64,000 nucleotides of DNA from Tubulanus polymorphus (taxonomy: Eukaryota > Animalia > Nemertea): the NCBI RefSeq assembly GCF_964204645.1, contig NC_134034.1, positions 186,001 to 250,000 on the forward strand, given 5' to 3'. Both the position numbers and the translations under genes were made by a program. Below are positions 1-64,000 of the stretch, piece after piece. The notes under the pieces were generated by a model. It was not told the DNA's origin and ran no database searches. It was given only the letters and a program-made list of their open reading frames with translations. The number at the start of each line of letters is the position of its first letter. The first letter of the stretch is position 1.

Positions 1-127
1 GACAAATCCATTATGCAAATAACCGCTCTAAAACAGATCGGTCTAATCTGTGTCTAGTACGTGATTGGCTGCCGTTTATAGATATATGATATGTTTATTG
101 AATTGTTTTATCATTGACACCGCGACA

Positions 128-352
128 ATGTAGCAATCGGCGCACACGGTTCGGCGGTGTGCCTGTATGTAGCAATCGGCGCACACGATTCGGCGGTGTG
201 TCTGTATGTATCAGAGGCACACACGGTTCGGCGGTGTGCCTGTATGTATCAGAGGCACACACGGTTCGGCGGTGTGCCTGTACGTATTAGAGGCACACAC
301 GGTTTGCGGGGTCCTGGCGGTGTGCCTGTATGTATCAGAGGCGCACACGGTT
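128..352. repeat. Degenerate ~35-bp minisatellite (GCACACGGTTCGGCGGTGTGCCTGTATGTATCAGAG)
   Basis: About 6 imperfect tandem copies visible. Confidence 0.8.
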
Positions 353-485
353 CTGATTGCATGAATCACAGGTAACTGCTTCCGGGTCCCATTTCACAAA
401 AGACAAGAAACTTACGACGATCAGTTGCTATTGACAACCTCTCATTTTAACTTATATATAGAACAATAGATCATATTTATACCTC

Positions 486-700
<215 letters not shown>

Positions 701-2542
701 TTGCGTGAAATGGAATCGTGTCAGATAGTAGTCAGGTGAAACGTATATACGTCTAATGTATCGTCTGTTTGACAGCACAAATAGGTATGTCTTTAGCCGG
801 TAAACCAAGGGGATGGAGGGAGGATGTAGGGAGGTCAGGTGACGAGGGAGGGAGTGTGGATGGATGGAGGTGAGAGGTCAGGACGGCGAGAGGGAGGTGA
901 GGAGTAGTGGGAGGGAGTGAGTTGATGGGAAGACTGACAGGGCACGGCTCTCCTAATCTTATATTCACTATTCATTTCGATTAATTTTGAAGCGTTTAAT
1001 ATCAACTGATTTTTCGATGTTCTCTGCGGCTTCTAGTGTCTCGTATAGCAGTGATTGAATTCTGCTTGGTTCCTACCCTTCTCTACCCTCCCCCTCCCCC
1101 TCCCACTCCCCCTCCCTTTACAGAAATATTCCTTAGAAAAATAATTCTAGGCGGAAATCAATTGAATCAGTCGATTTTAACAGTCAGTGATTGAATCCAT
1201 TCTCTGTCGGGTAATACTATTGTTCGTAGCGGGTTAACGCTATTGTTCGGAAGGCGCATTGAGTCCACTGATTCCATCTGGCAAGAATCGAGATTTTCCG
1301 TGAATTCCCAACAGCGTGTCGCGCTCCGTGACCTTGATTCAGATGCGGAAGCGTTATCGCGCTCGAGACGAAGGTCACCCGAGTCTGTTGTGCTACCGGC
1401 AGTTTGACGCCGGGTACTGACGCCCCGGGGCAGACGAGAATACTCCGGGTGTCCCGTGTGAGGATGGTTTAAAGTACTGCTGCCCTAAGGGATAAAAAGA
1501 CAACAGAGCTGTTACAATAGACACTGACTCATCTCTACCCCGGAGCCTGCAGGGAAGATTCCGGACCCGGGGCTAGATTTGCGCGCTCCCTTCTCCTCGA
1601 GACTCTTACAAAACCCTGAGACAATCACCTCGAGAATCGGGGACGCGGCGTGCAGGCGCGGGGAGTCTCTGGAGAGATGACAGCATCGACTCTTCTCTTG
1701 TAGTGGTTCGGTCCACTAGGTGTCGCTGCGCTGCTGCTTCCAGTATAGGTTTCAGTTCTATCTGTGAGAAGTTCGGTAATATCTGTACCTATAATAGTCG
1801 CGATCATTTTGACGGCCGAAATACGCCTAATTTGGCCGTCAGACTAAGGCAGCTAGTTGCAATCAATTTAATTAGGGGGGTTGAATTTGGCCGCGAGCCA
1901 CGCCGATTTTATCACTCCGTAGTCTCGCGTTTTCTCTCTGTATCTCGGGAAATCGCGCGCGGCACGGTGAGTTATAGTCTGTTCGGTATCTCGTTATTGA
2001 CCGTGTTTCAATGTGTAATGTGTTATGCGTGGCGGCGGTAATATCGCTAAGCTCCGCCCACAATTGACTGACGAAACGATTAGCGATACGCGAGTTATTG
2101 TGTCGAGTCTGTCAATCAAACTGTACACGACGCGCGATCTGTCGTTCTGTTCTTTTTTCTGCTGAAGAACAGAATTTTTTTGAAACGTCTAATAAAGAAC
2201 TAATCGATACTGTCAGTGGCGACCACTCGTACGTGGAAGTCGTTGTTCCTTCAAGTTAAACTCGAGTGTTAAACGGATGGACCTCAGCCGGCCGCTTTGC
2301 CCATGAATTAGTCTCAACCGAATTACGTTGATTTATTATGAAAATAAATTTATTTTCGTTTCGGAGGGTTGATATGAGCCGAATTAGCGTTTTAGGGTAT
2401 TGATACCAGAATATTCGTTGCTGTCGGGCAGAAAAATAATTTTTTTTCAAATAATTCCATCGGACAATTCAACGTTGAATTTATCAGCGAAATGGCGTAA
2501 GAACAGAGTTTAATTTGCAATTTTGTTTCTCTGTTTTCTATC

Positions 2543-3394
2543 GGTTAGAACAGAGTTTAATTCGCGATGTTGTTTCGCTGTTTTCTGGGTGGTTAGAACA
2601 GAGTTTAATTCGCGATGTTGTTTCGCTGTTTTCTGGGTGGTTAGAACAGAGTTTAATTCGCGATGTTGTTTCGCTGTTTTCTGGGTGGTTAGAACAGAGT
2701 TTAATTCGCGATGTTGTTTCGCTGTTTCCTGGTGGTTAGAACAGAGTTTAATTCGCGATGTTGTTTCGCTGTTTTCTGGGTGGTTAGAACAGAGTTTAAT
2801 TCGCGATGTTGTTTCGCTGTTTCCTGGTGGTTAGAACAGAGTTTAATTCGCGATGTTGTTTCGCTGTTTTCTGGGTGGTTAGAACAGAGTTTAATTCGCG
2901 ATGTTGTTTCGCTGTTTCCTGGTGGTTAGAACAGAGTTTAATTCGCGATGTTGTTTCGCTGTTTTCTGGGTGGTTAGAACAGAGTTTAATTAGCGATGTT
3001 GTTTCGCTGTTTTCTGGGTGGTTAGAACAGAGTTTAATTTGCGACGTTGTTTCGCTGTTTTCTGGGTGGTTAGAACAGAGTTTAATTCGCGACGTTGTTT
3101 CGCTGTTTCCCGGTGGTTAGAACAGAGTTTAATTCGCGATGTTGTTTCGCTGTTTCCTGGTGGTTAGAACAGAGTTTGATTCGCGATGTTGTTTCGCTGT
3201 TTCCTACTGGTTAGAACAGAGTTTAATTCGCGATGTTGTTTCGCTGTTTCCCGGTGGTTAGAACAGAGTTTAATTCGCGATGTTGTTTCGCTGTTTCCTA
3301 CTGGTTAGAACAGAGTTTAATTCGCGATGTTGTTTCACTGTTTTCTGTTGGTTAGAACAGAGTTTAATTCGCGATGTTGTTTCGCTGTTTTCTG
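2543..3394. repeat. 47/48-bp minisatellite (GGTTAGAACAGAGTTTAATTCGCGATGTTGTTTCGCTGTTTTCTGGGT), ~18 copies
   Basis: Near-identical tandem units; accounts for the ORFs at 2515-3120. Confidence 0.97.
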
Positions 3395-5419
3395 ATACGG
3401 GTTATTTCTGAGAAGTGTACCGTGTGTTACACCTACCACCCGCCAGACGAGAGACTGTTGTTGCTGGAAATGTTTTCCGCCGTTACCGGGTTGTGGAATC
3501 TAATAAAGAGATCTTTCTTATTTTGTATCGTCTCAGTGGCGCACAGTTTTTAAGGTTACTCTTTAGATTAAAACAACCCGCACTTCCTTCTCGCTGTTAT
3601 CATTTATCCGACTTCGATATCATTATATTTCATATATACTTTATAAGTTTAAAACCCAAACATCTCACAGATCATCGTCAGAGTGTAACACCAGGAATAT
3701 TCTACTGATTTGTGTAAAATTCCTCACATTACAAAAGGTCTCTAAGTTCTCTGTTTGGCGAGTATTTTTTTAGACGCTTTGACTCATGAAAATGATTATG
3801 AATGGCGTATATACTCTGACTGTATTATCATTTTAGATCTATTTTTGTTGCTGTTTTAATCGCCTGGCTGCGGTTCAAACTCCCGCCCACAACTGGACAG
3901 GAAAACCTTTTAGTTAAACAGATAAAAAATAATTACTTTATTGGTAAAAATTCCATGCGAAACTTATGAATTAATGAATACTGCAACCACAGTGAAGAGT
4001 TGCTGTATGTTGAGAAATGTTAATGCTGTTATAGGAATAAAATCCTCTAATCGAATTTTCGGACCAGATTCAATTAATTCTATGATTGCGCTACACAATG
4101 GAAATTATTAAATTAACAAAATTATTTGTTCACGGATGTAACAATAACACACAAATCAAACGTGGTTCGAATCCTGAATTCTCCGCGATATGTCAAGTAA
4201 GATTTAGCTGATTTTCTGCGCAGTATTTAGACCCTATATATAAAAAATCTACCGCGACGGGCTCGGGTCCAGGCTTTCACTCTCCTTGTCCACAAAAAGC
4301 AATCAATCTAAATTTGCAATGTCGTAGAAATTAACATGATAATGAAGCAGTGAATAGAAACCACGAGAACACCACACTATCGACAGGTGCCCGTTTGGGT
4401 TTTCCAGGGGTTCAGTTGGGTTCTCCACGGGTTCAGTTGGGTTCTCCAGGGTTCAGTTTCACGAATTCACGAATCAGTGAATTAACAGTTTATAAACTCG
4501 TCCTAAATCGATTCCAGGAGTCGTAAACTTTATTGCGAACGAAACTGAACCCAATAATTACAAAATATGTGATTCATCGAAGAGAATTTATTGCGATTTA
4601 AAAATCAAGTTTGAGAAAAGAAATCGTTGAATGTGTCTAACGGAGGGTATGTGCTAGAACTGATAGGTGAGGGGCTTCTTTCGGACTCTCGAGTCCTTTG
4701 GTAAATTAAGACTAAAGCCAATTTTGGACGGGCGCTTAAGAACTCAAATCACGCGTTATCTCGCAATTCGTGGCGAGAATTCTCGAGACTTCGACGCGGC
4801 TGATGCTGCTGGAAACGATGTATATTTGTGTTGACCTTGAGATTTGAAACCTTAACGCTGATTGGCTGATTAACACCTTCACTGTCTAGTATCAGACTTT
4901 TATTTATTGCGCACGCGAGTCACGTGACCGGACGATGATCAATTTACGGCCACCGCGGCGCGTATTAATCGATGAGTCTGTGGCGGTGTGTGTGAACCGC
5001 CGTCTCCCGGCGCGCGTGAGCAGGTGCTCTATTTCTGTGAAACACGCGCGCCACGGCTCAGCTGTGTGTATAGAGTTACACAGTTACCTTTTCCATGAAT
5101 CGGCTGATTAAGTTCACCATACCCCCTCCCCCCCCCCCCTGAATAAATTCGGAACTCTTTGAGATCACCCTTGAGAAGCGGACAGTGAGTTAATTCTTCG
5201 GTGTTCAGTCGGTTTATAGTTCCAATCTCACTAGTGGGTTGAGTGGCCTCACAGTTTAGTGGTTTGTGGGATGAGCGGCCCCTATGCGTTGATTGTAGTT
5301 TTCATACTGATGAAGGCTTCTCCATCGTTATTTCAGTAAAACTAATCGTTTGTTTGTTGTTTGTTGTTGTTGTTGTTGTGAGTGATTTTTTTACGGGTTC
5401 GACGTTCTAATTGTAGGTG

Positions 5420-8400
5420 ATGCACCGAACAACTTCAATCAAGATAACAGATTTGAATCCACACTTGGTGTGTGTTCTATGTGGTGGTTACTATGTCGAC
5501 GCGACTACCATTATTGAGTGTCTGCACTCGTGTAAGTATCTTCTTATTTAACCGTTAAAAAACCGTTGTATTCAAATTTCAAATCAAAAGAATTAATGCC
5601 TTTTTCAAGTAACAAATTCAAAGACGGTCTTTCACTCCGATCTAGTTCTCTATTTCTTGAGTTAAGTTTGACCAAAAAATAGTTAATTTCCAATGGTTTT
5701 GTCTTTTTAAGTGTCCGGTCAGATCTTAACCAGAACTATGGAACTGGGTCCTTCAATTATTTCTATAAAATGTGACCGGTGTTTTATTTGTTTAGTTTGT
5801 AAGACGTGTATAGTTCGTTATTTGGAGACGAGTAAATATTGCCCGATTTGTGATGTACAAGTTCACAAGACGAGGCCGTTACTTAATATCAGGTAGGAGA
5901 ACCATACTGACCAACAGGTGGAGCCATCTCCTGGTCGATTAAAGGACGAAAACCGTTTTTCGGAATCCGCGTAAATTTGATTGATAAAACTTGTTATTTT
6001 TAAAATGCAGGTCGGATAAAACGCTGCAGGATTTGGTTTATAAATTGGTACCGAATTTATTCAAAACCGAGATGAATCGCCGGAAGGAGTATTACGCCAA
6101 GCACCCGGAAGCGAGTGCGCAGCAAAAAGGTAAAGAACAACAACAGCAGCCCTTTGTATATATACCGCCTGTGGACGTGGTGTCTCGTTACAAGCAGGAG
6201 TCACTCTACCAGAGTCTGGGCCATGTGTCCTAATTCGCAGGAGACTACACTCCTAGTCTCGACGATGCCCCCTCTCGTAGGAGACCACTCTACCGACCTG
6301 TGTCTCGTTATGGACAGGAGACCACTCTACCGACCTGTGTCTCGTTATGGACAGGAGACCACTCTACCGACCTGTGTCTCGTTATGGACAGGAGACCACT
6401 TGCTCAGTCTGGGCTACATTTTATTTCGACAATCCTCAACAGATTCTCGATTCTTTCAATGATTATTTACAGGTGCTACCAGTACGAGAAACGCGCTGTC
6501 GAGTGCTGAAGAGCGAGGTGAAGTGGAAGTTGATATATCAGCGGAACGACCTATTTACACCGAGGATGAAAATATCAGCATGTCTCTAGAATACAGTTAC
6601 AAGTATGTCTAACAGTATATATAACAACTGATGAATCTCCGTGTTGTAACTGATCAAATAGAGTCACTTGCAAACTACTTTGTTTTTGTATTTGTAGCGG
6701 TAAACCAGTGGATGAGGTTGAACCTTCAGCTTTAGAAAAAGACAAAGAGGTTCGTATAGCTAAATAACACTGACGGGCACCTGCAGGGGGAGAAACCTCG
6801 TCATTACGTCACCCTAACCCCCAGGGCCCAGTTTCACAAAAAGGATTAAAGCCTAAATCGATTTAAGATAAACTGAATAAATGAAGAAATTAAATCGATT
6901 TAAGAGTTAAACCTTTTTGTGAAACTGGGCCCAGATAATGATAGTTATTAATACCTACTAGTTCGGGTGGAGGGGGCTGGACTAGTTTGGGACTAGTTTG
7001 TTTTCTAACATGTTGTATTTGTTATATTTGAATAGAAACCCGATAAACGGTATCTACTGTGTCCCGCTGCTGTTACTATCGGTCACCTGAAGAAATTTAT
7101 AAGAATGAAGTATGACCTTACAGATAAACACCAGGTACACAAACACACCTTTATTCATTACCCTTTTATAAATCCCACAATCACAAAGTCGAAAAACCTA
7201 AAATATCGAAACGTTGAAATTTATGGGGAATCCGAAATTTCGGTTTTAAACGTATGGGTCCGGTTCCACAGTTGTGAGTTAAAGTTAACTCAGAGTTAAA
7301 ATCAGTTCAATTTCAATGTTTTAACTCTAGAATCAAATTTAACTCAGAACTGTGGAACTGGACCCTGGTTGTTTGTTTGTTCGTGGTTGAGGTGTTAAGT
7401 TAGATTAAGCTTAAAACCGAAAATTCTAATTTTAATAAATTTTAACATTAAGCTATTTTAAATTGTTTGATTTCGTGATTGATGGATTTATATTTTACTC
7501 GTCTATCGCGACTCATTGCGAAATTAAAGCCCTCGCCATTAATTACCTTAATTAATTAATAATATCGTGTATTTTAGATTCAGATTTTTCACTCTGATGA
7601 ATTCCTATTGAATCACTACACGTTGATGGACGTTGCTTATATTTACTCGTGGAGAAGAGTAAGTTTTACTTTACTAACAATGAGATTTACATCGGTGTCG
7701 AGCTCATAAAATAGTCATTTAAAACACTTGAGGCTGGTTTTATAGACTGGTATTACCTTCAACGCAGGGGCTAACTCAATTCAATTTCAATTGAATTAGC
7801 CTCAGGGTTTAAGGTTATACCAGTCTATAAAACAAACCCTTGGAGAATAAGTATTATGTTAGGTTTTACGGTTAAAATTACACCTTTAATACCAAATCAG
7901 CAGTTTATTTAGTTGAGTGGATGGAGTGAATGTTTATGTAACGCGTGTTTATTTACAGAAAGGTCCACTGCGTCTGTTTTATACCGTTTACCTACAGAAC
8001 GGTCGCAAACGTAAAGCAACATCTGCAGCGAACACTTACCGAACCAACAAGAAAAAATGTATCTCAAAACGTACGTTGACTCCAACAACCACCTGCGCCG
8101 CATCGACCACCAACCAAACCGTCAAAAAAAATGGCGGCGCTTCCGCTCGCACTGGCGATACCGATAAAACCGATATAACCGGCCCGGCCGCCGCTAACAG
8201 CGCTCCTGGCGGTGAGAAAATCAACGACAATTCGCAGCCGACGGAAGATCAGACGAGAAATGAACGAAACCCGGGTTCTTTATCGGGTTCACCTCGTGGT
8301 TCACCGCGGTGTTCTTCCTCGCGCGAGGGAACCCCGACTACAGTCATCAAACCGAACCCGTCACTGAGCGCTCCCGATCATAGCAACCAACCGAAACAAA

Positions 8401-8650
8401 CTCCCGTTACTATAGAAACGACAACCGTTCAGCAACAATCAAAACCAGTATCTACGTCATCGTCACCGTCACCGACCGTGGCGCCACCTTCGCCGCTTGT
8501 GACTTCAGATGATACTAGTAAGAAGTCGAATAAAGAGAAACCAAAGTCACCTCTACGTGACCTTCAAGAATCATTAAAACCAACTCAACACCTGCAACAA
8601 CAACCACCACAGAAACAGTCACCGAAAACAAACCAGCAACAATCGAAACC

Positions 8651-8739
<89 letters not shown>

Positions 8740-10040
8740 CTGCTCAGAAACCGGTACTGCATCAAAAACCACAAACATTAAAACGACAATACAGCGACCC
8801 GCCGCAGGAGAGAGGGTTAGATCTGTCTAAAAAAGCGACAAAAACGTACGCGGGGGTGACAGCCCGTTTAAAACAACCTCCTCTTACCATTCCTAAATCA
8901 CCATCATCAGTTTCATCTTCATCATCAAACACTGTATCATCGTTAAAGTCAGCACAGATAAGTGGTGGAGGAGGAGGTGGAGGAGGAATTCCGCGGTCTC
9001 CGAATCAACTGATTAAACCACAACCTGGCGTTCATCGTTTACCGGCTACCGTCTCTAAGCAACCAGCTCTCATCTCAAAATCGGCTGCAGCCTCGGCCAG
9101 GTCACCTGTACTCTTACCTAAATCACCGTTACTCATGTCTCACCCACCGTCAGCGCCACCTACATCGCAGCCGACCAACTCGACCACCGTACTGAAGTCG
9201 CCGACCTTGACCCGACCGGCGGCGGCGCTCGGCGTCAAGAATCAACACTCGAATTTACAGTCGCAACTGAATAAAACACAGGCTTCGTCAGCGTATATGA
9301 AACCGGCGCAGATTCTCTCGGCGACTATCAAATTCCCGACGACTAAGGCGCCATCTGACGGCGGTGTGTCGTCTGTGACGGCAAAATCGTGTTCATTGCC
9401 AAGGTCATCGCCGATTTTGATCAATAAGTCGAACAGTCCGATTCTGACGTCATCGGGCGCCAACGGTAAACAACCAGTACAGAAAATGTATACGCAAGGA
9501 ACCAGTATCAATATACCGCGTCCGATAACCACATCCGGAGCCGGACTACGGGCGAATAGCAACGTGTCCGGGCCCGCAGCCGTTCCCGGACAAAACCCGC
9601 TCATCTCCGGTATGAACCACGCGAACGATCGCGCGCGACCTTCGAGCACCGGAAGCGCTAACTCGAAACCGACAATAACTAACAACAATAACTCGTGCTC
9701 GAGGCCGGCTAGTACCGGAAGTATCGCTGCCAGTTCCGGTAAAAACAACGGTACCGCATCAGCGCATTCCATTACTAAACAAACCGCTACTAGTAACAGT
9801 GGTGCCACCGTCGGCGGTTTTTGTCACGATAACGGGCCGGTTAGTAAGTTAGTGAATAGCGCTACGACTGCTGGAACGACTGTAGCGGCGCTACTGGAAC
9901 GACGTAATATCTGCGCAGCCGCAGCCGCAGCCATGATGAAACCGACCACATCGCCCGTCGTTACTAGCGCCACCTGTAATAAAGACATTTTCACTCGACC
10001 GACACCAGAGGTCGCTTCGTCGACTGAACCGATTAAGTAA
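5420..10040 (+). CDS. BMI1: Polycomb group RING finger protein BMI1/PCGF2-4 (Psc-like), ~923 aa; coding exons 5420-5531, 5796-5892, 6011-6129, 6473-6602, 6698-6749, 7036-7134, 7578-7658, 7959-10040
   Basis: The spliced product starts [84 protein letters not shown], nearly identical to the BMI1 RING. RAWUL motifs follow ([36 protein letters not shown]). All introns are GT-AG and phases are consistent (2772 nt total). Confidence 0.96.
6280..6400. repeat. 37-bp intronic tandem repeat, ~3 copies
   Basis: GGAGACCACTCTACCGACCTGTGTCTCGTTATGGACA repeated. Confidence 0.85.
6825..6931. mobile_element. MITE, PIF/Harbinger-like
   Basis: Perfect 20-bp TIR GGCCCAGTTTCACAAAAAGG, with CAG on both sides (3-bp TSD). 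Confidence 0.85.
7256..7365. mobile_element. MITE with TIR GGGTCCRGTTCCACAGTT
   Basis: 18-bp TIR with 1 mismatch; internally palindromic. Confidence 0.8.
7731..7840. mobile_element. MITE; related copy at ~37945-38057
   Basis: Inverted repeat TTTTATAGACTGGTAT/ATACCAGTCTATAAAA; the core AACTCAATT...AATTGA is shared with the second copy. Confidence 0.7.
8652..8738 (+). repeat. Pure (CAG)29 coding tract (polyQ) in BMI1 last exon
   Basis: Uninterrupted CAG run, in frame. Confidence 0.95.
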
Positions 10041-11226
10041 TCAAATTTTATGTATGGTGGATCCGTGGTTCTCGTGTTTATGGAACAGACTGTAGAGCAG
10101 ACGGATTATACTCATGTCTAGTATCAGTATTGTTTATCTCTGCAGCCTTTTATTTGTCAAAACAATCGTTTCTATTTTGTGCATCAGAATGTTTGTAGAG
10201 TTCGTAGAGTCAAGTCGGAAACGTGTCTGGAACCTGATGACATTGTGTTCGAATCCCTGTGAGGGAGGAGCGCGGTGGAGTCTCCGTTTGAACGGGATTG
10301 GGTTAAAACGGAAACAGTTGTCGATGTTCAGATGATGTCTTGTATTGTGTGTACGGTGTATATAGACAGGAAACACGTGTTTAACACGTGTCTTAATATC
10401 GATAATTAAACTAAAAAATAATGATTAAAATCATAATGTATTAATGAGATAAGTCCGAATTCGAAATATGAGGGTAAAATATTGTGTTTTGAAAATAATG
10501 AAGAATTTACTCGCTCTTGGTGGGATTCGAACCTGCTGACCTCGAGACACAGCCCGCGGCGCGCGAGGTATCGATGTCATCGGGTTCGAATCCCGCAGAA
10601 AACTCGTATTTGTAAATAATAATAAAGCGCTCATACTAAAATATAAATTCACGTATATCTGTGTTGCTATTAATAGGTTTATACATCCATGGTTTCTGTC
10701 GTTAGTTCCTGGGATTGAGTTGTTTTCGAATATCACGATATGGATCGATTCTCGACTATCGCAATGAAGCGGCCATTGTGGTGAATGAAAAGTGGGTTCG
10801 AATCCCGTTGGCTTCTTACAGTGTGCGGGCAACACTTCAAAGACCGGCGTGGTCTCGTGTCGAATCCAATAAAGATTCAGTCACATTGAGAAACAAATAT
10901 CTGAACGTAAAGCTAGGGTCAACAAACAACAAAACGAATATCGATGTGCAATATCCGGTAGTCTGTTCAAATTGCGCTTAAAAGCCCTCAATAAATGTAA
11001 TATACTATTACAAAGACACAAAATACGACGAAACAAATGTAGAATTTTTAGATCGTTAATTTATAGTCTTTAATTTATTAATCTTTAACAGAAAATCTGA
11101 AGTCTGAAGAGAGTCTGAAATCATCTTTTTCATCGTTTTCACTCGAATTTTTCTTTTCATCCTGAAAAGAAACAAAATGTGCCAAGTCATATTTCGGGTT
11201 CAAGTTCCTCACAGTACTGATTTCGC

Positions 11227-11565
11227 CTAACATATTTTCGCCTTACCTTTCTTTATCTCGCCTTTCTTTTTGCAATCCTTATAGATATATTTGCATACAA
11301 TCTTTGTTTTATTAGACAGTTTCTTTGATGCACTATAGTAATTTCGAACTTGCATCAATTGATAACAGCCCCACTTGGCGCATTTATGGTTGACGTCAAA
11401 CAGGGGTTTGTAGTGTGACGCCTTTTGCGCGTCGTCAGTTTCACACCAGGTGGCGCACTGTGCTTTCTGCTGCGCGGTTACATTGTTACGGTCGCCTATA
11501 GGAACGTAATGTCCTCCACACGACCTCCACGTGACTGTCAGCAAGACGAATATACTGATCAACAC
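11227..11565 (-). CDS. Terminal exon of a small, probably secreted Cys-rich, Lys-rich protein; start exon not located
   Basis: The ORF begins directly after a TTTCAG acceptor, has a hydrophobic N-terminus (VLISIFVLLTVTW), 8 Cys and non-repetitive sequence. A minus-strand AATAAA lies at 11074-11079. No recognisable homology. Confidence 0.55.
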   Translation of the reverse strand: MLISIFVLLTVTWRSCGGHYVPIGDRNNVTAQQKAQCATWCETDDAQKASHYKPLFDVNHKCAKWGCYQLMQVRNYYSASKKLSNKTKIVCKYIYKDCKKKGEIKKGKAKIC

Positions 11566-11589
11566 CTGAAATACGTAACAGCATTTTAA

Positions 11590-11624
<35 letters not shown>

Positions 11625-11629
11625 TCTAT

Positions 11630-11660
<31 letters not shown>

Positions 11661-12897
11661 TCTGTCTGTCGACCTATCTGTCTGTCTGAATACTATCTTT
11701 GGGATACGAACCCATTTACCCCGGGTTGACCGAGCCAAAGCCTCGCGCACTGTACACAATAAATGATGACGTAATGAATGAACCGATACTCCGATAGTCG
11801 TCTCGTTAAAACCGTATCAAAAGTCATCGATTGTTAAAATGATATCTCAAACAGCTGTTTATTACATTCGATATTCGTGAAAGTGAGAGAGAGAGAAAGA
11901 GAGAAAGAGAGTGAATGAGGCAGATATTAAACAAACGCAGCTGCGCCTTTTTACTATACTGTATATTCAATATGTAATTAACAATTGATCCTAAGCACTG
12001 CAGTGGCGGTTACTGCTGCTGCTGCTGCTGATGTTGCTGCTGCGGTTACTGCCGCCTAACTCGAGAGCGGTTCATTTTACACGTTACAGCAATTTGGGAC
12101 GGCACTTAAAATCATGATGCAGATTAGATTATGAAAGGTTTACGCAACAATCCTAAATTACTACGTGTATTAGGTTTAACCCGGGTTATTTAAGCTAGGT
12201 TTGTATGAAGACCGTATACTCATTTCCTATCATCAGTGACAAGTAACGGCCCAGACAGTCAGCCCAGTAGCCCAGACAGCCAGTCCAGTAGCCTAGAAAA
12301 AACCGCTAGCCTCTCCAGACAGCCAACCTAGTGACCTAGACAGCCAGCTCTGTGAACCAGAAAATCGGCCCCGCAGCCCGGTAGCCCAAACAGTCAGCCC
12401 GGTAGCCCAAACAGTCAGCCCGGTAGCCCAAACAGCCAACTCGGGTTCATAGACCGCAGGCATCAAAGTTATCCATAAAACTTAACATAAAACTTGTCAT
12501 AAACTTAAAAATAAAGATATCGAAGTTCAGAAACGGGTAAGAAATTTATCAGTTTATCACAAACCTGAAATATTATCCGAAATAGAACAATTTCAATAAT
12601 TTCAGATTGGATATATTCACGTACTGGACACTTGATATAGTGGACTATCGGTTTACAGCTTTACTGGTGCCCTTTGCTGATTGTTGTAACGTGGCTTAAA
12701 ACTGTATTTGCTTCAAAAATCATACCGTTCAAATTTAAATCGGTTTAATTTTAGACTCTTTTGATTAGGCTTAAAAATAAATGATGATGCCTTCTTTCTC
12801 ATAATCGACCGGGTCATTTAAATGTAAACTGCCGTAAGATTAATGTATAATCAGTTCATTTCTATAACCGTCGGGTCTCAATAACTTCATCTCAAGT

Positions 12898-13156
12898 AAT
12901 GAACAGGGTAGATCAGACAGTGGCCCAATGAACAGGGTAGACCAGACAGTGGCCCAATGGACAGGGTAGACCAGACAGTGGCCCAATGAACAGGGTAGAC
13001 CAGACAGTGGCCCAATGAACAGGGTAGACCAGACAGTGGCCCAATGAACAGGGTAGACCAGACAGTGGCCCAATGAACAGGGTAGACCAGACAGTGGCCC
13101 AATGGACAGGGTAGACCAGACAGTGGCCCAATGAACAGGGTAGACCAGACAGTGGC
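12898..13156. repeat. 29-bp minisatellite (AATGAACAGGGTAGACCAGACAGTGGCCC), ~9 copies
   Basis: Direct tandem units. Confidence 0.95.
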
Positions 13157-13866
13157 ACAGAGCTCGGTCAACTTTTAAGCTCAGTAGATATAAGAAACGA
13201 GGTGTCGATTGTCTTAAGCCTTAAGCCGTTTATAAAAATGAAATAAATTGAATAATTCATTTTACTTTAGTTTGCATAATAGTTTTAAAACATTTTTCTT
13301 ACTAATTATTAATGTATTACCTTTGTCTGCATCGTGTCTGAAAGCTACTGCTCGTGCTGGTGCTACTGCCGCTGCTGCTGCTGGTACTGCTGCTGCTGTG
13401 CCGTGTCCAACACTTCTCTCAACTACAATTCAACTAACACATATATCGAAGTGTCGTCCCACACCCCTTAAATCCACACGTGTCGCTAGCATGTGGTATA
13501 CGCGGTAAAAAAAATCACCTCATGTTCGATTTAGTATTTTTATTTTTCTCTCAGTCAATGATGGCAAATATTGCGCTGATCGTACCGGATTTCAATGTTT
13601 ATCGTGTAAATATTGAACGCCGTAGAAAATGGCGTCGGATTCATATGGCGATCGATTTTACGAGACAAATGTTCGTTTAATGTTCAAATTTCAGCGATGA
13701 ATGAATGGAATTAGACTCGTACACGATCCACTCGCAGTGGATCTCGTGCTGCAAGATCTTTTATAAGGGATCGTTAATTAAAAAAGGGGGAAATTTTACA
13801 CCAAAATTTTCTGGCTCTAAAGGTGATGTACCCCAACCAAAGGTTACCATCGCCAAAATTAGTCAA

Positions 13867-14174
13867 CTAACCCTAACCCTAGGGTGGGCCGTAACCCTAA
13901 CCCTAGGGTGGGCCGTAACCCTGACCCTAGCTCGCCTGTAACCCTAACCCTAGCAGGTCTCGAACCTGTGACCTCAATCCTGCCAGCCGAGCACCCAAAC
14001 CACTAGACCATAGACCAGTAGTAATTGAACGAGTTTGTAAGTTAGACTGGTAAGTGTGGTGACCGGTGACCAGTCAGGTGTGGTGACCGGTGACCAGTCA
14101 GGTGTGGTGACCGGTGACCAGTCAGGTGTGGTGACTGGTCACCAGTCGGGTGTGGTGACCGGATAACAATACCC
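13867..14174 (-). mobile_element. Composite repeat copy 1: 24-bp minisatellite + tRNA-like module (13951-14016) + TTAGGG units
   Basis: Minus strand shows A box TGGTCTAGTGG and B box GGTTCGAGACC followed by TAGGGTTAGGG. Homologous to the copies at 23395 and 55180. Confidence 0.8.
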
Positions 14175-14549
14175 GGTTACATATTTGGGGCTCCTTCCAG
14201 TAAAGATGGCTGACTTAATCATTGCAGTAAAGATGGCAGCTATCATAGACTCATTACTCATAAAATAATCATTTTGGAAATTGTCATACAGTTGTTTGCG
14301 TTCTCGTGTCAGAATAGCGTCAGTTCATTCCGTCATTTCATCTGCTGGATAATTTATCAGTTGAGATGAGTCGTTTAAATCATGATATAAAACGGTTATT
14401 GATTATTTATCATTTTCAGCATCAATCGATCTTCATTATACAATAATCGATCTTAGTTTCCATAACGACCGACATTTATTTATATTAGTTCAGACGATAC
14501 CTTATTGATGGAAGCCTAGAATGACATCCATCCCATCACATAGTGGTTA

Positions 14550-14680
14550 CGTGGGTTTAATTTGACTCTGAACCCAGTTCCACAATCGTGTGGGTTTATT
14601 TTGATTCTGGATCCAGTTCCACAATCGTGTGGGTTTATTTTGATTCTGGATCCAGTTCCACAGTTGTGCGGGTTTAATGT
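14550..14680. repeat. 39-bp CCACACAACTGTGGAACTGG satellite, short inverted array
   Basis: Same unit as the arrays at 20120, 25824, 32913 and 40395. Confidence 0.85.
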
Positions 14681-15124
14681 GACGCCCATGTTCCACCCAG
14701 CCCCTATATTTCACCATAAGCCATATTTATCGTGTGTTCTGTAATGATTACCTGGAAACGATTTAAATTACTTAGAAATGAAATCGATTCTAATATATAA
14801 AAGTTTAATATTCTCACGGGTGTATGCTATTTGTAAATACCTCGCCGTAAGCGTCGTGTGAACTCGTGTGACACAAGTTGTACCAATTAGAGTTAATTAG
14901 TTATAAATACTAAGAGGTGGTATTAATGGGTAATTGAGTCAGCGCGGTTGCTGGAAACAGTAACAACAATGTGAAGTGTGTCTGGTGCGAAGGTGATGCT
15001 GTAGTTTACACAAAATCCTCTAGGACCGGTTCTTCCTTAGTTGAGACTTAAGTCCAAAAGTCGTCCAAAATCTTAAGACTGGACTTAGACTGTTAGATTT
15101 GCTTGAGAACTGAGATGGTACCAA

Positions 15125-15390
15125 CATCCTACAATCTGATTGGTCCAGGAGCTTCATCCTGCAATCTGATTGGTTCAGGAGCTTCATCCTACAATCTGAT
15201 TGGTCCAGGAGCATCATCCTACAATCTGATTGGTCCAGGAGCTTCATCCTACAATCTGATTGGTCCAGGAGCTTCATCCTGCAATCTGATTGGTCCAGGA
15301 GCTTCATCCTGCAATCTGATTGGTCTAGGGGCTTCATCCTGCAATCTGATTGGTCTAGGAGTTCCATCGTACAATCTGATCGATCTAGGG
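15125..15390. repeat. 30-bp minisatellite (CATCCTRCAATCTGATTGGTCCAGGAGCTT)
   Basis: About 9 tandem units. Confidence 0.95.
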
Positions 15391-15828
15391 TCATTTGCAT
15401 AATACATAGCGTGTTTACCTGCGTGGAAGATTTTGCACAAGATTTTGTAGCTAAGAAGACAAGAAACTCAATTGGCTTTGAAGTAGATTTCTGTTAGGTT
15501 TATTGTCTCGATCAAAGGGTTTATAATAGATGCGCCGCGCTGCCTGTCACACAGTTACAGCACCAATAATCAATTACCATTTCAAAACATGACAGAATTT
15601 TACATTTGAGAAAATTACAGCGATATTCATCGCACGAGCGCGCGCGTATTTAATGGATTTTCTGCAAATGACATTTTGATCATAATCAACTTGAAATGAA
15701 GTAAAATCGATATTGATTGACGTTTGAGATAGGTTTCGACGTCGGGAACAGTGTGATGAGGGGATCTGACGCCGGGTTACGACGATGGTTAGATCAGTTT
15801 CAGAAACATCATGAAATCCTCGGTTAAG

Positions 15829-16098
15829 GAGGTCACAGTTCAGTTAATGAGGTCATTGTTTAGTTAATGAGGTCACAATGCAGGTAATGACGTCACTGTT
15901 TAGGTAATGACGTCACTGTTTAGTTAATGAGGTCACAATGTAGGTAATGACGTCATTGTTTAGGTAATGACGTCACTGTTTAGTTAATGAGGTCACAATG
16001 TAGGTAATGAGGTCATTGTTTAGGTAATGACGTCACTGTTTAGTTAATGAGGTCACAATGTAGGTAATGAGGTCACAATTCTGGTAATGACGTCACAG
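15829..16098. repeat. 20-bp minisatellite with 60-bp higher-order period (TGACGTCA/TGAGGTCA cores)
   Basis: Units align every 20 and 60 bp. Confidence 0.9.
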
Positions 16099-16117
16099 TT
16101 GTATATTATTGTATGTC

Positions 16118-16393
16118 TAATGAAGACTGTGGCCGTGGCAACCGTGTTATATATTCAAATATAAATTTATCTGACCAGGTCCTTCAGTAACTCGCTCAGT
16201 TCGAGACGGCATACAGACCTTTCACGGACCACTCATGCGCGATCTATAGATTGATCGGATAGGTCAGTTTTGGATTGTTCTGGTACAATACAGATTGTTG
16301 CTTGTACGACAAGAGGTCACGTTATTGTCACGTGATGACAGTCCGTGACTCAGATCTCTACACGAGAACGTTACAATGAAACAGCGACTAGAA
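16118..16393 (+). mobile_element. Unclassified ~275-bp dispersed repeat, copy 1
   Basis: Highly similar direct copy at 36939-37215. Confidence 0.85.
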
Positions 16394-16965
16394 GTAAACC
16401 GTATGCGGGTCCTAGTTTTCCTAGGAAGCGGAATACGAATGATTTTGAATCCTAGGAAAAATTCGAAGGTCGCTGGTGGACTGGATCAAAAGCTCCGAGT
16501 GAAAGAGTGTGGGCGTCAAAACTACGAGGTATTTTTTTCGATATAAATTGGCAAAGCCTTTGAACTGCGATATTACCGAGGCATCAAACATCGTTTACTG
16601 AGCGCCGGACAAAAAAAACCACGTCCTCGCTGTAATAAAACGTCATCATCTCGAATCAATAGAGACTGTGCATCAAAGGTTCTGGGAGCTTAATGGGAAG
16701 TAATTAAGCGGGTTAAACCGCCCTCCGGACACGAGACCTATGGCGGCACTATATCCATATACTCGATATAATAGCTCTGTTTAGTGGTGGACTAATTGAT
16801 TCCCCTCCCAGGAGACTATTCAATCAAACAACTAATGCTTGCTTGAAATAAATAGTTTTTTTTTGCTCGCATCAGGACCGCGACATATCGAATCTACTTA
16901 ATTAGCTCAGGATAATCTAGGTCTAATCATGGATTATAAAACGTAGGTCTAATTCATTAAATCAT

Positions 16966-17148
16966 GGACCAGTTGTGCAGCTTAGACTTAAGACCAGTCT
17001 TAGCTCATCTTAGTTCTATTCTATCTAACAACTCGTAAGACCAGTCTTAACTCATTTTGGTTCTATAGCCAGTCTTAAAACCAGTCTCAAACCAGTCTTA
17101 AGACAACTTATAGAGATTTGGGCCATGACTGTGCAACTGATGGCCCCG
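16966..17148. mobile_element. MITE family with AAGACCAGTCTT internal repeats; relatives at ~15020, 25200-25420, 42062-42385, 48420-48550, 50085-50175
   Basis: Termini CCAGTTG..CAG / CTG..CAACTG; shared TTAAGACTGGTCTTAAGTTGTTAGATT internal motif. Confidence 0.7.
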
Positions 17149-17494
17149 GGAGAACCAAACCTGGATCCTCGCACACTTCGAGGACCTGGATCCTCGAACA
17201 CTTCGAGGACCTGGATCCTCACACAGAGGAGGAAAAAACCAGGAAATGTTTTTTACTATGGCATTTGAACGCTGTGTAGACACCTATTTGAGCGATTAAG
17301 CCCTGGATTAAATCGACTGAGCCACTGCCGCCCAGGGCCCTGATAAATCCATCCAGGGACCTGCTCAATTAGAAAAACATGAAATAGGGAAAAAAAACAT
17401 ACACAGTTAGTGATAGTAGTTATGCTATCATTTGGTGTATATTGACTGATTCATTTCATATCGAAATTGATCATTGTTGACGACAAACCGAGAC

Positions 17495-17673
17495 CCGCTG
17501 CCGGTACCGCTGTCGCTGCTGTCGCTGCTGGTGCTGCTGCCGGTACTGCTGTCGCTGCTGGTGCTGCTGGTGCTGCTGCCGGTATCGCTACTGCTGCTGG
17601 TGCTGCTGCCGGTACCGCTGCCGCTGCTGGTGCTGCTGCCGGTACCGCTGCTGGTGCTGGTGCTGTTGCTGGT
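17495..17673. repeat. Degenerate (GCT/GGT/GCC)n low-complexity tract
   Basis: Trinucleotide-based repeat; the Ala/Gly-rich ORF here is an artefact. Confidence 0.8.
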
Positions 17674-20119
17674 TAGAGCGCATCGAAAACCAATTGCGTG
17701 TGTGAGTGCGTGGTGTTGCGTGTGCGTGTTTGATGGATTTGTAACTGCTAATTGAACATGCTCCGATACGTCACAGCGGAAGTGTGCTGACAGACCGAGT
17801 TATCACACGCGGTGAAATACCTGTCATATACAACGCCTTCCTGAATGATCATGATGATATCCCCCAATGACGTCACCGAATCACCCCGTGCTAAGGAATT
17901 TGATGATATCCCTAAAAACCTTCCTGTAAAAAACATTGTTCTTTTGATTTATCGTTTAAAAGACGTACAAAAAAATAAACGGACGGATCTCATCGAGAAC
18001 CCGTTTCCCATTCGCGGTGACAACAACATCCCTGACCCTGACCTTTTACGGGTGAGACCACCCCTGACCCTTTAGGGGGTAGGGGGTTAAAGTAGCGTTA
18101 TTTTATTGAGGGAAAGTCTTCAAATGTCGATTAAGAAAATATAGGTCAACAGTATTTGTTTCTAATCAATGATCTGAAGACATTTAAAAGTCACAATCGA
18201 TGTCGACGTTTCTCGGTGAGAACCGGTTTCTATTGAATACGGCGGCCGGGTGTGAACTATATCTGACGCGGTGCGCTGTGTTTGGGACGTTTTAAAGTCC
18301 TGCAAATTGTTAACCATACAATAACACATATTCACTCATACAACACCGCGACAGAAATTCCGATAAACGGAACATTGAAACGGCCGCGAGGACGCGGGTT
18401 CGTGTGGTAGGTCTCTCCGAGCAGCGAGTAGATTGCGCGCGCGTTGAGAGCTCTGAGGGCGCTGAGATAGTCAGTCAGTGGCGCTGTATCTACTGTCAGT
18501 GTGTGTGGCGTGTTTACCCGTTTAGTCCGCGTGTAAATAAATTGTTATCATATCAATTATGACGACGGTTGTACAGATAATAAATAGGTCTGCTGGTCGG
18601 CAATGAGACGACACACAGTCACGACACACAGTCAGTACACGGTCCTGATAGTGCGCGCGTAGGCAGCGAGTTCGGGGTGTCTCATAACTGTCTGTCTCTA
18701 TCAAACAAACTGTCAAACTTTTCTCGACTCTCGTTCGTACAAGGATAACATTTTATAAAAACACTACTTTACGCGGTAACACAAAGTTCTCAAGGATTTA
18801 TTTCACGGATTTCTATTTATAGAAGTGACTCGGATGGTAGTTTAGGGAATACAGGAATCGCAGGAATTCAGTAAACAGTGAATTCTATTTCGTCAAGAAC
18901 GAAGCGAATTTTTTATCGCTGAGATATCGAATATCTGGTATTGTTGCGCATGCGCGCGCGTGTGTTCGGGTGCAGCGACAACTTGCAGGAAGTTTGTAGC
19001 AGTTTAAACTGTGATCTGACAGAGCGTCAACTGACATCAACAGTGTGAACAGGATTGGACTGTGTACTGATATCTGTGACTAAAACTATATCAGAATTAT
19101 TTCCATCGAGATACATCAGTTATTGGTTACGGTAAGTGTTCTCTCCGCCTCCACTAACCACGTGCTGGCTGGTGTAGTATATTATAAATTGATTTATGTT
19201 TCGGGTCAGAGCGATTGTGATCTAATCGCTATTCATTGAAAACAATCAACTGACTTTTTCTTTCTGTATCAAAACGACATTCCGTGTATAGAAATAACGC
19301 TTTAAATAGATTTGGGGAAAACGTATTTCCGAAGTTGAGTATTAGTGATGACACACTACCGCAGCTACACGCAGTTCTATCACACCCGCAATCTAACAAC
19401 ATTCATTCTAAAACAAGGAAGTGATTCACAGAAACAGGTCCTCCCACTCACCACAACTAGTTTCACAGATTTACACTAGGTGGCGTTCATTCACACAGAA
19501 ACAGGTCCTCCCACTCACCACAACTAGTTTCACAAATCTACACTAGGTGGCGTTCGATAACTAAGCCTGGGTGTTTAAATCTTGGGCGAGTTTGGAAACC
19601 TTGGGAAATCTTTGTCTCCGTGAGGATACAGGCCCAAAGTGTTACCCAACAACATTTACAAGGTGCTGCACCCTGCGAACTATCCCTGGCACGCGAGGCG
19701 TGTTTATATCCAGACATGTGGATTATGGAGAAAAAAAAAATCTACATCAAACGATTAGTCACTAATTACTGGATAAAACCATCCGGTATTAATACCTCCT
19801 AACAACGACCTCCACACGACCTCCACACAACCTCTCCTAGACCTCCCTCTAATCGACTATTAAGGACGGCCGAATACAAACCGGTACTGAGAGTGGATGT
19901 CTACATGTAAACAATCAGTCTAAACAATTTACATCTAAATGGAAAATTCTTTATGATTATGTTGATATATGATAGGGTTATATTTCATATCTCTCCGGTG
20001 TAAAGTACTGATTGAGACCGTCTGCTCGCTACACACAGACCGATATCAGTGGAATATCAGTTAAACAATGATGGCTTTTAAAATGAATATACTACAAGAG
20101 TTAATCGATGCCCCTTTAC

Positions 20120-20802
20120 TGTGCGGGTTTAATATGATTCTGAACCCAGTTCCACAGTTGTGAGCTCTGAATCCAGTTCCACAGTTGTGAACTCTGAATC
20201 CAGTTCCACAGTTGTGTGGGTTTAATTTGACTCTAGATCCAGTTCCACAGTTGTGAACTCTGAATCCAGTTCCACAGTTGTGAACTCTGAATCCAGTTCC
20301 ACAGTTGTGAACTCTGAATCCAGTTCCACAGTTGTGAACTCTGAATCCAGTTCCACAGTTGTGTGGGTTTAATTTGACTCTAGATCCAGTTCCACAGTTG
20401 TGAACTCTGAATCCAGTTCCACAGTTGTGAACTCTGAATCCAGTTCCACAGTTGTGTGGGTTTAATTTGACTCTAGATCCAGTTCCACAGTTGTGAACTC
20501 TGAATCCAGTTCCACAGTTGAGTGGGTTTAATTTGACTCTAGATCCAGTTCCACAGTTGTGAACTCTGAATCCAGTTCCACAGTTGTGAACTCTGAATCC
20601 AGTTCCACAGTTGTGTGGGTTTAATTTGACTCTAGATCCAGTTCCACAGTTGTGAACTCTGAATCCAGTTCCACAGTTGTGAACTCTGAATCCAGTTCCA
20701 CAGTTGTGTGGGTTTAATTTGACTCTAGATCCAGTTCCACAGTTGTGAACTCTGAATCCAGTTCCACAGTTGTGAACTCTGAATCCAGTTCCACAGTTGT
20801 GT
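20120..20802. repeat. Satellite array of mixed 27-bp and 39-bp units (CAGTTCCACAGTTGTG core)
   Basis: Mostly a 27-27-39 higher-order pattern. Confidence 0.95.
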
Positions 20803-22383
20803 GAATGGAACACTGTAGTGGATGGTACAACGGAAACAAACACTTGTATTTTATACGAAAGTTTATTCAGCCACTTGTGGCTTGTCATAAAATCATTTTC
20901 ATTTTTTGCTTATAAAATCTAAACAAATGAAACATAAGGTTTACAAACAAAGTTTCAGCAGCGCAAATATTGACTCGATAATAAATAGACACTCAATATT
21001 TCAATATAGGCTGAAACTCGGTTGAAATGAGTTCATTTTATAAAAACTGAATTTCAAGCAGTTTTGAATGGTTTGAAGAGAAAAGAGAGAGAGGAGAGTG
21101 ACGAGTGAGAGGAGGGAGCGAGGGAGAGAGAGAGTAAGAGGAAGATGAAGAGAGAGAGAGGGCCACAGAATGAAAATGTTGGATCCAGTAAACACAAACC
21201 TATAGATAAACGTAGATAAATCATTCGGGTTTTGTTTTACTGATTTCAAATCAGAGAAAATCGACTTCATTTTGTGAATTTGAACTCATATGATTTTGTT
21301 GTTTTTGCCCGCAAGAAAAAATCTCATCAGTTCAGTAGTAGCGGCAACTGATGTGACATAAAGCGATGTAATTACAATGTAACCAGTGTATATATTTACA
21401 TTGTGCACTCGCGCTATTGTGAGTTTACTGGGAAAAAGCAAATAACGATTTTCAGATAGTAAAAAAAAAGCAGTGAATTAAGTGCACCGCGCGCGCATCT
21501 ACGCAATAATGCCGGTAGTTCGTATTTCGTCGCGTCGGTAACAAAGCGAGTTTTAACGACGGGTTTTCCCGACGGACGACACGGCGACTCGTCGCGCGCC
21601 GTCGCCGCCGCCGACATTTATATCGGTTTAATAGATACTGCGAGAAATACAGCAGAAAAATGGAATCGGTCCCCAGTGGCGCCATCTGATTGCGAGATGG
21701 CTTGAACAATGTCCGCCAGACATGTGGCTAAAATGTTTTGTTAGTACCCAGATACAACCGAGGGGTCAGTTACAGGTCGGGGAGGCAGGCTTGTTTTGTT
21801 AGTACCCAGATACTACCGACAGGTCAGTTACAGGTCGGGGAGGCAGGCTTGTTTTGTTAGTACCCAGATACAACCGAGGGGTCAGTTACAGGTCTATCAC
21901 CACTGGTAGTTGATGTCCTAGTACACACTGGCGACACCTGGTGGATCCTCTTCACGCCACTAATAGAATCCTCTCTATCACCACAGGTAGTTGATGTCCT
22001 AGTACACACTGGCGACACCTGGTGGATTATCCTCACTTGATGCTCAATAATAGTTTTCGAATATATATTTTATGAAATGATGTTTAATCACGTTGTGAAT
22101 ATGAACCACGCCCTGATTTATATTCAATCCGCTGTAGCAGTTTAAAATGCGTCTCTCTCTGTTTTAAAACTCAATTCGCAACAAGCGATTATCATTCATC
22201 AGTCATTCGATATCATTCATCAGTCATTCGATATCATTCATCAGTCATTCGATATCATTCATAAGTCATTCGATTATCATTCATCAGTCATTCGATAATT
22301 TGCGATTCCACTTGGGAAACTGTTAAACCGGATCCAGGGGGGTCATGTTTCACAATCGAGACCTAACAATCAAAAAGTTGTTA

Positions 22384-22519
22384 CAGGGCTAAGTTTCACA
22401 AAAAAAGTTAAACTCAGATTTTTGGTGTAATTGCCATTGGTTACTTCATGTTTTCAATGAGGACAACAATTCAAACTTAACCGTTTCAAGCTTACAGTTT
22501 TTCGTGAAACTGGGCCCTG
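22384..22519. mobile_element. MITE (CAGGGCYMAGTTTCAC termini), possibly nested in an older MITE (~22336-22601)
   Basis: Imperfect TIR related to the 6825 element. Confidence 0.7.
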
Positions 22520-23029
22520 GTCTCGAGTTGATTGACAATGAGTTTAGACTGGTCTCAAATCTGAGCGATGACTATTTATGGAACTGTATCGACTGGGGTC
22601 TGGTTAGACACGCAGTCTGTCTGATTGAGTACCGGTACTATATTCTCTGCCTGTTTATAGCAATGTCAATAAACTAAACGTGGATATATATTTGAAGTAA
22701 TGTTCGACGCTGTCGTCAGTTGGTTGACACATCCTCAAATGTAGTCAATATCAGCCCGAGGAATGCTATCAGTTTTATGGCCGCGAATATTTCAATGATT
22801 TTTTTTCAAGTGGTGCGCGATGGATTTCGACAGATTTCGTAGTTAATGACGACGGCGGTGACGGTTGATGCTGATGAGAACACGCGTTGATAATTGACGG
22901 GCCGGAAATACGCTGCCGTCGTCACTATGGTAGCGTGACCTTGACGACAGTAACTAACAACTAAAGAAAGACGACATGTTTTGCATTTATACAGATTCAT
23001 ATAATACACATACTAATATCCTCCCATCT

Positions 23030-23266
23030 TTTCCTCCTCCCCTCCTCCTCTCTCCTCCCCTCCTCCTCCCCCTCTCCTCCCTCCTTCCTCTCCTCCCCTC
23101 TCCTCTCCCCTTCCCCTCTCCTCTCCCCTTCCCCTCTCCTCCCAACCTCTCCTCCCCCTCTCCCCTTCCCCTCTCCTCTCCCCTTCCCCTCTCCTCCCAA
23201 CCTCTCCTCCCACCCTCTCCTCCCTCCTTCCTCTCCTCTCACCCTCTAAATAGACACTTTCCTGCA
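23030..23266. repeat. Polypyrimidine (CT-rich) low-complexity tract
   Basis: Almost exclusively C/T. Confidence 0.9.
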
Positions 23267-23394
23267 CAAAATAGGAATTTTCCAACAGAAAAAGGTACAA
23301 GTCTTCTAAAAAAGAGAAAATTATGACAAAAATAGCCTCAACCTCCCAGTTCTGCCGGCCCTAAAAACAGCCATAACCCGTCACTGTGTCTCCA

Positions 23395-23900
23395 TAACCC
23401 TAGGGCTCACCAGTAACCCTAACCCTAGCTCGTAACCCTAACCCTAGCTAGCCCATAACCCTAACCCTAGCAGGACTCGAACCCGCGACCTCCAACATAC
23501 CAACCGAGCACGCTACCCACTAGACCATAGATCAGTAGCGACTGTCTGAGTTTGTAAGTTAGTCTGCTCAGTGTGGTGACCTGGTGACCAGTCAGGTGTG
23601 GTCTCTGGCGACCAGTCAGGTGTGGTCTCTGGCGACCAGTCAGGTGTGGTCTCTGGCGACCAGTCAGGTGTGGTAACTGGTGATCAGTCAGGTGTGGTAA
23701 CTGGTGACCAGTCAGGTGTGGTGTCCGGAGACCAGTCAGGTGTGGTAACTGGTGACCAGTCAGGTGTGGTAACTGGTGACCAGTCAGGTGTGGTAACTGG
23801 TGACCAGTCAGGTGTGGTAACTGGTGATCAGTCAGGTGTGGTAACTGGTGACCAGTCAGGTGTGGTAACTGGTGATCAGTCAGGTGTGGTAGTAATACCC
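23395..23900 (-). mobile_element. Composite repeat copy 2: ~13 x 24-bp units + tRNA-like module (23468-23533) + TTAGGG units
   Basis: A box TGGTCTAGTGG and B box GGTTCGAGTCC on the minus strand; homologous to copies 1 and 3. Confidence 0.8.
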
Positions 23901-24024
23901 GCTTTCATTCTCTATGAGCAATGTAAAAGTTTTAGGTTCTCTTAGTTTTAAATATCACTATGTAAAAGTTCAGAGGCTGCATATATAAACTCCACAACCA
24001 GGAAGGGTTTACAGAACAGCCGAA

Positions 24025-24064
<40 letters not shown>

Positions 24065-24602
24065 GGCGTGAAATACAATAATATTTATAATTCAATGATA
24101 CGTAAGTTCGAGATGTAAGCACTAATATTTAGTCTATGATATAGCTGTAAGGAACTGAGGATATCTTTGTTTGTTTGCTGGGGGGGTTCTCTATACAGAG
24201 TACTGTATATTCCTACTCTGTACTCTATATATATAATGAACCATAACGACAATAATTTCTGATCTTTTTATCATTGATTGTACGGAAACATATGTTTGAT
24301 ATTTTATGAGAAATTGATTATTACGATACATATGTCCAACATTTTATTACCACGGTGAATATATATAGACTTAAACGCCTGGGATTTTCTGCGTTTACGA
24401 AAAGCAATCATATGAGTAAAAAGTATTGAATAATTTCCGGCCTCACTGAAACATCGCCATGTATTCAAATACTACAGTCATCTGCCAGAACTATGTAGGG
24501 CCTAATTGATTGTCATTACAGATATATGCAGGGGCCAAAAAAAATCTACAAATTTCTCACATTTCAATTTAACAATTCTTTTTGTTGGAAAACAATACCG
24601 TA

Positions 24603-24722
24603 CAGGGGCTGCAGTTGCTGAAAAGTTGGTAAAAGATAACCAGCAGATAAATACCATCTAGTAACAATAAACATTTAATTGTCACTATGTCAACTATCCA
24701 CTGGTTATCTCAACTGCTGCGG
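24603..24722. mobile_element. MITE family GCTGCAGTTGCTGAAAAGTTG; copies also at ~38063, 49948-50075, 59488-59619
   Basis: Shared interior TTTAATTGTCACTATG; the 59488 copy has intact TIRs. Confidence 0.75.
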
Positions 24723-25823
24723 TCTCAGTTTGGTTGTTGGTCCCTGATGATTGATACATAGTGGAAAGTTTAAAAGTTGTCAAAGTTAATCGCTGGATTA
24801 ACTGAAATAGTGACAATTAACTGTTTCGTGTCGGTTAGCCCATATACGGTTAAGTGATTGGGCCCCATATGTTTGCATCATTCCCCTGGTCAAGGGATAT
24901 TTCACTAACCAAATTGTGACATATATAAACTCGGTGTGCGACGCGAGGCCTGAAGCAGCAGTTTCCAATGCTCTAGAGACTGATAGTGAGATAAACCAAT
25001 CCGACATCGTTCACCACAGTAACCGTATTAAAGGTTACAACGGTATCAGCCGCTATTCGATTTCTGTGAACCAGCTCAGTTTGACTTTCAAATGCGATTA
25101 TCTCAAGATATTCCGCATCATATCATTTACAACTGTGATATTGTCGACATGATGATAGACTGGGCTCAGACACGTCCAAAAACATTTCATCTGATCGGCC
25201 CTAGTTCAAAATTGGACTCGGAATTATGTTCTTAAGTTGTTAGATTGATTATAGAACCAAAATGAGCTTTTAAATTGGTCTTATGTTGTTAGATTAGTTA
25301 TAGAACTAAAATGAGCTTAGACTGGTCTCAAGTTGTTAGATTGGTTATAGAACTAAAATGAGCTTAGACTGGTCTTAAGTTGTTAGATTGTCTATAGAAC
25401 AAAAATGAGCTTAGACTGGTATGTGAATCATAACCGGTAAACGGTACCTCATGACATCACGGATTATTGGCTATAAATGGAAGTGCTTTAACTGGGACCG
25501 TATCTCGGTTAAAACCCCTCATTTTAACGGCGCGATATTGTGGAGCACTTCAATAACAGTTCTAAGTGTTACTGTGAGTGGCTGTTATGAATTCAACAAT
25601 AGCGTTTCCGGTTGCAGTTGCACGGTTACTGTGTAGCAGCCGTGGCAAGCAGGGATAGAAATAATCAATTAAATTCCTTTTCCGCACTTCACACCGTAAT
25701 GACTTTAACAACCCGATCGATATGGTCTCCTCGACCAATCAGATCACAGTATTCAGCCGTACAAACGCCAAGCAGTAACCCAGATACTGGACAAGTTGTG
25801 GACTATCATCTGCCAACAGTCAG

Positions 25824-26158
25824 ATTAAACCCACACAACTGTGGAACTGGACTCAGAGTCAAATTAAACCCACACAACTGTGGAACTGGGTTCAGAGTCA
25901 AATCAAACCTACACAACTGTGGAACTGGACTCAGAGTCGAATTGAACCCACACAACTGTGAAACTGGACTCAGAGTCGAATTGAACCCACACAACTGTGG
26001 AACTGGACTCAGAGTCGAATTGAACCCACACAACTGTGGAACTGGACTCAGAGTCGAATTGAACCCACACAACTGTGGAACTGGACTCAGAGTCGAATTG
26101 AACCCACACAACTGTGGAACTGGACTCAGATTCGAATTACACCCACACAACTGTGGAG
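25824..26158. repeat. 39-bp satellite array
   Basis: About 8.5 tandem units. Confidence 0.95.
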
Positions 26159-26819
26159 TTGGTGAAAACCTAAGCTAAACATTGTCCTCCAAAAGCAAGG
26201 ACCAGACTGAACTTAATCTCATATGCAAAGTCTAATTGCTGTCAGAGGAATTAATAATATGAAATTTCAAATGATATTCATGTGAATATTTCTATATAGA
26301 ACCGCAGTTGTTTATCGTCTGTACTGCGACTTCACAATTCATCATAAATACTATATTAAATACAGATACATTTATCTATATCTATATGTGAGCTGCTTGT
26401 ATATAATGTGTATATTGAAGGAATGTTGTATGGTAGAATTTGACGTTAAGTGGCTTCACAGGAAACACTGCGTACGAAAAATGAAGTGATCATTGAATAT
26501 ATCACCGATTAAATATCAATCGATACTAATGTAATAAAATAACGCTTTAACGCTCGACTATAGAGAATGATGGAGCCTGGAGATATTTGAAATGTCAGTC
26601 ACGATGTGACTCGTCGTGTCGTCTGTTTTACGATGCTCGTGTTGATGGTCGGTTACCCGCCTGCGGTTATGTTGTACATACGGTTATAAAATTCCACGGT
26701 TATTCTTAAAGAAACGTCTTATATTGATATTTGAGTCTGCCGCAGTTAGATGAGATTCCCTTGTTGAATGTTTCAATAGACGCCGCCGTTATCTGCTTTA
26801 GCAGGACGTACGCCTGGAA

Positions 26820-27168
26820 ACGCTACTGTGGCAAGTGAGGACCCGCTAGGGGCGCTTGCGTGAAGTCAGTCTTCCAAGCAGCGCTACTGTGGCAAGCGAG
26901 TATCCGCTAGGGGCGCTTGCGTGAAGTCAGTCTTCCAAGCAGCGCTACTGTGGCAAGCGAGTATCCGCTAGAGGCGCTAGTGTGAAGTCGGCCTTCTAGA
27001 CAACACTTTTGTGGCAAGCGAGTATCCACTAGAGGCGCTAGTGTGAAGTTGGCCTTCTAGACAACACTTTTGTGGCAAGCGTGTATCCGCTAGAGGCGCT
27101 AGTGTGAAGTTGGCCTTCTAGGCAACATTTCTTTGGCAAGCGAGCATCCGCTAGAGGCGCTAGTGTTT
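26820..27168. repeat. 61-bp minisatellite carrying a CTCF-like core (CCGCTAGAGGCGCTAGTG), ~6 copies
   Basis: Direct tandem units. Confidence 0.9.
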
Positions 27169-27410
27169 GGTCACTAAGGAGACTGTAATTGTTACAATAA
27201 ATACAGAGTGTTAAATCAATCAGCGATGAAAGAGATGGGAAGATAAAAGTTTGCGTGCAGCGGCAGCGGCGATGGCGACGATGGAAGCTTTCTCGGTTGA
27301 ATGGAGAGATGGCTGCAAGTTCGTGACGATTTGATAGAGAGAATTCCTTCAGTCTCATTAGTAGCAAAACCACAGACACGAAAATTGTTACCGGTCTGTG
27401 AGAGATATAG

Positions 27411-27740
27411 GGAGGGGAGAGAGAGGAAATAGACGGGGAGAGAGAGGGGAGGGAGAGGAGAGAGGAGAGGGGAGGGGAGGGGGAGAGAAGAGGAGAGAGT
27501 CAGAGAGAGGAGAGGGGGAGGGAGAGGAGAGAGGAGAGGGAGAGAGGAGAGGGGAGGGGAGGGGAGAGAAGAGGAGAGAGTCAGAGAGAGGAGAGGGGGA
27601 GGGAGAGGAGAGAGGAGAGGGAGAGAGGAGAGGAGAGAGGAGAGGGGAGGGGAGGAGGAGAGAAGAGGAGAGAGTCAGAGAGAGGAGAGGGAGGGAGAGA
27701 GGAGATGGGAGGGGTGAGAGTCAGAGAGAGGAGAGAGGGG
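27411..27740. repeat. Polypurine (GA-rich) tract
   Basis: Almost exclusively G/A. Confidence 0.9.
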
Positions 27741-28867
27741 ATCTATCTATCACTTCAGTATATGTATATATATAGCATGGTTAAAACGGATTATGATTTA
27801 ATCCGATTAACGGATTAACGCGTAGCCCCGTACGATTATAGCCTGCGGGCTATACATGTATGAATACATCAAAAATGTAATTCATCCGATTATAAATTCT
27901 ACCAATAACAAGAAAGCAAGGCTTATTACATATACGCCTACCTAACTGTGTAAACCGGTAAAGAATATTAAGAATTGGCTCTCGATGAATTTTGCGATTT
28001 TATTCTTTTTTGGATTAATCAATTTAGTATACAACAGGACAGAGAAGGGGAGAGGGGGGGGTAAAGTTGACATCTCTTTGGTCTACATAAAACGAACCCG
28101 TGGTTTTTCTAAAAAAAACTGTCCGTTGGACCGTTTTTCATCGGTCCAAAACGTGGCGTTATAACGGAGCACTTTTGCTGTAAACTGAACATTTTTTTCA
28201 CGAAACTAGGTCGAACACCTGGGTATATTCGACACCAGCCCCTGGACCTAAATGCGCGTATAGAATTCTCGGAAGGGGAACGCGCGCAGGGGAGTTCGTT
28301 GTGTGATTGAATTAGCGCTCACTTTGTTTTTGTTCGTTCAAACAAACGGGGTTTCTTTTAAAAAAAACAATGGCGTTAAAAACCTATCAGCGAATTAGGA
28401 GAAATGAAGTTGATTTCCTGGGAAAGAATTTTCTTGGAAAATGAGTTTGATGTCGTCGCGTAAGAATCGACACGAGGTGTTTCTCTCTCCGGAGAAACTG
28501 TGAAGACTTTCAGCTGCGAGACCGGTTGTTGTTCATTCTACTCATTCTAATTCAATGGAAATTTGGTCGAAAAAATCCAACTTTTTCCTCAGCCCCGGAG
28601 CCATCCCTCGGACAATCTGTAGCCCCGGAGCCATCCTTCAGACAGTCTGCAGCCCGGAGCCACTCCTCGGACAATCTGCAGCCCGGAGCCACCCTTGTTG
28701 ATAGCTTGCGGGTAGCAGATTTGTTTGTTTCTGTATTTGACTCTGGTCTGGTTGCGCGGTTAGTGAACCCTCGACTGCCACAGCCTGCTCTCTACATGAA
28801 ACGATCGACTAATGGCGAACATTAACGAAATGAGAGCAATTTGCGTGCGACTTGTCATAACCACCGC

Positions 28868-28871
<4 letters not shown>

Positions 28872-28924
<53 letters not shown>
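28872..28924. repeat. (GA)n microsatellite
   Basis: Pure run. Confidence 0.95.
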
Positions 28925-28926
<2 letters not shown>

Positions 28927-29470
28927 CTGAGTAATTCCTGAATAAACCGTGACTATAAAATATCACGTAGAACAAAGTGGGCATGAAACAGCAGGTGCCC
29001 CTTCCAGTCTATCGACGAGCAGGTGCCCCCTCAAGTCTATCGACGAGCAGGTGCCCCTTCCAGTCTATCGACGAGCAGGTGCCCCTTCCAGTCTATCTAC
29101 AGTGACCACCACTGCAGCCACATTCGTGCAAGAGAAAAGATGTAATTGATACCAAGTGAACTTCTTCACGACGACTTCTCCTAAACCGTGGAAGCCTCAG
29201 AGATAAGAGCGACTGCTGATAACGGCGCGGAGTCTCCGACGGCCGGTGCACTCGGCGGTGGCACTCATATTTCATGTAAAAATCAATAATTGTAAATTCC
29301 TATTACTGTCGCGTTTGAATTATTGCATCTCTGAATCATATACAGTAGCGGCAGTAGCAGCAGCAGCAGCAGCAGCAGTCTCTATCTCTCCATCAAACTG
29401 CGCCGATCAAACCGTGACGCTATGAATATCAAACGATGTGGGCTACCATTAACAACCAGAGCTGCGCGAC

Positions 29471-29700
29471 CAGCGTGAGGGGACCCGCTCGTCCTGATAG
29501 CGTGAGGGGACCCGCTCGTCCTGACAGCGCGAGGGGACCCGCTCGTACTGACAGCGTGAGGGGACCCACCCGCTCGTACTGACAGCGTGAGGGGACCCAC
29601 TCGCTCGTACTGACAGCGTGAGGGGACCCGCTCGCTCGTACTGACAGCGTGAGGGGACCCGCTCGTCCTGACAGCGTGAGCTGACCCACTCGCTCGTCCT
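29471..29700. repeat. 27-31-bp minisatellite (CTGACAGCGTGAGGGGACCCGCTCGT)
   Basis: About 8 units. Confidence 0.9.
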
Positions 29701-30017
29701 GTTGTCTGTCGCTGCTGCTACCGCTAAATAAAGAGCAGCAATCTCATAAAATATGGTGATGGTTTGATATACAATCGGTGTTATATATCATTGTATAATG
29801 TGATCTCTAACAAGCGATGGTCGCACAGCGCAGAGCATACAATAAAATGGTCATGTTTTTGTTATAAATATTTATTACTACAGATTCATCAACACTGGCT
29901 TGTTGTTAGGGCTGTGAGGGGAGTGTGGGGAACTGTGTGGACAGTGGGGGAGCTGTGGGGGAACTGTGTGGGGAACTGTGTGAGGGCTGTGTGGGGACTG
30001 TGTGGGTTGTGGAGAGC

Positions 30018-30245
30018 CACCAACCAATCAGTTCTCATGTTACATTTCCACCAACCAATCAGTTCTCGTGTTACATCACCACCAACCAATCAGTTCTCTC
30101 GTTACATCTCCACCAACCAATCAGTTCTCGTGTTACATCACCACCAACCAATCAGTTCTCTCGTTACATCTCCACCAACCAATCAGTTCTCATGTTACAT
30201 TTCCACCAACCAATCAGTTCTCTCGTAACATCACCACCAACCAGA
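30018..30245. repeat. ~31-bp minisatellite (CCACCAACCAATCAGTTCTC...)
   Basis: About 7 units. Confidence 0.9.
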
Positions 30246-31854
30246 AATTGACCAATCGCTGGGACTGAGACCAGGGACTGAGATAAAATGAGTACCTATC
30301 GAAATCGACTGAAATATTTGCATATTTGTCTCGAATTCGGACCGAAACTCGGCAGTGTAGCAGACGAATCACTTCTTCATAAAATTGTATTCTTAAAACA
30401 GACGCCTGGACACGTGTTAATGTTGCGCTCCACGATTCCGGAAAACAACTAGCTGTAAAACCGTCGCTGCACCGGCGGAGAGTCTGTCGATCTGTCGATA
30501 TCAGCCATCAGTACCGGCTCGACTGTTCGGGTCGACAGTCTCGCCGAAAGAGCAAATTGATTTTATGTTGGAGAAAAAAAAATCACTTAGTTTATATGAA
30601 CGCGCGGCTGAGTGGATGTCGGGTTTGTTATTGCAATCGACGGTTCAGTAGAGAGTTAATGGCTGTAGTTTTCAGACTCGGATAGTACATTGTGCTGCCA
30701 GTATTATGAATGTCCATTTAGCAGCCGACAAACAGCGAGCACTACTGCAGCACTTGACACGATTATAGCAGCGATATCGATGTCTAAATCGTTATGTCCC
30801 TGGGCGTAAAAATTACCGGTTCCACCCGGTACAAAATTGGGAAGGCTCCGATTCCACCGAACAAACCGGTTTTTATTGTGGGATTTTCTACACATACTCG
30901 TCACAACACGGAATATAGTGTTTTATCATCAGTCTCTAGAAAAAGCACACGACGTTCTCTGTGCCAGTTGCCGAAAATGTACTCTCTAGTGAAGATAATC
31001 CCGGATCCGATGTAAAGTCTAATTATTATGTAACTACTGGACTCTGTTAATGCAGCCTCTCAATGTAAACCCGCACAGTCATCAACTCGACTTATCGTCG
31101 ATAAAACATGACCCAATACTAAATCATCAGTTACAACACGCCGTGGTTCACATAATGATAATTGCCTCCTGAAACGTGCCGTGCACTGAGCCGGAGCCGA
31201 CCGCCCGACTGTAAATGGAGAATGTTACTATTGTAGGAGATACTGATACTATTATTATGTTAGTATTAGCCATCGATCGAGATCACATTTGACCCGCGTC
31301 GCTGCCGTTAATCAGTTTGACCGATTCCGACCACACTGTAGTGTATATCTCGTTAGTAACGATCCGTGTTGTAACGTTACCCGTCGAGTAATCTCTACAC
31401 GACGGATCAGGAAATGTTACGACTCAATCTCTCTCAGTCAGCTACAAGCAGACGATACTGTTATTGATTGTTATGTAGCTGTTAATCAGGCAGCAGACAT
31501 GTGTCTGTGTCGCCGGTATAAAAACAGATATAAGTGTCATTGATTCACTTGATTTGGTCCATGGCCCATTATCACATCAATGAAACTATATCCATCGATT
31601 GCAGGAAAATATAAACTGATACATTCTCAGTCTCAATCTTCTTTCTCTTTATGCTTTGGTACATCTACAACTTCTCTTCCCTTCTTCTGTGCCTCTCCCT
31701 TCTCTCTCTCCCTTCACTATCTGTACGGAAGGACTCTCCTCTCTTCTCTCTCGACTTCTCTTATTTAATGCATGTTATATTGCAGTGATATTGCGGCTGA
31801 TATCAAGAAACTGCTCTCATACCGGGTTCACCATTCAAACCTCTCTCACTGTTT

Positions 31855-32098
31855 CCTCTCCTCCCCTCCCCCTCTCCTCCTCTCCCCCTCTCCTCCTCTC
31901 CCCCCTCTCCTCCTCTCTCCTTTCTCTCTCCTCCCTCACCCTCTCCCTCTCCTCTCTCATCTCCCTCTCTCCTCTCTCTCCCTCTCCCTCTCCCTCTCCC
32001 CCTCAGCTCTTCTCTCCCTCTCTTTCTCCCCCTCTCTCCCTCTCTCCCTCTCTCCCTCTCTCTCCCTCTCCCTCTCCCTCTCGCTCCTCCACCCCTCA
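31855..32098. repeat. Polypyrimidine tract
   Basis: C/T low complexity. Confidence 0.9.
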
Positions 32099-32912
32099 TC
32101 TGATAACATAGACCTGTATAACATGGATCACTAATCAACAATCCGGGGTTCCTTCTATCAAAGTAACTGATTAAACAGACACATACGCAGACGGGAATCC
32201 TGTTTTTATTCCGCTGTGACCAGACGTCTTTTTCCGCCACGCCAGTCTCATCCATCGTCAATCCATTCTCTTTTCTTCTCTCAACCGTAGAATAGAAGCG
32301 AGTTCGCGGTAAGCATCAATCTGATAAATTATTTCAACTGTCCAGGGGCGCAGACCGACTACACAGATCTTATCATTATGATTAAGTTTATTCTTCCGCC
32401 GATTCTGCGGATTTTCTTCGGTTTCTTTTCGCCGAACAACTCCTCGCGACGACAAAGGTTTGCTCCGAAAATAAACAAGTTATGAGAGCCAGCCTTCGTC
32501 ATGGGAATCCAACCGAATCGTTGTATTTTGGGTTAATGCGGGATTCGAACCGAATCGAGATGTAAAGCGCACGTGTTCATCAATCACTCGCTTTATTGAC
32601 AATGTTGTGATTCGTGTTAATTTGTACAAAGATACTTCAATTATGAAAATGTGCAATTTCCGGAAAATCGTTTCATGCAGAACAAATAGATCATTTCATT
32701 GCGCTCTCGCTCTCGCGCAGTTCTCGCGATATCCCTCGAGAACTCTACACTGAAACAACCGAACGCGATCCAAATGGATGTCTCTGGATTTAGATTCACA
32801 GTTGTGTGGTTTTAATTCGTGTATCCAATGTCTTTGCATCTGAATCAAACCCGCACAAATCGTATTAAAATTAGACCCACGCAGGAGTATTGGATTGGAT
32901 CTAATCCTGGCT

Positions 32913-33198
32913 CAACTGTGGAACTGGGTCCACAGTGAAAATAAACCCACACAACTGTGGAACTGGATTCAGAGTCAAATTAAACCCACACAACTGTGGA
33001 ACTGGATTCAGAGTCAAATTAAACCCACACAACTGTGGAACTGGGTTCAGAGTCAAATTAAACCCACACAACTGTGGAACTGGGTTCAGAGTACAATTAA
33101 ACCCACACAACTGTGGAACTGGATTCAGAGTCAAACTAAACCCACACAACTGTGGAACTGGGTTCCGAGTCAAACTAAACCCACTCAACTGTGGAACT
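32913..33198. repeat. 39-bp satellite array
   Basis: About 7 units. Confidence 0.95.
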
Positions 33199-34617
33199 AT
33201 ATGCTTTTATTGTCAGTACATACCCGCACGCATCCTTGCAATGCAAGCACGCAAACACGCACACAAACACGCACACATTGTAGGCTTCAACATTACGTAT
33301 GGTTTTTGTCACATCAATATTGTACAAATTGATTGGTCTGTTTGAACTTGTATATAGATACACCGTGGAGAGAGAGAGAGAGGACCGACAGATATACGAA
33401 ATGGAAATCGATTAACTTTCAAACATCTGTCGACGTCCCTTCTCCGTCAAATCACATTCGGGGATTTACAAACATATTCTGCTGACCTGCTGTACTACTG
33501 CACATCACTATCTGATTACATCTCCTGCTGTTCTATTGAACACTAGATATCTCTTTCGATCTCTCATCGCGCGTTCTTTTCAAAAACAACGCCAATTTTT
33601 TTCGGGAAATTATTCTTTTGAATTTCTCTTTGATGTCGCCGCCCAAGCGCCAGGAGATTGGATTTAGATGCACTGAAATTGCCTATGATTTTCCAAAACC
33701 TTTACAATTGGCTTCTTTTATACGACGCTCAAGCTCTGCGGGCCGAATACTTATTTCGAAATGTTTATTTCTTTGTGCCCATGGCTTCTCCTCCGTTCAC
33801 CCTAATACACCTCGTTCGACTCCTCATCCCGATATCGTATCCACTGTGGATCTAAGTGGATAGCCCGTTAAACGATAGTAATTTTGATCCACTTCAGTCG
33901 TGGTGTATATAACGACGTGTATTATTGCGTGAGAGTCCTTTCAAAAAATATTTTATATCATCTGGCAAGTGACGTCATCAGTCACTGTGATCTTTCGTTA
34001 TTGTGTGTGTCACAGTGTGTATTAGTACGCGTGTGCTCAGCGATTTGCGAGGCGCTACTTTTATCTGATGCGTGGCACTGGAGTGAAGTTTCAGGCGACA
34101 CCTCGCGCAGGCGCAGTCGCTCGAGTAGGAGATTTATAAACGGATCGTCCACTTTTCCCGTGAATTGAAGTTTTAAACCTTTTCTAACATGGAATAAAAC
34201 CTAGCTGCCTTAAATTGAAAGGATTTCGTTGGTAAGAATTTATTTTTATTTTTCAATTATTTATGAAACGAACTTTTGGAATTAATGAAAAATTTGGAAT
34301 AAGTTATAACTGATTTATTTCTTATCTAATTTCACCCGATCTTCACAAAGCATTCGATAAAGTAATATCAGCTGAAGAGTGATTATTGTTCAATTACTTG
34401 ACGCCTAGTGGTTTTGAAGTTTGAACCGGGACATTTTCAAATCTAAAATGACTTTTGATTAATTTTTATTGTCTTGAAGGCGTTCGATAAGGTCGTTCGC
34501 AAAATACCGCTCAGTCCAGAGCCTTATGAGAAGAAAACCTACGTAATAAGACTGGTTATTAGAAACTGAACCTGGAAATCAGTTGATTATTGTTGAGTGA
34601 CCAAAATATTGTGTGAA

Positions 34618-34751
34618 AGAAGACGTTACACCTGACGATGATCTCTAGGGTGAGATCGAAACGTCGTGTCTTATATATATATTTAGATTGAATAAATAAA
34701 TTCTGGTTTTTAAATTCTTTTAATCTGTAGATAGTGGGTTTATATCTTATT
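34618..34751 (+). mobile_element. ~134-bp insert carrying a hammerhead ribozyme; Penelope-like terminal fragment
   Basis: Flanked by the 12-bp direct repeat ATATTGTGTGAA (34606-34617 and 34752-34763). The hammerhead is followed by an AT-rich segment containing AATAAA. Confidence 0.7.
34628..34669 (+). ncRNA. Minimal type I hammerhead ribozyme
   Basis: ACAC-CTGACGA-T-GATCTC(tagggt)GAGATC-GAAAC-GTC-GTGT: conserved core, 6-bp stem II, 4-bp stem I and a GUC cleavage triplet. Confidence 0.75.
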
Positions 34752-36938
34752 ATATTGTGTGAAGTTAGAATATTCGAAAAAAACTGATTTTATCAGAAAC
34801 AGTAAATCCAATTTATTGATCTAATTCAAACAAAAGCGGGACTACAATCAGTCACAATTCTATGTGTACACGGGGATATAGGCGCCACCGGATTTTCAAA
34901 TTTTGAATCTGATGTTCGTTATCTCGATCGATAACCGCCACATGTCGCCCGATACCGAATAGAATCAATCCACTCTGACATATGGTGCCGGAGTCCACGT
35001 CGTAACGAATCATGGGAAAAATCTGGATTTTTTAAATCAAAACGATCGACATTGTCGTCATCTGTAACGTAGCTACTAAACCTGGGCACCTGTTTTCCAG
35101 GTCATTTCAATTTGCTAATTAGTGCTCACAAGATGTCTGCCTCCGCAAATACCCCCTATTACATCATCAAATCATCTATAGATCTATCTAGAAAAGATGG
35201 CTGCCAGAGAAAGATGGCTGCCTCGATAAATTCCCCCGGACAAACCACTTGAAAGAGTTAACCTTTAGGCCTGGGCACACTGGCGCACCTAGCGGACCCT
35301 CGATTGCCAGAGGTATAATCCTCGATTGCTAAGGCGCTGATTCAGTGTTTCTGAGGTCATGATTAGTTTCTGATTCGTCGTCGTCAAGTCAATCATTATT
35401 ATCATATTTTTTTCGGTGATGCGCGTTCTTTCATCTTCGCAGCGCTCCCATTTACCGCAATGTCCCCAGAATTAATTACCTCGACGACTAACAGTAGCGG
35501 CAGTAATTCAACGGCGACGATTGAAGATTAGATACTTCAAACTTCTTAATTCACCTCGAGGCTTCTCCTGTTCGTAATAACCGGCGCTGATTGTTGTTAT
35601 TAATCAAAAACTCATCGACGGTTCATCCCGGCGTTTTGTAGTTTGATTTACTCGACTCGCAGACGGCTGTTCGTGTCGCAGACGGCTGTTCGTGTCGCAG
35701 ACGTTGCTGCGAGAATGAAATCGTCGTTTAGTCGATCTGGTTTTTAATATGTTAGCATTTTGTTTGCGTCTGATTTTTGGCGTGTACATTTTGTTAATGA
35801 GTTGTAAGAAACTAATCTCGCAGATGAAGCGGCGAAGACGTTTCGGGATTTTTATTTGAAGTCTCTCTAAATGCGCGGCGCGGCGTCGAGTCTCGTCTGC
35901 GCAATGATAAAACAACAGACGCGTCGAGAGTGGAGTTACATCCGGAGTGTGTGTCGGGTGTCACCCCCAACCCCTCCTCCCCTCCCCCTCCATCTACTCA
36001 ACAGATTACACTTAAAAACTTATCGTCACCCTGCATGAGGTCTATTTTCGTTATCTGGGCCCCATGAACATATTTACCTGAACCCGATATTCTATTAGTC
36101 AACACCAGATCGTTCCCTGGTCTGGCTGTTTGCAGGGGGGGGGGTCAGGCAACAGATTGTCTATTGGTGTCGTACAAACTACAGGCAGCACGGATAGTCT
36201 AGCGGGTGGGGGTACAAGACTATATTCCTAATGCTGATTATATAAGGTTAATTTTTCCACAGGACTCGACCTGAGGAAGGTTCAATTTGTCTGATACCGC
36301 TGAGTGTTATTTGATGTTCTGAACCAAGTCACATAAAATTCCTATTAGATCAGTTGAAGAATTCTCGTGTTTAAACATGAAACTCTTAACACGAATTGTT
36401 GATAAAAAAAGTAAACATCATAAAAAGTTTGCAGCAAAAAAGTACTTCTACAAGTTTGAAGAATACTTAATTTGCATATTACAATGTAAATACATATATA
36501 TATATATACACGCGCTTAATGAGTTAGTTTCTCGGTCAAGGTCAAACTCTAGGTCAATGCCAAGGTTATATATGGCGAATTTTTTCCGCATGATTCTGCA
36601 GAGAACGACGAAGCTTCTCAATCCTTCACGAGAAACACCGTAAAAACCGCCGCCGCCGAACAGCGCGATTCTTCCTCCGCTGCGACGCTACGCAACGACG
36701 TTACTTTATAAACGTAATTAAACGCTCGTAAATCCAACGTGACATTTATTTACGTAACGCTAACGTTAGACTACAGCGGAGAATGCCAATTTGCGGCGGC
36801 AACGACGTAAAATATTTTTACACCATCGACGAAGCGATTCAATCGACTCAGTATTTCTGACTGGTGGACCTCGTGCCGTACAGAATTCTATAAAACTCCT
36901 CAATCGATTCAGTATTTCTGACTGGTGGACCTCAAGTG

Positions 36939-37215
36939 TAATGAAGACTGTGGTCGTGGCAACAGTGTTATACATTCAAATATAAATTTATCTGACCAGG
37001 TCCTTCAGTAACTCGCTCAGGTCGAGACGGCATACAAACCTTTCACGGACCACTCATGCGCGATCTATAGATTGATCGGATAGGTCAGTTTTGGATTGTT
37101 CTGGTACAATACAGATTGTGGCTTGTACGACAAGAGGTCACGTTATTGTCACGTGATGGCAGTTTCGTGACTCAGTTCTCTACACGAGAACTTCACAATG
37201 AAACAGCGACTGGAA
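36939..37215 (+). mobile_element. Unclassified ~275-bp dispersed repeat, copy 2
   Basis: Matches 16118-16393. Confidence 0.85.
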
Positions 37216-39045
37216 TTCAAATGTTTTTTTCCTAGGGGAGATTTGAGTATTGACAGTCGGACTAGAGTTCGGCAGCAAATAAAACCGATATGCTGATTTA
37301 GATGTATCGATTTATTTAACCGTTTGGTATATAATTCAGAGAACCATTTTGAAGTGAAAGCGCGTGTGAGTGAGTGTGATGTACACTCCGGTACCGGAGA
37401 GTCGTTACCCTCGGGGCTACTCTGTCACTGGTATCCGCTACTTGTCGGTGAGGAGGAGAGAGATTGATAATTCAATTTTCGGCGCCCTTTACATGGTGGA
37501 AATAGTGTCGACAATTTGAAAGCTAATCGATGCATTCTATAAGTGATGCATGTATACGCGTGGGTCTGAAGTATTAAGAGTTCATTCACACTTGAATTGA
37601 AGAGTAATTCATTTCCTATTGATTTTTTACATCTTGAATCCCATTTCACCGTCTGTTTAATATGCAAGAGTCGTCTGCTCTCGATGTGTGTCACCTGGTA
37701 CCGAGAGACTGAGAGTGAGAGAGTGAGAATGAGAATGAGAGTGAGTGTGAGAATGAGTGTGAGAATGAGTGTGTGAGTGTGAGAGTAAGAGTGAGTGTGA
37801 GAGTGAGGGCGTGAGAACGAGAATGAGATAGTGAGAGTGAGAGTGAGAGTGAGAGTGATGTCTATTATCAATGCGCATCTTGTACTCAACGATTTCCAAA
37901 TCTCATCTCAGTACCGGATAGCCAGGTGTACAGTTTGAAAACTGAGGGGCGGTTTGATAAACTGCTGTTACCTTTATTCCAAAGGTTAACTCAATTGATA
38001 ATGAATTGAGCTAGCCCCTTTGTCTAAGGAAATACCAGTTTATAAAACCGGTCCGAGGAGTGCAGGGGCTACAGGTGCTCATAAGTTGGTTAAAGATAAC
38101 TGGCGGATGATTGGAGCAACAAAGCAATTTTAATTGTCACTGTAGTCACACAGATTGTCGACACTGTCCCCGACACAGTGAAACTGTTACAGCAGATTGA
38201 TCTCAATTCGGTACCGACGGAGCCGCCCTAGTAGTAGGAATAGCCCTAGTATACACTCAGGTGTGGAGAACAGATGTTTTAAACTCACTACAATAGAACA
38301 TTTAACAGATTAAAAATGATGTTGGTTGTGTAGGTTGTGATCGGGTTGTGTAGGTTGTGATCGGGTTGTGTAGGTTATGAAGGTTGTGATCGGGTTGTGT
38401 CGGTTGTGATCGGGTTGTGTAGGTTGTGAAGGTTGTGATCGGGATGTGATCGGGTTGTGATCGGGTTGTGATCTGGTTGCGGAGGTATATCAGCTAATTG
38501 AGACGATGACATGTATTATATAGTATACTGTATCTGCCTAAAGTAAAGTGAATCATTGTTAATTATCGGATATCAGTGAATATTTTATATCTAATTGTTT
38601 CTGCTGGTGTAAATAGAGTGTAAATAAATAATGACCACACGATGTTGACTTAGAGAGCTCGGGGGTAAAATCAATAAGTTTGAATTGTGGTCATAGATCG
38701 GCGCATGCGTGTGTTTAACTGCTGATAATACTGTCATTAATATCTCAAACCTCTGATTCTATGGTGAACTTTCTCTGTAACTATTGTCACTATACGAGAT
38801 ATGATTACGAGCCGCGCCCAGTCACATAAAAAAACCTATCTAAACATTCCTTGTCAACTAAAATTACCTTTTGCCCTTTATATTTTTCAGTGCGTCCATC
38901 AAATGAGTCTCGGCTACAGTTGACGACGACACCTGGCGAGCATTTAGAAAACTTCCACATTCCATCAAACATACACCCTCAGATACATCCCTAGTGCCGC
39001 GTCATTTTTTTCATATCAAGTTTTAAAACTCACATATCTTAAAAC

Positions 39046-42000
39046 ATGCCCGGAATGTTTGCACGAAGGCGCAGTTTGATAATTAAAGTGGTCGTGTTGA
39101 TTCCTATGCTGTGGTTCGCGGCTGTGCTGGTATACTCATTCAGCGACCACACTATCGACCCAGCGCCCCCTGGCGGCGGACCGCGTAAAATTCCGCCGTT
39201 ACAACGCGAAGCGCGCGTGCAGAATATGGACCAAGCGGGTGAGGCGCCCCCTGGCGGTCACGCGGGTGGTAGTGATAGCGAGAAAGATATAGGTATCAAA
39301 GTGGATAGCTTTTTAGGGCAGCATTTAGGGCGTAATGGACTGCAGGGTTTGCGTAAACAACAGATCGGGGATAGGGTTGCCAGGAATATACCGGTATTCC
39401 TGGGTCAACCGTTAAACGGGAATATAATTCAGAACATTCCCGATAACAAGGACCAGCAGCAGCAGCAGGAGGAGAAGATGTTTATAAATAAACCTGTTAA
39501 AATCGATGAATCGAAGAAAACAACCAGAAACTTAAGCGCTCCAGGTAAGACAAAGAATCATATAAATACCCTTCTAGAAAGGTGGCAGGAAACATGGCTG
39601 CCTCCATAGACCATTCTGGAAGACATGTCAGAAAACACGGCTGCCTCCATAGACCATTCTGGAAGACATGTCAGAAAACATGGCTGCCTCCATAGACCAT
39701 TCTGGAAGACATGTCAGAAAACATGGCTGCCTCCATAGACCATTCTGGAAGACATGTCAGAAAACATGGCTGCCTCCATAGACCATTCTGGAAGACATGT
39801 CAGAAAACATGGCTGCCTCCATAGACCATTCTGGAAGACATGTCAGAAAACATGGCTGCCTCCATAGACCATTCTGGAAGACATGTCAGAAAACATGGCT
39901 GCCTCCATAGACCATTCTCAAAAACATGTCAGAAAACATGGCTGCCTCAATAGACCATTCTGGAAAGCATCAGAAAGTATGACAGTCTCAGCAACCGCCA
40001 TAGATTCTTCCAGAAAACACGACAAACACTCTCAATTGTGAACTTTGTTCGCGATGATGGCATTTTGTTCTGACCTTTTAAACATTAATCCATATTTCTA
40101 TGTTTATTCGTGTTTTCTGCACTATTTATTTTCGCCGCAGGTGAAATGGGAAAACCGGTCGTCATTGACAAGGAGAAGTTAAACCCGACTGAACGCGCTA
40201 GATTCGATCGATTGTGGAAGGAGAATGCGTTTAACGGTTACGCCAGTGAAATGATCTCTTTACATAGAAGTTTACCTGATGTGAGAGATAGAGAGTGAGT
40301 ATGAAGTGTCTACCAGTCGTCGTGCTCGGGGGGGGGGGGGGGTCAATATGTGTGAGCGTCGCGGGTGTTTGAGATTTGACTGGATTCACAATCAAATTAA
40401 ACCCACACAACTGTGGAACTGGGTTCCGCAGAGTCAAATTAAACTCACACAACTGTGAAACTGGGTTCAGAGTCAAAGTAAACCCACACAACTGTGGAAC
40501 TGGGTTCAGAGTCAAATCAATCCCACACAACTGTGGAACTGGGTTCCGCAGAGTCAAACTAAACCCACACAACTGTGGAACTGGGTTCCGCAGAGTCAAA
40601 CTAAACCCACACAACTGTGGAACTGGGTTCCGCAGAGTCAAACTAAACCCACACAACTGTGGAACTGGATTCAGAGTCAAAGTAAACCCACACAACTGTG
40701 GAACTGGGTTCAGAGTCAAATCAATCCCACACAACTGTGGAACTGGGTTCCGCAGAGTCAAATTAAACTCACACAACTGTGGAACTGGGTTCAGAGTCAA
40801 ATCAATCCCACACAACTGTGGAACTGGGTTCAGAGTCAAATCAAACCCACACAACTGTGGAACTAGGTCCAGAGTCAAATCAATCCCACACAACTGTGGA
40901 ACTGGGTTCAGAGTCAAATCAATCCCACACAACTGTGGAACTGGGTACAGAGTCAAATCAATCCCACACAACTGTGGAACTGGGTTCCGCAGAGTCAAAC
41001 TAAACCCACACAACTGTGGAACTGGGTCAAGAGTCCACGCAACAACTAAAGAATTGTCGAACTGTGGAATTGTGGTATATTTGGAATATTGTAGCAGCAG
41101 CATGTCACCATCCTCCTCTAAACCTATAACCGTATGTAACATGTAACCGTGCGCATGCGCGCTAACTGACACCCTGAAGGTATCACGCGATTGCGAGACG
41201 CAGACGACTCGAGTTTGAATCGATAGAAATTTCCGTGATAAACAGAAATATGAAATATGAGTGATTTTTATCACGTATTCAATCAAATTACGGCTTGATT
41301 TACTGTCAGTTTTATTGATAATTCTTTTCATATTTTATAGATTTGAATTCGTCTATTTGAAATGTAACCGTCACAAAGACAAGGCCGCCAGTTATTTATA
41401 TATCATATTCAAAATTAGCTGCGAGGGGAATTTCATTAAGTATGAAATATTAGCTTCGTGTTTAGCACAATGTTGGAAATCGCGCCTTCGTTGTTGAATA
41501 AAAAATATTCTAGACAGAAATAAAGTATTTCTGGCATTCACGATTGTGGTTCGTGAAAAAAAAATTCATGTCGCATTTTCTGCGTCAATGTATGAGATCT
41601 TATCAAATGCGCCCCCTTCCTCCCTTCCCCAGCACCCCAGAGAGATAGGGAGGAATAAATCCTAATCTGAGCACCCTGAAGGAAATGCTCACCAGCGGAC
41701 CAGGACCCAGTTCGACAATCTCAGTCTGACCTGACCTGACCCTATAAAATACACTAGCAGCGAAAGATGGTAATTTCTAATAAAATCAGTACGCAGTATT
41801 CACCATCAGTCTCAGTATAACCGACACTCATCCTCGGTGTCAGTCACGTTTATTCTATTTTACAGATGCAGAGATATAAAATATCACGACAACCTTCCAG
41901 ATACAAGTGTTATTATCTGTTTCCACAATGAAGCTTGGTCTGCGTTATTGAGAACAGTACACAGCGTACTGGACAGGTCTCCTCCACATCTTATTAAAGA

Positions 42001-45000
42001 AATTCTACTCATCGACGATTATTCAAACATGGGTAAGTTTTATTGAACCCTCTGTCAGCTTCTAGTTGCGCAGTCGTGAATTAGGAGATCTTAAATCTTA
42101 AGACTGGTCTTAAGTTGTTAGATTGGCTATAGAACTGAGTTGGTCTTAGACTGGTCTTAAGTCTAAGCCCTGACTATGCAACTGGCCCCTGACGGTTGTA
42201 CAGTCATGGCTTAGACAGTCTAAGACCGGTCTTAGACCAACTGAGTTCTATAGCCAAACTAACAACCTAAGACCAGTCTTAAGGTTTAGGACGACCTTTG
42301 GACTTAAGTCACGAATTTGAAAGTGGGTTCTGAACTAAGATGGTCTTAAACCTGTCTGATTAAGCCATGAGTGTGTGCAACTGATTCAAAATCAACAGAG
42401 ATCCATGAAATGAATGGTTTGTAAACATCTGGACACGTTGAGACGAGACGACTGTTTAACACGTTCCAGAGTACCTGGAGTCGTCCCGCCTAGCGAGTGT
42501 ACAGTCCGCACGGTCCGCACGGTCCACACGGCCGGTAGGATCCACACTACTGTATTAACCCTATTTCTTCATAGCTATTTCAGAATTCCAATTGATTTTT
42601 TAGAACATTTAAAATCGCCGTTAGACGAATACGTAGCTAAACTGGGCAAAGTGAAAGTAGTGCGTGCGAAACGACGTGAAGGATTAATACGCGCTCGGTT
42701 ACTCGGTGCTTCGGTCGCTACAGGGACGGTTCTCACTTATCTAGACTCGCATTGCGAATGCGCAGAAGGTACGACAGAATTTTCGTCATAATTTTAAACA
42801 TTCGATTTTCTGGAGATTAATTTTATCGTCATGAAATTGTTGGAAAAATTCTTTTAAAATGAATGCTGGGTAATGACTGGTTATGAGCGGGTCTACACAA
42901 TGTCCCAAATGTTTTAGAAGTAAATTCCAATTCTTGTTCTTGAACAATTTTTCCCCCAAAATTTCTACTGCTGTACAAAACTCTAAACATCTTTTAGTCG
43001 TCGTTCCTTAATGAGTAAAACTAGTCTCGAAGCTTTAAAGCTTATAGTGAAATTCCTGAGCTTAGATTTAGGCCTTAAACCCAAACCTGGCTACTTTTAT
43101 CCAATATCCCTCCTAGACCCAGTTCGGAATTAAACCCACATCATTGTGAGACCGCCTGCGGTCCTGATCTCGTGGTTTCCTGAGAGGACGATGATACTAG
43201 ATGCAATGAATGAAATACAGATGGTCTCCGCACAGTGTTTTAAATGGTTGACTGATTTTCAGGCTGGTTAGAACCGATGTTAGATCGGATAGCGATCAGT
43301 AAGTCTAATGTAGTATGTCCGGTAATCGATGTCCTCGATGACGACACTTTAAAGTTCAACTACGCCAGCGCCAAACACACGAGTGTCGGCGGTTTCGACT
43401 GGAATCTACAGTTCAACTGGCACTCTATTCCCGACCACGAAATGCGCCGTCGGCCGACAGAGGTCGCTCCGCTAAGGTAGCGTTAAGTGTTTAGTACATG
43501 TTTAGTTTGTGCTTGCGACCCGTGATTTCGAGTGAGACAGAATTTGAGACCGATTTTTCTTCTAATCGCTTTTTGATTTTTCATTGTTTGGTGGTTGTTC
43601 ATTCATATTCATTACACGGTTGTACTTCCCTTGAATGAAGACCTTGATCTGTGGAAAAAATGGCTGCCTTTATGAATTACCAAATGACAGGTCTGATGGA
43701 TATGCAGATTGTAGCTTTAATGGACATTCAGATTGTTCCTCTGATGGACATCCAGATTGTTCCTCTGATGGACATCCAGATTGTTACTCTGATGGACATC
43801 CAGATTGTACCTCTGATGGACATCCAGATTGTACCTCTGATGGACATCCAGATTGTACCATTGATGGACACATCCTGTAATGTAGGCAGCCATGTTTTCT
43901 GTAGATTTTCTGTAGGTTTCCCTTTATATAAACCTCACTCATTGTTATTTCACATCTGTTTCACTTCTTCAAATCGTTTCATCTATAGCATGAATGCATG
44001 TTGTACACACTGTATATCAGTATATTGTCATCTTTTACGTTTTGCATGCCTACAAAATGTCTTTAAGTAAAACTCAATTCTACTTCTGTTTATATTTACT
44101 TGTGGGATGTCCTTATATTGTGGGACATCTATGTATTGTGGGACATCTTTATATTGTGGGACATCTATGTATTCGTTACTAATGTTGGTAGTTGGTGTCT
44201 AATGAGTTGCTCCTTTTCTCTCCCAATTCAGCATCTGTTCATCCTGTTGATATTGGAACTCATCACGCTCCACCTGATAGTTTCACCCCTCTCACGATGT
44301 GGTAGTTGGGCCTCGACGGACAACCAAAAATCATGAAATCTTTCACAAAATTCTCCATTTCTTCTTCACCTCCAGTTCCTTATATGTTTCCCTAAAAATC
44401 TCGATTTCCTAGAATACAAGAAGTGAAGGCTTTTCTTTACGTTCCCGGATACATTTAATGATATTCTTCTATCCAGACTCTGTCCCACAGGTGGCGTGGC
44501 TGTGTCTACTGTTTCACTGCATCCTCCCTCGACAGGGGGCGTGTCTGTCTCTCCTGCCTCAGTGCATCCTCCCTCGACAGGGGGCGTGTCTGTCTCTATC
44601 GTTGTTGGGTTTACGGTGCAATCTATCCTCTGTTCACAGACGACATTTAATACAGACGTTATCGACTTGATGAGTCGCTTGCCAGTGCCGCTTTCGTATT
44701 GTTGATCGGATGGCGCGAGAGTTTTCCGCTCAGAGACGACTTGATTATTGGTGGATTTTTTTTAGAAATGGCGGTATTTTATTCATTATTGATTTCAGTC
44801 CATGTGTCGTGATATTTTAGCTTCCATGCAGCCATGTAGTTGTTAGATGCTACACTCATCCCGTAGAGTTAGAAACAAGGTTTTTGTTCAGGGAATTTAG
44901 AATTTTTCGCTTTTCTCCTAATAACAGTTGTATTCCAGGTTCAGCTTTTACGATTTGTCGATGTCAACACAACAAAAACTTCATTTAAAACAGAAAAAAC

Positions 45001-48000
45001 ATTTTGATTAAATCTCAGAGAGGGAACTCGGTTTAGGGTCAGTAACTCGAAAGTTGATTAAAGTTTGTGGCCGTTACAGCCGTTAAAAATTCAAAATTCA
45101 TTGTAGCAATTCTAAATGTCATCTTGCCAGAATTGACCCACTTGGACCAGTTGCATAGAGTCGTGATGATCTTGAAGATTGCTATATTTGTCATAGATTG
45201 GTCCACGCAATGACTGTGCAACCGGCCCCTGATAAGATTTAACCAATTTCCGAGTAACACTGATCCCTGTTTAGAATTGTTTCATTCTAAGATTTTTAAT
45301 TTTCGTCGTTCGAGCTCATTGTTTATGGTTTTAAGGTGGCGGTGTTTTTTTGTAAACAATTCCATAAACACAGATATCATCAAACCACAAACACATAAAC
45401 ACCTGGGGCCACAGGGCAAACACTCAGCGTCTGTAACGTGTATAGAGAGAATTCTAAACAGTTGAGATTGATGAATATTTACAGGGTGGCTGGAACCACT
45501 TTTAGATCCAATGTCGAACAGTACAAGCGCCGTTACAGCCCCGATTATCAACACGATAAGTGACGACACTTTCGCGTTTATCGGAGGTGCTTTCTATAAC
45601 AATATTGTCGGCGGGTTTCACATACATACCATGCAGTTTGACTGGGTTACCATGCAGTCTATTGAGAAGACTCGACGCGCTGAACTCGGTCTGCAGCCGT
45701 TTAGACCGATTAGGTGAGAGATACAGAGAGATATATCTATAGGTGTATCGGTCTGACTAACGGTATTAGTTATTCTTAGGAATCGGACTTCTCTTCGGCA
45801 TGATCTATACCGGGTTCAGTTCCACAGTTTGGGTCCGATTAGATTTAGGTCCTAGAGACTCAGATTCAACTAACATTTAATCCCTTTATTCCTAAACACG
45901 GCTTAAATATCGCGGACATTCTTTACACCTAAACCTCGCTTGTTATAGATGACACCTTGAAACACAAACATTAGGGATCGCCACAGCAGTGAGGGGAGTT
46001 CATCGAACTCCAGTGCCTGTTCTAGTCGCTAGGGGTCACCAGAGTTGTGAAAGGATGAGCAATGACCTGTAATTCAGACCCAGGACCTCCTGCTCCTGGG
46101 GTCTGGGATTCCCCTGCTCCTGTAACAGCGCCATCTATGATCGGATAACACTTTAAAATGTTACAGGCTGGTTGGAACCTCTTCTCGATCGAATCGCTAG
46201 AAACTGGACGACTTCCGTCTGTCCGGTTATTGACGTCATAGATATGGAAAACTTACGGTTCGCGTACTCCGGGGCGAAGTTCACTCAAAAGGGAATATTC
46301 AGACTCTCTGATATGATATTTAATTGGTCACCGTTAACGCAACATGATCGCTCTTACATGAAAGCGTTTACAGACCCGATAAGGTAGGCCCCATAACCTA
46401 GTCTCCTAGCTGTGCGTGATTACACACTTTCTTACCTAACCCCATATATATTATTCACAAAGCTAATTATTGATTAACCGCTTCAGTATTTAGCTGACAT
46501 AAAACAATAAATGACTACAGACTTAATTAAATAACTTTCTCATTCTCAATAACATCAACAAACTTGATTTATTTTCATTAAACGAACGATTAGTGATTAA
46601 CTCAATAACAAAAAACTAATCATTTCTCTAACTAACTTCACCACACTTTATCTGCCGTCATAATGACCGGTTGTTAATGGCAACCAGTATTTTCATGAAT
46701 AATTCTATCAAATGCTTTGTGAAACTCAGTGCTGTTTTTGCAGTTTGTGGCCGCTAGAGGCGAGAGTGTTCGCCACCATCGCTTCCCCTAACGGTCATGA
46801 ACTGCACTTATCTTTGCTATATACATGGAGTAGAGGTTAGGAAAGAAAGTTGTGAGTTTTTCACGACGGCATTCAACCACTCTAAATGGAGATTCGGGCT
46901 TCACGAAAATTCCAGTCCTTCCTGATTAAATAACACCTCGGTGTATAGATACCTCAATAACACCGGCCATCTTGGATATGGCTATTGCACGGACCCAACC
47001 CGAGTCACTCTAATCCCCGGGGATCCACCACTACAATGACCAGGTACAAATACCTGGTTTATCACGATACATATAACCTATAACCAACCTACTGGGACCT
47101 GCAACATCTCACAACACATTTCAATTATTCCCAATTCGCGCTCTCTATAGTTTGACCTCTGCTGAATCCATGGCCCCTTCTTGTTACGCCCTCACCCTGA
47201 TTACCCTTCACATTTCTTCCTAAGCCTAGCGTCGATCGGATTCTCATCTATGTTTACCGCTAGGTATCGCTTCGCACGCCATCTCCTTATCAACCGGTTT
47301 TCCCGTGACGTAGACAACGCTCTTTCCCTCATTGATAACGAGGGTTCTATGAGTAGGTGGCGCTTGTAGACGGTGGAAGGTTTTTTCTTCATATTCATGT
47401 TTTCATTTCATCTGTCGCTTCCTTGTCTCTGTTTGCAAAATAATTAATTCAAAATCGCTAATTACAATTAACTAATTATCATAATCATAATTGACTTATT
47501 ATCATAATTTCATGTAGATATATCATATTCTAATATATCATAATTCAAATACGTATCAATCTAATTCAATATTAATTTCACGTATATTTAGATTAACTAA
47601 GTACTGAATGAATGTATTGAGAATGTAGTCACAGTCTTTATGTGGGTCATATATAAACAACCCACAATATCAACGACGCTTATAATAGATTGCAAATATC
47701 CACCAATCATCACGTATTTGATTAAATATTTTCAAATAAAGAACGATAAAGAGAGATCTTTAGTGAAGCATTCTATCTAAAACATCGTCACTGAATTCTA
47801 TCACAAACATCAGTGAAACTGGATTTTCTGATTTTTACGGGTTGTTCAATGATACTGTGGGTTGTTTTATATAACTAGCGTCGTCTTGAACATGTAATAA
47901 ATTGTAAATTAAGACGATATTTTGTGGTATTCTGTTAATCAGGTCTCCGACAATGGCGGGCGGATTATTCGCCATTCATCGGCAGTATTTCGAGTATCTC

Positions 48001-50621
48001 GGTACATACGACCCCGGTATGGACATCTGGGGCGGTGAAAATCTAGAGTTATCATTCAAGGTAAATAAATTAATATACAACAAAATCGAAAACTTCCTCC
48101 GTTCCTCGCGGAATGTTCCCTAAGAGAACAGTGTTTATATATATGTGAATATGTTTGTTGTAGATCTGGATGTGCGGCGGTACATTAGAGATCATTCCCT
48201 GTTCACATGTGGGGCATATATTTCGTAAAAGAAGTCCGTACTCGTGGGGCACCGGGGGTAACGTCGTGAAAAAGAATTCCGTCCGAGTCGCCGAGGTCTG
48301 GTTGGACGACTATAAAAAGTATTACTACGAACGTTTTAATAATGATTTGGTAAGTTTTTTCAGAGATCAGAGCAAAGAATCAGTTTTATAGGAATTACTC
48401 CATTCTGGAATCAGTTGAACAGTCGTGGTTTAATTTCGAAGGTGATTGATTATAAATCCATGTAGGGACTGGTTTTAAGTTGTTACATTGATTATAGACC
48501 TAAAATCTGCTTAGACTTGTCTTTGAAAAAGCCATGATTGTTCACCTGGTCAACACACTTATACCAGAATAAGAAAGTTTTAAGTCTGAAGCACGTTGGT
48601 TGTTCTGCAGTGTGTTTGTGTTTTTAGGGTGATTACGGCGATGTTTCAGCACGACGAGAATTGAGGAAACGTCTAAAGTGTAAAACATTTGATTGGTACG
48701 TGAAGAACGTATACCCGGATCTATTCGTACCAGGAGAGTCGATAGCTTCCGGCGAGGTGAGTAATACTAGCGACACCTAGCGGACCATCGTATTCTATTC
48801 TATTACTGGCGTCACCTAGCGGACCTTCGTATACGACTTCTGAGTTCACACTAACGCCGCCTAGTGGATCCTATATAAACTATTGTGATGTGTTTATTTA
48901 CAGATCAGAAGTGGTGAAACGGCTCAGTGTTTGGATGCGTCAGTCGATCACCCGGGTTCTACTCCACTGAAACTGTGGCCTTGTCATAGACAGGGCGGTA
49001 ATCAGGTACACGGTAACCAAGTATGTGTCGTTGTTTTCTAAGGCTAAAATCTGGAAACAGGAATATTAGACCCTCTCTACAAAGATGTCCGCCTCCTTAA
49101 AATACACCATGACGTCATTGGCCTCCGATGAGCTATTTGCATACTGTTTCGTAAAACGATTCTGTGACGTCATTGGGTGATTGATAGAGGCGGCCATCTT
49201 TACGCAAAACGGTCTAAACTATACATCACATCTAGAAGGAGAACATATCCCCACTTGCCAGGGGTTAGTTTCGTTCAGTGCGGCACGTGCGAGGTTACTG
49301 CGGTAAGTGGGGATACGGTGGAACACTATAACCCGTACTTCTCGGTAAGGACTATTTCTCGGTATTTCTAAAAGGACGAGTAGCCTATAATAGATAGATA
49401 TTTTACTCAATTCTTGGTGATTGAATTTTGATGCATGTTATTTTTAGCCTTAGAAACTTCGCACACCTTTTTATTTTCGTTTCTACTAGAATCCTAGTCC
49501 ATGCTAGACTAGTACAAATCTATGCTACAATGGGGAAGTGACTAGTCACCACTTATAGTGTCATACTAGTTCTATTTCTAGTCTGGTACTTTGCAGGCCT
49601 AAAAGTATGGCGTCTAACCCTAGGCAACGTCATAACTTAGCATGACATATGTCCTCTTCTTCGCGTCCGTTATACAGTCGAAAACATACATTCCAAACAT
49701 TTATACCTATTTTACAGTTTTACCAAAATGGCTGCTAATGAAAATATGGCTGACACGTGTTTTTATTTTCAGTTTTGGTTGCTAAGTAAAAAGGGCGAAA
49801 TCAGACGTGACGACGGTTGCTATGACTACACTGGTTCCGGCGATGTCACGATATTCAGTTGCCATGGGCAACACGGTAATCAGGATTGGAGATATAGAGA
49901 GGTTAGTGGGTAACGATATTAACATGGGCCACACTCGTCGAGCAGTTGCAGCAGTTGCTGAAAAGTTGGTTGAAAATAACCCCCGGATAAATAACATAGT
50001 AACATAACTTATATTGTCACTATGACAACGATCTACCGATTAACTGTAACCAACTATTGAGCAACTGGTTCCCAGTCGATACTTAAATCCAAGAATGGTC
50101 TCTAATCTTAAGACTGGTCATATAAAATGGGTTATAGAATTAAGTCTAAGCTATGACTATGGAACCGGCTCCTGGTCCCTTGTCTTGACTAACACCGCCC
50201 CCTGGCGGGTTAACTGATTGAAAATTAAGAATCAATTGCTGAAACGGCATCTAGAATTCCCGTCAGTTCTATTTTAGAAATCTCGATTACAATACAACTT
50301 CACACATATAGAATCACAATGAATCTTAATCTAGTATTTGATAAATCGTGATCTGTCGCGGGGAATTTATTCACGTTGTTTGACAACCTAGAAATAGGCA
50401 TATAATGCCTCCCGTTGGTTGTAACCGATACGATCCGATACGATACGATACGATACGATATTGTTTCGTTCCAGGACAATCGTTTGTACCACACTTCGTC
50501 TGGAATGTGCCTCGAAATGAGCTCCGACCATAAAAAACTGCTCATGAAATCGTGCGACACTTCGAATCGATTACAGGTGTGGCTTTGGAAGAGAAAAACA
50601 CCAGATACTCACATCTCGTGA
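39046..50621 (+). CDS. GALNT: Polypeptide N-acetylgalactosaminyltransferase (GT27; pgant9/gly-5-like), ~669-674 aa; exons 39046-39544, 40141-40294, 41866-42032, 42604-42768, [43263-43476 | 45485-45713 | 46167-46383], 47943-48060, 48164-48349, 48628-48756, 48904-49005, 49773-49901, 50475-50621
   Basis: Type II signal anchor after RRR. GT-A motifs: [64 protein letters not shown]-terminal ricin-B lectin (CLD...[10 protein letters not shown]). All junctions are GT-AG and in phase. Confidence 0.96.
39589..39965. repeat. 43-bp intronic minisatellite (AAAACATGGCTGCCTCCATAGACCATTCTGGAAGACATGTCAG), ~9 copies
   Basis: Near-identical units. Confidence 0.95.
40395..41035. repeat. 39/42-bp satellite array in GALNT intron 2
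   Basis: About 16 units. Confidence 0.95.
43263..43476 (+). CDS. GALNT: GALNT alternative exon 5a (canonical)
   Basis: WLEPMLDRI...VVCPVIDV...[12 protein letters not shown]...APLR; 214 nt. Confidence 0.93.
43691..43872. repeat. 24-bp minisatellite (CTGATGGACATCCAGATTGTWCCT)
   Basis: About 7 units. Confidence 0.9.
45485..45713 (+). CDS. GALNT: GALNT alternative exon 5b (divergent)
   Basis: WLEPLLDPM...VTAPIINTI...[13 protein letters not shown]...RPIR; 229 nt; intact AG/GT and no stops. Confidence 0.85.
46167..46383 (+). CDS. GALNT: GALNT alternative exon 5c
   Basis: [12 protein letters not shown]...SVCPVIDVI...[13 protein letters not shown]...DPIR; 217 nt; intact AG/GT. Confidence 0.88.
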
Positions 50622-50943
50622 CCACCGTCCATCGATGACGTCATAGCTCCCGTGTAAATAATTCAAAAATAGACGGTTTAAATTTTAATGAGTTTGTGAA
50701 GAACTTCCGGCGGATGTTGGTCGTAACTGCTGCAGACGAACTTTAACGGATTTTGTTGCCGTTTAAAAATGCTGCTGATCGTCGGTCGTGACGTCATCAA
50801 ACATCTGCTGCTTAACGACGGAAAAAGCTGTAGATCACGTTTTATAGAAAGAGACACTATCGATTAGTGACGTCAGCGCCTTGGAGACGACTTTGTTCAA
50901 TTCAATAGGCTGTATACACAAGTATAGGCATAGTGTACATATC

Positions 50944-51016
50944 GGTCCTGTGGCCCAATGGATAAGGCATCTGACTACGAATCAGGGGATTCCAGGTTCG
51001 AGTCCTGGCAGGATCG
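50944..51016 (+). tRNA. tRNA-Arg-ACG: tRNA-Arg (anticodon ACG)
   Basis: 73-nt cloverleaf: acceptor GGTCCTG/CAGGATC, anticodon arm TCTGA-CTACGAA-TCAGG, T arm CCAGG-TTCGAGT-CCTGG. A T-run terminator lies at ~51024-51032. Confidence 0.96.
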
Positions 51017-52395
51017 CTCTACCTTTTTTTTCCTGCGATAGGTTTTGGTTATTTTTGCCTTTATATTTACCGTTTCTTTTTGCTTATTACAAATTGTCAT
51101 TCCAAGTATGAGTGATTGTAAAGTCTCCCCCGAGAGTCCCGCGGCCACCTGTTACCCCTCCCCCTATGAGAGATTGTAGAGTCTCTCCCGACTCCTGTCT
51201 CTCCCTGACTCCTGTTACCCCTCCCTCTCATTTATCTCAATACTGCGAGGTTTTAACGGTTGAGCTCATAGCGGTAAATGTATTACTTAAACAAAACCCA
51301 ACCAATTATTATTTAAATCGCATGTACTTAATTATTCAATAGATTTTTATCCATTTTTCTGTTCCAACTTAATTTTCTAATATATAGCTACTGGTGACCG
51401 TGACCTTGCCCAAACCTCCCACCTCCTCCTCCCTACTCTCCTCCTCCTCTGCCTCCCTCCTCCTCCTCCTCCCCTTCTCCGCCCCTCCTCCGCCCCTCCT
51501 CCTCCTCCACTCCCCTCCACTGTCGTTATCTCATTATATACGTCTTTGTCACCGCAATATTTACTAGAAGGTTGTGGTTTAAATTCTATTGCTCAAACAT
51601 ACAACACCCTCTTCAAGGCTTTTCATCTACAATAGAAGACCCTTCTAGGAAAACATGGCCGCCTTGTAAATCCCCCTATGACGTCATCAACAAATTGATG
51701 ATACGATACGCAATTAATGCGCCGTGATTTCGATATCGCCGCCTGGTGTCAAGATCGGTAACTATACGTTATACCGGGATTTCGCACTAGTCGCCATTTT
51801 GATTTGATGATGTCATATCGGGGATTCCATCCAGGAAGTGTCTATATACATGTGTGTGTATGGTAACTCTTATAAAGTGTAAATATTGATCGATTCTGTT
51901 TCAAAAAAGGAAAAATTAGGAAAATGTAAATTGATGAATAAAATAATTCCATACAGTAAAACAAAAAGCTATCTTGTCGGTGTCTTCGATGGATTTATCG
52001 GATTTTTTTCCATAATTCAGTGAAATCGTTTTTTATAAAAAGCTGCATTAAAAATTAAAACAGAAAACAACATTAAATCCAATTCTACTGACGATTTTAT
52101 TGTCTCTGCATTTGGAAAATTGATATTGGGAAATTGAAATTTTAAAATGATTGCGATATTTGTAATTATTTTTGTTTTAATTTGCTGATTGTAACGTTAT
52201 GAAAGTCGAGTGATTTATTTACAAAAACCACCGATCCATCATATCGGTGTCCGATCCGTATCGATGTCCGATCCGTACCGGTGGCTGATCCGTACCGGTG
52301 GCTGATCCGTACCGGTGTCCGATTCTAGTTTAGTTTATATCAGTGAAAAGAACTAATTTGATGAAATCAAGCGTGATCCACTATAAGTGTAAAGT

Positions 52396-53424
52396 TTATC
52401 CCTCGAAAGCCGACTGTCCAAAACTGAAGCTCTCTTTACGTGTCTCACCGGAATCTACGACCACTTCCGGTTCCGGTATCGGGGAATCATCTCGTTTTAG
52501 GTTCTCTAGTGAGTAAGCGGGTGGTGGAGAGGCAGGGGGCGGGGAGGGTGACTTCCTAACCCCCTCTTCACTGGCACTGTCCGTCTTCTCCGGTTTTGCG
52601 TTCGGACGTTGTTGGCCTTGACCTTGGTACGCCGGCGGTTGACCGCTCATGACGACTATGATTGGCTCTTGACTGACACGTGACCGACAACACGTCACCT
52701 GGCAACAATAGGCGGCCTGTACGATAGCGACGACCATTTCAAATAAGAGAAAGAATCCAAGCACGCAATGGACGGCTATGGCGCTTCTCCCCGGCCATCT
52801 TCTTTTCTTCCAGTCACCATGGTCACGATCTTTATTTTTACGGTCGTCACGGTCGTGCATTGTTGATGACGAATCTTGCGTTGTTGAACCGGTAGGTGTC
52901 GCCGTGGTCGTCGAGGAATGATCGTGACGATCCTTCCAATCATCCCAAAGATCACCGGATTTCTTTATTCCATCATAGTCTGCTCTGTAGTTCATATTCT
53001 GTTGACGATAGATGGCGGCACTGGTCACTAGAATCAGACCGCACGTGACAGCCGCTATTATACAGAACACCAGACACGTGATCAGGAAGCATCGTTTCTT
53101 CTCGCGGCCGGCGATACCGAAAGCGCCCCCTAGGATGAACAAGATACTAGCGCCCCCTGCGATACCGCCGTAACACGCGTATCCACCACGACTGGCTAGA
53201 TACCCGCCGAGTACGATAGCCAGGATACCGATAATAATCTGTATGCTACCCATAGCTGTATGAGCCTTGTAATATTTCACCGGATCTGTAGACATACATG
53301 AGTTTCCTGTATCTGTTTCAGTGACCGGTGTTTTCTGACTGGGCTTACGAGTAACGGGTGGTGACTGGACCGGTCCCCAGGCCTCCGGGGTGTCGGGTAT
53401 GAGCACTTTCTTATCAAAACCCAT
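52396..53424 (-). CDS. MS4A/CD20-like four-TM protein, paralogue A (342 aa, intronless CDS)
   Basis: Four hydrophobic helices with a CD20-family-like pattern (GSIQIIIG; FILGGAFGI; E-containing TM4 followed by CC). Pro-rich tail with PPAY x2. The ATG at 53424 follows a 5'-UTR acceptor. Confidence 0.8.
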   Translation of the reverse strand: MGFDKKVLIPDTPEAWGPVQSPPVTRKPSQKTPVTETDTGNSCMSTDPVKYYKAHTAMGSIQIIIGILAIVLGGYLASRGGYACYGGIAGGASILFILGGAFGIAGREKKRCFLITCLVFCIIAAVTCGLILVTSAAIYRQQNMNYRADYDGIKKSGDLWDDWKDRHDHSSTTTATPTGSTTQDSSSTMHDRDDRKNKDRDHGDWKKRRWPGRSAIAVHCVLGFFLLFEMVVAIVQAAYCCQVTCCRSRVSQEPIIVVMSGQPPAYQGQGQQRPNAKPEKTDSASEEGVRKSPSPPPASPPPAYSLENLKRDDSPIPEPEVVVDSGETRKESFSFGQSAFEG

Positions 53425-55179
53425 CGTATTCAAATACAATATCGTATTATATTTTCTGGAATGAGAGAAAAAAGAAAATGAATTCTCCTATAGCTACGAA
53501 ATAGAATTTACTGGGTTTCAGACTCAGGGACCAACCACGTCACACTTACAGTCAAGATTTCACTTCACTTCCAGCTTCACAGTGGAACTGAATTGTGGAA
53601 CTAGATTCAGAACAGTGGAACTGAGTCCAGAACTGTGGAACTGAGTCCTGAACTGTGGAACTGAGTCCAGTACTGTGAAACTGTATCCAGACGGTGGAGA
53701 CAGATCCTGAACTGAACGTAGGTTTGGGTTTGGTAAATTCTAACCTAATTCTAATTTAAACAATAAACTACATCTACTTTAAAACGGCGAATTTCTCATC
53801 GGAAATCAATAAACTATAACTTACTTCACAACAAACTGTTATAAATCATTAAAACCTGATCGTTCGCTGTTTCACGTGTGTTCAGTCGTTAATGGAAATT
53901 CTCTTAATGAAAACTTTTAAAAACCTGGTGACTCGAGCGCGATTTCTACCAAGTCAATATCTGGAACCTCGTCAAAGGTTGAAAAACGTTGCCAAAAACT
54001 AGAAACAATTGATGAATCGAATCTTATTTACGAGGGTCCAAGGATTTTTTGGTGCAAGTTCTTTTTTATGAACTAATGACGTGTTCTTTCAATCATCGAT
54101 ATGAATAGATTTTGTTTCGTGCAGTTTTTTTGCCCGATTGAAAAAAAAACAGGTTTATGTTTTATAAAGATCTGAATAAGTTTTGTGTGGGTTGAATCAT
54201 GTGCGCAATTCTATTTAGTAGAACGATATCAATCATTGACAAAAACAGTTTCAGTAGCTTTGATTTTCGGGTTCGAATTGCGTCACGCAAGACACAACGG
54301 GTGGTCATGGCTATTCGCAAATCAGTAGCGTCCGGTCGGTTGGTGAATCCTCGCTTGCCACAGGCGGAAAATCCCCGATTTCCGCAGTACGGCTTAAGAA
54401 ATGCAGGAGTAACAATCTTTGATGGCATTTTATCAATCAGCCCAAGTAGTAGAGTTAGCGAATTAGATAAAGAATTGACCAGTATTTTACTCAGTTTGCT
54501 CTGGACAATAGTAGATATCCTTGACCTTGTGACCGTAAATCTGAGCTCCAGAATTATGAGCCCCTGTGGCTCTGACCAGTGATAGAACGATACCGATATC
54601 ACAAACCTATTAACCCAACCCCCTCCCCCCCCCGCTTTCATTCCTAATTACTTTTGCCTGGGCATGAAATGAATTTACACTAAAATAGATTATGCCCCCC
54701 TACAGAGAATACAGCTGTCCCCAATGGCAAACTATGATTGTCCCGTTTAGAATTTAGTCATAATTGAAAACGACAGACGAAAGCGAACTCTGGCAGGCGA
54801 TGCTGTTGAATGGTGGTGGTGCAATGGTAGGCGACCCTGGTAAACGAGTTTAACTCATTAATCAATGGAGTCATTCCAGACTCATTTATAAACGCGTTCA
54901 ATGGAATTCCATGCGTCATAGAAACTAAATCATAAACACGTATCAACAAACTGTTCGTAATAGTTGCGAAATTCATATCCGGTTCATTATAGCTTCAATT
55001 TGTTAAGTCTTTACGACTTTTCGGTGATTACTACGCGTTTTAAAATGACTCATAGTTCTTCATTCCATAAAAGAAGTGTTTCATCCTGCAAACATTAATT
55101 TTAGTGCAAAATAGAGGCTTGGAAAATTAGCTAAAACCAAACCAGGCCCTAAAACTTTAAGTGCATAGGTTGGATCCCA

Positions 55180-55377
55180 AACCCTAGCTCACCTCGTAAC
55201 CCTAACCCTAGGTCACCATAACCCTAACCCTAGCAAGACTCGAACCTGCGACCTCAATCATGCCAGTCGAGCACGCTAACCACTAAACCATAGACCAGTA
55301 GTGACTGATCGAGTTTGTATGTCAGTCTGGTGAGGTGTGGTGGCTGGTGAGCAGTCGGGGATGGTGACGTCCTACCC
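55180..55377 (-). mobile_element. Composite repeat copy 3: tRNA-like module (55231-55296) + TTAGGG units, ~1.5 x 24-bp unit
   Basis: Homologous to copies 1 and 2. Confidence 0.78.
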
Positions 55378-56546
55378 ACCTATCATTCTCTGACTTACCG
55401 CGAGGGGTATAGACATACAACACGGGTGAGGACGGTAGGAGACATACTCAACTAAAGATTAATTAAGTTAGTCCACTAGTAAGTAAACCACAGTCTATTA
55501 AAACCAGGCCCAGGGAATCTATAGGGGATAGTGACGTCATTAAACCAAGAGATTTCCTTCAAATCATTTTAAACTTTTAACCGAACAAAACTCTGATATT
55601 TCTACAGTAGTAAAAATAAGCGCTTTATTTTTGTGTCTCTTCTACAATAATAACAAGAACAGGTCACGTGCACGGACGGAACGGGGTTAACTCGTCGGTG
55701 ATTGGACGGATTCTATAAACACAACCCGTAAACCCAGTGACGTGTGTTGATGAGCTTTATTCATTTGAGTTTGTTTGAAAGCATCAAAAATTGCTATAGT
55801 TAAATTTAACAAGTGCATTAAAAAACGTTTTTAGGGGATCATAAGATAAAATTTGCCTCCGAAATAGAATCTGCGGTTTAGAAATTAACAAAACTAAAAA
55901 TTAAGAATATCACAGAGTTCTGTCATATAGCAGACATTAGTATTCGTACACAAAATAGATAGATTTACATAATTTTGAATTCTGAAATAATTCCTGAAAT
56001 CTTTTGTTTAGGCTAAAAAAAATTGAAACCTTGTTTCTCCGCTCTGCTGAGCTTAAATGTTGACCCGGCCGGCCGCCTATCTACCCTATACATTACTTTT
56101 TTTTAAAATCGTGATCAATTTTACCATAACAGACCCGGCCGCTATAGAAATGAACTGTTTATAAATTTTATCATATATTACAAAAATGACCCGGCCGCTG
56201 CGGAGAAACAATGTATCATTTTTGTTTAGCCTTATAGATAAATAAATAGATAAACTTACATCACGATTATTCAATATTCAAATTTAGAACCTCGATATTC
56301 AAATTCACGATTTTCGTCATTCGATATTCGATCTCGAATTAACAATTTCCAATATTCGATAATCGATTTTACGATGAATAAATATAGAGAATTCTGTATA
56401 TACAAATCTGACCACAATTTGGTGTTTTAAAATAGCGTAAAAACGTGCAAGATGGATATAGATAGCTATAGACTAATAGGGCTAGGTCTAGCGAGGCCTC
56501 GAACCCTGAACTCCGGCTCAGAATTTTACAGATTTCGTTGCCCGTT

Positions 56547-57665
56547 TTAAACGATGCCTCCAGCTGAAGCTTCTGTATCATCGTAAACAACCTCTTTCTT
56601 CTCAGCATCCTCCTTCTCTGTGTAGGCCGGAGGTTGAACCGGTCCCAGGATCGGATACACGTTCGGCGCTGAAGGTTTCCTCTGCTGGTAGTCACCGACA
56701 GGTGGCGCCCCGTTCATGTAGATGATGACCGGCGCCTGCGTGACGCGCGTCCTTCCGCAACACGTGACCTTACAGCAGTAGACAGCCTGCACGATAGCGA
56801 CGATGAATTCAACCATAGCGAGGAATGTGAGGGTTCCGTAGAGACCGATATAAACCCTGCTACATCTCCTCTTGCCCCAGTCCAGGTCTTTCGACATCGG
56901 CGGCTTTCGGTCGTCGTCGTCAAACTTTCCACCGAATTGGTCGCGAGGTGGCGCTGCGATACGTTTCGGTGGACCGTCATGGTGGTGTCGGTGATGATCG
57001 TCGTTCTTCCAGTCGTATTTACCGCCGTGCATGATCTTACGCATTCCCGAACCGCATGACGCCATCACGCATGCGCAGGCAATGGCGGCGAACACGCAGA
57101 AGACCATACACGTGATCAACGCGCACCTGCGTTTGTTGCGACCACCGATACCGAACGAACCGGCCAGTATAAACCACAGGGCACTCATTCCAAACGAGAA
57201 AGCCATCTTACCCAAACTGGTCTTAGCTCCCAGAATCGGTGCAACTATCATGAATACAACACCGATTACGATCTGAAATAAAGATAGAAAAATATAGAGT
57301 AACCACCAGGTGTCGCTAGTGTGCAGTAGGACATCAACTACTGCGACAATAGTGGATTCCACTTGTAGCAGGCGAGGATCCACTAGGTGTCGCTAGTGTG
57401 CAGTAGGACATCAACTGCTGCGACAATAGTGGATTCCACTTGTGGCAAGCGAGGATCCACCAGGTGTCGCTGGTATATATACCTGCATGATTCCGAGTAT
57501 TGTATGCGCTCGTCTATACTTCACCGGGTCACGTGTCATGCAGCACTGCTTGTCAGCATCGTTTTGTGCTGCCCCCTGTTGTTGAGCGAGTAAAACTTGT
57601 TGATTGACCCACGCCTGGTCAGCCACCGGAAGCGTCTGCAGAAACTCTTGGTGTTTCGACGCCAT
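56547..57665 (-). CDS. MS4A/CD20-like four-TM protein, paralogue B (302 aa); exons 57665-57483 and 57272-56547
   Basis: The spliced DPVKYRRAHTILGIMQ|IVIGV aligns with DPVKYYKAHTAMGSIQIIIG of paralogue A; LITC.VFC and VAIVQA.YCC.VTCC are shared. Confidence 0.82.
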
Positions 57666-58839
57666 TTTTCTCGTTCACGCGAGATTTGGATTTCTTGGAA
57701 TTTCTAGGAAATAATATATCTATATAAATAATGAGGTGCTTTTTTAAATGGTAAAAATATTTCGAATGTGAAATATATGGATTTGTATGAAATCGAAAGG
57801 GGCTTTGTTTGAATCTAACAATAAATCAATATCCGAGATTAGATTATAAATACTAAGATCTATGAAACTAACTTCGTTTACTCCATCGAAATAATAAACT
57901 TACCTTTTCTCTAAATCCTTGAAGGTTTTATACGTCTTTCCTCGTCGAATATCTGAAACCCTTTTAATTATAGTCTATTCGCAATTTATTTCCTCGTCCT
58001 ATATTTTGTCCTTGTAGTCGCGAGTCACGTGTTAGTTTATATAAACCGATCGATTGAATGAACACAACAGGTTCGCTTGTTATTGTCGAATATATTTTGA
58101 CCTTTTGAAACGTCTCTCGTTTCGTAGTGTTGAAATAAACCAGAATTTAGTGTCTCTTTATTTCCAATTGAATTCAGCCGCACACGTTACAAAACGTGAG
58201 TGGTGCGCTTCGAAACAAAAACCCCTGGGAATTTCTCTGTAAATCGGGGTTATATTCCGTGTTAATATGAAACGTAGACGTAATCGTAACGCAGCTCACG
58301 CACACTATCTATATGTAACTTTAATTACTAAATGTTGGTCGCCATAGTTGCCGTCACACGCACGCGCGTCTGTTCCTGACGCTCCGGATGCTGCGGCGGC
58401 GTTCTGCGTCGTCTGGGCGTGACCATGGTTACATTTAGCAGCACAACCGGCTGAGTTCACACATACTGAAATAATTAAACCCGAAAATCGATTAAACAAC
58501 CTTAAACCTCTTTTTAAGGAGTTTATTATTTTATGAAACTGGGAAACTCGCGGGGAGGGGAGGGAGGGGAGGGGAGGGAGGTAAGGAGGTAAGGGAGGGG
58601 CGGTTTCATCAAACTGCTGTCTGGCCATGTGTTCAATTCAGTTAGTTGATGACGCGTCTCCTAATATTCCCGTGAATGTCAACCGTTAGAACAATCGTTT
58701 ATGGTCCATACAACACCTCTATACACAGAACATTAATTGATATCAGGTAACATTTTTCAAATCTGTAAGCGGCCGTTTTTTTTCAAATTCTGACCATAAA
58801 GGCTATATTTCCTAGGAAATCACAGGGTAGACTGGGGTG

Positions 58840-58971
58840 GTACTCTGAGGGGTGGGTTCTAACCGAATGGTACTCTGAGGGGTGGGTTCTAACCGAATGG
58901 TACTCTGAGGGGTGGGTTCTAACCGAATGGTACTCTGAGGGGTGGGTTCTAACCGAATGGTACTCTGAGGG
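58840..58971. repeat. 30-bp minisatellite, ~4.5 copies
   Basis: GTACTCTGAGGGGTGGGTTCTAACCGAATG. Confidence 0.9.
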
Positions 58972-59401
58972 GGGTCAAAAGTGGAAAAACGATAGCTCGT
59001 TATTGGCGAGCGCCAAAACAACAAATTTCCCTGGGTCTGAATCGGCGATCTCAGTTAAAAGGAGAATACCGCGCGCCAGAAAACCAGTAACGTGCACTGA
59101 CTGACCGACCTGGGGGGGGGGGCTTAAATACTTACACGGGTCGTAAACTCTACATATTTTCAGGACCGGGTTATTTAGTGTATTATATAATATAGTTTTA
59201 TACCTAGTAACTACGTAAATATACATTTCACTTCAAAAGAGTTACTGAACTATAGAAAAATGCGGATCGTCGCGCGTCGTAAAGATAGAATTCGACCAAT
59301 GAAACAACTCGGTTGGGGATTACACGGGTCTCGTAGGGTATATATACAACTTGTCAGTAGTTACGGGCAACATTTGCAACTGACCTGCACGAACAAACAA
59401 C

Positions 59402-60244
59402 ATGAAGGTAAGACTGCGAAAGATTAACTTTACTTTAAGCGAAAATAATGTAGCGAATATATCGTTAAATACCGAAAGTCGAACAGTCCAGGTGCTGCAG
59501 TTGCTGAAAAGTTGATAACCAGTAGATAAATGCCATAGTAATAATAAACTTTTAATTGTCACTATGTCAACTATCCACTGGTTAGATTCTTACCAACCTT
59601 TCAGCAACTGCAGCACTGGTGTACTCTGATTTGAGAACAGATTTATCAGTTTAAAATCCAAATACAAAATTTGAAAGATTAAAAACGAATTCATTTATTC
59701 TCTCGCTGACTTCTAGCGAGAGTTTGTCGTATGAATACTGATTTTTAAACTTATTTTACCACTGATGACTGGGGGTGTAATAATTATTCTCGTTTCGGTT
59801 TCAGTCGACGACCTTGTTTTTACTGGCTTTATGCAGCGTTACGCTGATGGTAACGTTAACTGACGCGTCACCTTTAACCGCGTTACTGCGTGAATATCTG
59901 GAAGAGTTGAGAGAGGAAAAACGTTCAAGTATGCCTTATTTATGTTGCTTAGCTTGAAAATTGTATCATTGTTTTGTTTTTTAAACCTCAGACATGAATT
60001 GTCTAAACTATGACGAAAAACAAATCATTTTTCTGATTTCCTTGTGCCTCCTACTCTGACTTCCGCTGGGCCCAGTTTGCCACCTGTCTCGCAGTTTGTC
60101 AGTTAGTTCTAAATGCATGAAGCAATTCAAATATAATTGTTTTTTTCTTCAGATTGCATCGCTGCTGGTGAAAGTGGATGTGACGGTGACCCTGACTGTT
60201 GTAATGGCGGCTCTTGTAATATGCATGGTGTTTGCGAGCTGTAA
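59402..60244 (+). CDS. Secreted inhibitor-cystine-knot (knottin) prepropeptide, 73 aa; exons 59402-59407, 59805-59928, 60153-60244
   Basis: MKSTTLFLLALCSVTLMVTLTDA-SPLTALLREYLEELREEKR-SNCIAAGESGCDGDPDCCNGGSCNMHGVCEL*. Start context CAACATG, GT-AG junctions in phase (6+124+92=222 nt), AATAAA at 60338. Confidence 0.85.
59488..59619. mobile_element. MITE in intron 1 of the knottin gene
   Basis: TIR GTGCTGCAGTTGCTGAAA/TTTCAGCAACTGCAGCAC. Confidence 0.85.
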
Positions 60245-62093
60245 AACTAGAGAATATTCCGTTTAAATGCCCGGAAAATTACTCGTTAATTAACCAACTG
60301 TGTTGAATGAAACTAAACTTTAGTTAGAATAGAATTAAATAAAGAAAATGATTGTTTTAAAAATTATCTTTACTGTTCTGTTGGTGCGAACCTGCGATAG
60401 ATAAGTACTGACCTCCTACTGAGCTTAATAAGTATTTCTGATTTCAAAACTGTTTTGAAAGCGATTGTAAAAGTTTGTTGACGAAATTGTCTTTCCGAGG
60501 ACATGTGCGTGGCAGAAGCCGCCTAGGAAAAGAGAATGGATCAGAACCGTATTGTGCTGCCACCATGCGGCAATGCACGATTGACGTCATTTTTGCGCGG
60601 AATTTCTGACAAAGGATTTTCCGGGAATTCCGAAATAGGAAAACACTCATCCGACGAGCTGAGGCTGAGCGCCGGCAAGTTTAGATTCGCTATTTATCAC
60701 GATTTTACCGAATTTGTGGCGTTACATTGAATGAGATAATTTCACGACAAGGTAGGTCTATACACGAGTAGATTCAAACAGGAGAATTTCAAATCGGGAA
60801 GGGTTCGATTTCAACTTTATTAAAATCGCGGCGTGGGTGGAGGTGAGGGGGCGGCCGGCTGTGGTGACTCACTCCTGTCTGTCCCGTGAACAGAGCGAGA
60901 TATTAATCCAGTATTCCTTTAAATTCATCCCATTTATAACCTGTATCATCTCTAACAATAGATTTCAACTGGATTGCCTTACACAGTTACACCTGCCCGG
61001 CTACAGACCTGAGGTAGGCCTACTGATTGTGACTACATTGATTTTATTTGGGGTTAAAGCGGGCCATATGGCACTCGAGAGACCATCCCATATTCTGCCA
61101 ATCCCTGTATATGAGTGATATAGTGGTTAGATTTAGAACCCACCTCTTCTCTATACTAAACGGTTTGAGATGTGGAAGGAAAGATGCAACTTATTTTATT
61201 GGTCCAAGAAATAACATTGAACTGTTTCTAGGGGTTGGTTTAAACTTATCTTATCTAATCAGTGTTGAACTCTGATTTGTGATATTGTGTTTTATTGTTT
61301 TGCTGTAAATCATTCTAATCAACAACTGATCAGTTTAAATTATCCTTAATCTTAGATTTATAGTTTTTCTATACCTAATCAGATAATCCGCTTAGTTAAT
61401 TATGTCTCTTTGTCAAACTCCTTGTTGTCACAGTTTGTACAGCACTGATAATAGCCCACAATGTAAACCGGTTTTAATTGTCAGCTTGGAGTAATCAGAC
61501 TGATTACTCCAATGTGTCAGAAAGTGTTTTGACTGGAATTACCCAGTACCAGGTTCTGTCTGTGGATCACAACTAGTTTTGATTCCAGGTAGTTTAACTC
61601 AAAGTGCTCGGGTTAGAGTAAGGTGTTTGTAATTCATCTAATTGTGAAGGTAACTTTTAGATTCCTAATGAATTAAATTCCTAGGATTTTATTTTGGTAA
61701 CATAGAAATGATAGTTAGGGAAATGTATTGCTCAAAGTATTACCCACTTTCTTGTTCAGTTGGAGTTTTAGAGCTGAAGTAAGATCATTTCCAATTTTTA
61801 AAGTTCTTGATTCAACAGGAACTAAAAAAACTAGAACTAGGTTCCATCCAGGATACCCCTGGTTACTGCGCTTCAATTTTTTCTATATTTCAATTAAATT
61901 CGAATCAACTTTTTTCATTAATAAATCATTTTCCAGTAAAAACTATATCATACACTCATTGGGAACATCAATCTATTTGATGACTTGTTCGACAACATTT
62001 CCATTTAGGAGTCTATTCAAAGTCTCCATTGACTTCGTGTAACTGAGTTTATTGTTATCATTTTATTTTCACAGGGAACTTCACGAGAATAGA

Positions 62094-64000
62094 ATGACTA
62101 AAACCACATCAGATCCTCGTCCACCGTTACCTGCCGGGGGTAAAAATAGAACGCCTCTCATGGAATTAGATCTGAATCGATCTACTCCGACGACCTTCAC
62201 CTCATCAGCAGACGACTCTAAAACAGCCTTCACCTCACTAGTGGATGACTCGATAATGACCTTCACCTCAGAAGCAGGCGACTCTCTGACGACTGAATCT
62301 TTCCTTCTCTCCTCGAATGTAACTCTCGAAAAGACACTAGATGGCAGCACTAGTAGTAGAAACAGTAGTTGTAGCAACAGTTGTGAAGTGAAAATCATTT
62401 TGGACAACGGTAAAATATTTTTTTTTTCTAAGTTGACTTCAATTATTTGATGTTAATCGTGGGACCCATGGATCAGGCACGTGACTGACTGTTGTACTCG
62501 TATGATTATAGGTGGCGTTGTCTGTGCTGCGTCATCCAGCAGTGAAAGCGATATTGAAAATAACATTGAATCAGAAGAGATTAAAACTGATTGTTGTAAA
62601 CTGGAATCTGTGCAGAGAAAAGTGCAACAGTTTTTCCATGAAAACAGCGCGATTTTAAAAAAGGTAAAACCTCGAAACAATGTCCACAATGGATATGATT
62701 AAACCTAGTCTGGATTAAACCTAGTCGAAATTATGTTTGTCATTGACTCATCTAAGATTATCATTGTTGCCTATTATTTTCAGTTGCTATGGATAATCAT
62801 GTTGCTAGGTTATGTTGCATTCTTCATTGCCGCGTGTGTTATCGATGTTAACCGCGCGATGGCGCTAGTAGTCGTCACATCGCTCGTCATCGCCTGGGTG
62901 ACCTACTCGTTAATACGAGACAGAATCGGCGGCCATCTTTACAAAAAATGTTACGTGCCCGTTGCCATGGCAATCAACAACAATTGGTCTATCGTACGAT
63001 GGTATGTATGAATATATAGAATGTTTAAATGGTCGATACTGATTGGTTGTTCGATATTAGACTCGTTTCCTGTTCTAGGTTTGTGTATATCGGACTGGTT
63101 GCCGCTCTGATCACGTATATCGCCGTGGAGATACGTCCGAAACCACGGCAACTGATCTCTCTCGCCGGGTTCCTGATGTTCCTGTTTTTCTTGTTCATTT
63201 TCTCAAAGAATCCTTCGAAGGTGAGCGAAATATCGAAACATCGACAGAAATATCGATATTAATTCGAGATTTCATGTAACTATGATATTTGATATTATCG
63301 TATTTCAGGTGAAATGGCGAACAGTAATTTGGGGTCTCGCGATACAATTCGTTCTGGGTATAGTTATACTGCGTACGGACTTCGGCTTTAAAGCGTTTAA
63401 GTATCTCGGGGATCAGGCGCAAGAGTTTCTTAAATTCACGGACTACGGATCATCATTCGTGTTCGGCAAAAATTACGAAGATCATTTATTTGCGTTCAAG
63501 GTAAAAATATCAATCAGTAAAAATAACATTCCCTGAATCCATCGAAAATTAGATTCCCAGTAAATCATGTACCGGGACGACAGCATTCCTACTACAGAAC
63601 CTTAAAATACTCTGACATCCTTAACATTTTATTTTAGGGGTTCATTCAAGTCCGGTTTTTTACCCTGTGGCCACTCAAATTCTGAAATTCAAATTGTACC
63701 TCGGAAAAATCTTTTTAATCACACATACCTAAAGAATGAACCGGTTCTGTCTAGATGATACCAGTCAGTGTATACACATACATTGTAGTGTGTTTGATTT
63801 CTGTGCACACAATGGATTTTAATTTAATACAGCGTTGTTTCTATGTTGCTCGTTGGTTACTTTGAGATAAAGAGATAAAACCTGGAGTCTCCTGATCTCT
63901 CCCTCCCTCCCGGTCTATAAAACTAGTTTATGAATTCATCATTAATTATACTTTATTTCAGGTTCTACCAGTAATAATATTTTTCAGCTGCGCTATCTCG
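62094..64000 (+). CDS. SLC28: Concentrative Na+/nucleoside cotransporter (SLC28/CNT), 5' part; exons 62094-62409, 62512-62663, 62784-63001, 63079-63220, 63309-63500, 63962-(64000)
   Basis: Motifs FSKNPSKVKWRTVIWGLAIQFVLGIVILRT and FTDYGSSFVFG...FAFKVLPVIIFFS. Junctions are in phase. The start codon is less certain and the gene runs off the window. Confidence 0.92.

What the first reader, a model, noticed from the sequence alone, without database searches (positions are those of the whole stretch)
43263..46383. Three mutually exclusive exons swap the acceptor-binding segment of a GalNAc-T catalytic domain
Three tandem paralogous exons (214, 229, 217 nt) each begin (G)WLEP and end P-[LI]-R. All have intact splice sites, identical phases and no stops. 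Each length is 1 mod 3, so including none, two or all three shifts the frame, and exactly one must be used. The exon encodes the region after the DxH motif, including the GGFDW...FxW segment that lines the peptide-acceptor groove in GT27 enzymes. FxW is kept in all three, while its surroundings differ sharply ([11 protein letters not shown] / [12 protein letters not shown] / [12 protein letters not shown]), and 5b also loses the VCP cysteine. The exon switching I know of in Drosophila pgant9 affects the lectin alpha repeat, which is single-copy here. The inference is that one gene produces three O-glycosylation initiators with different substrate specificity.
Basis: partly seen in the sequence, partly recalled or inferred. 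Interest (0 to 1): 0.85.

Follow-up and report, generated by a model that had tools for sequence, protein, structure and literature searches.

The report
Swappable exons in an O-glycosylation enzyme
This marine worm's gene for an enzyme that starts sugar chains on proteins holds three either/or versions of the piece that grips the target protein, and the same piece is multiplied 2 to at least 13 times in the matching gene of an annelid, shrimp, woodlice, water fleas and insects, a pattern for which I found no paper.

Summary
Observation confirmed. The gene is the pgant9/gly-5-type GalNAc-transferase (11-exon model, 39046-50621). Exons 5a/5b/5c are intact, share phases, and only single inclusion keeps the frame. 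They encode the stretch that in human GalNAc-T2 holds the peptide contacts V255, L270, F280, W282 and Y284. Synonymous sites are saturated while frames survive, so the copies are old and selected. No RNA run could be laid here, so splicing in this species is not shown.

The cluster is not unique. The orthologue has 7 copies in Owenia, at least 13 in Halocaridina and in Diaphorina, at least 5 in Armadillidium, and 2 in Daphnia and Ladona. RefSeq already lists one-exon-each isoforms for Daphnia and Planococcus. Arthropod copies have a different 3' border, which suggests independent origin. A lineage-specific duplicate gene in this genome keeps only a 5b-like exon. 5b and 5c carry a one-residue insertion and lack a near-invariant Trp, so altered or reduced activity are both possible.

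Splicing switches of GalNAc-T specificity are known (pgant9 lectin, pgant5 flexible loop); I found no paper on this segment or these arrays. The scan's notes (this genome only) had no earlier finding on it. New variant of a known kind.

The parts
39046..39544 (+). First coding exon: short cytoplasmic tail, transmembrane anchor, stem
   Evidence: ATG-to-GT open frame with hydrophobic stretch; joins in frame to the rest
40141..40294 (+). Constant exon 2 (end of stem, start of catalytic domain)
41866..42032 (+). Constant exon 3 (GT-A fold, UDP-binding part)
42604..42768 (+). Constant exon 4, ends just after the DxH metal motif
43263..43476 (+). Alternative exon 5a, canonical type (GGFDW...FNW), 214 nt
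   Evidence: up to 71% identical to canonical exons of orthologues
45485..45713 (+). Alternative exon 5b, most divergent, 229 nt; one-residue insertion, no Trp at the T2-276 position; nearest relative is the single exon of the in-genome paralog
46167..46383 (+). Alternative exon 5c, 217 nt; GIF instead of GGF, same insertion and Trp loss
47943..48060 (+). Constant exon 6 (SPTMAGG...WGGEN, Gal/GalNAc-T motif)
48164..48349 (+). Constant exon 7 (third metal His, flexible loop); single copy
48628..48756 (+). Constant exon 8 (end of catalytic domain, linker)
48904..49005 (+). Lectin alpha-repeat exon, single copy (the one switched in fly pgant9)
49773..49901 (+). Lectin beta-repeat exon
50475..50621 (+). 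Last coding exon, lectin gamma repeat and stop

Best explanation
A functional cluster of tandem-duplicated, mutually exclusive exons in the pgant9/gly-5 orthologue. Each mRNA takes one of 5a, 5b or 5c between constant exons 4 and 6. mRNAs with none or several carry an early stop and are probably removed by nonsense-mediated decay; choice is probably set by tissue-specific splicing factors. The three enzymes share the metal and UDP-GalNAc machinery, flexible loop and lectin domain, but differ in one wall of the peptide groove (T2 residues 233-301). 5a is the general-purpose form; 5b and 5c most likely prefer other acceptor peptides such as particular mucins. Shown: anatomy, frame logic, selection, orthologous clusters, annotated isoforms in arthropods. 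Inferred: splicing in this species, NMD, tissue control, specificity differences.
For: Frame and stop positions. pS 0.74-0.87 (saturated) against pN 0.38-0.57, and second codon positions best kept. Neutral survival of one intact exon at distance 0.7 is 0.1-0.4% in simulation. Flanking introns share no similarity. Same-border clusters in Owenia (7), L013 (at least 4), L015 (2). All 35 arthropod copies examined are open with AG/GT and 2 mod 3. D. pulex RefSeq X1/X3 and X2/X4 map onto two tandem genomic exons, one each; D. magna and Planococcus isoforms differ in the same segment. T2 peptide contacts lie in this exon (PMC4432651). Across arrays the scaffold columns are fixed and the loop before GGF is hypervariable. 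One residue in a spliced catalytic segment shifts PGANT5 specificity (PMC12776162).
Against: No RNA run holds the stretch. No close relative of 5b in the protein collection (that search sees only 41-131 aa proteins). 5b and 5c break two features kept in nearly all of 208 homologous segments: spacing before FxW (208/208) and Trp (206/208). 5b and 5c have the weakest polypyrimidine tracts of the gene (0.41, 0.45). No enzyme data for any catalytic-exon isoform of pgant9.
Confidence: 0.72

Rival explanations
1. 5b and 5c are spliced in but give weak or inactive enzymes that act as lectin-bearing binders, competitors or an off switch, rather than enzymes with new specificity.
For: Both lose the near-invariant Trp and gain a residue just before FxW; 5b is the longest branch of the exon tree.
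Against: F280 and W282 equivalents and all scaffold columns are kept. The duplicate gene that has only the b-type exon keeps its DxH motif, WGGEN, third His and lectin exons intact, as expected of a working enzyme. Some Diaphorina, Halocaridina and Owenia copies also lack the Trp.
Confidence: 0.13
2. 5b and 5c serve as poison exons: co-inclusion with 5a sends the mRNA to decay and tunes enzyme level; their protein sequence does not matter.
For: Any double inclusion gives a stop 814-1031 nt before the last junction.
Against: Poison exons need no open frame, yet both keep frame, in-frame indels only, and amino-acid constraint with saturated synonymous sites.
Confidence: 0.04
3. 5b and 5c are unused relics of tandem duplication that drift neutrally.
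For: No RNA evidence here; weaker acceptors; Lamellibrachia and Elysia orthologues manage with one exon.
Against: Chance of staying intact at this divergence is under 1% per exon. The only listed variant in 5b/5c is synonymous (one site, not significant). The b-type exon is also kept in the paralog.
Confidence: 0.05
4. Same cluster, but choice is stochastic per cell and enforced by competing RNA pairings as in Dscam1, giving glycosylation diversity rather than tissue tuning.
For: Arrays of 13+ copies in shrimp and psyllid resemble Dscam clusters in size, and frame alone cannot police them fully. One pairing between intron 4 (42867-42897) and the 5c donor region beat 40 of 40 shuffles.
Against: No site in either flanking intron pairs with both inner introns better than shuffles (14/15 and 4/15 shuffles as good), nor in Owenia (10/10, 1/10). 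The one strong pairing would loop out all three exons and is one of six tests.
Confidence: 0.06

Closest known systems
Drosophila pgant9 (CG30463) exon 8A/8B switch (Ji et al. 2018, PMC6115407)
   Same: Same orthologous gene; duplicated exons used one at a time; shown there to change peptide specificity by tissue.
   Different: The fly switch is in the lectin alpha repeat, which is single here; here the switch is inside the catalytic domain and has three options.
Drosophila pgant5A/pgant5B (bioRxiv 2025, PMC12776162)
   Same: Alternative splicing of a catalytic-domain segment of a GalNAc-T that alters acceptor preference.
   Different: Other paralog (GalNAc-T1 orthologue) and other segment (residues 398-457, flexible loop and helix-turn-helix). 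The equivalent exon here (48164-48349) is single. Two forms with subtle differences, against three forms at about 40% identity.
C. elegans gly-5 exons 9a/9b/9c and gly-6 exons 8a/8b (PMC4165533)
   Same: Three homologous mutually exclusive exons in the nematode orthologue, verified by RT-PCR.
   Different: Those exons are 102-111 nt and 3n, matching the 102-nt lectin-alpha exon here (my inference from length and recall). They are partly excluded by very short introns; here introns are 2008 and 453 nt and frame does the policing.
RefSeq isoforms of pgant9 in Daphnia pulex (XP_046452904-910), D. magna and Planococcus citri
   Same: Same gene, same 5' exon border, alternative tandem exons used one at a time.
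   Different: Arthropod exon is 143-164 nt and stops before FxW, so F280/W282/Y284 are constant there. Database annotation only; no paper found.
Dscam1 variable-exon clusters
   Same: Tandem arrays of homologous exons with fixed scaffold and hypervariable binding surface; the shrimp and psyllid arrays reach 13+.
   Different: An enzyme active-site wall rather than a recognition Ig domain; no docking/selector evidence; only three exons in this species.

Membership tests
GT27 polypeptide GalNAc-transferase | Type II membrane anchor and stem | tested here: met
   Exon 39046-39544 encodes a basic tail, hydrophobic stretch and low-complexity stem
GT27 polypeptide GalNAc-transferase | GT-A domain with DxH plus third His, and WGGEN motif | tested here: met
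   Motifs in constant exons 4, 6, 7
GT27 polypeptide GalNAc-transferase | C-terminal ricin-type lectin domain of three repeats | tested here: met
   Exons 48904-50621 match lectin repeats of orthologues
GT27 polypeptide GalNAc-transferase | Transfer of GalNAc to Ser/Thr by each isoform | not testable with these tools
   Needs enzyme assay
pgant9/gly-5 orthologue group | Groups with fly pgant9 and nematode gly-5 against vertebrate T4/T12 | tested here: met
   Best solved-structure hit of 5a and 5c is PGANT9; constant-exon tree 99/97 (outgroup limited to two rows); the genome's T1-type gene is elsewhere (L004)
Mutually exclusive tandem-duplicated exon cluster | Adjacent homologous exons with same phases and intact splice sites | tested here: met
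Mutually exclusive tandem-duplicated exon cluster | Each exon keeps the frame alone; co-inclusion is barred or destroyed | tested here: met
Mutually exclusive tandem-duplicated exon cluster | mRNAs of this species that hold exactly one exon of the cluster | tested here: inconclusive
   No RNA run holds the stretch; shown only for orthologues by annotation
Dscam1-type docking/selector system | One docking site complementary to a selector at each alternative exon | tested here: inconclusive
   Nothing above shuffles in window or Owenia; no close species for conservation test
pgant9 lectin-alpha switch | Duplicated lectin alpha-repeat exon | tested here: not met
   Single exon 48904-49005
pgant5A/B flexible-loop switch | Duplicated exon for the flexible loop and helix-turn-helix | tested here: not met
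   One GHIFR-type exon in the window

The most novel reading that the evidence does not exclude
Protostome pgant9 has repeatedly, and independently in arthropods and spiralians, turned the exon for one wall of its peptide groove into a variable cassette array (3 here, 7 in Owenia, 13+ in shrimp and psyllid, multiplied by the lectin-alpha switch in arthropods). One gene then stands in for a family of O-glycosylation initiators, the splicing counterpart of the 20-gene vertebrate GALNT family. Single cassettes can later be fixed in duplicate genes, as the b-only paralog here suggests.
Probability: 0.5. Interest if true: 0.85.

Novelty: new variant of a known kind. Interest (0 to 1): 0.68.

Why it matters
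Which proteins and sites receive mucin-type O-glycans is decided by the set of GalNAc-Ts in a cell, and how acceptor preference is written in the catalytic domain is only partly understood. These clusters are natural experiments: dozens of alternative groove walls on an otherwise identical enzyme, which can be assayed side by side. They also mean that invertebrate GalNAc-T repertoires are undercounted; automatic gene models of the shrimp, woodlouse and psyllid loci are garbled (P0001, P0004, P0079). The b-only paralog is a candidate case of a splice form fixed by gene duplication.

Tried and rejected
RNA evidence: five runs offered, none on record as RNA; the one guessed RNA run laid a single 44-nt unrelated piece, no joints. 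A 5b-only homologue search found nothing (limited to short proteins). Docking/selector search by inverted repeats and duplex energies gave nothing shared by both inner introns. AU tests could not separate ancient from lineage-specific origin of 5b/5c (p 0.19-0.74 for six hypotheses). Assembly artefact rejected (no intron similarity). Steric exclusion unlikely (introns 2008 and 453 nt). No U12-type donor seen. A fourth copy was not found in the gene. Nine literature searches found no paper on this segment or the arrays; the library lacks most subscription journals.
Full report
Observation. Each has an AG acceptor, a GT donor, phase 1 at entry, phase 2 at exit and no stop. I traced the whole gene from ATG 39046 to the stop at 50621. 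With exactly one of the three it encodes 669, 674 or 670 aa. With none, two or three it stops 560-1031 nt before the last exon junction, a typical decay substrate. The introns around the copies share no similarity beyond the first codons of the exons. DNA contigs from two samples cover the cluster, and the deepest run is even over 5a-5c. The cluster is real and not an assembly duplication. Exons were joined only inside local scripts (frame checks, a concatenated constant-exon alignment for the tree).

Identity of the gene. It is a GT27 polypeptide GalNAc-transferase with membrane anchor, DxH motif, WGGEN motif, third His and three lectin repeats. 5a and 5c hit Drosophila PGANT9 best among solved structures (E 6e-23 and 4e-12); 5b is weaker (about 1e-5). 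On constant exons the gene sits with fly pgant9 and nematode gly-5 (99/97 against a two-row T4/T12 outgroup), next to annelid sequences (83/91, open). An earlier AI note names the genome as the ribbon worm Tubulanus polymorphus; I did not verify this beyond the spiralian placement.

What the exon encodes. It aligns to residues 233-301 of human GalNAc-T2. In T2, V255, L270, F280, W282 and Y284 form part of the hydrophobic peptide pocket, and W282A nearly abolishes activity (PMC4432651). All five lie in this exon. By alignment 5a/5b/5c have V/T/V at 255, S/I/Q at about 270, F and W unchanged, and S/T/P at 284. The metal ligands, the WGGEN motif, F361 and the flexible loop are in constant exons. 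So the switch replaces one wall of the acceptor groove and leaves the chemistry alone. 5b and 5c share a one-residue insertion between GxF and FxW and lack the Trp equivalent to T2 W276. Among 208 distinct homologous segments gathered here, all have the shorter spacing and 206 have the Trp (the set is biased to pgant9-like hits).

Selection. Between any two of the three exons synonymous sites are saturated (pS 0.77-0.87) while pN is 0.41-0.57, and second codon positions are best kept. A simulated neutral exon stays intact (frame, splice sites, no stop) in 0.1-0.4% of runs at distance 0.7 and in under 6% even at 0.3. The only listed variant in 5b or 5c is synonymous, against 11 in the adjoining introns of the same contig; this alone is not significant.

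A duplicate gene with only the b-type exon. At G000:C10:1674736 lies a complete paralog with the same exon layout and a single exon 5. On constant exons it is sister to the window gene (100/99). Its exon 5 groups with 5b (94/93) and shares GGFH, the insertion, FDW and QSxE. The simplest reading is that the gene duplicated when the cluster already existed and the copy kept only b. This also shows the b type is old and protein-coding. Long-branch attraction cannot be excluded on 70 columns.

The cluster in other animals. A profile of the three exons returned mis-predicted proteins with repeated WLEP segments. Their loci hold tandem arrays: Halocaridina rubra 13 (contig ends), Diaphorina citri 13 (the canonical copy lies outside the fetched stretch), Armadillidium vulgare 5 (partial), Ladona fulva 2, Daphnia pulex 2. 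All 35 copies are open, AG/GT-bounded and 2 mod 3. Protein models of Ephemera, Blattella and Timema also show two copies. Some copies look orthologous between shrimp and woodlouse (83% identity for the last copy). With exactly the window's borders, Owenia fusiformis has 7 copies, an unnamed marine contig at least 4, another 2; Lamellibrachia, Elysia and one unnamed contig have one. In the arrays the scaffold columns are fixed and the loop before GGF (5a positions 32-40, around T2 262-270) is most variable. RefSeq isoforms of D. pulex use one or the other of its two genomic exons, in all four combinations with the lectin-alpha switch; D. magna and Planococcus citri isoforms differ likewise, and Logan contigs of transcript size carry complete forms. 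This is annotation, not my own read evidence, but it shows the design is spliced as predicted in orthologues.

Origin. Arthropod copies end before FxW and share the next exon; spiralian copies each carry their own FxW. The duplicated unit differs, so at least two independent origins are likely (inference). Within spiralians, 5c groups with the six divergent Owenia exons (94/95), which would make it very old. But 5b and 5c share an insertion that Owenia lacks, the canonical exon is first here and last in Owenia, and AU tests reject neither history. Unresolved.

How exclusivity works. The inner introns are 2008 and 453 nt, too long for simple steric blocking, and no donor looks U12-type. No site in a flanking intron pairs with both inner introns better than shuffled sequence, here or in Owenia. 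One pairing, 42867-42897 with the 5c donor region, beat 40 shuffles but would skip all three exons and was one of six tests. I therefore favour regulated exon choice by splicing factors with decay of mis-spliced products; this is inference. The weaker acceptors of 5b and 5c fit a default 5a with induced alternatives.

Comparison with what is known. Splicing switches in GalNAc-Ts are established: fly pgant9 lectin alpha exon 8A/8B (PMC6115407), worm gly-5 and gly-6 clusters (PMC4165533), GALNT13/Pgant5/gly-5 listed as recurrent tandem-exon genes (PMC9741552), and fly pgant5A/B, where a spliced catalytic segment changes specificity (PMC12776162). This case works like pgant5A/B in principle but is a different gene and segment. 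It is in the same gene as the fly switch but lacks that switch. Nine searches of the open literature found nothing on this exon or on the large arrays; RefSeq holds two-exon cases without comment.

Verdict. Real, old, selected, and very probably spliced one at a time. Splicing in this species and the functional difference are untested. New variant of a known kind; the breadth and size of the arrays in relatives are the surprising part. Interest 0.68.

Noticed in passing
G000:C10:1673700-1677400 (L006, L021): Complete lineage-specific paralog of this gene with a single, 5b-like exon 5; candidate for a splice form fixed by gene duplication.
   Followed up: yes
L009:3275-20540 (Halocaridina rubra) and L012:4621-16380 (Diaphorina citri): Arrays of at least 13 intact tandem catalytic-domain exons each in pgant9; public gene models there are garbled. 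RNA use not tested.
   Followed up: partly
L018:18596-23352 (Owenia fusiformis): Seven tandem copies with the window's borders; six divergent GIF/GAF-type copies precede the canonical one, which alone is in the annotated protein.
   Followed up: partly
L012:26968-27105 and 29567-29698 (Diaphorina citri): Two alternative last exons for the lectin gamma repeat in the same gene.
   Followed up: no
L010:18574-26596 (Ladona fulva): Lectin-alpha exons recur in identical blocks about 3 kb apart; probably an assembly duplication on top of the real A/B pair.
   Followed up: no
window 42867-42897 with 46384-46410: Complementary stretch between intron 4 and the 5c donor region, about -29 kcal/mol, better than 40 of 40 shuffles; would mask the 5c donor or loop out the cluster. 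One of six tests, no conservation data.
   Followed up: partly
window 50944-51017: tRNA-Arg(ACG) gene about 320 nt after the stop codon.
   Followed up: no
window 39590-39960, 40385-41040, 43692-43870, 44100-44172: Minisatellite arrays (units of about 39, 30-33, 18 and 21 nt) in the introns; the 30-33-nt unit also occurs near 32900-33200.
   Followed up: no
window 52600-53420, minus strand: Long open frame with hydrophobic, membrane-like stretches followed by a charged low-complexity tail, read by eye only; a neighbouring gene.
   Followed up: no
G000:C10 (L002, L004, L005, L006 and the window): Five GalNAc-T genes of different subfamilies lie on the same chromosome-scale contig.
   Followed up: no
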